A stretch of DNA of 64,000 nucleotides from Chrysemys picta bellii (Eukaryota): positions 2,108,001-2,172,000 of the forward strand of contig NC_088806.1 of assembly GCF_011386835.1 (NCBI RefSeq), written 5' to 3'. The notes beneath the pieces are model-generated. The model was given only the letters and a program-made list of their open reading frames with translations. It had not been told where the DNA came from and searched no databases. Position 1 is the first letter of the stretch. Each line of letters opens with the position of its first letter. Position numbers and translations under genes: made by a program. Below are positions 1 to 64,000 of this stretch, one piece after another.

Positions 1-799
1 GCTGGGAATAGCTTCTGAGTCCACTTTCTGCTAGCCCTTGCTACCTCTCAAGTGTAGCTTTTGGACCAGGTTGTGGTGGGCGGTCAAAGTACATTTCCTA
101 GCTTCTGAGGCTACGAGCCATTGTGATGATTTTGTCTGACCTCCTGCGTAATTTGCGCTTTGTGGCTGCAATATACTTATTGCCTTAAGGAAGTCGATTT
201 TATTCAGGAATGGCTTTCCTTTACCGCCCCAGAACAAAGTGGGATAAGACTTTGGCAAGCTGTGTTATTTTAATGTTTGAAGGCTGAGAATATCGAAGCC
301 CGTAAAGCTTGGTTATTCTCCAAAAAAATCTCTCCGTGGGCTCCTAAACCAAAGGCAACGTGCAGATGCCGTTCTTCACCTGGGAACTCCGAGGAGCGTG
401 CTCTCGCAGTGCCATCTCATCTTGCGGAGGAGGGTGGCGTAAATTTATGACCCCGTGTAAAAAATCAAAACGTTGCAGCTGGAACCTAGAGGGGTATTCC
501 TGTGTCTGCGTCCAACCCTGGTGCCTGATGGGTTAATGTCACTAACTTAAGTCCAGATCCTCCAAAGGGCCCGGGGACGTTGGGAGGCTAAATCCCTTTG
601 AGAATCAGGGCCTTGTTTCTCAGAGGCAGAGCCCAGCGGTGCATGTGAGAAGAGCCATTGTTAGGTAGGCACCTTTCCGATTTGAGGTATTAGATTTGTA
701 CTGAAATCTGCTGTTCCCACAGAGGGCCTGGCATCTCAGCTCCGGATCCTCTTATGCTATGGGCTGACCAAACATAGTAAGAGAGTCCCTGCTCGCAAC

Positions 800-960
800 T
801 GAAACCAACAAGACAGGAAGGATTGTGATTCCCATCTCCCAGCTGGGGAAACCGAGGCTCAGATTTGGTGACTTGCCTGTGGTCGTGCCGCGGGTCTCTA
901 ACCCTGATTTCCCGATTCCTTTCTCTTGCAGCAGCACCCAGGTTCAGAGCCCCTTTGCAA
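800..960 (-). mobile_element. MIR/CORE-SINE-like fragment
   Basis: Reverse complement of a CORE-like segment (CCCATCTCCCAGCTGGGGAAACCGAGGCTCAGA...TGACTTGCC). Boundaries approximate. Confidence 0.5.
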
Positions 961-1052
961 ACATACACTGATTGTAGGGCAAAGCATGAGGATTGATTTC
1001 GATGTACTTTGCAGCACTGAATTCTTGCATCCTTTTGGCTTCCCATGCCTTA

Positions 1053-1348
1053 AGCTTGGTCTACACTACCCCCCTAATTCGAACTAAGGTACGCAACGTC
1101 AGCTACGTGAATAACGTAGCTGAAGTTCGAAGTACCTTAGTTCGAATTAGTTCGAACTTACCTTGGTCCACACTCGGCAGGCAGGCTCCCCCGTCGACTC
1201 CGCGGTACTCCTCTCGCCGAGCTGGAGTACCGCAGTCGACGGCGAGCACTTCCGGGTTCGACTTATCGCGTCCAGACTAGACGCGATAAGTCGAACCCAG
1301 AAGTTCGATTTCCAGCCGTCGAACTAGCGGGTAAGTGTAGCCAAGGCC
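1053..1348. mobile_element. Non-autonomous PIF/Harbinger-type MITE
   Basis: Imperfect TIRs (AGCTTGGTCTACACTAC ... GTAAGTGTAGCCAAGGCC) flanked by TTA at 1050-1052 and 1349-1351, the typical Harbinger target duplication. CpG-rich, with internal hairpins. Confidence 0.75.
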
Positions 1349-1679
1349 TTAGTGGACCACAGGAATTATTTAAGTTTATGACCGGCTTCGACTGTTCCCC
1401 ATTCATGCCGCCTTCTAACAGGCTACGGATCCAGGTAGTATTATCGGACAGTCTTGTTTCCTGCAAGCTCCGCTCAGTGGCGTGTTTAAATATGCCGATG
1501 ATACGAGTTCCGTCACAGAGTACTTAGGGTTGTTGAGTCAGATTGCCCAATTTGCCAGGCAGGCTTAACCCTACAATTTTGCACTTACGGCACCTCCGTG
1601 GCACAGCAGCGACAGGAGACCCTCTCGTGCCGTCTGAAAATCTGGTCTCCTCATTGAAGTGCTTGATAATTTAGCTGGT

Positions 1680-1810
1680 GAAGATGGTCTTGTGGTAAAA
1701 GCTGGGACTCCGGAGAGCCGGCTTCAGTTCCTGCCTGTGCCACACACTTTCTGCAGGAGCTTGAGCATATCGCTTTAATCTCTGGGCATCTGTAAAATGG
1801 GGCTGTTTCT
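1680..1810 (+). mobile_element. MIR/CORE-SINE-like fragment
   Basis: tRNA-like head followed by CORE-like ...CTCTGGGCATCTGTAAAATGGGG. Confidence 0.5.
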
Positions 1811-2219
1811 TCCTTTGTCTTGTCTGTTCAGAGCATGCACTGTCTCTTACTATGTGTATGCCTAGTACAGCTGATCTCTAGCCCAATCTTCCCGAGCCGC
1901 GAGACCGTCATGGTGACAGCTGGCACAGAGTCCCAATGCTGTCATGTGTGTTCCCTTCATGCTCTCATTGGCTGTAATAACCTGTCTGGTCTCTCGTCCC
2001 AAAGCCGGAGTGGTTATCCCTGTCTGATCTCGTTCCACTGAGATTGCGGACATGGCATAATGTGACTTAGGGTTATTAAACCAAGATTGGGACCCCATGA
2101 TGCTAGGCGCTGTACGTTCACATGCAAGACCATTTCTGCCCTGAAGAGCTCACAGTCTCAATAGACTAGCTAGAGGGGTGGTTATTTTCCCTGCTGTACA
2201 CATGGGGACCTGAGTCTCA

Positions 2220-2420
2220 GACTAGTATTCATGTTTTAATATATCAGGCTTTTCATCGGTCAAAATGCTTTACAGAGGAGGTGTCCGCATCATCCCCATT
2301 TTAAAGATGGGGAAACTGAGGCCCAGATAGGGTAAGTGTCTTGCCTAAGCTCACCCAGCCCGTCAGCCCCAGATCCAGGAATAGACCCCAGGTTTCCAGT
2401 GCTCTATCCGCCAGTCCAGT
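2220..2420 (-). mobile_element. MIR/CORE-SINE-like fragment
   Basis: CCCCATTTTAAAGATGGGGAAACTGAGGCCCAGA...GTAAGTGTCTTGCCTAAGCTCAC is the reverse complement of the MIR core. Confidence 0.6.
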
Positions 2421-4989
2421 GTTTTAGGTACAAGCCCAACCTTGGTTCATAGCCCCAAACTCCTCAGCTTGGACGTGAGGTGAAATTGTGTTTACTCCTT
2501 TTTGACCCATCTTGACAGTAAATTTGCCAAAAAATGTCTATCAGCAAGTTCAACAGGGTTAGAAACAAAAGATTGTCTAAAGCCGCAGCCCCTTTCGAAC
2601 ATGTCATAGGGAATTGGATTATGAAACCTGTTGCTCTTTCCCGTATTTAGATTTTGAAGCAATGAATGCTTTAGAAAGCGTAACGCTGGGACGATATCGG
2701 GTGCAATTGACTCTACCCGTCAATATTTCCTTTCCTTTTTGCTCCAAAATTAAAACATTAAAAAAAAAATGTTGAGGTTAGCAGCTTGAAGCAAAATATT
2801 TTGTAAAACATCTTGATTTTTGGCTCCTAGTGACAGACCTAGATTGTGTTAACTGCTGTACAAACGTCACAATGAATTTACAACCTATTTTACATATTTT
2901 ATTTTTATGGCCCTTATTCCCACAGTACTTGACCACTTCACAGTTTTTAATATAGGGTAGGAATAGAATAAGATTAGTCCGCTAGATGAGTCTTTTAGTA
3001 CCCAATATTTTCTCCCTTTGAAGGCACTTATACAATGTAATCATGTCGTCTCTTGATCTTTTTGATAAGTTAAATAGCCTGAGGTCTTTACATTTCTCAG
3101 TATAAGGCATATTTTCCAGTCCTCTGATCATTTTTGTAACTCTTCTCTGTACCCTTTCCAGCTTTTTTCAACATTCTTTTTAGAAGAATGAGTGTCCATC
3201 ATGTGAAAATTGGGGGGACATCAAGAATTGAAGTGCCTGAAATCACCCATCATTTTGGCCCAAGCCCTATGTCATTTTGATTGCGAATCTCAGTCAATTT
3301 CATGTCCGAACAGTTGCGAAGAAAAGACAGATTGTCCCTAGTCTGGATAATGCTGCAGGTCACATTTCATAATTGAATAACTTGGAGAGGGGCTTGTCTT
3401 TCATTCAGGGTGGCAAAGCCAGGTTGGTCAATTTCATGGTTGATCCTCATCTCTTCCGTTAACAGATTCTCCTAGGTTGTGTCGAAGTTTTAAATCGAGT
3501 TTGAGTTGAAATTTGCTTGAGCTTTAACAAATGTTTGCCATGTTTCTTTTGCAGCCCCAGATATTTGGATCTAAGCTTTCCGTTAAATTAGAACAAGAGG
3601 TCAGTCATTTTAGCTCCTGGGATGTTTCTTTCCTATATTGGAAGAACGCAAGGATTGACCTGTTGTAGAAACCCGTATCTTCTCTCACGTCACCTACCGA
3701 GCTTTCTCTCTGGGCAAGTCATTCCGTGTCTGTGCCTCATTTGGGATGAGCAGCCTTTTCTCCCACCCTTTGTTTGCTTTGCACTTTAGATGAGGTGGTC
3801 TTTGGGGCAGGACTGTTTTTTCCTGTATTGCGTGTACGTACAGCTCCTAGCACAACGAAGCCCTGATCTTAGTAAGTGCTGCTGTAATAATATCCCTGGG
3901 AGTCTGCAGACTGTCTAAGATATCCAAAGAGTTCCGCACCTCCATTTGACGTTTTTTAGGGGTCAACAAATGAAAAAAGGTCGGAAAACCACTATGATAC
4001 GCAATCAGTTCTTTGCTTCTAGGTGTATATTGTGCAAAAGGAGAAACTTTTAGGTGCTTTCTTAGGCTGTCTTATGGTGTAAAAAAGGTAGATTTTGCAT
4101 TGAACCCTCCACAAATTTCAAAGCACGATCGACCCAGCTGTTTTTAATCTTTGATCATATGTTGTCCCCGGGAGTTAAGACTCAATTGTGTTGGGTTTGG
4201 TTTTTTTTTTTCAGAGCAGACTTGCCTGCTTTATCTCATCTTCTAGTACTTCCTCATCAGCCATGAGTTGCTACAAAAAGCTGCAGCTGCTCTGATTTTT
4301 ATTAACCACGGTGCTTTTAAGGGCCAAACTTGTCTCTCTGAAACTAGGGTTATGTTAAGCACCGACACGTGTTCTCCATGGTCTCGGTAAGGAAATAACT
4401 TTTTCTTAGTGACATTTGGCAACACTTTGAGCGGGTCCCTGGTTGTAGGAATTTGAGGATCGGTGCTGTCCTTAGGAAACAGCGAAGCAAAGACGAGAAT
4501 TGGATATCTGTAAATAGTACCAGACGTTCGGAAAAAGCGAGAGCCAATGGGCTGTTGCAGGACTGTAGTAACCTGATCTGGGCCAAAGGGGTGTGTGGTA
4601 TTGTCTCCGCTTTGCCACAGGGCTAATTTTAGACCTGTCTTGCCCCAACGGGAAAACAGTCGAACACCAACCGGTGTCTGGCATCAGCGGGTCTGCAGAT
4701 CAAAGGTGTCAAAAATTCGTCATGGGCTAATTCTCTGCTTAGAAAGGGGGGAAGGAAAGCTTTGTTTCAGATGACTTGCCTGCTTTTGTTAGCCTTGCTG
4801 CTTCTGCCTTCCCTCCCTTTCACGAGTAGGGGGTCTCTGATTCCCGACCGACTTCTGTTCGCATTTAAGGTGAAGGATCTCTGGACTCTTGCGAGTGAGA
4901 GTTGTTAAGATTTCAAAGGTTATTTTCCCCTCCTGTACCTCACTGCCCAAGTCCCCTTTCGGTTTAAGTAGTAGCGACCTGTCAGCAGT

Positions 4990-5215
4990 CGCTTATTCCA
5001 CCAAAATCCGGCCCTGACTAGGCCTCAAGAGACCCGAATCCTATTTCTGGCTAGGCCACGGGCCTGCTGGGTGACCTTGGTTAAGTCATTTCACTGCCCG
5101 GTGCCTCAGGTTCCCCATCTGTAAATTGGGGGCATGGTCTGGGCACCTCCCCTGTAAAGCCCTTTGACATCTAGTGATGAAAAGCGCTAGATAAGAGCTA
5201 GATGGTCTTGTTTGA
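4990..5215 (+). mobile_element. MIR/CORE-SINE-like fragment
   Basis: GGGTGACCTTGGTTAAGTCATTTCACTGCCCGGTGCCTCAGGTTCCCCATCTGTAAATTGGG matches the MIR core. Confidence 0.6.
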
Positions 5216-5249
5216 TTTGCCTCATTTGACATTTAACTGCCCTTAGAGT

Positions 5250-5790
5250 TAGTTTTCCTTGTATCTGACCTAAACCTCCCTTGCTGCAGATTAAGCCCAT
5301 TGCTTCTTGTCCTACCTTCAATAGACATGGAAAACAATTGTCCCCCGTCCTCTGTAGAACATATTTGAAGACTCTTATCAGTTATTCACCCCTCCTCCCC
5401 CGCCCCTCCAGTCATCTTTTCTCAAGGCTTAAACATGCCCAGTTTTTTTCAACCTCAGCAAAGATCAAGTTTTCTAAACCCTCGATCATTTATGGTGCTC
5501 TCCTCTGGACTCTCTCCGGTTTATCCACATCTTTCCTAAAGTGTGGGCACACAGCATTGGACAGAGCACTGCAGCTGCGGCCCCTCCAGAGTGGGACAGC
5601 TGCCTCCCGTGTCTTGCGTGCGACACTCCCGTTAAGATCCCACCCCCCGAATGATAATCCTTTATTTCAACCGCATCACACGGTTGATTCATATTCCATT
5701 TGTGATCCCTCCGTCCACTTCTCCCTTCTCCACTGCACCAAATACTAACTGGATCACATTTAGGGCCTCTTGCCATTTAGGTACGCAAAG
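5250..5790 (-). mobile_element. Old CR1-like LINE 3' fragment
   Basis: Degenerate reverse complement of CR1 RT C-terminal sequence (TTATGGTGCTCTCCTCTGGACTCTCTCC, CACAGCATTGGACAGAGCACTGCAGCTGCGG). Confidence 0.55.
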
Positions 5791-7329
5791 CTACCACCGT
5801 GTCGTCGTCCCTGCTAGGTACAGGTTTGCCCGCGGTTCGTCGGCATGCTCATAATGCTTGCAGCTGTGCTGTAAGAAAGCTGTAATCCAGTCTCATGCTT
5901 CAGGTTTTCAGCATGTTGCCTCCGGGGTCAGGAAGGAATTGTTCTCCCTGAAGCACAATTGGCTAGACATATTCAGGGCTGGGTTTTTTTGGCCTTCCTC
6001 TGAAGCATCAGAGATTGGTCACTGGATAGGGTGAACCAGTGCTTAGAGGTGGTAAAGAAAGTCCTTTCTAGTGGCTTGGCTGGTGTGTTTTGCTCCTTTG
6101 CTCAGGATCACACTGGTCTCCACATTTAGGGTCAGGAAGGAACTTTCCCTCAGATCAGATTGGCAGGGACTTTTTGTGAGGGGGGCGGGGTTCGCCTTCT
6201 GGGGTCAACTGGGTATATATTGCCTAAATCATTTTCCTCCTGTAGCAGGGGCCATGGGCACTGGTGGCACTTTGGCCTCTCCTGTTCTCTCTCTCTGGCG
6301 TTTAGTTGTCTCCGAGGACTGAAATGCTTCGGTTAAGCTAAAATTGGGCTCGAGGTTAAGGGTATGCGGGTGGGTTTCCATGGCCTCTGTTAGATCATAC
6401 AGCCTGAGCTCAGGTTATCGCTCCTGCCTGGCCTTCAACTGTGTTAAAAAACTATGACAATCCCTCTTTCTGTATGGTGATTGTAAGATCTCTGAGCACA
6501 GAAGGCTCTTCAATCCAACAGACTAAAGTGGAACAAGAGCCAATGGTGGAAGCTGAAGCTAGGCAAATCCCAACTGGAAATAGGGAGCAGGTTTATAGCC
6601 TATCAGGGTCCTTACCCATTGAGGCAGCTTCACAGGGGGCCTGGTGTACATGGGCCGGTCCCTGAGATCTCGTTGACCCAGTTTAGGAAGGCAGCAAGAC
6701 GGTATCACAAAGGTTGAGAAACACAGGACTTGATGACTTGTTGAGGTCCCTTCCAGCACTACGTTTCTGTTTTTGTGGTGGATTTTGTCCATCTCTTGGA
6801 ATTTTTAAATTGAAGTATAACTGGGTTCAAAAAAGAACTAGATCAGTTCATGGAGGATAGGTCCATCAGTGACTGTTAGCCAAGAAGGTCAGGGATGCAA
6901 CCCCATGCTCCCTAAACGTCCAACTTCCAGAAGCTGGGGCTGGACAACAAGGGATGGATCACTTGAAAATGCCCCCATTCTGTGCATTCCCTCTGAAGCA
7001 TCTGGCACAGGATAGTGGGCCAGATGGACCATTGGTCTGACCCCAGTATGGCCGTTCTTCCGAGACGGAATATCTTTCTAAAAGAGATGTTTTTAGTCCA
7101 ACCACAAATGTGTAGGAATCGCTGGCTGAAATTCTCAGGTGTCTGTTGCACAGGAGGACAGACTGGAGAAAGATTAAGACCAGAAGAGATTGATTGACCG
7201 CGACTAGATGGGTGGCGAGTGGAGGCTACCGGGGGTGAAGCACAAAGTTCTAATTTGCCCATTTGCCCTCCCTTCCTTTGGTCCATAATTTCCCCTGATG
7301 TCTCCTCACAGATTGTGAGCTGCACAACA

Positions 7330-7870
7330 GATCTTTGTGGCTAGAAGGGACCACTAGAGATAAAATACAGGAAGTCAGACTATCTGGGGACTTCCGTAAT
7401 GAGGCCAATAATTTGTGGTGGACTAAAACATCTCTTCCTGAAAGACAACCATCTGTTCTTGATACGAAAACCTCAGGAGGCAGAGAATCCACCGCCTGGG
7501 ACTTTGTTCCAGTGTTAATCGCCCTTACTGTTAAGAGTTTGTGCCTTATTTTTAACTTGAATCTGTTTGGCCTTAGTTTCTGGCTGTTGGTTCTTGTTCT
7601 GCCTTTCCATGCTAGGTTACAAAGTCCTGGAGAAAATATCAGGTATTAAACACCGTGATCAAGTCACCTGTTTGATCTTCTCTAGTCTTCTTAAGTCTCT
7701 CACTTACTTTCCAGGTTTGGGATAATTTGTGTGGGTCTTTGCTGCACCGTCTCCAGCATTCAACCTTTATTTAAAAAAGTGGACATAAGAATTGGATGCA
7801 GTGTCCCAGTCTTGGTCTCACTGAGTGACCCTGATCTTGCAGGGTTTGAAACTTGTCCTTGGAACCTTAG
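7330..7870 (-). mobile_element. Old CR1-like LINE 3' fragment
   Basis: Degenerate CR1 RT 3' sequence (CTTTGCTGCACCGTCTCCAG, AATTGGATGCAGTGTCCCAG). Boundaries approximate. Confidence 0.5.
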
Positions 7871-8732
7871 CTTAGTTTATTTAATGGGCTCTCAAACTGG
7901 GGGTCCTGGTCACCTGGAGAAGGATGCGGGAGACTAGCAGGACAATGTTCCAGTTCTCCATGGCTAGACAAGATGGGAAGTGCTTGAAACTTTCATGGAC
8001 TATCCCAAAACTCTCTCATAGGATCGCTGCATGGGAAAGGCTGAGACGCGCTGTTTATTTTAGACCCCAGCAGTGCGTTGAGAAGCAGGGGGTGTGTGTG
8101 GGCTCCGAGTGGAAAGTGGAGATAAAATGTACCACTTTGGTATGAGAGGGGCGCTGATTTGCTTCACACTGAATGAATGATAAATGAGACGCCGTTTGCC
8201 AGTCAGTTGGCTAACTCGGGAACGAGACTGACGACATATATAGGCACAACTGCATTTAAAGGGGACCGGCCTGCCTGCTTGAGACAAATATAGAACTGTT
8301 ACTCCTAGAAGATTTAATTACCATCTCTGGATTGGGGGGCAAATGTGTGGTGGTGCTGGGGGTCTGTGTGTGTGGGGAGCTGATCAGTTTCTCTGGTTAG
8401 ATCAAGATTTGTAAAGCGAAACCCCACCCAACTTAGCGTCATCAGCAACTTTGATAAGCATCCTCTCCACTCAGTTATCCAAGACAGTCATGGAAAATAT
8501 CGGATCGTAACGGACTCAGCACTATATGCCCCCCCAAGTTTGGCAGCGAACCATTGATAACTGCTCTTTGAGTGCGGCCTTTCAATCAGTTGTGCGCCTT
8601 CCTTTAGACTGCACTTCCCTAGTTTGCTTTGGAGGCTGCCATGTGGGACGGTGTCAAAAAGCCTTCCTAAAATAAGGGATATCTCCTCTACAGCGCTCTC
8701 AGAACAGAGTCTCTGCCCCAAATTGTTTACAG

Positions 8733-9298
8733 CAGGGGTGGGCAAATTTTTTGTATACTGGGCCATGAATGCTCACAGCATTGGGGTTGGGGTGCGGGAG
8801 GGGGTGAGGGCTCTGGGGTGGGGCTGAGGATGAGGAGTTTGGGGTGCAGGAGGGTGCTCTGGGCTGGGACTGAGGGGTTTGGAGGACAGGAGGGGAATCA
8901 GGGCTGGGGCAGGGGGTTCGTGTGTGGGGAGAGGCTCAGGGGTGCAGGCTCTGGGCAGCACTTACCTCAAGCATCTCCTGGAAGCAGCGACCATGTCCCC
9001 ACTCCAGTTGCCCCACCTGCAGGCGCTGCCCCTGCAGCTCCCATTGGCCACAGTTCCCGGCCAATGGGAGCTGCGATGGCAGCGTGCAGAGCAGAGGCTC
9101 CTGGCTGCCCCTACACGTAGGAGCCGGAGGGGTGACCATGCCGCTGCTTCTAGGAGCCTCCTGGAGCAGCTCCCAACCCTGCTGCCCGGCTGGAGCGGGG
9201 CAAGCCCCAGATCCCACTCCCCAGCAGGAGCTCAAGAGCTGGATTAAAACAGCTGCTGGTCCGGATCCGGCCCACGGGCCGTAGTTTGCCCACCCCTG
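8733..9298. mobile_element. Non-autonomous hAT DNA transposon
   Basis: Perfect TIR CAGGGGTGGGCAAA...TTTGCCCACCCCTG, with 8-bp TSD GTTTACAG at 8725-8732 and 9299-9306. Confidence 0.9.
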
Positions 9299-10554
9299 GT
9301 TTACAGTCTGTGTGATGAGACAACAGATGGATACAGTCAGATAGGGGAGTACGAGGAAACAGGGAGACAATATTGAGTTTGAGGAGGGGTATGAAGGAGG
9401 TTTCGTTCATTTTTTGGGTGGCGCGTACGGAGAGTCTGTTGGAGAAAGCACAATGGTGTGCATTTGAAAATTTAAGCGGTGGTTTGGAAGCTGGCATTGT
9501 GGGCTGATCGGAAGCGAGTGTCGGCATCTTGATAGCAGATAGCTTTCAGGTGGAAAGATCCCATCTCTAATGCAGATATCTTAGAGGTACCTTGGGTAAT
9601 ATCGGCCTCTGTAATAACTTGTCCAGGGAAATAATTGTTCTTGCTCGAGTCCCGCTTCCCTGATCTTTAATGTTTGAACTCTGAGTCAGGGTTGTCTGAT
9701 GCCCTGTTCAGAGTTAGTGCCGGAGTTCCTGCGTTTGTTGGTGCTGCTCCGATTCACCAGTTGTTTTCCAGCACTTAGGAGCATTTGAGCTGCTTTTGTT
9801 GTCGATGGTTGGCATCTTCTGGATGACTTCCAAAACGTCTGTCTCGCAGATCATGTTTTACCATTCCCAGCGGTGAATCCCCCTTAAAGCCCAGCGAGTC
9901 AGAAAAGCACCTGAAGTGAAACTTGTCCCATTTCAGGCTGTGTATTCAGAACAAAGGAAAAGAAAGCTAGCTATGGGGCTGAGATTCTGATCTTGCTCCC
10001 TCTAACCTTGGGCCGTGGCTTTATTTCTCTGTGCCTCCCTTCCCTATATGTAAAAACCTCAGATCTCCTGAGGAATTCTCAGTTTCTTGATGGTTTCCAA
10101 TCAAGACTGTTTAGGCTAAAGATACGTTTTAGGCAGGCACAAGTTACTGGACTCAGGATACTGGATGAAACTGAAATGCCTCCGATATACAGGTCGTGCT
10201 AGGTGATCTAATGGTCCTTTCCGGCCTTAAACTCTCTGAACTTAACTTCGGTGCTGTCATTGTTTGTTTCTATATTATCACTCCCATCCCGTAATATCTG
10301 AGCGCCTCCTGGAAAGAGATACTATTTCCCTCCCTTCCATAGGATAAAGCTATTTTCATTTTGTGGGTGAGGAAACCGAGGCACAGACAGTTAAGTGGCT
10401 TTCCCAGAGTCAGAGCTGGGAATCTACCCCAGACCAGAGTCTCTATCCAGAGCCTTAATCATAAGCCCGTTTGAAGAATTAGCGTCTGAGTGGGGGGGTA
10501 TGGGGAGGTGTCTCTCTAAGCACCTGTTCACCCGTGCAACCAAGGCATTCCTGT

Positions 10555-10713
10555 CATAGAATCACAGACTATCAGGGCTGGAAGGGACCTCAGGAGGTCT
10601 CTAGTCCAACCCCCTGCTCAAAGCAGGACCAATCCCCAGACAGATTTTTGCCCCAGATCCCTAAATGGCCCCCTCAAGGATTGAACTCACAACCCAGGGT
10701 TTAGCAGGCCAAT
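10555..10713 (-). mobile_element. Tortoise-type tRNA-derived SINE with CR1 3' tail (5'-truncated)
   Basis: Near-identical to the reverse complement of 16323-16505; CR1-type tail at the left end. Confidence 0.85.
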
Positions 10714-12379
10714 CCCTGGTATCAGACTCCAAATGAGTATGTCCAGAAGGTGTTGACTGGGGGGGTTAAAACAGCCGGAAAAGGGAATTGGCTCTGGATT
10801 TTGTAGTCCCTATAAAAAATAAAATGATAAATACTGTAGCAATCATCACTCTTTTGTTTTGTTTTGGGCAGTGTTTAGCAGCCCAACTGGGATGAGGGCC
10901 CCATCCTACATAACACAGAATATATTGTAATGCCTTTCTGGAAATCAACGGTGGTGCCTTATCTGGAGATGACCTTAAAAAGGAGGTGGCAGAGTTAGAG
11001 GGGGTTCAGAGAAGGGCGGTGAAAATGATCGATAGCCTGGCTTACATGAAGAGAAATGAAGGCCAGAATGGCCCATCAGCTCATTAGCCCGCCCTTTCCA
11101 TCACCGGCCACTGAACCCCGCTGTCCCCCCTGTATTGAGCTGATGCCCTGGATTATATTAAAGCGTTACAGCCCTCGGGAGGTCAGACTGTTGTGTGCCA
11201 CAGGCAGAGAATATGAGCTGACTGAGGTGACACCTGTACCTAAGGCAGGGAATTAATTAGGTGAGATGTACCCAGATTATCCTAGCAAGCAACCTGCCCC
11301 CCCAAGCTGAAGAGGAAGGTGAAAGCCCCCAAGGGTCCCTGTCAATCTAACCTGGGGGAAGATTCCTTCCCACCCCTGAAAATGGTCATCAGTTTGTTGT
11401 GGGATTGTTACCCGAGGAAAGGGAGGAGTTAAGAGAACACAAGTCTGTAACGTAATGACGGGGAAAGAGACGGTAGAGCGGGAGTTTCTCTTCCTTGTCT
11501 CTCAAAACCACGGCAAGGGGACACCGAGCGAAACGGAATGGCGGCAAACGCAAAAGTGAGCAAAGGAAATGATTTCGCCCCCCCACGAGGCGTGTGATTA
11601 GCTTGTGGCACTCGCTGCCACATGAAATCAGTGAGGCCAAGAACGTAGAGTCCGAGTTTTTAAGGCCGGGAGGGATTTTATTCAGGAGCGCATCCCTGCT
11701 CTTGCAGCAGACGGGTCTTGAGGCTTTTAACAGCGTGCTAGCGACAAACAGGCAGCTGTTGGCCGGGGTGGGCGGCGGTGCCGGGAGAGCGTCTCTCTCG
11801 GCACCTGTTAGTCCCGTCACCGGTTGGACTGGGGAGGCATTCTTGTCCCTGGCCTCAGACTCCAAATGCAGAACAAGATCGCCTGCCCCCACCGCACCTC
11901 GCAGAGTCTCCTGGGAGATGCTGATGGCTACAATCAAATAGCCCTAATCAGGAGTAGCGCCAGGTGCTGGGTGGGCCTCCTGGCCGAGATCTGGGCAGGC
12001 TGCCCCCCATTGGGCTGGGCACTCCACAGCTGCAGCGAAAGACAGCTAACAATCGAAATAGACAAAAGACTTTTAAATGAGGAACTGAAGCCAAACACAG
12101 CATCGGTGGCAGAGCCCGGTTCCGAGCCCAATCCTGACAACACATCCTGGGGATTCTAGCCGAAACTTTCAAGTGGCTAGGAGATTGGGGGGAGGGGGGG
12201 AGGGGCTGATTCTGCAGAAAGTCCAGCGCACCCACCAAAACTTGCCCTGCACTTCCTGAAAACCAGGGCGCCCTGTGAAGATGCGTCAAGCAGGGAGAGG
12301 GGGAAAGTACGACAGTCTAAAACCCTAATCACTGTTTGGGGGAGGGAGGATGGTTATAAATGGAGCGCTGGATTGATAC

Positions 12380-12580
12380 CATCTAGCTCTTAGATATAGC
12401 ATTTTTCCTTACTAGACTTCAAAGCTCTTTACAAGGGAGGTCAGGGGTGTCGTACCCATTTTACATATGGGGAAACGGAGGCACAAGGCCCATGTGGTTT
12501 GCCCAAGGGGGTGAAAGGGGTAGCAGCATAGGTCCCCCATATTCCCCCTAGAGATCTGGGGGGCTGGGGTGTGTCTGCAT
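12380..12580 (-). mobile_element. MIR/CORE-SINE-like fragment
   Basis: CCCATTTTACATATGGGGAAACGGAGGCACA...GGTTTGCCCAAGG. Confidence 0.5.
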
Positions 12581-13205
12581 GAATGAAGCAGCAGGTCTGC
12601 TGTGCCTCCCCCCTCAACGCCACACAGAGCCCTCTGCTGGGATAGGGTTGGCTGGGGGGGTGTGGGGGAGCAGTGCTGCAGGGTTTGGAATTGACACCCC
12701 ATTGAAATGCATGGGACAGTTCCCCTTGCTGAGAGGGATTGGTTCAGGCTCTCTGCAGACTCAGGCAGCCCGGCTGAGTGAGTTATCCTTGGGGCAGTTC
12801 ACCCTTCTCTGAGTTATAGTTTCAGGCAGACGTCGCTGTGTCCATCACACTCCGGTCACGTGTTCGGGTGTTTCTTCACAACCGTGAGAGCTAGAAACTT
12901 AATTAAAAAAAAAAAAACGAAACCCTAAATGCTGCTAAAATCATTTGACTCCAGGAACCAGGGCTCGGGGCACAAGGCTGTAATGCTGAGCTCCTAATTC
13001 TGCACATGGGCGGTGTGTGGCTGGCTGCAGATACAGCAGATTCTGCTTATTAGCAACCCCTTGGTTGCCAGCAGAAAGTTGCAATTATCCACCGATCCCT
13101 GCTACTGCCCTGCCCATGATGAAGTGGTTAATATCCAGGTTTGCTGTCAAACGGAACGTGCTGCCCTGAGGATCGCTCATGCTTTCTTCTGTTCTCCCTC
13201 CGCAG

Positions 13206-16200
13206 GGTTTCGTGAAAGATGTGCACGAAGACTCGGTCACGATATCCTTCGAGAACAAGTAAGTATCCGCCGGAGACTCCTGGTGAGAGGGAGCGGTCCT
13301 GGGCCTAGCCTCCGTTTGTCCTCGTTCCATCTGGGGGAGAACTGAGACCCGCTCCTGTAGGAGGGAACTGAGACGTTTTCAGACCGAGGCCATTGCGGTC
13401 GCAGATCCCAATCCTACCTAACTCTGCATCTCCTTTGAACAATTGTCAGCTCTTTTCAGTGGCTGCTTTTCTGTGTCGAAAATAGTTAGGCCCTACAGCC
13501 AAGTTGGTGGCAGACCTGGGGATAGAACCCAGGTGTCCTGGCCCCCCCAGTCCCTTCCTGTGACTACCCATTAGACCCCCGTGCGCCTTCCAGAATTGGG
13601 GGATATCGTCCGGGGTTCCTGACTCCTAGCCCACCCGTGCTAACCCACTAGACCATTGGTTCCCAAACTAGGGGGTGTGAAGAAATTCCAAGGGGGGCGC
13701 GAGGCTGCCTGGCCCTTGAGCTCCCGGCCGGGGAGGTTAGCCCCTGGTCCCTCCCCTCCCCTGCAGCTACGCCGGTGCACGGGCAGCACAGCTTGTGCTT
13801 GCCCACCTCCCAAGCTTTCCAATAAGCCAGTCCTGACGCTCTGAGCGGCCTGGTAGGGAGGTGGGCAGAGTGGGGGTTGGATAAGGGGCAGGAGGTCCCC
13901 GGGGGGCAGTCAGGGGACAGGGAGCGGTTGGATGGGGCGTAGGTTCTGAGGGGGCGGGGAGGAGACAGAGTGGGGGGATTGGATAGGCGTGGGAGTCCCG
14001 GGGGGGCCTGTCGGGGTGGGGGTGTGGATAGGGGTTGGGGCAGTCAGGAGACAGGGAGCAGGGGGGCTTGGATAGGGGGTGGGGTCCCGGGGGATCTCGG
14101 GAGGGGGCTGGTCAGGGGACAAGGAGGGGAGGTTTGGATAGGGGGTGGGGTCCCAGGAGGGGGTGGTCAGGGGACAGGGAGAAGAGGGGGTTGGATAGGC
14201 GTGGGAGTCCGGGGGGGGGGGGGGGGGGGCTGTGGATAGGGGTCGGGGCAGTCAGGAGACAGGGAGTAGGGAGTGGGGTCCCGGGGGATCCCGGGAGGGG
14301 GATGGTCAGGGGACAAGGAGCAAGGGGGGTTGGATAGGGGGTGGGGTCCCAGGAGGGGGCAGTCAGGGGACAAGGATCAGGGGCGGTTGGGTGATGGTAA
14401 AGGAGAGGTGGGGGGTGTGAGGGTTTCTCGAAAATTAAAAAGAGGGCGTGATGCCTCCTGCCACTTCCCCTCAACGGCAGGCTGGAGGTATCCAATCGTC
14501 TATTAAGATCGTTAGCGGGACCGGCGTGCGCGGAACTTCGGCGCGCCGCTGCGGGCAAGCTGTTGCTTTCGGTTCCGTGGCCCTGGTGCAAGCGAGTGGA
14601 TTGTAAATGTCAACCCTACGCTGTTCCGCGGTAGGAGGGTTGTTAGCGTGCGGCTGTAGGGCCGATGGGCACCTCAGCCGACCCCGCTGGAGCCGGTGCA
14701 GGGTGGAAATGCAGGGATGCCACAGTCCCCGCTTCAGAGCCCTAAATAAAGCTGCTGCACTCAAGGTATCTGACACGGGGCCATGAGGCCCAGCATAACT
14801 AGCAGGCTGCCGCTTTTCCAAATTTAGTTCCTGCTGTTTGTGGCATGCGAATGAAACTGACTCACTCTTAATAAGCCAGCCGCCCGCCCCCGGGAATGCC
14901 TCTAGATTGGCAGCTGTCACTCTACCGCGTGGCGGGATTGTGTGGATTGATGCTAGGGCTGAGATCTCAGGGCCGCATTGTGCTAAGCGCTGTCTCTACA
15001 GGTACCGAGCTGCTCCCCTGTGAAATGTTTCTCTTTCCGACCGTCCGGGTTCCTTCGGTGATGTTAGTTGAGCGTTTGTGTCTCCCGACATCAGTGACTA
15101 GGAGGAAGCAGCGTCATTAGGAGCGTGTTTGTTGGCAGACCTCTCGGTGCACAGTGGGAAAGGAAAGGCAGACGGCCCGGTTTTTAAAACCCGGCCGTCT
15201 GCGTGCAGGAATATCAGAGCCCTTAAACGCAGCTTGGTAGGTAGCTGAGAATGCAGATGGCATGGCAGACAGGCCAACCCTGAGAGGCTGCCACCTCTGG
15301 GGTGTGCCATCTGTTCAGCCAGCACTGCGATGCGGCCACCTCTGGGGTGGAAGGGGGTAGGGCAGGAAGCAAAGAATATTCTCTGCCCCAAACTGTGCAG
15401 GGGAGATTGGGGTTTAAACAGGAGTCCAATTGCTCTGTTTCGATCTACTTTGCCTGGCGTGTGGCTCTTTAACCGGGGAACTGGAAATGTTTCTGAACCA
15501 GTAACAGGCGAAACGGGGTTTAAATCAACTTACGCCACAAACAAACCGCTTTAAAAGCAGCTACAGGCCCTTGCTGTCTCTCTTAGCCGATGTGTAAGTA
15601 AAAGACCCCGGTCCCTACACGGCTTCTGAGTGGATTTCTCTCGTTCGACAGCTGATCGCAGGCAATCGACCTTTCCACATTTTAAAGCTTGGAGGCGCTG
15701 CCTGTTGGATTGAACCTAGTTGAGCAGGTGCCGGTTTTCCTTGCATTTCTGCGCTTGCCTGGCTGATTTCAGGGCATCGTGTTCGCTCGGGGGCTCTATT
15801 TCGGCTCGACCGGTGAAAACTAGTAACGCTGGAGGACTGCCAGCTAGAGCAGCGGCCGGCGCTTCAGCACTCTGCAGCCAGCCTGCTGCTCCGCGATAGC
15901 TCAGCTGTCCGTAGTTAGGACGGTAGTGTAATTAACCATGCAAATCCCAGGGTCATTAGCCTGCTCGCACCTAGATGGTGAGATTACAGCACTGTCACCA
16001 GTTCCTAGAGCCTGCTGGACACCCGGGTCAAATGCTACGCCGACTCCCTCTGCTTCTTGGCTGTGATTCTGTCTAAGCTGGGTGGGATGAGCCGCATAGA
16101 TCCGAGCAGTCCACTGAGTGTCGAGTGCACTCCGTTCCTCAAATACCTCGGTTGGCTGCGGTGTCCTTATGGGGTTTCGAGCCGCGTTGCTGAGCAGGTG

Positions 16201-19200
16201 AATTTCCCTGCTGAGACAGCTGTAGCTTCCCCGCCTCCCGACAGCTGTTCACGTCTGGTTTCCAAATCCCAAACACACACGCGCATCGCTCTGACCGGGG
16301 GGCCCAGGGTTCAAGTATTGGGGGGAGGGATAGCTCAGTGGTTTGAGCATTGGCCTGCTAAACCCAGGGTGGTGAGTTCAATCCTTGAGGGGGCCATTTA
16401 GGGATCTGGGGCAAAAATCTGTCTGGGGGTTGGCCCTGCTTTGAGCAGGGGGTTGGACTAGAGACCTTCTGAGGTCCCTTCCAGCCCTGATAGTCTGTGA
16501 TTCTATTGCTTGGCAGTGCAGATGCAACCTCACGCTGGGAGTCCACCAAAAACATCCCGCAAGCCGACTTTCCTGGGGCCGGTTTTGTTCAACATCTTTA
16601 TTAATGGATGATGGGATTAATTGCACCCTCAGCAAGTTCGCGGATGACACTAAACTGGGGGGAGAGGTAGATATGCTGGAGGGTAGGGATATGGTCCAGA
16701 GTAACCTAGACAAATTGGAGGATTGGGCCAAAAGAAATTGGATGATGTTCAACAAGGACAAGTGCAGAGTCCTGCACTTAGGACGGAAGAATCCCATTCA
16801 CTGCTACAGGCTGGGGACTGACTGGCTAAGCGGCAGTTCTGCAGAAAAGGACCTGGGGGTTACAGTGGACGAGAAGCTGGATATGAGTCAGCAGTGTGCC
16901 CTCGTTGCCAAGAAGGCCAACGGCATGTTGGGCTGCATTAGCATTGCCAGCAGATCGAGGGACGTGATTATTCCCCTCTGTTCGGCACCGGTGGGGCCAC
17001 ATCTGGAGTATTGTGTCCAGTTGTGGGCCCCGCATTACCGAAGGGATGTGGACAAATTGGAGAGAGTCCAGCGGAGGGCAACGAAAATGATCAGGGGGCT
17101 GGGGCACATGACTTATGAGGAGAGACTGAGGGAACTGGGATTGTTTAGTCTCCAGAAGAGAAGAATGAGGGGGGATTTGATAGCAGCCTTCAAATACCTG
17201 AAGGGGGATCCAAAGAGGATGGAGCTCGACTGTTCTCAGTGGTGGCAGATGACAGAACAAGGAGCAATGGTCTCAGGTTGCAGTGGGGGTGGTCTAGGTT
17301 GGATATTAGGAAACACTATTTCACTAGGAGGGTGGTGAAGCACTGGAATGGGTTACCTAGAGAGGTGGTGGAATCTCCATCCTTAGAGGTTTTTAAGGTC
17401 AGACTTGACAAAGCCCTGGCTGGGATGATTTAGTTGGGGTTGGTCCTGCTTTGAGCAGAGGGTTGGACTAGATACCTCCTGAGGTCCCTTCCAACCCTGA
17501 TCTTCTATGATTCTAAGTCTTCTCACCCTGCACCATGAACAATGGGCTAGAGCGGCCATGTTTTGGGATATCGGTGGTTGGACGGGGGCCCACATAACGC
17601 AGTGTAGACGCTGGAGCCCCGGGTTGGGACAGTTCCTAACCCGGGGGGAGGTGCGGGGGGTTTACAAATGCGTGTAGACAGCACCAGCCCTGAGTCAGAC
17701 TAGCGAGAAGCTGAAATGTCTTGTGCTTAAGCTACATGGTGGTGTTCAGCGTGTCTGCTTCCTCTCCATCTGAAATACACCAACTGAGTCGCAAAAAGCC
17801 CTGGGCTGCATTGGGTACTGGCGTCTCGAGTCCGCACTGGGAGCAGCTAATTGCAAACGCACATACATGAATCATTAAAACAAACAGCGAGGTGAAAATC
17901 CCTCCTCGGGCGGAGATCCGAAGCGGCAGGAAGTTAAGCTGGGTTTAGCCGAAGGGAAAGTTTCTCCCCACCCCGCGTTCGGTGCCCTCTTTCTGTTGCA
18001 AAGTACATCTCGTGGCCGCGTGGCGGTTGTCAGATTGTCGCAGGCTGTACGAACACAGATCAGAAAGCGCTTATGCTTGACATAGACGACAATCCCAAAA
18101 TTGCGGGGACGAGGGCGGAAAGGCCAGTTATAAAGCACTCTGGAGTCTTCTTCCCGCTTTCCAGAAGGGGGAACAATCCTTCCTTTGTCTGCATAGATGG
18201 TAAACTCTCCCCAGGCAGGGACCGTCTCCGGCCGTGTGGGTGCCCGGGGCCTGGTGCTGTCTCTTCAGCGTGTCCTGTCTTAGTCCCAGTCTGCGGTGCC
18301 ACCTACAGGCGAATGCAATCTCGGTCTCATGTCTCCTAACAGCTGGCAGCCGGAGCGGCAGATCCCCTTCGGCGACGTCCGGCTCCCCCCGCCCGCGGAC
18401 TACAATAAAGAGATTACCGAAGGGGACGAAGTGGAGGTAGGGGGTGTGCTTTTTGGGGGGCAGAGGGGTGCCTCTGTGAGCCTGCTATCCTCACTGGCTC
18501 CCCCGCTGACTATATTGACCTGTCTCTCTAGGTTTATTCCCGAGCCAATGAACACGAGCCGTGCGGCTGGTGGCTGGCGAGGGTCCGGATGATGAAAGGA
18601 GATGTAAGTTTCTGAGGATTTTTCTGCTCCTCCCCCCCATCTCCGATCGCTTGCATCTATCCCAGAATCCTTTGCGCTTCACGGGCCTGCCGTTTTACAC
18701 CGGCCCTCGAGCTCGGGTCTGGGGCTTGCCCTGCTCCAGCCGGGGAGCAGGGTCGGGGGCCGCTCCCAGAAGCAGCAGCATGGCCCCCCTCCGGCTCCTA
18801 CCAGTGGCAGTGAGGTCCACAGGCTAATTCCATCTGAAAACGAAGCGTTGAGCACGGTTGTCCCGTCTCTCCCCCACCCGGCTATGTCTGAATGGCACAG
18901 CCCCTCTCGGGGCCTGCGGTCAGCTCTCTCCTCCCCACCCCAAATCCCCGGCTCTCACCCGATCTCTCCTCCCCCCCCCCCCCCAGTTTTACGTCATCGA
19001 ATACGCAGCTTGCGATGCCACCTACAACGAAATCGTCACGCTGGAGCGGCTCCGGCCCGTCAACCCCAACAAAGTGGCCACCAAATCCAGCTTCTTCAAA
19101 TACACCATCGCTGTGCCGGAGGACCTCAAGGAAGCGTGAGCGAGGCGGGGATCCTGGCGCGCGGGGCGGTGGGGGGGGAAGCGCTACGCGGGCTTGGACA

Positions 19201-22200
19201 AAAGAAAAGTTGCTAGCGTGGCTTTTCCTCTATGGGGAAGGAGCCAGAGACCAGGCGCTGTGGTCTGCCCAGTCTCTAGCCCAGCGGCTGCTCTAACTTG
19301 GGGCTTGGCTGTGTGGGGAAACTGACTGACATTATTCTACTGTAAAGGAAAGTCCCCTAACCGCTGGCCAATCCAGTTCTGGACTCTGGAGATCTGGGTG
19401 CTATTCCCAGCTTTGCCACAGACCGGACAGGTCATTTTGGGGGGCTCCCGCTGCCCCTCGTCTCTGCTCCGCTCACCCTGTCCTCTCTCCGCTCAGGTGC
19501 TCCAACGAAAACGTGCATAAAGAATTCAAGAAGGCGGTGGGGGCCAACTGCATCTTCCTGAGCGTGGCCAGCAGCGAGCTCTTCATCCTGGTGAGCGAGG
19601 CGGCGGAGGGCAGCGGGTTGGGGGGCGCTCATTGGAGATCGGCCGCGGCGGGGTGGACCCGACGCTCCAGGCTGGTTCGGAGGAGCCTCTTTCCAGCTGC
19701 CCGCCTGGCTTGCCTTGCCCCACGCCGTTCTTGGGGTCGGGGGGAATTGGCGGGGACCCTCGGGTGTGGTCGGGGGGCTTCTCGGTCCTGCTGCGACCGT
19801 CTGGGCAGGTCTCGCCCGGTCACTGCGGCTGGCTAGCCCCCCAAGATTCCTGCTGGCCTGGTACTTCGGGAGGTGGGGGCTACCTTGCCGATCTCCGACA
19901 CCGCTCGTCTTCCTCCCCCCTTCCCAGTCGACGAATGAATCCACAGTAAAGCGGGCGTCGCTGCTGGGGGACATGCACCTGCGCAGCATCCGCACCAAGC
20001 TCATGCTGATGTCGCGGAACGAGGAAGCCAACAAACACTTGGAGGTGAGGAACCCAGGCGTCCGGGCGACGGCCCACGCCCGGGGAGGGGGGCGGGGGAG
20101 GCGCCTCCGGCTTTCTTGCCAGACGGGCGCTGCGGGGCGGGAAATAGGCGGCTGTACACGGCTCGCCCAGGGCTTCTCCGGTGATTGCCCAGCTGGTCAC
20201 CTGACCTGGGCTCCATGGGGGGGCGGGGCGGGGTCACATGCCACTGGAGCCCCCCCCGGCCGGTCCATTGACTCCCCGCTCTGCGTCCCAGCGCTCTTTC
20301 TCTCCCCAGACGAGTAAGCAGCTGGCCTCGGCGTTCCAGGAGGAGTTCACGGTCCGCGAAGACCTGATGGGGCTAGCCATCGGCACCCACGGGGCCAACA
20401 TCCAGCAGGCCCGGAAGGTGCCAGGCGTCACCGCCATCGAGCTGGACGAGGAGACCTGCACCTTCCGCATCTACGGGGAGGTGAGGGCTGGCCGGGGCTC
20501 CTGGGTTCTATCCCCGGCTCCAGGAGATTGGGGGGGGCTGGCAGCCAGGACTCCTGGGTTCTCTCCCCGGCTCTGTTATTTGACCGTTGTCTCCTCCCCG
20601 CAGACTCCGGAAGCGTGCAAGCAGGCCCGGAGCTACCTGGAGTTCTCTGAAGACTCTGTTCAAGTCCCGAGAAACCTGGTCGGTAGGTGTCACGACGGCG
20701 ACCGTGCTCTGTAGTGACCTTCCGGGGGCCCGGCATTCACTTTCCTGGTGATGGGGACCTGGACACGTAACCATGGCACCGTGCTGGCGCGGGCGCCTCA
20801 AAGGGAAGTGGGCTACGAATGAGAGTGACCACGTGTGCCCCAAGAAGCTTGGGGTGCCAACCGGCAGAGGGCACCAATGTGCAGTGGAGTCCGTTCACCA
20901 ACACAATGTCCCGTAACGAAAGCTGGCGTCGCACCGGCGGTCAGGGCACCCGTGAGGAGTCGTGAACATGCTAAAAATAATGTTCTCTGGGTCTGTTGTT
21001 AAACGGGTCCCTCGAAAGTCGGGGGGTTGGGAAAAGCCCGGGGAGCGGGGTGGGCTGTTGTGGGTGTGTGTCTGGTCAAAGTGGGGGGGGGGACTCTGTT
21101 GCTTTGGGAGCCGGGGTTTCTGTGGGGCTCATCTCTCCGCTCGCCCCACCAGGCAAAGTGATCGGCAAAAACGGCAAAGTGATCCAGGAGATCGTGGACA
21201 AGTCGGGAGTGGTGCGGGTGCGGGTGGAAGGGGACAATGACAAGAAAAATCCCCGAGAGGAGGTAAGTGGGGGCGGATCGGGGTGGAGGTGGCTGCCGGC
21301 GGGGTGGGGGTGGCCGCTGGTGGGTTGGGGGGCACACGGGGGACGGCCGTGCCGTGACCGAATCTCCTCTCTCCTAGGGAATGGTCCCGTTCATCTTCGT
21401 CGGCACGCGGGAGAACATCAGCAACGCGCAGGCGCTCCTGGAATATCACCTCGCTTACCTCCAGGTAAATCCGGCTCTGCCGAGAACGGGCCTGCAGCAG
21501 CCGCCGGAACAGTCTTGGAACCGGCTCGCTTGCTCCGCAGCGGTGGCGTGCGAACACTGGGGGGCCATCGACAGCAAAAGGGGAGGGGCACACGCCTGAG
21601 AATCAGCGTCGATGTGGGTGTCTCGTGGGTGTGACCGTTAATCGGTTCCTCTGTTTCCTGTACTTTCCTGGTTTCCCGCACAGGCGGGTGCATTTGCTTA
21701 TTGGTCCTCCCCCCACCCCCGGCTGTGTGTGCGCAATTTGCTTTTGTTTCCCCTTCCTGTTCTGAGGCCTCACTTTTGACCTCCCTCCTTCCATCCCCCC
21801 AACAACTGCTAATTAGTATCCCTGCTCTGGGGTGCAGTCACTAATTGGTTCCCCCTGCTGGGTGCAGCCATTAATTGGTTCCCTGCCCCAAGACAGCATG
21901 GGTGTCCTTGCTAATTGGTCCCCCCTTGCAATGCAGTCACTAATTGGTTCCCCCTGCCAGCCCTGTACAGGTGCAGTCATTAATTGGTTCCCCTTGCCTG
22001 GGCGCGAAGTTACTGGGTTCCCCGTCTCACCCCGCGCCGTTCTTCCCATTCCCCAGGAGGTGGAGCAGCTGCGGCTGGAGCGGCTGCAGATCGACGAGCA
22101 GCTGCGGCAGATCGGCATGGGCTTCCGCCCCCTCTCCAGCCGGGCCGACAAGGAGCGGGGCGGCTACACCACCGACGACAGCACCTCCTCCTCCCTCCAC

Positions 22201-24244
22201 GGCACCCGGACGTACGGGGGCAGCTACGGCGGGCGAGGCCGCGGGCGCCGGGGGCCCAACTCCGGCTACGGTAACTGGCCCCACGGCGCCTTGGCCAAAA
22301 TGTCCCCTTCTTCACGGCGGGGGCGGGTTGACTGACGGGCCATAGGTGGCTGCATTTCAGCAACGCTTCCCCGGGGTATTGTGTCTCCTGCCCCTCCTAC
22401 AGCTTTGGGGATCCCCCCCAGTACAGACCAGCCCCCACCAACGGCGGCTCACGCGCCCCCCTGCTCTGCCCTGCCAGGTACCAACTCAGACCTGTCCAAC
22501 GCTTCAGAGACCGAGTCGGAGAAGAGGGACGACGGCGAGCGAGACCCGCGCCCCGAGGACAGCCGGAGGCGCCCGGGGTTGGGCCGAGGGCGGGGTCCCA
22601 CCCCGGCCCCCCGAGGGGGCGGAGGCAGCAAGTACAACAGCTCCTCCATCAGTTCAGGTGATCAGGTGTTGCTGTTAAATAGCGGCTGTGCCCCGCCCCA
22701 GAGGTGGCTGCATCTTGGCGCCAGCTCAGGGATCCCTGTGTAACCAGCTCCTGTGCCCTGCCCCAGAGGTGGCTGCATCTCAGCGCCGGGCAACTGGTCC
22801 CCGTGTAACCAGCCGCCTCGTCCCAGAGGTGGCTGCATCCCAGCGCCAGGTGAGGGGTCCCTGGGTAACCAACTGCCCTGCCCCAGAGGTGGCCGCATCT
22901 CAGTGATGTATAACCAGATGCCATGTTCCAGCGTCCTGACTCAGAATGAAGGGGAGTCCAGTCGGGGGTGGGGCTGGGATCCTGGACTCCTGGGTTCTCT
23001 GTGCCCAGTGTTTACTCCGTGCTGAAGTCCGCCCCCTCCCCCCCAGTGCTCAAGGACCCGGACAGCAACCCCTACAGCCTGCTTGACAACACGGAGACCG
23101 ACCAGACGGCTGACACCGATGGCAGCGAGTCGCAGCCCGTCAGCAACCGTCGCCGCCGCTCCCGCCGCCGCCGCACCGACGACGACGCCACCATGATGGA
23201 CGGCGCTGCCGAGTCCGACAACATGTCTGTCAACGAGAACGGCATGGGTGAGCAGGGGGGCTGGGAGCCAGGACTCCTGGGTTCTCTCCCTGGCTCTGGG
23301 AGGGGAGTTGGGGGCTGGCGGGTCAGAGCAGGGGGGCTGGGAACCCGGACGCCTGGGTTCTCGCTCCAGCTCTGGGAGGGGAGTGGGGGGGGGGGCAGGA
23401 GGCAGGACACCTGGGTTCATCTCCATCTCTGCTCCCTGCTTTCCCAGAGGATGAATCGAAGCCTCAGAGACGCAACCGGAGCCGTCGCCGCCGTAACCGT
23501 GGCAACCGCATGGACGGCTCCATCAGCCGGGACCGGCAGCCAGGTACGGGGGTCCAGCGGGGCCGGGCAGGGGATCCTGGCGCTCTGGGCTTAGCTCTCG
23601 CTTCTGCTACAGCCCTGAATGCCGCCGTGTGGGGTGTGAATGGTGGGGCAGGAGCTGCCCTGGGACCCCTCCCTGCGCCGGGTGTTGGCAGCGGGGCCCC
23701 ATTTCCGGGACAGATCGGGGGTGTGGCCAGAACTCCCATGCGTTAGAGCAGCCCAGAGGCTGCTCTGGTTTAGCCCGGTGGCCAGCATCACCCCACTTTG
23801 GGCTCGCAGGACTCCTGGGTCTGTCTCTCACCCCTCCCCCTCTCCCCCATTGGCGTTCTGTCCTTGCTGTGCGCGCGTCAGGGGGGCGGGCGGGAGTGGG
23901 GATTGGCAGCTGTCCCCAACCCAGCGCCCGCTCCCTCCCCTCCAGTGACCGTGGCCGATTACATCTCCCGGGCCGAGTCCCAGAGCCGCCAGCGGCCCCC
24001 GCAGAAGGAGCCCCGGGAAAAATCCACCGAAGACGACATACCGAGACAAAAGGTAGGGGTGGAGCCGGCAGCGGCGGGTGGAGCCGGCGGTGGCTGGGCG
24101 GAGCCAGCTTGGGGCGGGGCTTATTCCAAGCCCCTCTTGCGACCTTCTCCCTCCTCCCTGCAGGCAGAGCCAACCGGCAAGGTGGCCAACGGCCCGTCGG
24201 AGAACGGCGAGGAGCCGGCCGCCATGGTGAACGGGCTGTCGTAA
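13206..24244 (+). CDS. FXR2: FMR1 autosomal homolog 2 (Agenet/Tudor x2, KH x2, RGG); exons 2-17, exon 1 upstream of window
   Basis: GT-AG exons: 13206-13258, 18343-18436, 18532-18603, 18987-19135, 19497-19590, 19928-20044, 20310-20480, 20604-20682, 21153-21262, 21378-21464, 22057-22270, 22478-22657, 23047-23247, 23448-23543, 23946-24052, 24164-24244 (TAA). All phases are compatible. Translation [56 protein letters not shown]...[16 protein letters not shown]...[19 protein letters not shown]...MVNGLS matches FXR2. Synteny with SOX15/MPDU1. Confidence 0.96.
13860..14410. repeat. G-rich degenerate tandem repeat in FXR2 intron 2
   Basis: Repeated GGTCAGGGGACAGGGAG...GGTTGGATAGGGGGTGGGGTCCC units. 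Confidence 0.75.
16323..16505 (+). mobile_element. Tortoise-type tRNA-derived SINE with CR1 3' tail (full length)
   Basis: A box GATAGCTCAGTGG and B box GAGTTCAATCC, then CR1 tail GGGTTGGACTAGA...GGTCCCTTCCAGCCCTGATAGTCTGTGATTCTA. Confidence 0.88.
16570..17514 (+). mobile_element. 5'-truncated CR1 LINE (RT C-terminal part plus 3' UTR)
   Basis: ORF 16604-17338 contains [35 protein letters not shown] and [13 protein letters not shown]; 3' end TTCTATGATTCT. Confidence 0.93.
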
Positions 24245-25017
24245 GCGCCGCGCCAGGAGAGCTGCGCCCACTGCTTCCTGCCTAACTGACCCTACTCCGC
24301 CCTGCTTGCGTCATCGTTAAACACGCCCACCGACCTCTTGTTAACGAACCATTTATTCAACGATCGATAATTCCTCTAGTGCTTGTCGGAAGCTTGCCAA
24401 AGATAGCCAAGCTCTTACGGCTCGTTAGGCGCCGACCAATCAAGAGACAGGCAACCGGATTCTTGCTGGGGCAAGGGGCGCGGCTCCCCCTCCTCCCCCC
24501 CCTCCCCCAGGCAAGGGGCCTCGACAGTAAAAAAACAAATTAATTATCTCCTAATTGTGTGTCCGTTTTTGACGACTCCGTTCGAGCCAGGAACCGCAAT
24601 CCGGCCGCGGGTTGAAACCAGAGCGAGGATTTTTTTGTGCCTTCTGAACGCGCGTCGCTTCCCTTCCTTTTTTTCGGTCATTTTCCCTTCCGCCTAGTTC
24701 GCTCACGCAAGGATTTCGGTAAAGATGGAGCGGGGGGGCGGCTGCCGCGCTGTTTATTTCCCTCCCCCTTAAAAAAAACATCAGAAGGTACCACGGGGTG
24801 GGGAGCGCGGGGGGGATTTTTGTTTCTAGGCAATACAAACACAGCAGGTATTTTTCTTTTTTTTTTTTTTTTGGGTACACTGTGGCAGACTGGGGGGGCG
24901 GAGAGGGTAGAGCCGCGTGGCCCCCCCACCAGTGTCACTTTGCCAGGAAGGGGGGGCAAAATCGAGCTGTGACGGTTGAGACATTATTTATTTTTCACTG
25001 TACAGTATTTAAAAGAG

Positions 25018-25023
25018 AATAAA
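25018..25023 (+). terminator. Poly(A) signal of FXR2
   Basis: AATAAA about 770 bp after the stop codon, following a U-rich 3' UTR. Confidence 0.65.
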
Positions 25024-25967
25024 GAACCAAACTCGTACGCAAACGCTGCTGTGTCTTCCCCTCCCTGCACCCCCCGGAAACGTGGCGGGGGGGCAGAAAT
25101 CACCCCCCACAGACCCCCCCCCCCCCCCGCAATCTTCAATAAAGCCACCGAAAAGAACCGACATCGGCTCCACACCCTTCACTCGCTGCGGAGGGGTCAT
25201 GGATTCACGCCCTAATTCCCCCCCCGTCATTAAACCCCAGTCCCCAATTTGGCTTCCTTTCCTCATTAGCCGGTTGGATTGGGTGGGGGCGGGAGGGAAG
25301 CAAGCTGGCTGGTTCCTTCCCAAGGCACATTTCTCCCCCTCCCCCCCCCCAAGAGCTGGGGGGCTGATGGTTCTGCCCGCTGGGGGGGGGGAAGCTGACT
25401 GGTTCCTTCCCACGGCATGTTCCCCTCCAGCGCTGGGGGCCTGGTGGACCCATGCACTGGGGGGGGGGGGGGGGGGGAAAGGGGTCGGAGGATGAGCTCA
25501 GTGAGAGCCCGGGGGGGGGGGCCACTGACCTGTCTCTGGGTGGTGGGGGCCTAATGTGTTACTTGGTGGGGGGGCCCCAAGCAGGAGCAGGTGTAATTCC
25601 TAGGACTGGCCACAGGGGGGAGATGACGTACTAGGCAGGGACCTGTGGGGAGGGAGGGAATATTCACGGCTGAGCGGGGTGGGGTTCTGCCCCCCTGTCG
25701 TAGAGCCGGACTCCTGGGTTCTCTCCCCAGCGCTGGGAGGGGAGTGGGAGATGGTGGTTCAGAGCAGGGGGGGCTGGGAGCCAGGACTCCTGGGTTCTCT
25801 CCCCGGCTCTGGGACGGGGGTGGGAGCCAGGACATGTGTGGGGAGGAGCCTGGTGGGGGGGGCGGGCCCATGGGTCCTGGCAGGGAGGCCCCACCCCCCG
25901 GTGGGCGTGGTCCCAGCCCTGCTATATCTGGCTGCCCAGGTGCGGGCGGGCTCAGACGGGGCCGGGC

Positions 25968-28596
25968 ATGGCCGAGGGGCAGGGCGCGGCGGCGGGGGGC
26001 GACCCCCCGGACAAGGTGAAGCGGCCCATGAACGCCTTCATGGTGTGGTCCAGCGGGCAGCGCCGGCGCCTGGCACAGGAGCACCCCAAGATGCACAACT
26101 CGGAGATCTCCAAGCGCCTGGGGGCCGCCTGGCGCCGCCTGCCCGAGGCGGAGAAACGCCCGTTCGTGGAGGAAGCCAAGCGGCTCCGGGCCCGGCACAT
26201 GCGGGGACTATCCTGACTACAAGTACCGACCCCGGCGCAGGGCCGGGCCCCCGCCAAGGAGCCGCCGCCGGGGGGCCGCCCGCCACCCCAGCTGCCTGCC
26301 ACCCGGGCCTGGGGCTACGGCGAGCCCCTGGGCTACCAGCCGGCCCGCTACCCACCGTGCCCGGCTGCCGCGGGATACGGGAACGCAGCCGGAGGGTACA
26401 GGTGGGTCCCGCCCGCGCTTCCTGTCCCTGCTCCCCCGTCCCCTCGGGTGTATGGGAGACCCCCAACGGTGCCCCCTTACTGGGGAAATGGGGGGGATTA
26501 GCAAGGGGCGGGGGGGCTGCTACATTCCCTCTTTCCCCAGGCCGGGCATGGTTGAAATTAGGGCCGGCTGAGGGGTCTGTGTATAACCAACCCCAGAGGT
26601 GGCTGCATCTCAGCATTGGGTGAGGGGTCCCCGGGTAACCAGCCGCCCCACCCCAGAGGTGGGCGCATCTCAGTGCTAGGCACAGGGGGGGAACAAACAC
26701 CAGGTTCAGGTGCTGGTTGGGACCAAGCGGGCACCAGCCCCAGAATTTGCATGTTAACTGTTGTTAACCAGGTGAGTCAGTGCCAGCTGCTGAGGGCATG
26801 ATGGGGCACCAGTCCTTTGGTATGTGAACCCAGGAGTCCTGGCTCCCAGCTCCCCCTGCTCTAACCACCAGCCCCCACTCCCCTCCCAGAGCCGGGGAGA
26901 GAACCCAGCAGTCCTGGCTCCCTGGTGTGCCAGGATATGCCCACCCCGCCCAGGGCCCTAGGGCTTTGGGTCCTGGCCAGGAGCAGGGTGGGGTTGGGTG
27001 CCAGGCAGCACCCGCCCTGTGGCTGGTATTCACCGTGCCCTGAGCAAAGGGTCATGACCCGGCCAGGCCTCATCCAATCCCTGAGTTGGCTCCTCACCGC
27101 AGGGGTGTCTGGGTGCAGGAGCCAGTGCCCAGGGGAGGGGAAACCGAGGCACGAGTCACAGAACCCAGGAATCCTGACTCCCAGCATCCCCTGCTCTAAC
27201 CACTCCATCGCCCACTGACGGAGAAGGGGAGGCCAGCAAGCGCCCAGGACTCCGGGGTTCTCTGGAGGGGAAGGTGGGTGCCAGGACCCATGGGTTCCTG
27301 CCCGCCTGCGGGAGGGAGTGGGCAGGTTGGGGCAGGCCACGGGGGAGCTGCTCACACCCAGAACCGGATTAACAGGCCAGCTGCGGAATGCGGCCCTGGC
27401 TCACCCAGCCCTGGGGGGGGGGGGAGACCTCTTCCTGCAGCTGCAGGGCGGTTCCCCCCCCCCCCCAAATAACATTGTCCAGAGCTCGCAGAGAACCCAG
27501 GGGTCCAGGCTCCCAGCCCTCTCAGAGGGGAGTGGGGGCTGGTGGTTGGAGCAGGGGGGCTGGGAGCCAGGACTCCTGGGTTCTCTCCCCGGCTCTGGGA
27601 GGGGAGTGGGGGCTGGTGAGTTAGAGCAGGGGGGGCTGGGAGCCAGGACTCCTGGGTTCTCTCCCTGGCTCTGGGAGGGGAGTGGGGGCTGGTGGGTTAG
27701 AGGAGGGGGGCTGTGAGCCAGGACTCCTGGGTTCTCTCCCCGGCTCTGGGAGGGGAGCAGGGGCTGGTGGTTAGAGCAGGGGGGCTGGGAGCCAGGACTC
27801 CTGGGTTCTCTCCCCAGCTCTGGGAGGGGAGCGGGGGCTGGTGGGTTAGAGCAGGGGGGGCTGGGAGCCAGGACTCCTGGGTTCTCTCCCCGGCTCTGGG
27901 AGGGCAGTGGGGGCTAGTGGATTAGAGCAGGGGGGCTGGGAGCCAGGGCTCCTGGGTTCTCTCCCCGGCTCTGGGAGGGGAGTGGGGGCTAGTGGATTAG
28001 AGCAGGGGGGCTGGGAGCCAGGGCTCCTGGGTTCTCTACCCGGCTCTGGGAGGGCAGTGGGGGCTGGTGGTTAGAGCAGGGGGGCTGGGAGCCAGGGCTC
28101 CTGGGTTCTCTCCCCAGCTCTGGGAGGGGAGTGGGGGCTGGTGGGTTAGAGCAGGGGGGGCTGGGAGCCAGGACTCCTGGGTTCTCTCCCCGGCTCTGGG
28201 AGGGGAGCAGGGGCTGGTGGGTTAGAGCAGGGGGCGCTGGGAGCCAGGACTCCTGGGTTCTCTCCCCGGCTCTGGGAGGGCAGTGGGGGCTGGTGGATTA
28301 GAGCAGGGGGGCGCTGGGAGTCAGGACTCCTGGGTTCTCTTCTCTCCTCATTCTGCAACTGTAATTATCCAGCTGGTTAACCCCTCTTCTCTCCCCCCCC
28401 ACCCCCCACAGTGGCCTGTCCTATGGCCCCCCGATGCCCTACAAGCAAGACCCTGCCCCCCACCCGCCGGGGGGTGCTGCCGCCCGATTTCCGCGACATG
28501 ATGGCTGCCTACGGGCTGCAGGCCTGCGACGTGGGCGAGGGCTTCCCGCCGCTGCCCTACGAGCCCCCCGGGCCGGCACCGCTGACGCCCCTCTAG
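25968..28596 (+). CDS. SOX15: SRY-box transcription factor 15 (SoxG/sox19-type), two exons; three homopolymer indels in this assembly
   Basis: Exon 1 25968-26401: MAEGQG...[65 protein letters not shown], then [12 protein letters not shown] after a +1 G. Exon 2 28412-28596 ends ...[13 protein letters not shown]. Apparent indels near 26203-26206 (+1), 26248-26252 (-1) and 28469-28474 (+1). Position between FXR2 and MPDU1 as in human. Confidence 0.88.
27500..28345 (+). repeat. Minisatellite family A (~75-bp unit), about 11 copies in the SOX15 intron
   Basis: Unit GGGAGCCAGGACTCCTGGGTTCTCTCCCCGGCTCTGGGAGGGGAGTGGGGGCTGGTGGTTAGAGCAGGGGGGCT. Also found at ~29555-29765, 31575-32075, 37200-37385, 41900-42040, 43990-44650, 45340-45635, 48130-48490, 62500-62760 and 63730-64000. 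Confidence 0.92.
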
Positions 28597-28998
28597 CCCG
28601 TGGCGGGCTGGACCGAGGGGGGCGGGGACGCTGGGTTTTTATACGGAAAGAAGAAAACCCTCGAAGAGGAACAAAGTTTGGGGGAACGCTGGGGGGAGCT
28701 TTCTGCGACTCCAGCCCCAGCAGGGGGGCTGTGGGGGCAGAGTGCAGACTCTTCCCCTCCCCCAGCGCCCCTTCTCCCCCCTCCACTTTAAAATCACCCC
28801 CTTTGTTAACTCTTCGCTGGCAGCCATCCCCCCCAAATCCATTCACCTAGGACTGGAGCTGGAAAGGGGGGAGGGAGTGGTGGGGGGCCTGGAAAAGTCA
28901 GGGGGGACTGAAAAAGGGGGTGCAGGTGGAGATTGTGCCCCCAGAGAAGGTGGGGGGGGGGCGTCTTAATGCTGTTTGTCAACGTATCTTGTAAAGAG

Positions 28999-29004
28999 AA
29001 TAAA
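28999..29004 (+). terminator. Poly(A) signal of SOX15
   Basis: AATAAA about 400 bp after TAG 28596. Confidence 0.65.
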
Positions 29005-30299
29005 CCTGGTTCCTAGAGATGGCCCTGACCCCAGAGCGTTACTGGGGGGGAGGGGGTAAAGGAGAGATGTTCGGGGGGGGGGGGGGGGGCAGGAAACAGA
29101 TCAAACCGCGCCCCGCCGAAAAAACAAATGCTGCAGGGTTTGACCCCCGAGAGCGAGAATGACAAAGGAGGAAACGAAAATGCCCCTCACTCCAGACCCA
29201 CAGCCCCTGCCCCTCCCAGCTTGGCCCGTGCCCCTGACTCCCTGTCCCCCCCCAGCTCTGCCGGTGCCCCCCACCCACAGCCCCTCAGGTCAGGAACGGT
29301 CCCAGCTACTCAGAGAGGCGCTAAAGAGTTAACCCCGCATGTGCCAGGGAAGGGGAGGGGGGGTGGGACGGGATGGGGCCGTTGCCCAGGTAACGGTCTT
29401 CTGTCCTAGCTACAACACCAGTGCCTTCCTTGTCACCCCACCCAGTTGCCATGGTAACCAGGGAAGGGCCTGGCCCCCGCCTGTTCTGACATGAAGGGGT
29501 GAATCACATAGGGAAACCTGCTGGGGGGGGGCCCATGGGATGAGCCCAGCCCCTGGGAGAGAACCCAGGAGTCCTGGCTCCCAGCCCTCCCTGCTCTAAC
29601 CCACCAGCCCCGACTCCCCTCCCGGAGCCGGGGAGAGAACCCAGGAGTCCTGGCTCCCAGCCCCCTGCTCTAACCCACCAGCCCCGACTCCCCTCCCGGA
29701 GCCGGGGAGAGAACCCAAGCGTCCTGGTTCCCAGCCCCCTGCTCTGACCCACCAGCCCCCACCCCACCTCTGTGCCCAGTTCGGCTTTGCCCTGCCCCCA
29801 GTTCAGGATCCCAGCGCCGGGAGGGGCAGGGAGGCAGAAGGGCGGTGACTAATTGGCATGATTAGCACCGAGCTCGTTAGCTGCCAGGGGGCAGGGGAGG
29901 AGGGGCTGGGGGTTTCCATGCCTGCTCCCCCCATCCGAATTCAACCTTCCGCACCCTACAGCAGGGAGTCCCAGAGATTCTGCCCCGCCCCCCGAGCAGG
30001 ATGGGCACAGCCGGGAGCCCCTGGCCAATCAGCGTTTAATTACCTCACTGGGGGGGGAGGGGAGGGCGGTTTACAGACCTGCTCCCCCCTCCCTGCCGGA
30101 GCCCAGCTGGGGGGGGGGGGGGGGAAGAGACAGACTAGGCTGAGTGGGTTCCCCTCTAGGGGGCACCGGTATTGCCAGACGGGGGCCCTGCCCCCACTCG
30201 ATATGGCTCAGATGGCAGCGCGGGGCAGGGGGCAGCCCCCACTCCCCCTACGGGGACCCCCGGGCAGGCCGCGGTCAGACTCCGGGGGGGGGGTCCCCT

Positions 30300-33200
30300 C
30301 TATTCCCGCTTCTTCCCGGCCCCCGCGCCGGCCGGCACGTGCCAGTAATAGAGGAGCTGGCCCGCAATGATGCCGTTGCAGACGGAGGAGACGACATAGG
30401 TCAGAGCCATCAGGGGGTCGCCCGTCTCCTGGAGGGGGACAGATGGAGGAGGGTGAGGGGGGCGGGCAATGGGGCTGGGGGCCTGTCCCCTCTAGGGAGC
30501 GCCAGCTCCCATCCCGCCCCAGGGCGGGGGTCAGGGGCCCGCAGACTGTGCCCTCTAGGGATCCCCTGTGCCCAGGATCATGACGGGTACATGCTCAGAG
30601 GGATTGTGGGAGGCAACACCCCCTCCCCAGTGCCCTGTGCCCCCCGGCTACCTGGATGGAGGTGAAGATCCGGGCCAGCGAGCCCCCGAGGAGCAGGAAG
30701 ACAGTGACGGCCGACAGCTGCCCCGTGTGCCCGTTGCGGTAGTTGGTGGCCGCCTGGAGTAGCTGGGGGAGTGGGGGGGAGAGACGAGACCCCCCAGATC
30801 AGTAGCTTGGACAGATTTGCCCCCCCCCCTATGCCCTGTGACCCCCAAGCCCTTTGGCGGGGGGAAAGAGCTGGTCCACATCCACTATGGCATGAATCCT
30901 GCTGCCCCCCCAAAATACACTCAGCCCCCCACCACTAGTGTGCCCCCCTGAGCCACAACCCCCTGCATGCAGGGGCGGGTGGGAGCCGGCGCCCCCTAGA
31001 GGGGACAGGCCCCTGCCCCATTCCCTGCCCCCCTGAGCCAGCCAGTCCCCGCCCCGGGGCCGGGGGGGAGCCGGCGCCCCCTAGAGGGGACAGGCCCCTG
31101 CCCCATTCCCCGCCCCCCTGAGCCAGCCAGTCCCCGCCCCGGGGCCGGGGGGGAGCCGGCGCCCCCCCTAGAGGGGACAGGCCCCTTACCCTGCTGATGA
31201 TGATGGCGGGCATGTTGGTGGCTTGCAGGAGGGTGACCACAGGCCGAGGGGCCAGGGGGGAGAGCAGCAGGCAGAGCAGAGCGAAATACAGCACCAGGAA
31301 GGAGACACCTGGGCGGGGGGAGAGACGGGAAAGGGTTAAATTCCCCCCCCCTGCAGGGATCCACCCGCTCCCCCCCGCCCTGGCATGGGAACCGCGCCCC
31401 ACTCACCCTGTGCCGTGCGTCCCCCGAAGTGCAGGGCCAGGAAGCCGATGGCGACGGTTTGCAGCATGAGGAAGAGCGCCTCGCCCCAAGCGCTGCGGGG
31501 GGGGGGAAAACACGGGGTTTGGTCCGCCCGAAAAACCCTGCCCCCCGAGCCAGCCAGCCCCCTGCCCAGCGCCCCAATAGAGTCCCAGAGCCGAGGAGAG
31601 AACCCAGGAGTCCTGGCTCCCAGGCCCCCCTGCTCTAACCCACCCGCCCCCATTCCCTTCCCAGAGCCGGGGAGAGAACCCAGGAGTCCTGGCTCCCAGC
31701 CCCCCTGCTCTGACCCACCCGCCCCCACTCCCCTCCCAGAGCCGGGGAGAGAACCCAGGAGTCCTGGCTCCCAGCCCCCCCTGCTCTGACCCACCGGCCC
31801 CCACTCCCCTCCCAGAGCCGAGGAGAGAGCCCAGGCGTCCTGGCTCCCAGCCCCCCCTGCTCTGACCCACCAGCCCCCACTCCCCTCCCAGAGCCAGGAG
31901 TCCGGCTCCCAGCAGAGCTCTCCCACCCCAGTGCTGACCTGGCCTGACCCTCCCAGAGCCGAGGAGAGAGCCCAGGCGTCCTGGCTCCCAGCCCCCCCCT
32001 GCTCTGACCCACCGAGCCCCCACTCCCCTCCCAGAGCCAGGAGTCCGGCTCCCAGCAGAGCTCTCCCACCCCCAGTGCTTGACCTGGCCTGACCCCGCTT
32101 GGGTTCAGCTCCCTGTCAGGGGCGGGGGCTCCCCCTGGTGGCGCGGGGTGCGGCTGCGGCGCAGGGCTCACCTGAAGGGGAAGCCGTTGGCAAGGCTGTA
32201 GACCATGGTGCCGGTGATGGCCAGCAGCTCCAGCAGGATGGCTTGGAGACTGAGCCCCACGGCGCTCCTCGCCCCCCAGGATTTTAAACACCTGGGGCAG
32301 CTTCACTGCGCGGGGAGACGGGGAGCACATCCGGCAGGGGGCCAGGTGGGAGCCAGCGTCCCCTAGAGGGGACAGGCCCCTGCCCCATTCCCCACCCCCC
32401 CTGAGCCAGCCAGTCCCTGCCCTGGGGGACGGGTGGGAGCCGGCGCCCCCTAGAGGGGACAGGCCCCCTGCCCCATTCCCTGCCCCCCTGAGCCAGCCAG
32501 TCCCTGCCCTGGGGACGGGGGGGAGCCGGGCACCCCCCTAGAGGGGACAGGCCCCCTGCCCCATTCTCCGCCCCCCTGAGCCAGCCAGTCCCCGCCCTGG
32601 GGCCGGGTGGGAGCCGCCACCCCCCTAGAGGGGGACAGGCCCCTGCCCCATTCCCCCACCCCCCCTGAGCCAGCCAGTCCCCGCCTCTGGGGCCGGGTGG
32701 GAGCCAGCGCCCCCTAGAGGGGACAGGCCCCCTGCCCCCATTCCCCGCCCCCCTGAGCCAGCCAGTCCCCGCCCTGGGGCCGGGTGGGAGCCGGCGCCCC
32801 CTAGAGGGGACAGGCCCCTGCCCATTCCCCCACCCCCCCTGAGCCAGCCAGTCCCCGCCCTGGGGCCGGGTGGGAGCCAGCGCCCCCCTAGAGGGGACAG
32901 GCCCCTGCCCCATTCCCCACCCCCCTGAGCCAGCCAGTCCCTGCCCTGGGGCCGGGTGGGAGCCGGCGCCCCCTAGAGGGGACAGGCCCCTGCCCCATTC
33001 TCCGCCCCCCTGAGCCAGCCAGTCCCCGCCCTGGGGCCGGGTGGGAGCCGGCGCGCCCCCAGAGGGGACAGGCCCCTGCCCCATTCTCCCACCCACCCCT
33101 AAGCCAGCCAGTCCCTGCCCTGGGGCCAGGTGGGAGCCGGCACCCCCTAGAGGGGCCAGGCCCCTGCCCCATTCCCCGCCCCCCTGAGCCAGCCAGTCCC

Positions 33201-35253
33201 CGCCCTGGGGCCGGGTGGGAGCCGGTGCCCCCTAGAGGGGACAGGCCCTGCCCCCATTCCCCGCTCCCCCCTGAGCCAGCCAATCCCCGCCCTGGGGTTG
33301 GGGGGGAGCCCGGCGCCCCCCAGAGGGGACAGGCCCCTGCCCCATTCCCCGCCCCCCCTGAGCCAGCCAGTCCCCGTCCTGGGGCCGGGTGGGAGCCAAT
33401 GCCCCCCCAGAGGGGCCAGGCCCCCTGCCCCATTCCCCGCCCCCCCCGAGCCAGCCAGTCCCTGCCCCTGGGGCCGGGGGGGAGCCGGCGCCCCCCTAGA
33501 GGGGACAGCCCCCCTGCCCCATTCCCCGCCCCCCTGAGCCAGCCAGTCCCTGCCCTGGGGCCGGGGGGGGAGCCGGCGCCCCCCTAGAGGGGACAGCCCC
33601 CTGCCCCATTCCCCGCCCCCCTGAGCCAGCCAGTGCCTGCCCTGGGGCCGGGGGGGGGAGCCTAGCGCCCCCTAGAGAGGACAGGCCCCCTGCCCCCATT
33701 CCCCGCCCAGAGAGGGAGCCGGGTCCGTACCCATCAGCGACCCCCGCGACGATGGCGAGTCCCAGCCCTTTGCTGATCACGATCTTCAGGCAGGGAACTG
33801 GATGAAAACAGAGAGGGAGAAGGGGGGGTGGGGGGCGTCCAAGTCAGGCCACCAGCGACCCTTGGCCTCCACAGTGGAGTTTATGCCCCCCGGGAACCTC
33901 ACATCCTCCCCACCTGGGGATTTCACCGGCCCCCGCAACCCTTCGGCCTCTTGGGGTGTCCTTAGCCGCCTGCCCCCTTTGCCCCTTCCCCAGCAGCACC
34001 ATGGCCGCCCTCTGCCCCCAGCCAGCGTCTACTGCCCCCCTGGATATCCCCGGGACCCCGCTCCATGCTGACCTCCTACCGGTCCCCGTCCCTCATTCCT
34101 CTACAACCTGCCTCCCCCCCACGGGCCAGCTCCCCTGGGCCCCCCATGTCAGGTGTTTCTCTGGGCATCCCTGCACCCACTCCCCCAGCCCTCTGCGTTA
34201 TGGCTCCCCCGACCCCCTGACGTCTCGGGGTGACTCCGGTTCCCTGTGCGCTGGGCTCCCCCCAGCTCCTTCCCACCCCCAGCTTGCCCCCTTCCCTCCA
34301 GGCCTCGGCCCCCTAGGAGTGCCTGGCTCCCACCCCCCCTCAATTTCCCCCTTGGTCCCCATGGTAGCTACTGCCCTGCCCCACTGAGCCCCCCCCCTAC
34401 CCCATCGCCGCCCAACCAACCCCCACTGCTCCCCCGGCACCCTCACCCTACCCCATTGTCCCCTACCCAACCCCCACTGCTCCCCCAGCCCCCCGACCCC
34501 CAACCAACCCCCACTGCTCCCCCAGCCTCCCTACCCCACCGACCCCCAACCAACCCCCACTGCTCCCCCAGCCCCCCGACCCCCAACCAACCCCCACTGC
34601 TCCCCCAGCCCCCCCGACCCCCAACCAAGCCCACTGCTCCCCCAGCCACCCCTACCCTCTACCCCATTGTCCCCTACCCAACCCCCACTGCTCCCCCAGC
34701 CCCCCGACCCCCAACCAACCCCCACTGCTCCCCCGTCACCCCTACCCCACCGACCCCCAACCAACCCCCACTGCTCCCCGAGCCACCCTACCCCCACGCC
34801 CCTGTCCAATTGCTCCAAACAACCCACACTGCGCCTCCATTGTCCCCCCACCTAAGTGGGAGGCAGTGGCCGGATGTGTCATCCCAGGGGAGCGGTCTGA
34901 GAATTGGGGTCACCCTTCCCCCTGGAACCCCACTTCTGGGGCACTTCCGCCCCTCACGAGCATGGCGGCGGCACGCCTCAAGCAAGACTTCCGCCCCCGC
35001 ACCAACATGGCGGCTCCACGTCGTACTTCCGCCCCGCACCAACATGGCGGTGGCACGCGGCCCTTCCGCCCCCGCACCTATGGAGCGCCGGAGGGCTGCA
35101 GCCTTGCTTTGCCATGCCGACCAGGGGGTGTGGTCCGGGCGGGAGAGAGGCGCGCGCTCACCGTGCAGCAGGTTGAAGCGGAGGAAAAGCTCGTCGTAGC
35201 AGCGCTCGGGCAGCAGGTGCGGGACCCAGCAGCCCCTGCAGCGCCGCCGCCAT
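30300..35253 (-). CDS. MPDU1: Mannose-P-dolichol utilization defect 1 (PQ-loop protein), seven exons; three +1 homopolymer indels in this assembly
   Basis: Exons in minus-strand order: 35253-35162, 33797-33731, 32305-32172, 31492-31407, 31308-31190, 30762-30652, 30428-30300 (TAG). Peptides [93 protein letters not shown] and ETGDPLMA match MPDU1. Exons 1-3 each need one G removed (C-runs at 35225-35227, 33741-33745 and 32272-32277). Confidence 0.93.
32335..33705. repeat. Minisatellite family B (~87-bp unit), about 16 copies in MPDU1 intron 2
   Basis: Unit ...GGGAGCCGGCGCCCCCTAGAGGGGACAGGCCCCTGCCCCATTCCCCGCCCCCCTGAGCCAGCCAGTCCCCGCCCTGGGGCCGGGT. Also found at ~30965-31185, 39545-39785 and 62960-63270. 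Confidence 0.92.
34400..34800. repeat. C-rich tandem repeat (CCCCACTGCTCCCCCAGCC...CCAACCAA) in MPDU1 intron 1
   Basis: About 10 degenerate units visible directly. Confidence 0.8.
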
Positions 35254-35864
35254 TTTGAAAAATGGCGACACTCCCACACCGGCTTTGGCGGCGCTTCCGC
35301 CTTCATGGTGCCAGTGTTCCTACGGCGCAGGCGCGGAGGCGCCCGCGGATCCACTCACTGCGCACGCGCCAGCCGCCCCCGGAGTCGGTGCGCGCGCGCG
35401 GGAACCTCCCTGAGTTACACGCCTTGTGCGCACGCGCCCGCACTCCCACCCGCAGATTCCCCCCCTCCGCAGTAGGCAGGCGCCTGTTTCGCGCCCGCTC
35501 GCTGCGGCGCATGCGCACACGGAGGGGGGAGACAAAGGGGGAAGCGCGGGCAAAGCCTAGTATGCGCCCATGTGTCTGATGGGGCACGCATGCGCCCAGC
35601 CCTTCCACCGTCCCCCATTTCCTCCTCGCGCATGCGCCCAGCCCTTCCACCGTCCCCCATTTCCTCCTCGCGCATGCGCCCAGCCCTTCCACCGTCCCCT
35701 GTCCTCCTCGCGCATGCGCCGTTCCCCCCTCAACACTCTCCCATTCCTCCCCGCGCATGTGCTCTTTCCTCAAACCCTCCCCTTCTTTCCCTTCCCGCGC
35801 ATGCGCCCTAGCGCCCCTCCCCCCCACTCCGTCACCGCCTTGACCAAACTTTGGCCAACCCAAG
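35254..35864. promoter_or_regulatory. CpG-island bidirectional promoter between MPDU1 and the Harbinger-derived gene
   Basis: Divergent ATGs about 610 bp apart; multiple (G)CGCATGCGC NRF1-type motifs; YY1-type motifs at both start codons. Confidence 0.7.
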
Positions 35865-37198
35865 ATGGCCGCACCCAGCTCCGCCATCTTGCCCGCTCCC
35901 TGCCCTGAGCCGGGGGGCCCGTGGCCCTTTGCCCTCCTCTACTACCTGCGGCTGCAACGGGCCGCCGCCTGCGGGAGGCCGCCCGCCGCCACCGGGCGCC
36001 CGCCCCACCGCCGGGCCCGGGCCCGCTGGGGCCGCGCCGCTTCGCCCCTGCTCTGGCTGGCGGGGACCCCGGCGTCCGGGCCCCGGCCCCCGCCCGGCCG
36101 GGCCTCACCGCTCCTACCCAGCCGCCACCACGCCAAGCCACCCGCCCCGGCCCGGGAGCGGCGGCTGTGGAGCAAGGCCCGGAGCTCGGCCTTCTGGGGA
36201 CACGGTGCGGGCCAAGGCCTTCGGGCCCGGCGAGTGGGCCGAGAACTTCCGCCTGGGCCCGGCCACCTTCGACTACCTCTGCGGGCGCCTGCGAGGGGCC
36301 ATCCAGCGGCGGGACACCAACATGCGCCGGGCCATCCCCGCCGAGGTCCGCCTGGCCATGACCCTGTGGCGCCTGGGTGCATGCACCGAGTACCGGGCCG
36401 TGGAGCAGCAGTTCGGCGTCTCCCGCTCCACCGTCTGCAAGATCCTGCGCGACGTCTGTGAGGCCGTGGTGGCCATCCTCACCCCGGCTTACGTGGCCGC
36501 CCCCGCCGGGCCCCGGGCCGCTGGCTTCCCCGCCCCACCGCAGCTGGCCGGCGTGCTGGGGGCCCTGCACATCCCCATCCGGGCCCCCAACGAGAACGCC
36601 GCTGGGTACTTCAACCGCCGGGGCTGGCACTCGGTGGTGCTGCAGGCTGCCGTCGACGCCCGCGGCTGCTTCTGGGACGTCAACGTCGGCTGCCCGGGGA
36701 GGCAGACCGACGCCCCAAGTGCTCCGGGCCTCCGAGCTCTACCAGCGTGCCCAGCAGGGGGAGCTCTTCCCCGGGGCAGCCCGGGACGTGGGAGGCGTAC
36801 AGGTGCCCGTCTACCTTCTGGGTGGCCCGTCCTACCCACTCCTGCCCTGGCTGATGAGGCCTTACCGGGCCGGGGAGCTCACACCGGCCCAGAGGCGGTT
36901 TAACGAGTACGCCGCTGCCGCCCGCACCGTGGTGGGGGTGGCCTTCGGGCGCCTCAGGGGTCGCTGGCGCTGCCTGCAGAAACGCAACGATACGGACGTC
37001 TCTTTCCTGCCCACCCTGATCGCCGCCTGCTCCACCCTCCACAACGTCTGCGAGATGCACGGCGACGTCTTCCAGCCCCGCTGGATGGTGGAGGAAGAGG
37101 AGGAGGAGGAGGAGGAAGAGCCCTTCGAGGACGGGGAGGGAGAGGAGGGCGCCGCGGCTGAGATCCGTGAAGCGCTGGCTCTGACCTTGCGGGACTGA
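35865..37198 (+). CDS. Intronless PIF/Harbinger transposase-derived protein (HARBI1/ALP1-like, DDE_Tnp_4-type) with degenerate catalytic residues
   Basis: Three frames are joined by +1 homopolymer indels (36196-36199, 36713-36716): RERRLWSKARSSAFW / DTVRAKAFGPGEWAENFRLGPATFDYLC...VEQQFGVSRSTVCKILRDVCEAV...GVLGALHIPIRAP...YFNRRGWHSVVLQAAVDARGCFWDVNVGCPGRQTDA / QVLRASELY...LLGGPSYPLLPWLMRPY...FN...ARTVVGVAFGRLRGRWRCL...ACSTLHNVCE, ending in an acidic tail. Kozak AAGATGG; AATAAA at 37637-37642. Confidence 0.85.
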
Positions 37199-38454
37199 GG
37201 GATAGAACCCAGGAGTCCTGGCTCCCAGCCCCCTCCCTGCTCTAACCCACCAGACCCCACTCCCCTCCCAGAGCCGGGGAGAGAACCCAGGAGTCCTGGC
37301 TCCCAGCCCCCTCCCTGCTCTAACCCACCAGACCCCACTCCCCTCCCAGAGCCGGGGAGAGAACCCAGGTGTCCTGGCTTCCAGCCTTCCTGCTTAATCT
37401 GCTGAAGGTTCCCGGCCACAACCTGAAATTGCCTCTCCTGTGGGTGGGGGTAGGGAGGCAGGTGAAGTGAGGGTGCCAGGCAGGTGTGTGGGTAGGGGCT
37501 GGGTGTCAGAACTGGGGTGTGGGAGGGGACCTGGGACTTTGAAACCAGGCTCGGGAAGGGGCAGTTGAAGTAGGGGGTGGGCAGTGGGGGGGGGGGGTAT
37601 TGGGAGGAGCCGGACGCCTGGATTCTCTGTAGCCACAATAAACTAAAACTTCAACCCAAAGGAGCTGTGCTGTAACTGTCCGCCAACACCTGACCCTTTT
37701 CTCTGCCCCACTCCCACCCCATAGCTGCCTGGTCAGCCCTAGCCTGGCTCGTTCAGCAGCTCTGGCTGGCTGGCTGGCCTTCCAGATGGACAGATGGACA
37801 GCAAGGAGGACATGCAGGGAGGGGCTGTATCTGTCTGTCCAGCCAGTCTACCCATCCAGAGGTGGCCGCATCTCAGTGCTGGGCGCAGGGTCCCTGTGTA
37901 ACCAGCCTCCCCCCGCCCCAGAGGTGGCCCCATCTTTATAAATGCCGATGGAATAAAGGACTTGTGGAGGGGGGCGGGGCTTGCTGCAGGACTCTTGAAA
38001 AGGGGGCGTGGTTTAAAGGGCTCAGGGAGAATGGGATCCATGGGGGGTGGAGCTAAAGAGCAAACTCATACCGGAGGCGTGGATTAGTCATGGAAGTTAG
38101 AACAGGGTGTGGTTTGTGAGGCAAGGGGCGTGGCTTGATCATGGATCCTAGAAAGGGGCGTGGCCTGAGGGTGCTGCCCCTGTCCCTGCCCTGCAATGAC
38201 AGAAGCGGCCTCGTGACACCCGCACTTCCCCTTAGGAGTCGGGTGGGGCTGTTCCCGCACGCGGCTGAGTTAACGGGACCCTGCTGGGGCCGCCTGGGAG
38301 ACTGGGCACCCCATGGGGAGCTGCCCCCACACCCCAACACTCTCCCTGCAGCCCAGCATCCCTGGGGCCTGTGCGGGAGAGCACCCCCTGCTGAGCCCCA
38401 CTCCCACGAGCACCCCAGCCCTTGTCCTGGACTTATGTTTTCAACAGCCACCGC

Positions 38455-39325
38455 CCCGCCCCAGAGGTGGGCGCATCTCAGCGCCGGGCGAGGGGTCCCT
38501 GTGTAACCGGCCGCCCCACCCCAGAGGTGGGCGCATCTCAGCGCCGGGCGAGGGGTCCCCGTGTAACCAGCCGCCCCCCCCCCCAGAGGTGGGCGCATCT
38601 CAGCGCCGGGCGAGGGGTCCCCGTGTAACCAGCCACCCCCCCCCAGAGGTGGGCGCATCTCAGCACCGGGCAAGGGGTCCCCGTGTAACCAGCCGCCCCC
38701 CCCCCAGAGGTGGGCGCATCTCAGCGCCGGGCGAGGGGTCCCCGTGTAACCAGCCACCCCCCCCCCAGAGGTGGGCGCATCTCAACACCGGGCGAGGGGT
38801 CCCCGTGTAACCAGCCGCCCCCCCCAGAGGTGGGCGCATCTCAGCGCCGGGCGAGGGGTCCCCGTGTAACCGGCCGCCCCGCCCCAGAGGTGGGCGCATC
38901 TCAGCATCGGGCGAGGGGTCCCTGGATAACCAGCCGCCCCGCCCCAGAGGTGGGCGCATCTCAGCGCTGGCCAAGGGGTCCCCGTGTCACCAGCCGCCCC
39001 GCCCCAGAGGTGGGCGCATCTCAGCGCCGGGCGAGGGGTCCCCGTGTAACCGGCCGCCCCGCCCCAGAGGTGGGCGCATCTCAGCGCTGGCCAAGGGGTC
39101 CCCGTGTAACCAGCCGCCCCGCCCCAGAGGTGGGTGCATCTCAGTGCCGGGCGAGGGGTCCCTGTGTAACCAGCCACCCCCCCCCCCCAGAGGTGGGCGC
39201 ATCTCAGCGCCGGGCAAGGGGTCCCCATGTAACCGGCCGCCCCGCCCCAGAGGTGGGCGCATCTCAGCGCTGGCCAAGGGGTCCCCGTGTAACTGGCCGC
39301 GCCCCCCCAGAGGTGGGCGCATCTC
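38455..39325. repeat. Minisatellite family D (~61-bp unit), about 14 copies
   Basis: Unit CCCCAGAGGTGGGCGCATCTCAGCGCCGGGCGAGGGGTCCCCGTGTAACCAGCCGCCCCG. Related units at ~22690-22910, 26590-26680, 44890-45120, 51510-51600 and 52150-52245. Confidence 0.92.
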
Positions 39326-39807
39326 CTTAAGACCAGGAGATGTAATCCCCATTTATTGTTGAACAGAATTGTTATGGGGGGGGCTGTTTTTTGCGGGGGT
39401 GGGGGGGCGGTAATCTCATTGGGATGTTGCCAAGAGCCGGTGCACGGACAGTAACTGAGCCGTCCTCGTATTTACTAACAACCCCAAATTTATTTAATCA
39501 GTAAAATAAAATACATGGCTCTCTGACCCCGTTCCCTGACCCCCACCCCCGAGCCAGCCAGTGCCCGCCCTGGGGCCAGGTGGGAGCTGGTGCCCCCTAG
39601 ATGGGGACAGGCCCATGCCCCATTCCCCGCCCCCTGAGTCAGCCAGTCCCCGCCCTGGGGCCAGGTGGGAGCTGGTGTCCCCTAGAGGGGACAGGCCCCT
39701 GCCCCATTCGCTGCCCCCCTGAGCCAGCCAGTCCCTGCCCTGGGGCCGGGTGGGAGCCGACGCCCCTAGAGGGGACAGGCCTCATTCCCCCCCAGTGTCT
39801 CGGCCCC

Positions 39808-42800
39808 TCAGAGGGTCTGGTAGCCACCCCGAGCCCTGCGCCGGCCCACCAAGTAGGCGATGACGATGATCAGGATCAGGACCAGCAGAACCACCCCAAT
39901 GATGATGGGCACTAGCGCGCTGTGCTGCTCCTCTGGGCACAGCTCGGCTGCAAGAGAGGAGGGGCAGGGGGTGAGACCGGGGGGGCTATGCTGGGTGGTG
40001 GGGGGCAGGGGGAGATAAGAGGGCTATGGGGCAGGGCAGGGCTCAGATAGGGGGAATGGGGGGCAGGGGGAGAGAGCTTTATGGGGCAGCAGAGGGGATG
40101 TGGGTTGGGAGAGGGAGCTGAGTGTGGGGCTGTGAAGGGGCAGGAATGGGGGCCAGGAGGGAGGTTGTGGGAGGCAGATCTGGGGCCGAGGGGGGCTGGT
40201 ACCTTCCCCGAAGCCGCCCGCGGGCAGGGCGAAGGCCTGGATCCGCTCGTGCAGGGCGTCAAGGTGGAAGGCCGGGCCCAGCGCCACGCTGCGGTTCTGG
40301 CACTGGTACGAGTGCCCCATCCGGGCTTCGAACTCCCGCAGGTTGGCGTTCTGCACCGTAAATTGCCTCTCTGGGGGGGGTAAGGGGGGCAGAGATCAGA
40401 GCCAGCCCCCCAAATCACCCACCTCACCGACCACGAGCCTTCCCTGAAAGGCACCCCGAGCCCCCCGAAGTCACCCCAAACTCCCAGTCACCACAAACCC
40501 TCCAATCCCCCAAAGTCACCCCTGAGCCCCCAAAGTCACCCTGAACCCCTCAAAGTCCCCCTGACTCCTCAAAGTCAACTGAAACCCCCAGTCACCCCAA
40601 CCCCCGAGACCCCCCCAAAGTCACCCCAACTCCTCAAAATCACCCCAACCCCCCAAAGTCACCCCGAAGCCGTCCGATTCCCCAAATTCACCCCAACCCC
40701 CTGATCCCCCAAAGTCACCCCACTCCTCAAAGTCACCCTGACCTCTCCGTCACCCCAAACCCTCAAAGTCACCCCGAACGCCCAATAACCCTGACTCCCC
40801 TGAACTCCCAAAGTCACCTCCAACCCCCCAAAAGTCACCCTAACCCCTCAAAGTCACCCCAAATACCCAGTCACCCCAACTCCCCCAAATCCCCAGTTAC
40901 CCCCGACCCCCCGAGCCCCCAAAAGTCACCCCAACCCCTCAAAGTCACCCTGACGCCTCTGAAGTCAACCCTGAACTCCCAATGTCACCCCGAGACCCTG
41001 AACGTGCCCCATTGCCCTAAACCTTTCCCCCAACTCCTCCCAACCTTCCCCCGCACAGCCTGGACCCCCGTTCTCACGTCTGGCCCCAGGGAACTGGATG
41101 GTCAGGCTGACTCCGACCTCATGCAGGTAGACGGAGTTCTGGGTTTTATTCTGGGGAGACACAAGGGACAGGAGACGTTTGGACCCTCAACGTTGGCCCG
41201 GCACAGTGATGCAGCTGCCTCTGGGGTGCAGCACAGCAGCTGTTTATACAACCCCCGCCCCGCTCCCTGCCCCACCGCGCCCCCTAGCGCCACCCTGGGG
41301 CCAGTCCTGCCTGCCAGGGGAGAGCACCCCCACTGAGCCCCGTCCTCCCTCCCTGCCCCACAGCGCCCCCTAGTGCCGCCCTGGGGTCAGTCCTGCCTGC
41401 CAGGGGAGAGCGCCCCCTGCTGCCCCCGCCCCGCTCCCTGCCCCACAGCACCCCCTAGCGCCACCCTGGGGCCAGTCCTGCCTGCCAGGGGAGAGCGCCC
41501 CCACTGAGCCCCGTCCTCCCTCCCTGCCCCACAGCACCCCCTAGCGCCACCCTGGGGTCAGTCCTGCCTGCCAGGGGAGAGCGCCCCCTGCTGCCCCCAC
41601 CCCGCTCCCTGCCCCACAGCACCCCCTAGTGCCGCCCTGGGGCCAGTCCTGCCTGCCAGGGGAGAGCGCCCCCTGCTGAGCCCCGTCCTCCCTCCCTGCC
41701 CCACAGCGCCCCCGGTCGGTACCTTTACGAAGGTGAAGTTCAGGGAGCCCTGAGCGAAGGTGAGCTCCATGGTGGCTGACTCGTCGGAGCATTTTCCCGA
41801 CACCTTGGTGCGGTTCGGCTGAATGGCAAAAGCTCCCCAGAGCTGGAGGAGAGAAAGAAGTTGGGTGACCTGGTATCACCTTCATCCCCGAACCCCACGA
41901 GTCCTGGGGAGAGAACCCAGGAGTCCTGGCTCCCAGCCCCCCCTGCTCTAACCACCAGCCCCCACTCCCCTCCCAGAGCCGGGGAGAGAACCCAGGAGTC
42001 CTGGCTCCCAGCCCCCACTGCTCTAACCACTAGCCTCCCCTTCCCCATACCTGCGCTTTGGAGCCGTTCTCATATTGGACCCAGATCTGGAGGCCCGATT
42101 GCACCCGGAGGCAGACGTCCGACCCATTCCGCACCGAGTAGTTCCCGACCGCCACATCCGGGGGTCCCGGCGGGCCCGCCGTGGTGAGGTGGGGGGTCGT
42201 GTGCACGGTGGTGTGATTGGCTGGATGGGACGTGGTGTGATTGGCTGGGTGGGACGTGGTGTGATTGGCCGGGTGGGTCGTGGTGGGGGGCGTCGTGTGG
42301 TGGGTCGTGGTGTGATTGGCCGGGTGGGACGTGGTGGGGGGCGTCGTGTGGTGGGTCGTGGTGTGATTGGCCGGGTGGGTCGTGGTGTGATTGGTTGGGT
42401 GGGTCGTGGTGTGATTGGCTGGGTGGGTCGTGGTGGGGGGCTTCGTGCGGTGGGTCGTGGTGGTGGTGGCGGTGGTTTTGGTGAAAGACGGCACGAGGGT
42501 GGCCGATTTCTTATGGCGGGGGCAGCTGTCGCCGTCACACGGGGCCTCGAGCCCGGAGCCGGGCGTGGTGAGTTCCTGGGCCCCCTCGCCAGGCAGGGTG
42601 GAGATGCAGACTAGAGGGGTGAGGAAGATGGTGGGGAGGAACAATTAGACCTCCAAAGTAGATACAGGGCACGAATATGCCTCCCCTGGCTAGTTGTGTT
42701 ACTGTGGCCATCATTAGGGTCCAGAGTAAATTTCTCTCCTCCCACAGCCTCTGCCCTCTGACTGCCCCCTTGCCCATCATGCCCATCTCAGGCACAATCT

Positions 42801-44714
42801 TTTAACTCGCCTTCTTTAGGGAACCAAGTCATTTTGCCACCATTAGGGTCCAGAATTAACACCCCCGAAAAATCCAGGTTCGATCCTCCATATTCCAAAG
42901 GATGCAGGCCCCGCAATTACATTGTGCCCTCAAATCCTGCCCCCTAAGTGATCCTCTCTCAGCCGACACCAGCTGCTACATGAAATGTACCATCAGAGTT
43001 AACACCCCATTTAAGAATATAGGTCCTGTGAGATAGAAAGTAGGGGCAAAGCCCCTACCCCAGCTCCCCGCAAAATCCTTCCTGCCTTGTTGTCCAGCCA
43101 CCCACTCTGATGCTATGTTTCATGTAGCAGCAGAGTTGGTGGCTCGTTTCCAATTGTGCCCTCGGTAGGTTTCAGAGTTAACCCCGCTTAACATTCTCTT
43201 GGGGACCAAAAAAATGGACTTTGAGGACGACTCCACAGATTGCGATGGTCTGAAAACGTTGAAATAACCTTGTTGGCAGCCAGGATATTCACAAGACACG
43301 GTGGGTGGGGTTACATCTGTTAGCGGATGATGGATTTATGTGTGTTTTGAAATCAAGTAGGTTTTCTTGCTCATTTTTCACCCAACATTTCAGGGAAAAG
43401 GAACATTGTCCCTGTTTTTTGTGGGGGGCGGGGGGAACTGATGGGGAAACAGAAAAAATCCCATTTTTTTCCACCCCAGATTCAGGCTTTCGTGGCCAAG
43501 TCGGAGCACTATAAATCTTAAAATATTTCCGTTGTCAGAATTGCGTAACGTTAACCTTTGGTTCCATGCAAAAATAAATAAAAATCTCCTCTCTGCTGTG
43601 AAATTTTTGGAGGCTTTGTGCCACCCAGGCGAATCGTCCAAATTTCATTTTTTTTCTGTGCCAAATGTGGAAGGGGGCAATATTTGGTTCCCCACCAAGA
43701 TCTCAAGCAAACCCCGAATGCCCGGCCAGTTTTCTGCTGACTGCTGAAAACAATAACATGGAAATTCAATTTTGGGGGGCTGGGGCGGGGGAAGGGAGCT
43801 TAGCCGCCCCCCACCCACCCCAGTTTAGCCGCCTCCACCAACTTGTTCGGCTTCGGTGAGTGCCGACCCGGCAGGAAATGCCCCTTTTCCCACCCAAATC
43901 TTTGCGGAAAACCAACATTGTTTAAAAATGACCCCGGAGCAAAACAGATTTTATCGCACAGGTGAACAAAGTTAAATGGAAGTTGGTGGGGGCTGGTAGC
44001 CAGGACTCCTGGGTTCTCTCCCCGGCTCTGGGAGGGGAGTGGGGGCTGGTGGGTCAGAGCAGGGGGACTGGGAGCCAGGACTCCTGGGTTCTCTCCCTGG
44101 CTCTGGGAGGGGAGTGGGGGCTGGTGGGTTAGAGCAGGGGGGGGCTGGGAGCCAGGACTCCTGGGTTCTATCCCCGGCTCTGGGAAGGGAGTGGGGGCTG
44201 GTGGTTAGAGCAGGGGGGGCTGGGAGCCAGGACTCCTGGGCTCTATCCCTGGCTCTGGGAAGGGAGTGGGGTACGCTGGGTTAGAGCAGGGGTGCTGGGA
44301 GCCAGGACTCCTGGGTTCTCTCCCCGGCTCTGGGAGGGGAGTGGGGGCTGGGTGCCAGGACTCCTGGGTTCTCTCCCCGGCTCTGGGAGGGGAGTGGGGG
44401 CTGGGCGCCAGGACTCCTGGGTTCTCTTCCCGGCTCTGGGAGGGGAGTGGGGGCTGGGCGCCAGGACTCCTGGGTTCTCTCCCCGGCTCTGGGAGGGGAG
44501 TGGGGTACGGTGGGTTAGAGCAGGGGTGCTGGGAGCCAGGACTCCTGGGTTCTCTTCCCGGCTCTGGGAGGGGAGTGGGGGCTGGGCGCCAGGACTCCTG
44601 GGTTCTCTCCCCGGCTCTGGGAGGGGAGTGGGGTACGGTGGGTTAGAGAGATGCCACCTGTAGAAAAGAGCAGCACCCACCTGCCAGGCAGAGCAGCAGG
44701 GACAGGGTCCTCAT
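39808..44714 (-). CDS. CD68: CD68/macrosialin (signal peptide, mucin domain, LAMP domain, TM helix, GYxxPhi tail), six exons
   Basis: Exons: 44714-44681 (MRTLSLLLCLA), 42610-42051 (CPRHKKSATLVPSFT, Thr/His-rich mucin), 41842-41723 (WGAFAIQPNRTKVSGKC), 41150-41078, 40370-40203 (NANLREFEARMGHSYQCQN), 39947-39808 (LVPIIIGVVLLVLILIIVIAYLVGRRRARGGYQTL*). All phases are compatible; position between MPDU1 and EIF4A1 as in human. Confidence 0.92.
40445..40995. repeat. Degenerate ~20-bp tandem repeat (CCCCAAAGTCACCCC) in CD68 intron 4
   Basis: Directly visible repeated motif. Confidence 0.8.
41270..41715. repeat. Minisatellite family C (~88-bp unit) in CD68 intron 3
   Basis: Unit CCCACAGCGCCCCCTAGCGCCACCCTGGGGCCAGTCCTGCCTGCCAGGGGAGAGCGCCCCCTGCTG...; related copies at ~63470-63605. 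Confidence 0.85.
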
Positions 44715-47700
44715 GCTGGAGAGGCTGCTGAATTGTCCGTCCATCCCTGGGTCCGTCCCTCGCTCTGTGCCTCCCTCCTGTCCCGTCCTGCACTTCACTG
44801 ATAAACTGAAGGAAACGAAACCAGTTCCCTTTCCAAGGTCGTGCACCCGCCTCCCAGCTCCAACAACACGCACAGATAACAAGTCCTCGAGGCTGAGATG
44901 CGCCCACTTCTGGGGCGGGGCGGCTGGTTACCCAGGGACCCCTCGCCCGGCGCTGAGATGCGCCCACCTCTGGGGTGGGGCGGCTGGTTATACAGGGACC
45001 CCTCGCCTGGCGCTGAGATGCGCCCACCTCTGGGGTGGGGCGGCTGGTTATACAGGGACCCCTCGCCTGGCGCTGAGATGCGCCCACCTCTGGGGCGGGG
45101 CGGCTGGTTATACAGGTGCTGAGATGACAGGCCCGGGGGCTGGGCTGGGGGTGGCGGGACGCCGCGTAAGATGGACTCGTGCCTGTGATGGACTCTGGCT
45201 GCCTCGGACCACAGGCCGGGGGGGGGGGGGGAGGGGGCTGATGATTCAGGGCTTTCAGTTCCCCATGAAGATCCGTGGACGGCGCTGAGTCAGCCCCCAA
45301 GAAAGGCCTGTGACCTTCACGTGGTTGGCCTGCAGCTGGGGAGGCTGGGGGGTTAGAGCAGGGGGGGCTGGGAGCCAGGACTCCTGGGTTCTCTCCCCGG
45401 CTCTGGGAGGGGAGTGGGGGCTGGTGGTCAGAGCAGGGGGGCTGGGAGCCAGGACTCCTGGGTTCTCTCCCTGGCTCTGGGAGGGGAGTGGGGGCTGGTG
45501 GTCAGAGCAGGGGGGGCTGGGAGCTAGGACTCCTGGGTTCTCTCCCCAGCTCTGGGAGGGGAGTGGGGGCTGGTGGGTTAGAGCAGGGGGTGCTGGGAGC
45601 CAGGACTCCTGGGTTCTCTCCCCGGCGCTGGGAGACACATGCTGGCCTTTGTTTTCTTTCAGGGGAGCCCAGGTGGTTTTAGATGCAAAGGGCGGGGTAG
45701 GAGATGACCCCCCCCCCCCCCCCACACACACACACACAATTCACCTCTGACCTGCGCCAGGGCCCCAGCCCGCTTTGCTCCTGTCTCCCACTGGGGGTGC
45801 TGTGGAGGGAAGCAACTTACACCTAATCACCACCAGGGGGCAGCCTCGTGGCCCCAGTCCCGCTCCGCCCCTGCGTCTCCCTGCCGGCCAATTGCCGGCT
45901 TATTACAGCCTCAAGCGAGAGACCTGCGGAACTCCTGCCGCCAGGGGGAGAGATTCACTAGGACGCTCAGTGAACAGGGAGAGGGCTAAGAGGGGGCCAG
46001 GGGCTAGTAGTCACACAGAGGAGCCAGGGCAGGACCCAGCCGTCCTGCTACAACCTCTGTTGTAGCAACAGGGGGATTCAAGGCAAATAAACCGTCAGGC
46101 CTGGGATCCCGGACTCCTGGGTTCTATCAGCCCTGTGCCCTAGTGGATTCGGGCTCGGACACCTGAGTTCAATACTGTCAAGCTGGGGGACAGAGGCCAG
46201 GCCCTGTGAACTTCTGGGTTTCCTACCCATGACCCAGGAGGAGGTACAGCTGGTCAAAGTATCGCGACAGCTTAGTAGAACAGGAAGCCCAGTTGTTCAC
46301 CCATGGAACTCCCCGCCACAAGATTTCAGCAGGGGGAGAACTCCTGGAGCTCTATCCAACGGGGAAGTAAAGAATGGGCCCTGCTGTATGCAGGACCCTG
46401 TCCTTCCTCCTGTGTTGTTTGGGGGGACAGTAGCCATGATCCCCAAGTCACATTAAGAGCCCAGCTCTCACCCCCCCTTTTTTTTAAGCCTTGAGGGCCC
46501 CTGTGAGTCAAAGGAGTGTGAACTCCTAGCCCAAGTGTGCAGCAGGGGACACTCTGGCAGGAGCATCTTTATCATCCCTCGTTCATCTGCCAAGGAAATA
46601 GCTGGGATCCCACCCCTGCCACCAACCCCCTCCGCTATAATCCCCCCTCTTGCTCTTCTAGTCAGTAGCTTGCAAGGCCCTCCCGCAAAAGGTGGTATGA
46701 GCTCAATGTCTCAGTGGGGAAACCGAGGCAAGGAGGGAGGACTGCTACATGCCAGGTGTCACTCAGCAAGGCCGGGGAAGAAGAGAGAAAAAAGGCAGCC
46801 CAGTGCAGTGTGAACTACCCCATATCGGCTCTTAAGGGGACTGCTGTGGTAAGGGAGTCTCCTCATCCCGCCCCATGCACCTGGAGGGGCCATGCAAGAC
46901 TCTGGAATCCCACCGCTCCCACCAGTGCCTTCGGGAGATGATTAGCCATGCAAAGGACTGCAGGAACAGAGAGGACACCCCTCCTCCAGCCAACTGGGAT
47001 TCGGGGGAGGGGGCCGGCCAAACTGCCTTGAGCCCCCCGGGGGGGGAGGGGCCACCCCCCCTTTACAAACACAACCCACAGCAGCTGCCATTTTGAAAGA
47101 AGATTTTTATTTGGTACGTTCGTTTCCTTTCAATAAATACTATACAAAAAAAAGTAAGAAGGTCGCACACAATTTTGTTGGATGGGGGAAAAAAATTGAG
47201 TGCAGGGGGGAGAAATTTCTAGCTTAATGTTTTGGGGGCAACTGATTTGGGGGGCTCCCTCCCCCAACAGCTACCAACCCTGAGGTAGGTCCGAGTCACA
47301 AGGAGTTCGATTTAGCACCAGGATCAGGGTGGTGTAGCTTTGGGGAAGGGGGGGCTCGTTAAGAGATGGCCAGATCTTCGGGGGCTGGGACAGCAGGACT
47401 CCTGGGTTCTACGTGGGAGCAGGGAATAGAAACAGGCAAATCCCAGGGAAGATGTTGGGGGCGTATTAGCGGATACAGGGGACAGGAGGGGGAGCCAGGA
47501 TCCCACCTGCCCCCAATCAAAAGGAGGGAACGCCTGGGTTCTCCCCCCCGTCTCTCTAGCCCATCACAGCCAGGACACCTGGGTTCTATGCTCGCTGTTG
47601 AGAACCCAGGAGTCCAGCCACACCCTGTTCCAGGAACATGAAGGAAACGGGGAGGTGGGGGGGGACCCACAGGCCAGGACGCCTCCACTCCAGTTAAAGG

Positions 47701-47960
47701 AGGATCTGGAGCCCGGGGCCCCCCAGGTTTGGCCTCCAGGCATGAGAGCGAGAAGTGGACAAACAAGAGAAATGCCACAAAAACACTAAATTGGATTTTT
47801 TTCACCTCCAAAAAGTGACATTTATTCAAAAGAACAAAACAAAAAAAGAAACGAGAGAAAAAAAAAAAAAAAAGGGAAAATAATTAAAAAAAAGTGTTCG
47901 GAGCCAGCGCGTGACAGCAGCTCGCGGGGGCAGCGCCCGGGGCGCCCACCGGGGGGGCGC

Positions 47961-54573
<6,613 letters not shown>

Positions 54574-54599
54574 CCTGGGCAGGATCCTGCCCCCACCCG

Positions 54600-54990
54600 C
54601 CTCGCCCTGCCTTATAAACCCCCGGCAAGCCCCGCCCCCGCCCCGCTCCCATTGGCCGCCCGCCCACTGGCCCCGCTCCCATTGGCTCCTACCCCCTGAG
54701 GACCCGCCTGCCGGCCCCGCTCCCATTGGCCGCCCGGCGCCCGGCTCCCAGCCGGTGACGTCGAAGCCGATTGAAAAGAGGCGTGTGACGTCAGGGCGCC
54801 CTGCTCCCCGGGGAATTGGGCGGCGGCCCCACCCGCGAGCGGAGTGAGTCAGGCGCCAACACGCCGGGCGGCGATTAGCCGGAGCGGCACGCCCGTCAGG
54901 ACTCAGGCCAGCCAATGGGCGAGAGGGACGGCAGGAAGGGGCGGGGCTGCGGACCGGAAGTGAGGCCGGCAGGGAGCGCACACGTGGGTG
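54600..54990 (-). promoter_or_regulatory. EIF4A1 promoter (TATA, CCAAT boxes, CRE, ETS, E-box)
   Basis: TATA-like TTATAAA at ~54612-54618; ATTGG at 54651, 54681 and 54725; TGACGTCA 54786-54793; CCGGAAGT ~54953-54961; CACGTG 54981-54986. Confidence 0.75.
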
Positions 54991-55064
54991 GCGACAGCTG
55001 TGGCCTCCCTTTGTGCGCGTCGCGCTCCGGAGTTGTGACCCCTCCCGGCACCCGTACCCCAGCC

Positions 55065-55760
55065 CCCTCTTACCAGCTACAGGGTCCCCCATTGGATCCC
55101 CTCCTACCAGCCCCCACAGTCCCCTCCTACCAGCCCCCACCCAGCCACTGGATCCCCCCTGGAGTCCCCTCCCCCGAGCCCCCACCCAGCCACGGGATCC
55201 CCTCCCCACATCCCCAGCCCCCACCAGCCACTGGATCCCCCCCTGGATCCCCTCCCCCAGCCCCCACATCCCCTCCCCCCAGCCCCCACCCAGCCACTGG
55301 GTCCCCCACGGATCCCCTCCCCCAGCCCCCACATCCCCCCCCCCCCAGCCCCCACCCAGCCACTGGGGTCCCCCACGGATCCCCTCCCCAGCCCCCACAT
55401 CCCCTCCCCCCGCAGCCCCCACCCAGCCACTGGGTCCCCCACGGATCCCCTCCCCCAGCCCCCACATCCCCTCCCACCAGCCCCCACCCAGCCACTGGGT
55501 CCCCCACGGATCCCCTCCCCCAGCCCCCACATCCCCTCCCCCCAGCCCCCACCCAGCCACTGGGTCCCCACAGGATCCCCTCCCCCAGCCCCCACATCCC
55601 CTCTACCAGCCCTGCCCGCCACTGGATCCCCCCCCCGATCCCCTCCCCCCAAGCCACAGCCCCCACCCCTGAGATCCCCTCCTACCAGCACCCCCCCAGC
55701 CACAGGGTCCCCCAAGCCACAGCCCTGCCCCCCATGGGATCCCCTCCTACCAGCCCCGTC
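55065..55760. repeat. C-rich ~65-bp tandem repeat upstream of EIF4A1
   Basis: Repeated CCAGCCACTGGGTCCCCCACGGATCCCCTCCCCCAGCCCCCACATCCCC. Confidence 0.85.
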
Positions 55761-56264
55761 CCAGCCAAGACCCCCTCTCAGCTGGGGCCAGCTTTGCTGA
55801 GAGCCTCCCCCATCTGTTCCCCTCCCCAAGGCTTGTGACTTAACCAGAGGGGCCCCCCCCAACTTATTCTCCACCTGGGTTTCCACAGGTGCCTCTGCCC
55901 GCCTCAGTTTCCCTCCTCCAACAGCTTCCCCCTTCCCGGCCAGACTACAGTCACACCCCAGAACCAACTCGACCCTGGGACCGGCTACCACCAGCCTCGT
56001 GGTGCGTCCCCCTAGGGAAAGGGGAATGGAGCTGAGATCGGTGACCCGCCCGCTGGCGTTTCTCACCCTGCTCCCGTTACCAGCTCCGGGGTCAGTTAGT
56101 GGCCCAGAGCAGAGAGGACCTAACAGCCGCTGGGGGGTGGGGGGTGGTGAAAGGGGTGCGTGTGTCACCCTGGATTGGTCTGCTGACGGCTTTATAAATT
56201 AGGCCCGTGCCTTTGAATTCCTGAATGAGCTGCCCTTCCCCGAGCATTTAAAAAAAAAATTAAT

Positions 56265-56449
56265 GGAGATATCTTATCTCCTAGAACTGGAAGGGACCTT
56301 GAAAGGTCATTGAGTCCCGGCCCCCTGCCTTCACTAGCAGGACCAAGTACTGATTTTGCCCAGATCCCTAGGTGGCCTCCTCAAGGATTGAACTCACAAC
56401 CCTGGGTTTAGCAGCCAATGCTCAAACCACTGAGCTATCCCTGCCCCCC
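56265..56449 (-). mobile_element. Tortoise-type tRNA-derived SINE (different tail subfamily)
   Basis: Head is the reverse complement of GGGATAGCTCAGTGGTTTGAGCATTGGC...GAGTTCAATCCTTGAGG; the tail differs from the copy at 16323. Confidence 0.8.
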
Positions 56450-57349
56450 GGTTAATGGAGAACCCACGGCTTGGCCGCATCTCTGTCACGGGGTGGGAAG
56501 GAGCGACCAACTCTGGGTAACGCGTGTCCCCGAGCTGATGGCTGAGAAGAAGGACACAAGCGAGGCCTGGCTACTGGCCACCATCCCCCCATCCTGGAAG
56601 CCGTCAGTTCACCTGCTGTATCCCCACAGAGATGGCTGCCCACCCCAGCTAGGTAGAATAGTCCCTGGCTTGCCGGCAGATTTAGCGCCAGGTGATTACA
56701 GTGGGCCACCATTGGGCTGCCTGCTCCAGGCCGGGCCCATGGATGGATTATAAATTGGGAGGGTGGGTTAGCCACCGCCCACGGGCCAAATGCACTCAGA
56801 GGCCGCCAGGCATCTGCCTGAACGCCAAGGCAGAAAAGTTCAGGAAATAACCACAGCCCCACACCCCCGCTTGGGTGAAATATTTCCAAAGCCACTGCAT
56901 TTGTGTTTAGACGCTTCCAGCCCGTTTGGGTGAAAACCGATGCATCGCAGCCCCTTGGGCGAGGTGATGCGGTTTTCAGATCGCCTGTCCCAGGCCATTA
57001 ACGTTACGTGAGACACGAAAACCGCCCGTCTCAGCTGCGTGGTAGCGCTGGCGTTTGTCTAGCTGACAGGTGACCCCGCAGTGCCCCAAACGGGGCCAGG
57101 CTGGTAAATGAAGAGTGTGCTGAATCGCTGGCTGCCTGGGTTCTTTCCTGGCTCGGGGAGGGGAGCGGGGGCTAGTGGTTAGAGCAGGGGAGACCCCCCA
57201 CAGATCTCTTTCCGCCGTACTCCTGCCTAGGCAGTCAGTGCCCATTTTGTGTAACCGAGTATTCCTTACGAAGTGGGGTACGCTGCATGCATCAGTCCTG
57301 GTTGAATTTCATCCTCTTTCCTTCAGCCCAGTTCTTCGCATCATTTTGA

Positions 57350-60300
57350 ATGTTAAGCCATTCTCCAAAGAACTTGCAACCCCTCCCAGCTTGGGTGGCG
57401 ACTGTAAACTAGACGTGTTCTCTCTACGCCATTATCTAACTCATTGATGAAGAGATTGAACCAAACGGACCCTGCAGATCCCTGCGGACCCCCACTTGTT
57501 ATATCCTCCCTACATGACTGTGAACTGCTGATACCGCCTCTCTGGGAACGGTTTTCCAACCAGTTCTGCACCCACCTCATAGTAGCTCCGGCGCGGTTGC
57601 ATTTCCCTACTTTACGAGGTCACATGAGCCAGTATCGAAAACCTTACTAACGTCAAGATAGACCACGTCTATGGCGGCAGCCCTGTCCACAAGGCTTGTT
57701 ACCCTGTCAAAGAAAGCCATCAGGTTGGTTTGCTGCGATTTGTTCTTGACAAATCAGAATAATAGACTGTCGGGGTAGAAGTCCAACCCCCTGCAAATCT
57801 CTACCGTCATCTTCCAGCCATTGGATGGTGTTAGACTTTTCTCTGCTAGACGGAAGAGCCCGTTATTGCAGTATTTGTCCCCCAGGTAGATACTTACAGC
57901 GATCAAGTCACCCTTTCACCTTCTCTTTGCCAAGCAAAATCGATCGAGCTCTTTGAGTTTCTCAGTCAAAGGCGGGGTTTTTTAATCATTCTTACCGCTT
58001 TTTTTTTCACCCCTCTTCAATGGCTCACAGAAGATGATTAGGGTTGAAGAGACCTCAGGAGGTCATCTAGCCCAACCCCCTGCTCAAAGCAGGACCAACC
58101 CCAACTAAATCATCCCAGTCCGGGCTCCGTCAAGCTGGGCCTTAAAAACCTCTAAATCCATGCTGACTGTCACTGATCACCTTATTATCTACTAGGTGTT
58201 GGTAAATGAGTTGCTTAATTCTTTGCTCTGTTATCTTTCCGGGTACAGAAGTTAAGTTGACTGGTCTTTAATTCCCTGGGTAATCCTTAGATTGCCCCTC
58301 TGGAATTGCTCCCATCTTCCATGACTTTCGAAGATAATCGCCAATGGCCCAGCTATCTCGTCATTCAGCTCCTTGAGTGGTCTAGGATGGACTTATGTTA
58401 GCAACAAGAAGGAGGTCAGGGAAAGTGTGGGACCTGTACTGAATGGGGGAGGCCACCTAGAGACAGATGATGTGGAAAAAAGCTGAAGTACTCAATGCTC
58501 TTTTGGCCTCGGTCTTCACAGACAAGGGCAGCTCCCAGACTGCTGCGCTGGGCAACACAGTATGGGGAGGAGGTGAGCAGCCCTCCGTGGTGAAAGAACA
58601 GGTTAAGGGCTATTAGAAAAACTGGACATGCACAAGTCTATGGGTCCAGATCTAGTGCATCTGAGGGTGCTGAGGGAGTTGGCTGATGTGATTGGCCATT
58701 ATCTTTGAAAATTTGTGGCGATCGGGGGAGGTCCCGGACGATTGGAAAAAGGCCAATGTAGTGCCATCTTTAAAAAAGGGAAGGAGGAGAACCTGGGGAA
58801 CTACAGACCAGTCAGCCTCACCTCAGTCCCGGAAAAATCATGGAGCAGGTCCTCAAGGAATCTGTTTTGAAGCACTGGCGGAGAGGAAGGTGATCAGGAA
58901 CAGTCAACGTGGATTCACCAAGGGCAGGTCATTCCTGACCAACCTGATTGCCTTCTATGAGGAGATAACTGGCTCTGTGGATATGGGGAAAGCAGTGGAT
59001 TGTGGTATATCTTGACTTTAGCAAAGCTTTTGATACGTCTCCACTGTATTCTTGCCAGCAAGTTAAAGAAGTATGGGCTGGATGAATGGACTATAAGATG
59101 GATAGAAAGCTGGCTAGATTGTTGGGCTCAAGGGGTAGCGATCAATGGCTCCATGTCTAGTTGGCAGCCACTGATCAAGCGGAGTGCCCCAAGGATCGGT
59201 CCTGAGGCTGGTTTTGTTCAACATCTTTATCAATGATCTGGATGATGGGATTAATTGGACCCTCAGCAAGTTCGCAGATGACACTAAGCTGGGGGGAGAG
59301 GTAGACACGCTGGAGGGTAGGGATTAGACAAATTGGAGGATTGGGCCAAAAGAAATCGGATGAGGTTCAACAAGGACACGTGCAGAGTCCTGCACTTAGG
59401 AAGGAAGAATCCCATTCACTGCTACAGGCTGGGGACCGACTGGTAGGAAGCAGTTCTGCAGAAAAGGACCAGGGATTACAGTGGATGAGAAGCTGGATAT
59501 GAGTCAGCAGTGTGCCCTTGTTGCCAAGAAGCCCAACAGCATTTTGGGCTGTATTAGTAGGAGCGTTGCCAGCAGATCGAGGGACGTGATTATTCCCCTC
59601 TGTTCGGCACTGGTGAGGCCACACCTGGAGTCTTGTGTCCAGTTTTGGGCCTCCCACTACAGAAAGGATGTGAACAAATTGGAGAGTCCAGCAGAGGGCA
59701 ATGAAAATGATCAGGGGGCTGGGGCACATGACTTATGAGGACAGGCTGAGGGAACTGGGATTGTTTAGTCTCCAGAAGAGAAGAATGAGGGGGGATTCGA
59801 TAGCTGCTTTCAAACTACCTGAAGGGGGGTTCCAAAGAGGATGGAGCTCGGCTGTTCTCAGTGGTGGCAGATGACAGAACAAGGAGCAATGGTCTCAAGT
59901 TGCAGTGGGGGAGGTCTGGGTTGAGTGAAGCACTGGAAATGGGTTCCCTAGGGAGGTGGTGGAATCTCCTTCCTTAGAGGTTTTTCAGGCCCGGCCTGAC
60001 AAAGCCCTGGCTGGGATGATTTAGTTGGGGTTGGTCCTGCTTTGAGCAGGGGGTTGGACTAGATACCTCCTGAGGTCCCTTCCAACCCTGATCTTGTATG
60101 ATTTCATCAGGCCCTTGATGCCTTGAAGACATCTAACACGTCTGAGTCATTTTAAACTTGTTCTTTCCCTATTCTAGCCTCTGCTCCTACCTTGTGTTCG
60201 CTCTGCGGGACGTCCAATCACCGTGAAACTTTTTGGTGAAAAACAAACAAAAAAGTCATTTAGCACTTCCATCATTTCAACGTTTTCGGTTATCGTTCCC

Positions 60301-61010
60301 CCCCTCGTTGAGTAACGGGCCTACCCCCTCCTTGGTCTTCCTCTTGCTTCTAATGGATTTGCTGAATGTTTCCTTGTTACCCTTTATGTCTCTAGCTAGT
60401 TTGATCTCATTTTGGGCCTTGGCCTTTCTAATTTTGTCCCTTCATATTGGTTTATATTCATCCTTTGTCATTTCACCTAGTTTTCACTCTTGTGTTTCAG
60501 ATCCTTGAAGATCTCCCGGTTAAGCCAGGGTGGTCACTTGCCATACTTCTACGATAGTTTGCTTTTGTGCCCTTCATAACGTCTCCAAAAACTGCCAACT
60601 CTCTCGAATTTGGACTTGCTTCCCACCGGAGCTTACCTACCACCTCCTTGAGTTTGCTAAAGTTTCCCTCCTTGAAATCCATTGTCTTTATTATGTGGTC
60701 TTCCGTCCTATCCTTCCTTAGAATCACGAACTCGATCACATCGTCCACCTTCAAATTCTCAACCCGCTCCTCCCCGTTGGTCAAAATCAGCCCCGACTCG
60801 CTTTCTCCACCTTCTGAATGAAAAAACGGACTCCAGGGCCCCTCGGCCCCGCCGGCGAAGGATCAGCCGTCCCCTTCCACATTATTTTCCCGACAGACGG
60901 CGCGGCGGTCGTTGAAGTCCCCCATGACCACCAAGTCCTGCCCTTCGGCGGAGTTTGTTAGTTGTTTAAAACTCCGAAGGAGTTCAGCGCAGCCTTGGCT
61001 TGGATTCGCT
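57350..61010 (-). mobile_element. Older CR1 ORF2 element split by later insertions (pieces ~57350-57755, 58154-58390, 60101-61010)
   Basis: Endonuclease motif QDLVVMGDFN and DHIIKTMDFKEGNFSKLKE at 60500-61010. The sequence rejoins across the inserts (GATGAAAT|xCATCCTAGA; GACAAATC|CATGCTG). Confidence 0.75.
58391..60103 (+). mobile_element. Younger 5'-truncated CR1 LINE (same family as 16570-17514), frameshifted
   Basis: RT motifs ([43 protein letters not shown]) and the CR1 3' end GGTCCCTTCCAACCCTGATCTTGTATGATT. Confidence 0.92.
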
Positions 61011-61304
61011 TTCCTTCTTGATTTCAGGGGGAAGGGGTCCGTGCTGTACTCAGCACTGTGGGCACCCCGATCTCGCAGGGGTGGGTGTCTGTGCGGCATC
61101 CGACACAATGGGGGACCCCAATCTCGTTCGGGGAGGAGGCGTGTCCCATTCCCCACCCTGGCGCCCCCTAGCGGCCATTCTTCCTCCAACGGCCAACACA
61201 GGGAGAAAATCGGCCCCGCTCGGAGGGGGCGACCCAGGGGAAAGGACGCCGCTTCCCCGCATGACCCACATTTCAAACCCAGAAGATTCTCCAAAGAAAG
61301 GAAG

Positions 61305-61310
61305 TTTATT
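61305..61310 (-). terminator. Poly(A) signal of SENP3
   Basis: AATAAA on the minus strand about 630 bp after the stop codon. Confidence 0.6.
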
Positions 61311-61938
61311 GCCCAGAACAATTTGCCGCCGCATTATATATATATAATATATATATATATATATAAAAAAAAAATGCTTGTTTCTCATTTCACAGCCCAG
61401 TGTATAAACTTGTCCCCCCACCCCACCCCCCAACATACAACTTCACTAACACAAATAACCCCCCCGGGAGAAGAAAAGGTGGGGGGTGGAGATTCCAACC
61501 TCATCTCCCCTCCGCCCCCCGCACCCGCTCTGGGTAGAAATGGCTCCTCCCCTCCTCCCCCCCCCAAAGCCGGTGTGTCCCCAAAATTCAGGGGTAGGGG
61601 GTGTATTTACCGTGCCCCACCCACCCCCGCCCCAAAATGTAACAAGGGAAACTGGGTTTAAATATGAAAAAAATAATACAGAACCAGGGGGAGAGGGGGA
61701 TGCCTCCCCCCACAAGTAAAAAAAGGTCCCCCAAAAGTCTGGTTGGCAGGGGCGGGAGGAGCCGGGATTAGCTGCCTCCCTCAGCCCGGTTTGAACAGTT
61801 CCAATGCTACAGAGTTAATGCCCCTTCCCGCTGCCCGTCCGTCTGGGGTGCGGGGTGCTCCCCCCAGGAGCGGGGGGAGGAGGCGGTGTCAGCGTGGCCC
61901 CGTCCGGAAGGGAAGAGGTGGGTGTGTGGGCGGGCGAC

Positions 61939-63694
61939 TCACACGCTGAGTTTGCAGTGGCAAAGCTCCTTGTACATCTGTCGCCGCAGCTTCGGCATGT
62001 CCTGCTGGGTGAAGCTGAACGCCCGGCCCAGCGCCAGGAACTTGCAGTACTGTGGGGGGAGGGGGGGGGAGAGAAGCAGAGTTAACCAGGGGCAAAGAGA
62101 AAAGCTTTCCCCTCTAGGGGGCGTCGGCTCCCACCCGGCCCCAGTCTTCGGTGAGGGGAGCTTGTCGGGTCTCAGCCCAGTTCCCCGGCCCATCACCGGT
62201 GGGGTTGGAGCGAGCCACTGCCCGGCAATCTGATGGGGAAGATGCATTGTGGGGGGGAAAAATGCTAATTGCACCCCTGCAGCCTCCGCTATCGCTCGTC
62301 CCCAGCCCCAGCCGCCGCTCACCTGCAGGACGAAGGCTCCACAGTCGCTGTCGTTATTCTGCCTGGCCACGTTCTGGGGAGACGGGAGTGAAGGGTGAGC
62401 CACATCCAGCAACCCCCCCCACGCGAGAACAGAGCTCTGCCATTGGCTCAGGAACCCAGCCCCCCACCATGCACCCGCCCCACTCCCCTCCCAGCCCTCC
62501 CCCCCCCAACTCACCAGCCCCACTCCCCTCCCAGCCCTCCCCCCCCCCCAACTCACCAGCCCCACTCCCCTCCCAGAGCCGGGGAGAGAACCCAGGAGTC
62601 CTGGCTCCCAGCGCCCCCTGCTCCAACCCACCAGCCCCCCCCCACCCCGCTCCCAGAGCCGGGGAGGGAACCCAGGAGTCCTGGCTCCCAGCCCCCCCTG
62701 CTCCAACCCACCAGCCCCCACTCCCCTCCCAGAGCTGGGGAGAGAACCCAGGAGTTCTGACTCACCATTTTAAAGGAGCCCCTCCAGCCATCTCTGAAGT
62801 CCGGCCGATCCTTCTTGTCTGCTTCAGCCTGGAGGTACCTACAGATGTGCTGGGGGAGAGGTTGGGTGGGGGGGGAGGAGGAGCACAAAGGGGGTGACTC
62901 AAGGGGGGGGGGGGGAAGGGGCCACCTGATGGGACTGCCAGGAGTTCAGGGTGCGATGGGAGCTGGCGCCCCCTAGAGGGGACAGGCCCCTGCCCCATTC
63001 CCCGCCCCCCTGAGCCAGCCAGTCCCCGCCCTGGGGCCGGGTGGGAGCCGGCGCCCCCTAGAGGGGACAGGCCCCTGCCCCATTCCCCGCCCCCCTGAGC
63101 CAGCCAGTCCCCGCCCTGGGGCCGGGTGGGAGCCGGCGCCCCCTAGAGGGGACAGGCCCCTGCCCCATTCCCCGCCCCCCTGAGCCAGCCAGTCCCCGCC
63201 CTGGGGCCGGGTGGGAGCCAGCGCCCCCCAGAGGGGACAGGCCCTGCCCCATTCCCCGCCCCCCTGCCCGGTTACCTTGGGGCAGCGGCGGTTGAGTGTT
63301 CGCTGCGAGTCGAAGTAGGTGATGCTCTTCTGCTTCACGTCCACGGAGACGAGGGACCAGTGCACCTCCAGGTGGATGGGGATGAGCAGCAGGTCCTTGT
63401 TGAAGATGTCCACCTGCGGGGAGCGCCACACGCACTTAGCCAGCCAGCCACCTCCTCCCCGCCCCACAGCGCCCCCTAGCGCCTGCCCGGGGCCAGCCCT
63501 GCCTGCTAGGGGAGAGCGCCCCCTGCTGAGCCCCCCGCCCCACAGCGCCCCCTAGCGCCTCCCTGGGGCCAGCCCTGCCTGCCAGCCTGCAGCCCAGCGC
63601 CCCCCGACGCACTCACGTTTTTGGTCCAGCGTTTCACCCCCTCGTACCCCTTGGTTCGTAGCTTATCGTAGAAAAAACTGTTGAAGAAATGGAC
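61939..63694 (-). CDS. SENP3: SUMO-specific peptidase 3, last five coding exons (C48 protease domain); the gene continues beyond the window
   Basis: Exons 63694-63617 ([26 protein letters not shown]), 63413-63276 ([25 protein letters not shown]...), 62849-62766, 62373-62323 ([17 protein letters not shown]), 62049-61939 (...[11 protein letters not shown]). Catalytic His, Asp and Cys present. Confidence 0.96.
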
Positions 63695-64000
63695 CTGGGG
63701 AGGAAGGGAGCCTCCGTTTAGACACCAAAAGCCCCCCCTGCTCCAACCCACCATCCCCCACTGCCCTCCCAGAGCCGGGGAGAGAACCCAGGCGTCCTGG
63801 CTCCCAGCCCCCCCTGCTCCAACCCACCATCCCCCACTCCCCTCCCAGAGCCGGGGAGAGAACCCAGAAGTCCTGGCTCCCGGCCCCCCCTGCTCCAACC
63901 CACCATTCCCCACTCCCCTCCCAGAGCCGGGGAGAGAACCCAGGAGTCCTGGCTCCCAGCCCCCCCGCTCTAACCCACCAGCCCCCACTCCCCTCCCAGA

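What the first reader, a model, noticed from the sequence alone, without database searches (positions are those of the whole stretch)
35865..37198. Candidate domesticated, catalytically dead Harbinger transposase gene (HARBI1/ALP1-like) not present at the human locus
Seen: an intronless ~440-codon ORF after correcting two homopolymer +1 indels; the N-terminal ~100 aa may hide further compensating indels. All Harbinger motifs occur in order: RRLWxK.RS..W, ENFR, HTH-like FGVSRSTV, YFNRRGWHS..LQ, YPLLPWLM.PY, FN...R....AFG.L..RW and LHN.C. Three conserved acidic positions are Gly: IDG to LGA (36559-36561), GD to GG (36824-36826) and (I/V)E to VG (36935-36937); only the PG...D aspartate remains. 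No TIRs, TSD or Myb/SANT partner ORF were seen nearby. It has a Kozak start, a poly(A) signal at 37637, GC-rich third positions like its neighbours and a poly-Glu tail. Known: domesticated Harbinger proteins (vertebrate HARBI1 with NAIF1, Arabidopsis ALP1/ALP2 and HDP1/HDP2) pair with Myb/SANT-like proteins, and the plant ones act in chromatin complexes. Human HARBI1 lies on another chromosome, and human CD68 and MPDU1 are adjacent. Inference: an independent domestication giving a nuclease-dead chromatin or adaptor protein.
Basis: partly seen in the sequence, partly recalled or inferred. Interest (0 to 1): 0.85.

Follow-up and report, generated by a model that had tools for sequence, protein, structure and literature searches.

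The report
Ancient nuclease-dead Harbinger-derived host gene
This is a real, intact, expressed single-copy gene that a Harbinger "jumping gene" left beside MPDU1 more than 400 million years ago; it has lost its DNA-cutting residues, and the frameshifts seen in the window are assembly errors.

Summary
Window 35865-37198 encodes a Harbinger (DDE_Tnp_4) transposase-like protein read in three frames.

The frameshifts are not biological. Contigs from four public read sets (two organisms) lack one letter at 36196 and 36713 and more letters in the N-terminal part, always in C or G runs. The net difference of 20 letters restores one open frame.

Evidence that it is a host gene:
- It is single-copy in this genome. 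The next best match is 49% identical, while at least 150 Harbinger matches score 41-48%, and the sampled full-length copies keep D-D-E.
- It is intronless, has no terminal inverted repeats, and has no Myb-like neighbour gene.
- It lies head-to-head with MPDU1 and next to CD68 in turtles and squamates, and next to MPDU1 in frogs and a caecilian.
- A coelacanth protein joins the clade (support 100/98), and the gene tree follows the species tree.
- dN/dS is 0.02-0.19.
- Small RNA-like runs cover only the transcript.

Catalytic decay: the first Asp is lost in all 25 clade members. The second Asp and the Glu were lost later, lineage by lineage.

It shares only 21-28% identity with HARBI1. No mammalian member was retrieved.

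Function as a non-catalytic nuclear adaptor is inferred, not shown. A 2010 Anolis paper noted five such ORFs in one paragraph. This scan has two other notes of nuclease-dead Harbinger genes elsewhere in this genome.

The parts
35865..37198 (+). Whole coding region as written in the assembly: single exon, ATG to TGA. The true gene is about 20 letters shorter, about 437 codons.
   Evidence: One RNA-like contig of 1277 nt is colinear over 35845-37081 and is a net 20 letters shorter. Orthologues are single-exon genes of 435-460 aa.
35865..36197 (+). N-terminal part: a long basic helix, a disordered linker and the RRLWSKARSSAFW motif. In the window it hops between three frames.
   Evidence: tblastn of Lepidochelys P0002 matches all three frames. 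Reads lack letters at 35873, 35932, 36003 (x2), 36045 and 36081. The model shows helix 16-65 at pLDDT about 92.
36199..36711 (+). Middle piece (171 codons, error-free): helix-turn-helix region (FGVSRSTV at 36412-36435) and the first third of the DDE_Tnp_4 domain.
   Evidence: It is 99% identical in protein to Lepidochelys, with dN/dS 0.02. All sampled words are present in read sets.
36713..37195 (+). C-terminal piece (161 codons): the rest of the DDE_Tnp_4 domain, the LHNVC motif, an acidic tail and the last helix.
   Evidence: dN/dS against Lepidochelys is 0.09.
36196..36196 (+). Extra G in a GGGG run: the first frameshift, an assembly error.
   Evidence: Left out in the contigs of all four runs. 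Also absent in Lepidochelys.
36713..36713 (+). Extra C in a CCCC run: the second frameshift, an assembly error.
   Evidence: Left out in the contigs of all four runs. Absent in Lepidochelys and in protein P0001.
36559..36561 (+). First catalytic Asp replaced by Gly (VLGALH in place of IDGxH).
   Evidence: This position is G, A, S or C in all 25 members of the coelacanth-tetrapod clade.
36824..36826 (+). Second catalytic Asp replaced by Gly (LLGGPSYP in place of LLGDPAYP).
   Evidence: Asp is kept only in coelacanth and caecilian.
36935..36937 (+). Catalytic Glu replaced by Gly (VVGVAFG in place of VVECAFG).
   Evidence: Glu is kept in coelacanth, caecilian, Hyla and one snake.
37091..37120 (+). 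Run of ten Glu codons in the acidic, disordered tail.
   Evidence: It differs by 3 nt in length from Lepidochelys. pLDDT is low at residues 395-419.
35507..35806 (.). Shared CpG-rich promoter between MPDU1 and this gene. It holds five exact GCGCATGCGC (NRF1-type) palindromes, partly within a 42-nt tandem repeat.
   Evidence: 5 found against 0.04 expected, and all five in the window lie here. The motif is also present upstream in Lepidochelys (3), Podarcis (3) and Pseudonaja (1). RNA-like contigs begin at 35737-35845.
35163..35253 (-). MPDU1 exon 1, head-to-head with the gene, about 610 nt between the start codons. It is also hit by an extra letter, at 35225.
   Evidence: [18 protein letters not shown] shared with the annotated PQ-loop gene of L011.
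37199..37386 (+). 2.4 copies of a 78-nt unit from a very abundant dispersed repeat, immediately after the stop codon. It breaks all read contigs.
   Evidence: (word depth 1e5-1e6).
37637..37642 (+).
   Evidence: motif present. One search shows no RNA-like contig beyond about 37435, whereas DNA runs cover the region.

Best explanation
SHOWN. The locus is an intact, single-copy, intronless host gene derived from a PIF/Harbinger transposase. It has sat head-to-head with MPDU1, sharing a CpG-island promoter rich in NRF1-type sites, since at least the tetrapod ancestor, and probably since the sarcopterygian ancestor. It evolves under strong purifying selection and is transcribed. The apparent frameshifts are extra letters that the assembly put into C and G runs.

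INFERRED FROM SEQUENCE AND MODEL. The protein keeps the whole Harbinger architecture: a long basic N-terminal helix, the W..RS..W and helix-turn-helix DNA-binding region, an RNase H-like core, an acidic tail and a terminal helix. It cannot cut DNA by the DDE mechanism, because the first metal-binding Asp is missing in every member. The second Asp and the Glu then decayed independently in frogs and amniotes.

INFERRED BY ANALOGY ONLY. Like plant ALP1 and HDP1 and the HARBI1-NAIF1 pair, it most likely works as a non-catalytic nuclear adaptor. It would use its N-terminal and helix-turn-helix part to dock a Myb/SANT-like (Harbinger ORF2-derived) protein or DNA, and its dead core and acidic tail as a protein-binding scaffold.
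For: INTACT GENE. Contigs of 4 runs from 2 organisms omit the extra letters. The net difference of 20 letters equals exactly the shift from the ATG frame to the stop frame. Between 36137 and 37081 only the two sites differ. All 7 sites lie in C or G runs. The error-free stretch has a word share of 1.00 in read sets, against at most 0.76 for the whole region.

SINGLE COPY. There is one match at 100%, and the next best is 49%.

SYNTENY. The order MPDU1(-), gene(+), CD68(-) holds in Lepidochelys, Rhineura and Podarcis. The CD68 side is seen in Pseudonaja, and the MPDU1 side in Bufo, Hyla and Microcaecilia. The window is colinear with L011.

VERTICAL DESCENT. The coelacanth-plus-tetrapod clade has support 100/98, and its topology follows the species tree.

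SELECTION. dN/dS is 0.02 and 0.09 against Lepidochelys and 0.09-0.19 among squamates.

LONG RESIDENCE. GC3 is 0.86-0.95, against 0.62-0.64 in the genome's Harbinger copies.

CATALYTIC RESIDUES. See the table. The genome's own full-length Harbinger copies keep D, D and E.

FOLD. Mean pLDDT is 85 and pTM is 0.75. The best structural matches are ALP1, ALP1-like and HARBI1, with TM by hit of 0.71-0.82.

TRANSCRIPTION. Small RNA-like runs (42-188 million letters, at least 14 samples, 5 studies) hold the gene. Two that were laid cover only about 35737-37430, and one contig is colinear with the genome.

PARTNER LOGIC. In Harbinger elements the Myb-like protein binds the N-terminal end of the transposase, and NAIF1 binds HARBI1 (PMC9392472, citing Sinzelle 2008).
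Against: - No direct evidence of protein, localisation, DNA binding or any partner.
- The one complex prediction tried gave no verdict.
- The RNA status of the runs is the tool's guess, not on record.
- The RNase H-like core is highly conserved despite the dead triad. This could mean a retained non-DDE activity rather than a pure scaffold.
- Synteny for the coelacanth protein could not be checked.
- In the one bird locus fetched, MPDU1 was not among the called neighbours.
- Absence from mammals and crocodilians rests only on their not appearing in protein searches.
Confidence: 0.7

Rival explanations
1. It is a transposon-control factor. The dead transposase competes with active Harbinger transposases for their Myb-like partner or their terminal repeats and so represses transposition, a dominant-negative in the manner of truncated P-element repressors.
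For: It keeps the DNA-binding and partner-binding N-terminal half while the catalytic triad is gone. This turtle genome holds a young Harbinger family: at least 150 matches, with sampled copies 96.5-98.5% alike that mostly keep D-D-E.
Against: The gene is kept under selection in lineages where Harbinger elements are reported extinct (Anolis, PMC3014272) and in birds. It is only 41-49% identical to the genome's current elements and falls in a different clade.
Confidence: 0.12
2. It still has an enzymatic activity on nucleic acids that uses other residues of the conserved RNase H-like core. The name 'putative nuclease' would then be apt.
For: The core is very well conserved and confidently folded. 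Several polar residues near the site are invariant, such as H in LHIPI, WHS and VD. Coelacanth and caecilian keep two of the three acidic residues.
Against: The first Asp is replaced by G, A, S or C in all 25 members. In amniotes all three positions are small or non-acidic. The neighbouring PG..HD motif is also degraded. This stepwise decay is what relaxed constraint on catalysis predicts.
Confidence: 0.1
3. In this species the gene is a real pseudogene: the frameshifts exist in the animal's DNA.
For: The window carries at least 9 frame-breaking letters. The public gene model identical to the window (P0003) had to skip them.
Against: The four read-derived contig sets that were laid, including two of the organism that best holds the window, lack the extra letters wherever they cover them. 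There are no stop codons within the pieces. dN/dS is 0.02-0.09. Protein P0001, 100% identical over the C-terminal piece, reads through the second site.
Confidence: 0.03
4. It is an ordinary, immobile Harbinger transposon copy that happens to lie here.
For: Clear DDE_Tnp_4 homology. The genome is rich in Harbinger copies.
Against: It is single-copy, has no terminal repeats and no Myb-like ORF, and holds the same position in species that diverged more than 300 million years ago. It is under purifying selection, and its gene tree equals the species tree.
Confidence: 0.01

Closest known systems
HARBI1 (vertebrate Harbinger transposase-derived gene; partner NAIF1)
   Same: Both derive from a Harbinger transposase and are single-copy host genes. 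They share the fold (TM by hit 0.78-0.82) and the same HTH plus DDE_Tnp_4 architecture.
   Different: Identity is only 21-28%. HARBI1 is about 349 aa and aligns only from residue 88-115 onward, so it lacks the long N-terminal helix. From the literature and my own knowledge, not tested here: HARBI1 keeps its DDE residues, has introns, lies at another locus and is present in mammals. Swiss-Prot HARBI1 entries for Xenopus laevis and zebrafish appear among the structural matches. Other frogs carry the MPDU1-side gene, so amphibians have both genes.
Arabidopsis ALP1 / ALP1-like (with Myb-like ALP2) and HDP1/HDP2
   Same: These are the best structural matches (TM 0.69/0.75 and 0.67/0.71). They are domesticated Harbinger transposases described as having lost transposition ability and acting as chromatin-complex adaptors with a co-domesticated Myb-like partner (PMC4671723, PMC7282668, PMC5339849).
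   Different: Identity is 21-23%. The plant genes are separate domestications. No partner and no chromatin complex is known for the turtle gene.
Five TIR-less Harbinger ORFs of 442-466 aa in Anolis carolinensis (Novick et al. 2010, PMC3014272)
   Same: The description fits: intact ORFs related to Harbinger transposases, with no terminal repeats or target duplications, proposed as domestications. The Anolis sagrei orthologue found here is 459 aa.
   Different: That paper gives one paragraph, with no loci, orthology, age, catalytic-residue analysis or selection test. Whether this gene is one of the five was not checked.
Active Harbinger transposons of the same genome (436-aa and 442-aa ORF families)
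   Same: 41-48% protein identity and the same domain order.
   Different: They give many matches. Sampled copies of the 436-aa family are 96.5-98.5% alike over about 3 kb. Sampled full-length copies mostly keep D-D-E. GC3 is 0.62-0.64. They fall in a different clade.
Drosophila DPLG genes and insect PIF/Harbinger co-domestications (PMC9710019)
   Same: Recurrent domestication of PIF/Harbinger transposases, some together with the Myb-like partner.
   Different: An unrelated lineage; not compared by sequence here.

Membership tests
PIF/Harbinger transposase superfamily (homology) | DDE_Tnp_4 (PF13359) domain above Pfam's cut-off | tested here: met
   28.1 and 54.5 bits in the two window pieces (cut-off 24.8); 96.9 bits in the intact orthologue P0002.
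PIF/Harbinger transposase superfamily (homology) | N-terminal helix-turn-helix region of Harbinger transposases | tested here: inconclusive
   HTH_Tnp_4 scores only 17-19 bits, below the cut-off of 27. DUF8040 (PF26138) is precomputed on the orthologues. The model shows a helical domain at residues 102-202.
Active Harbinger transposon | Intact D-D-E catalytic triad | tested here: not met
   Gly at all three positions. The first Asp is absent in all 25 clade members.
Active Harbinger transposon | Terminal inverted repeats and a 3-nt target duplication flanking the ORF | tested here: not met
   only short, low-complexity chance pairs. The flanks are the MPDU1 promoter and a dispersed repeat.
Active Harbinger transposon | Second ORF for a Myb/SANT-like protein in the element | tested here: not met
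   window; orthologous loci. For contrast, the amphioxus relative L016 does have a Myb_DNA-bind_4 neighbour.
Active Harbinger transposon | Multiple dispersed near-identical copies | tested here: not met
   one copy; the next best match is 49%.
Domesticated transposase (host gene) | Orthologues at the same genomic position in distant species | tested here: met
Domesticated transposase (host gene) | Purifying selection on the protein | tested here: met
   pairwise NG86 dN/dS is 0.02-0.19 for unsaturated pairs. No codon-model likelihood test was run.
Domesticated transposase (host gene) | Gene tree congruent with species tree | tested here: met
Domesticated transposase (host gene) | Expression | tested here: inconclusive
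   small runs hold it and cover only the transcript, but their RNA status is a guess. No raw reads, strand or tissue information.
HARBI1 orthology group | Close sequence relationship to HARBI1, closer than to transposons | tested here: not met
   21-28% identity to HARBI1 of human, cattle, rat, mouse, Xenopus and zebrafish. This compares with 41-49% to Harbinger transposases. HARBI1 was not placed in the tree.
ALP1-type chromatin adaptor (function) | Physical association with a Myb-like partner and a chromatin complex | not testable with these tools
   One complex prediction gave no verdict. IP-mass spectrometry is needed.

The most novel reading that the evidence does not exclude
The gene is the missing transposase-side half of a co-domesticated Harbinger pair. 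It arose in the sarcopterygian ancestor, the same age the literature gives for the Myb-like gene MSANTD3 (PMC9392472). In non-mammalian tetrapods it would act with MSANTD3, or another orphan MSANTD/NAIF1-type protein, as a chromatin-targeting complex comparable to plant ALP1-ALP2. Mammals would then have lost the transposase half and rewired the pathway.
Probability: 0.12. Interest if true: 0.7.

Novelty: new member of a known kind. Interest (0 to 1): 0.5.

Why it matters
The vertebrate literature searched here lists a single transposase-derived Harbinger gene (HARBI1) beside five or more Myb-like-derived ones (NAIF1, MSANTD1-4), which leaves most of the Myb-like genes without a known transposase-type partner. 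This gene is a second, independently recruited transposase-derived gene.

Three points make it useful:
- It is older than 350-400 million years, is kept in coelacanth, amphibians, turtles, squamates and birds, and is apparently missing in mammals. That absence would explain why human-centred screens missed it.
- It gives a clean natural series of how a DDE site decays after recruitment: first Asp, then second Asp and Glu, independently in frogs and amniotes.
- It gives a candidate partner to test against the orphan MSANTD proteins in chicken or Xenopus.

There is also a practical point. The public gene model that matches this assembly is distorted by homopolymer errors. GC-rich microchromosome genes in this assembly should be read with that in mind.

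Tried and rejected
- PARTNER PREDICTION. One complex prediction was run: the intact turtle orthologue P0002 against the first coding exon of this genome's MSANTD3 (L020). It gave no verdict, so it is not evidence either way. Only exon 1 of MSANTD3 could be referenced, so its C-terminal coiled-coil part was not included. NAIF1 (L019) and MSANTD4 (L021) were not tried because the cap is one job.
- SOLVED STRUCTURES. Sequence search found no match. Foldseek against the PDB found nothing at E <= 0.001, only weak DDE transposase and integrase rows.
- COELACANTH AND FISH SYNTENY. The coelacanth protein P0034 and the Micropterus protein P0044 are not on record in the contig index. The related percomorph gene (Pempheris, L015) has introns and lies next to an RB-family gene, not MPDU1, so it was not counted as an orthologue.
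- BIRD SYNTENY. The one bird locus (L014) showed only a Sad1_UNC neighbour within 10 kb, so bird synteny is unresolved.
- DEEP RELATIONSHIPS. The links between the clade and fish, amphioxus and echinoderm relatives are unresolved (open forks). No donor transposon family can be named.
- HARBI1 IN THE TREE. No HARBI1 sequence was available by reference, so it was not placed in the tree. Only structure-based identities are given.
- YN00 dN/dS. It failed or saturated for distant pairs. Only NG86 values for closer pairs are used.
- LITERATURE. Searches for 'HARBI1-like' and 'zgc 113227' gave nothing relevant.
- REJECTED READINGS. Pseudogene, and plain transposon copy (see rival explanations).
Full report
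WHAT IS IN THE WINDOW

Between 35865 and 37198 on the + strand there is no single open frame. Three overlapping frames together spell a Harbinger transposase-like protein.
- Pfam's DDE_Tnp_4 model is matched at profile positions 4-55 in 36199-36711 and at positions 58-158 in 36713-37195. The two pieces are therefore consecutive parts of one domain in different frames.
- The frame of the ATG at 35865 ends with the Harbinger motif RRLWSKARSSAFW, just before 36197.

THE FRAMESHIFTS ARE ASSEMBLY ERRORS

I laid the contigs of four public runs on 35200-37750. Two were large DNA-type runs of the organism that best holds the window. Two were small RNA-like runs of a second organism.
- All four omit one letter at 35873, 35932, 36196 and 36713. 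The runs whose contigs cover the sites also omit two letters at 36003 and one each at 36045 and 36081.
- Every one of these sites lies in a run of C or G.
- One 1277-nt contig is colinear with 35845-37081 and is a net 20 letters shorter than the window. Since 20 mod 3 = 2, that is precisely the shift needed to go from the ATG frame to the frame of the stop codon.
- The same positions differ from the sea-turtle orthologue. The N-terminal 100 residues of that orthologue are found scattered over all three frames of the window.
- The error-free stretch 36200-36710 has a word share of 1.00 in read sets, whereas the whole region reaches at most 0.76.
- The public protein that is 100% identical to the window (P0003) starts at an upstream ATG (35262) and jumps over 22 residues at the second shift. 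A second model (P0001) reads straight through that site. So the annotation of this gene in this assembly is an artefact of the errors.

I did not write out any corrected sequence. The intact Lepidochelys orthologue P0002 (435 aa, 97% identical over the C-terminal piece) was used wherever a full-length protein was needed.

IT IS A HOST GENE, NOT A TRANSPOSON

Copy number and composition:
- A six-frame search of the window's own 2.37-Gb genome finds one copy at 100%. The next best match is 49%. At least 150 further matches score 41-48%, many with full-length open frames of 436 or 442 codons.
- Those are real transposons. Sampled full-length copies mostly keep GAIDGTHI, PGKVHD, ILGDPAYP and VVECAFGRLKGRW. 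Copies of the 436-aa family are 96.5-98.5% identical over about 3 kb. Their GC3 is 0.62-0.64, against 0.86-0.95 for the gene.

Missing transposon features:
- Around the gene there are no credible terminal inverted repeats.
- No Myb/SANT-like ORF is present. The 2.5 kb up to CD68 hold a dispersed repeat, a 60-nt minisatellite and nothing with a Pfam match.

Synteny:
- The annotated loci of Lepidochelys olivacea, Rhineura floridana and Podarcis lilfordi show the same order and strands: PQ-loop gene (MPDU1, minus), this gene (plus, single exon), Lamp-family gene (CD68, minus).
- Pseudonaja shows the CD68 side.
- Bufo bufo, Hyla sarda and the caecilian Microcaecilia unicolor show MPDU1 directly upstream, head-to-head.
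- The window is colinear with the Lepidochelys locus from SOX15 through MPDU1 and the gene to CD68. MPDU1 exon 1 is recognisable at about 35163-35253 on the minus strand.

AGE AND DESCENT

Profile searches retrieve members from turtles, squamates, birds, many frogs, a caecilian and the coelacanth. No mammal or crocodilian appears.

In a maximum-likelihood tree the coelacanth and tetrapod proteins form one clade (support 100/98). Its branching follows the species tree: coelacanth; then caecilian, frogs and amniotes (that fork is not resolved); then, within amniotes, turtles with birds against squamates. The genome's own transposons and a second ORF (L002) fall in another clade.

The relations of this clade to fish, amphioxus and echinoderm relatives are unresolved. 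One of those relatives, in amphioxus, still has a Myb_DNA-bind_4 gene beside it and looks like a true element.

Synteny dates the gene to the tetrapod ancestor. The coelacanth sequence would push it to the sarcopterygian ancestor, but its locus could not be read.

SELECTION

Pairwise dN/dS (NG86) results:
- 0.02 and 0.09 for the two clean window pieces against Lepidochelys;
- 0.09-0.19 among three squamates;
- 0.17-0.34 for distant pairs, which have saturated dS.

THE CATALYTIC SITE

In an alignment of 47 relatives, most of the transposase-like sequences carry D / D / E at the three columns. In the 25 members of the clade:
- The first Asp is never present. It is G in turtles, squamates and frogs, A or S in birds, S in the caecilian and C in the coelacanth.
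- The second Asp survives only in coelacanth and caecilian.
- The Glu survives in coelacanth, caecilian, Hyla and one snake.
- The PG..HD motif is also degraded.

This pattern says catalysis was lost once, early, and the remaining acidic residues then drifted independently in frogs and amniotes.

FOLD

With the 47-sequence alignment, AlphaFold2 gives a confident model (mean pLDDT 85, pTM 0.75) with these parts:
- a 50-residue basic helix (residues 16-65);
- a disordered linker;
- a helical DNA-binding-type domain (102-202);
- an RNase H-like core (220-390);
- a disordered acidic stretch;
- a final helix.

Among reviewed proteins the best structural matches are Arabidopsis ALP1 and ALP1-like, then HARBI1 of six vertebrates. 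These are followed by IS702, IS112 and IS5 transposases. Identity to HARBI1 is 21-28%, and HARBI1 aligns only from residue 88-115 onward. The gene is therefore neither HARBI1 nor a recent duplicate of it. No solved structure matches.

EXPRESSION AND PROMOTER
- At least 14 small runs (42-188 million letters) from five studies hold 87-100% of the words of the clean stretch. A 2.4-Gb genome could not be assembled from so little DNA.
- The two such runs that I laid cover only about 35737-37430 and nothing upstream or downstream, while the DNA runs cover the flanks. This argues for transcription of an unspliced mRNA that starts 20-130 nt before the ATG.
- The tool nevertheless marks the RNA status as a guess.
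- The contigs break in the abundant repeat right after the stop codon and do not reach the AATAAA at 37637, so the 3' end is open.
- The 610 nt between the two start codons hold all five GCGCATGCGC palindromes of the window (expected 0.04), partly in a 42-nt tandem repeat. The same motif recurs upstream of the orthologues in Lepidochelys, Podarcis and Pseudonaja. A shared bidirectional CpG-island promoter with MPDU1 is the simplest reading.

HOW IT LIKELY WORKS

Shown: an intact, conserved, expressed protein with a Harbinger fold and no DDE site.

Inferred: it binds rather than cuts. In Harbinger elements the Myb-like protein binds the N-terminal end of the transposase and brings it to the nucleus and to DNA. 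NAIF1 does this for HARBI1 (PMC9392472, citing Sinzelle 2008). Plant ALP1 and HDP1 are Harbinger-derived proteins that sit in chromatin complexes with Myb-like partners (PMC4671723, PMC7282668, PMC5339849). The conserved N-terminal helix and helix-turn-helix region of this protein are the natural candidates for such docking.

A candidate partner is MSANTD3, which the literature dates to the same sarcopterygian ancestor. The single complex prediction I could run gave no verdict.

Rival mechanisms are a repressor of active Harbinger elements, or a retained non-DDE activity.

WHAT IS KNOWN
- The 2022 survey of vertebrate Harbinger-derived genes lists only HARBI1 on the transposase side.
- Novick et al. 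2010 noted, in one paragraph, five TIR-less Harbinger ORFs of 442-466 aa in Anolis as probable domestications, without loci or analysis. The Anolis orthologue here is 459 aa and may be one of them.
- NCBI's pipeline names the orthologues 'putative nuclease HARBI1' or 'ALP1-like'.
- I found no paper describing this gene, its position, age, catalytic decay or absence from mammals.
- The scan itself holds two other first-stage notes of nuclease-dead Harbinger genes elsewhere in this genome. I also met one more (L002). Together these fit the idea of a small family of such genes in reptiles.

VERDICT

It is a new, well-supported member of a known kind (domesticated Harbinger transposases) and of moderate interest. 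Its function remains to be tested.

Noticed in passing
G000:C16:3796312-3799794 (L002), about 1.65 Mb from the window on the same contig: A second Harbinger-derived ORF of 440 aa from its first Met, 49% identical to the C-terminal piece of this gene. The first catalytic Asp is replaced by Gly (ALGLTH), while the second Asp and the Glu are kept. GC3 is 0.87. It is sister to the genome's transposon clade, not to the MPDU1-side gene. It is possibly another domesticated paralogue.
   Followed up: partly
Own genome, e.g. L004, L005, L006, L009 (436-aa ORF family) and L010 (442-aa family): At least 150 Harbinger matches. Many have full-length open frames, and sampled copies mostly have an intact D-D-E. 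Four copies of the 436-aa family are 96.5-98.5% identical over 2.9-3.05 kb. This looks like a young, possibly still active DNA transposon family in a turtle.
   Followed up: partly
window 35262-37198 versus proteins P0003 and P0069: The public gene models identical to this assembly are distorted by the homopolymer errors: an upstream false start at 35262, an invented intron over the second shift, or truncation to 291 aa. Many turtle orthologues in the databases are likewise partial (289-312 aa).
   Followed up: yes
window 35225 (MPDU1 exon 1, minus strand): One contig in each of the two DNA runs also omits a letter here. In the window the MPDU1 start (MAAAL...) is out of frame with the rest of exon 1. 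The assembly errors are not confined to the Harbinger gene.
   Followed up: partly
window 34943-35078: Three copies of a 37-45-nt unit containing ACTTCCG (ETS-like) and AACATGGCGGC (YY1-like) motifs, just inside the MPDU1 5' region.
   Followed up: no
window 38451-39325: A 60-nt minisatellite: 14.5 copies, 90% matches, between the gene and CD68. It produces long spurious ORFs on both strands.
   Followed up: no
window 37199-37386, and many other places in the window (e.g. 27519-28340, 43988-44633, 48191-48485): A 78-nt unit of an extremely abundant dispersed repeat (word depth 1e5-1e6 in read sets), tandemly arrayed. It sits directly after the stop codon.
   Followed up: no
Protein cluster of P0022 (carp, Megalobrama, loaches, medaka): DDE-intact Harbinger-type proteins of cypriniforms and medaka fall in one cluster at 90% identity. 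They are also close to an amphioxus protein. This means either extreme conservation or horizontal transfer between fishes.
   Followed up: no
L016 (Branchiostoma lanceolatum), 10001-13813: The amphioxus relative has a convergent 333-aa Myb_DNA-bind_4 gene 640 nt downstream. That is the classic two-gene Harbinger layout.
   Followed up: no
Own genome, L019-L030: Twelve Myb_DNA-bind_5 matches. From their open frames I recognise NAIF1 (L019), MSANTD3 exon 1 (L020) and MSANTD4 (L021), by my memory of the human proteins. Nine more are unnamed and could include partners of the Harbinger-derived genes.
   Followed up: partly
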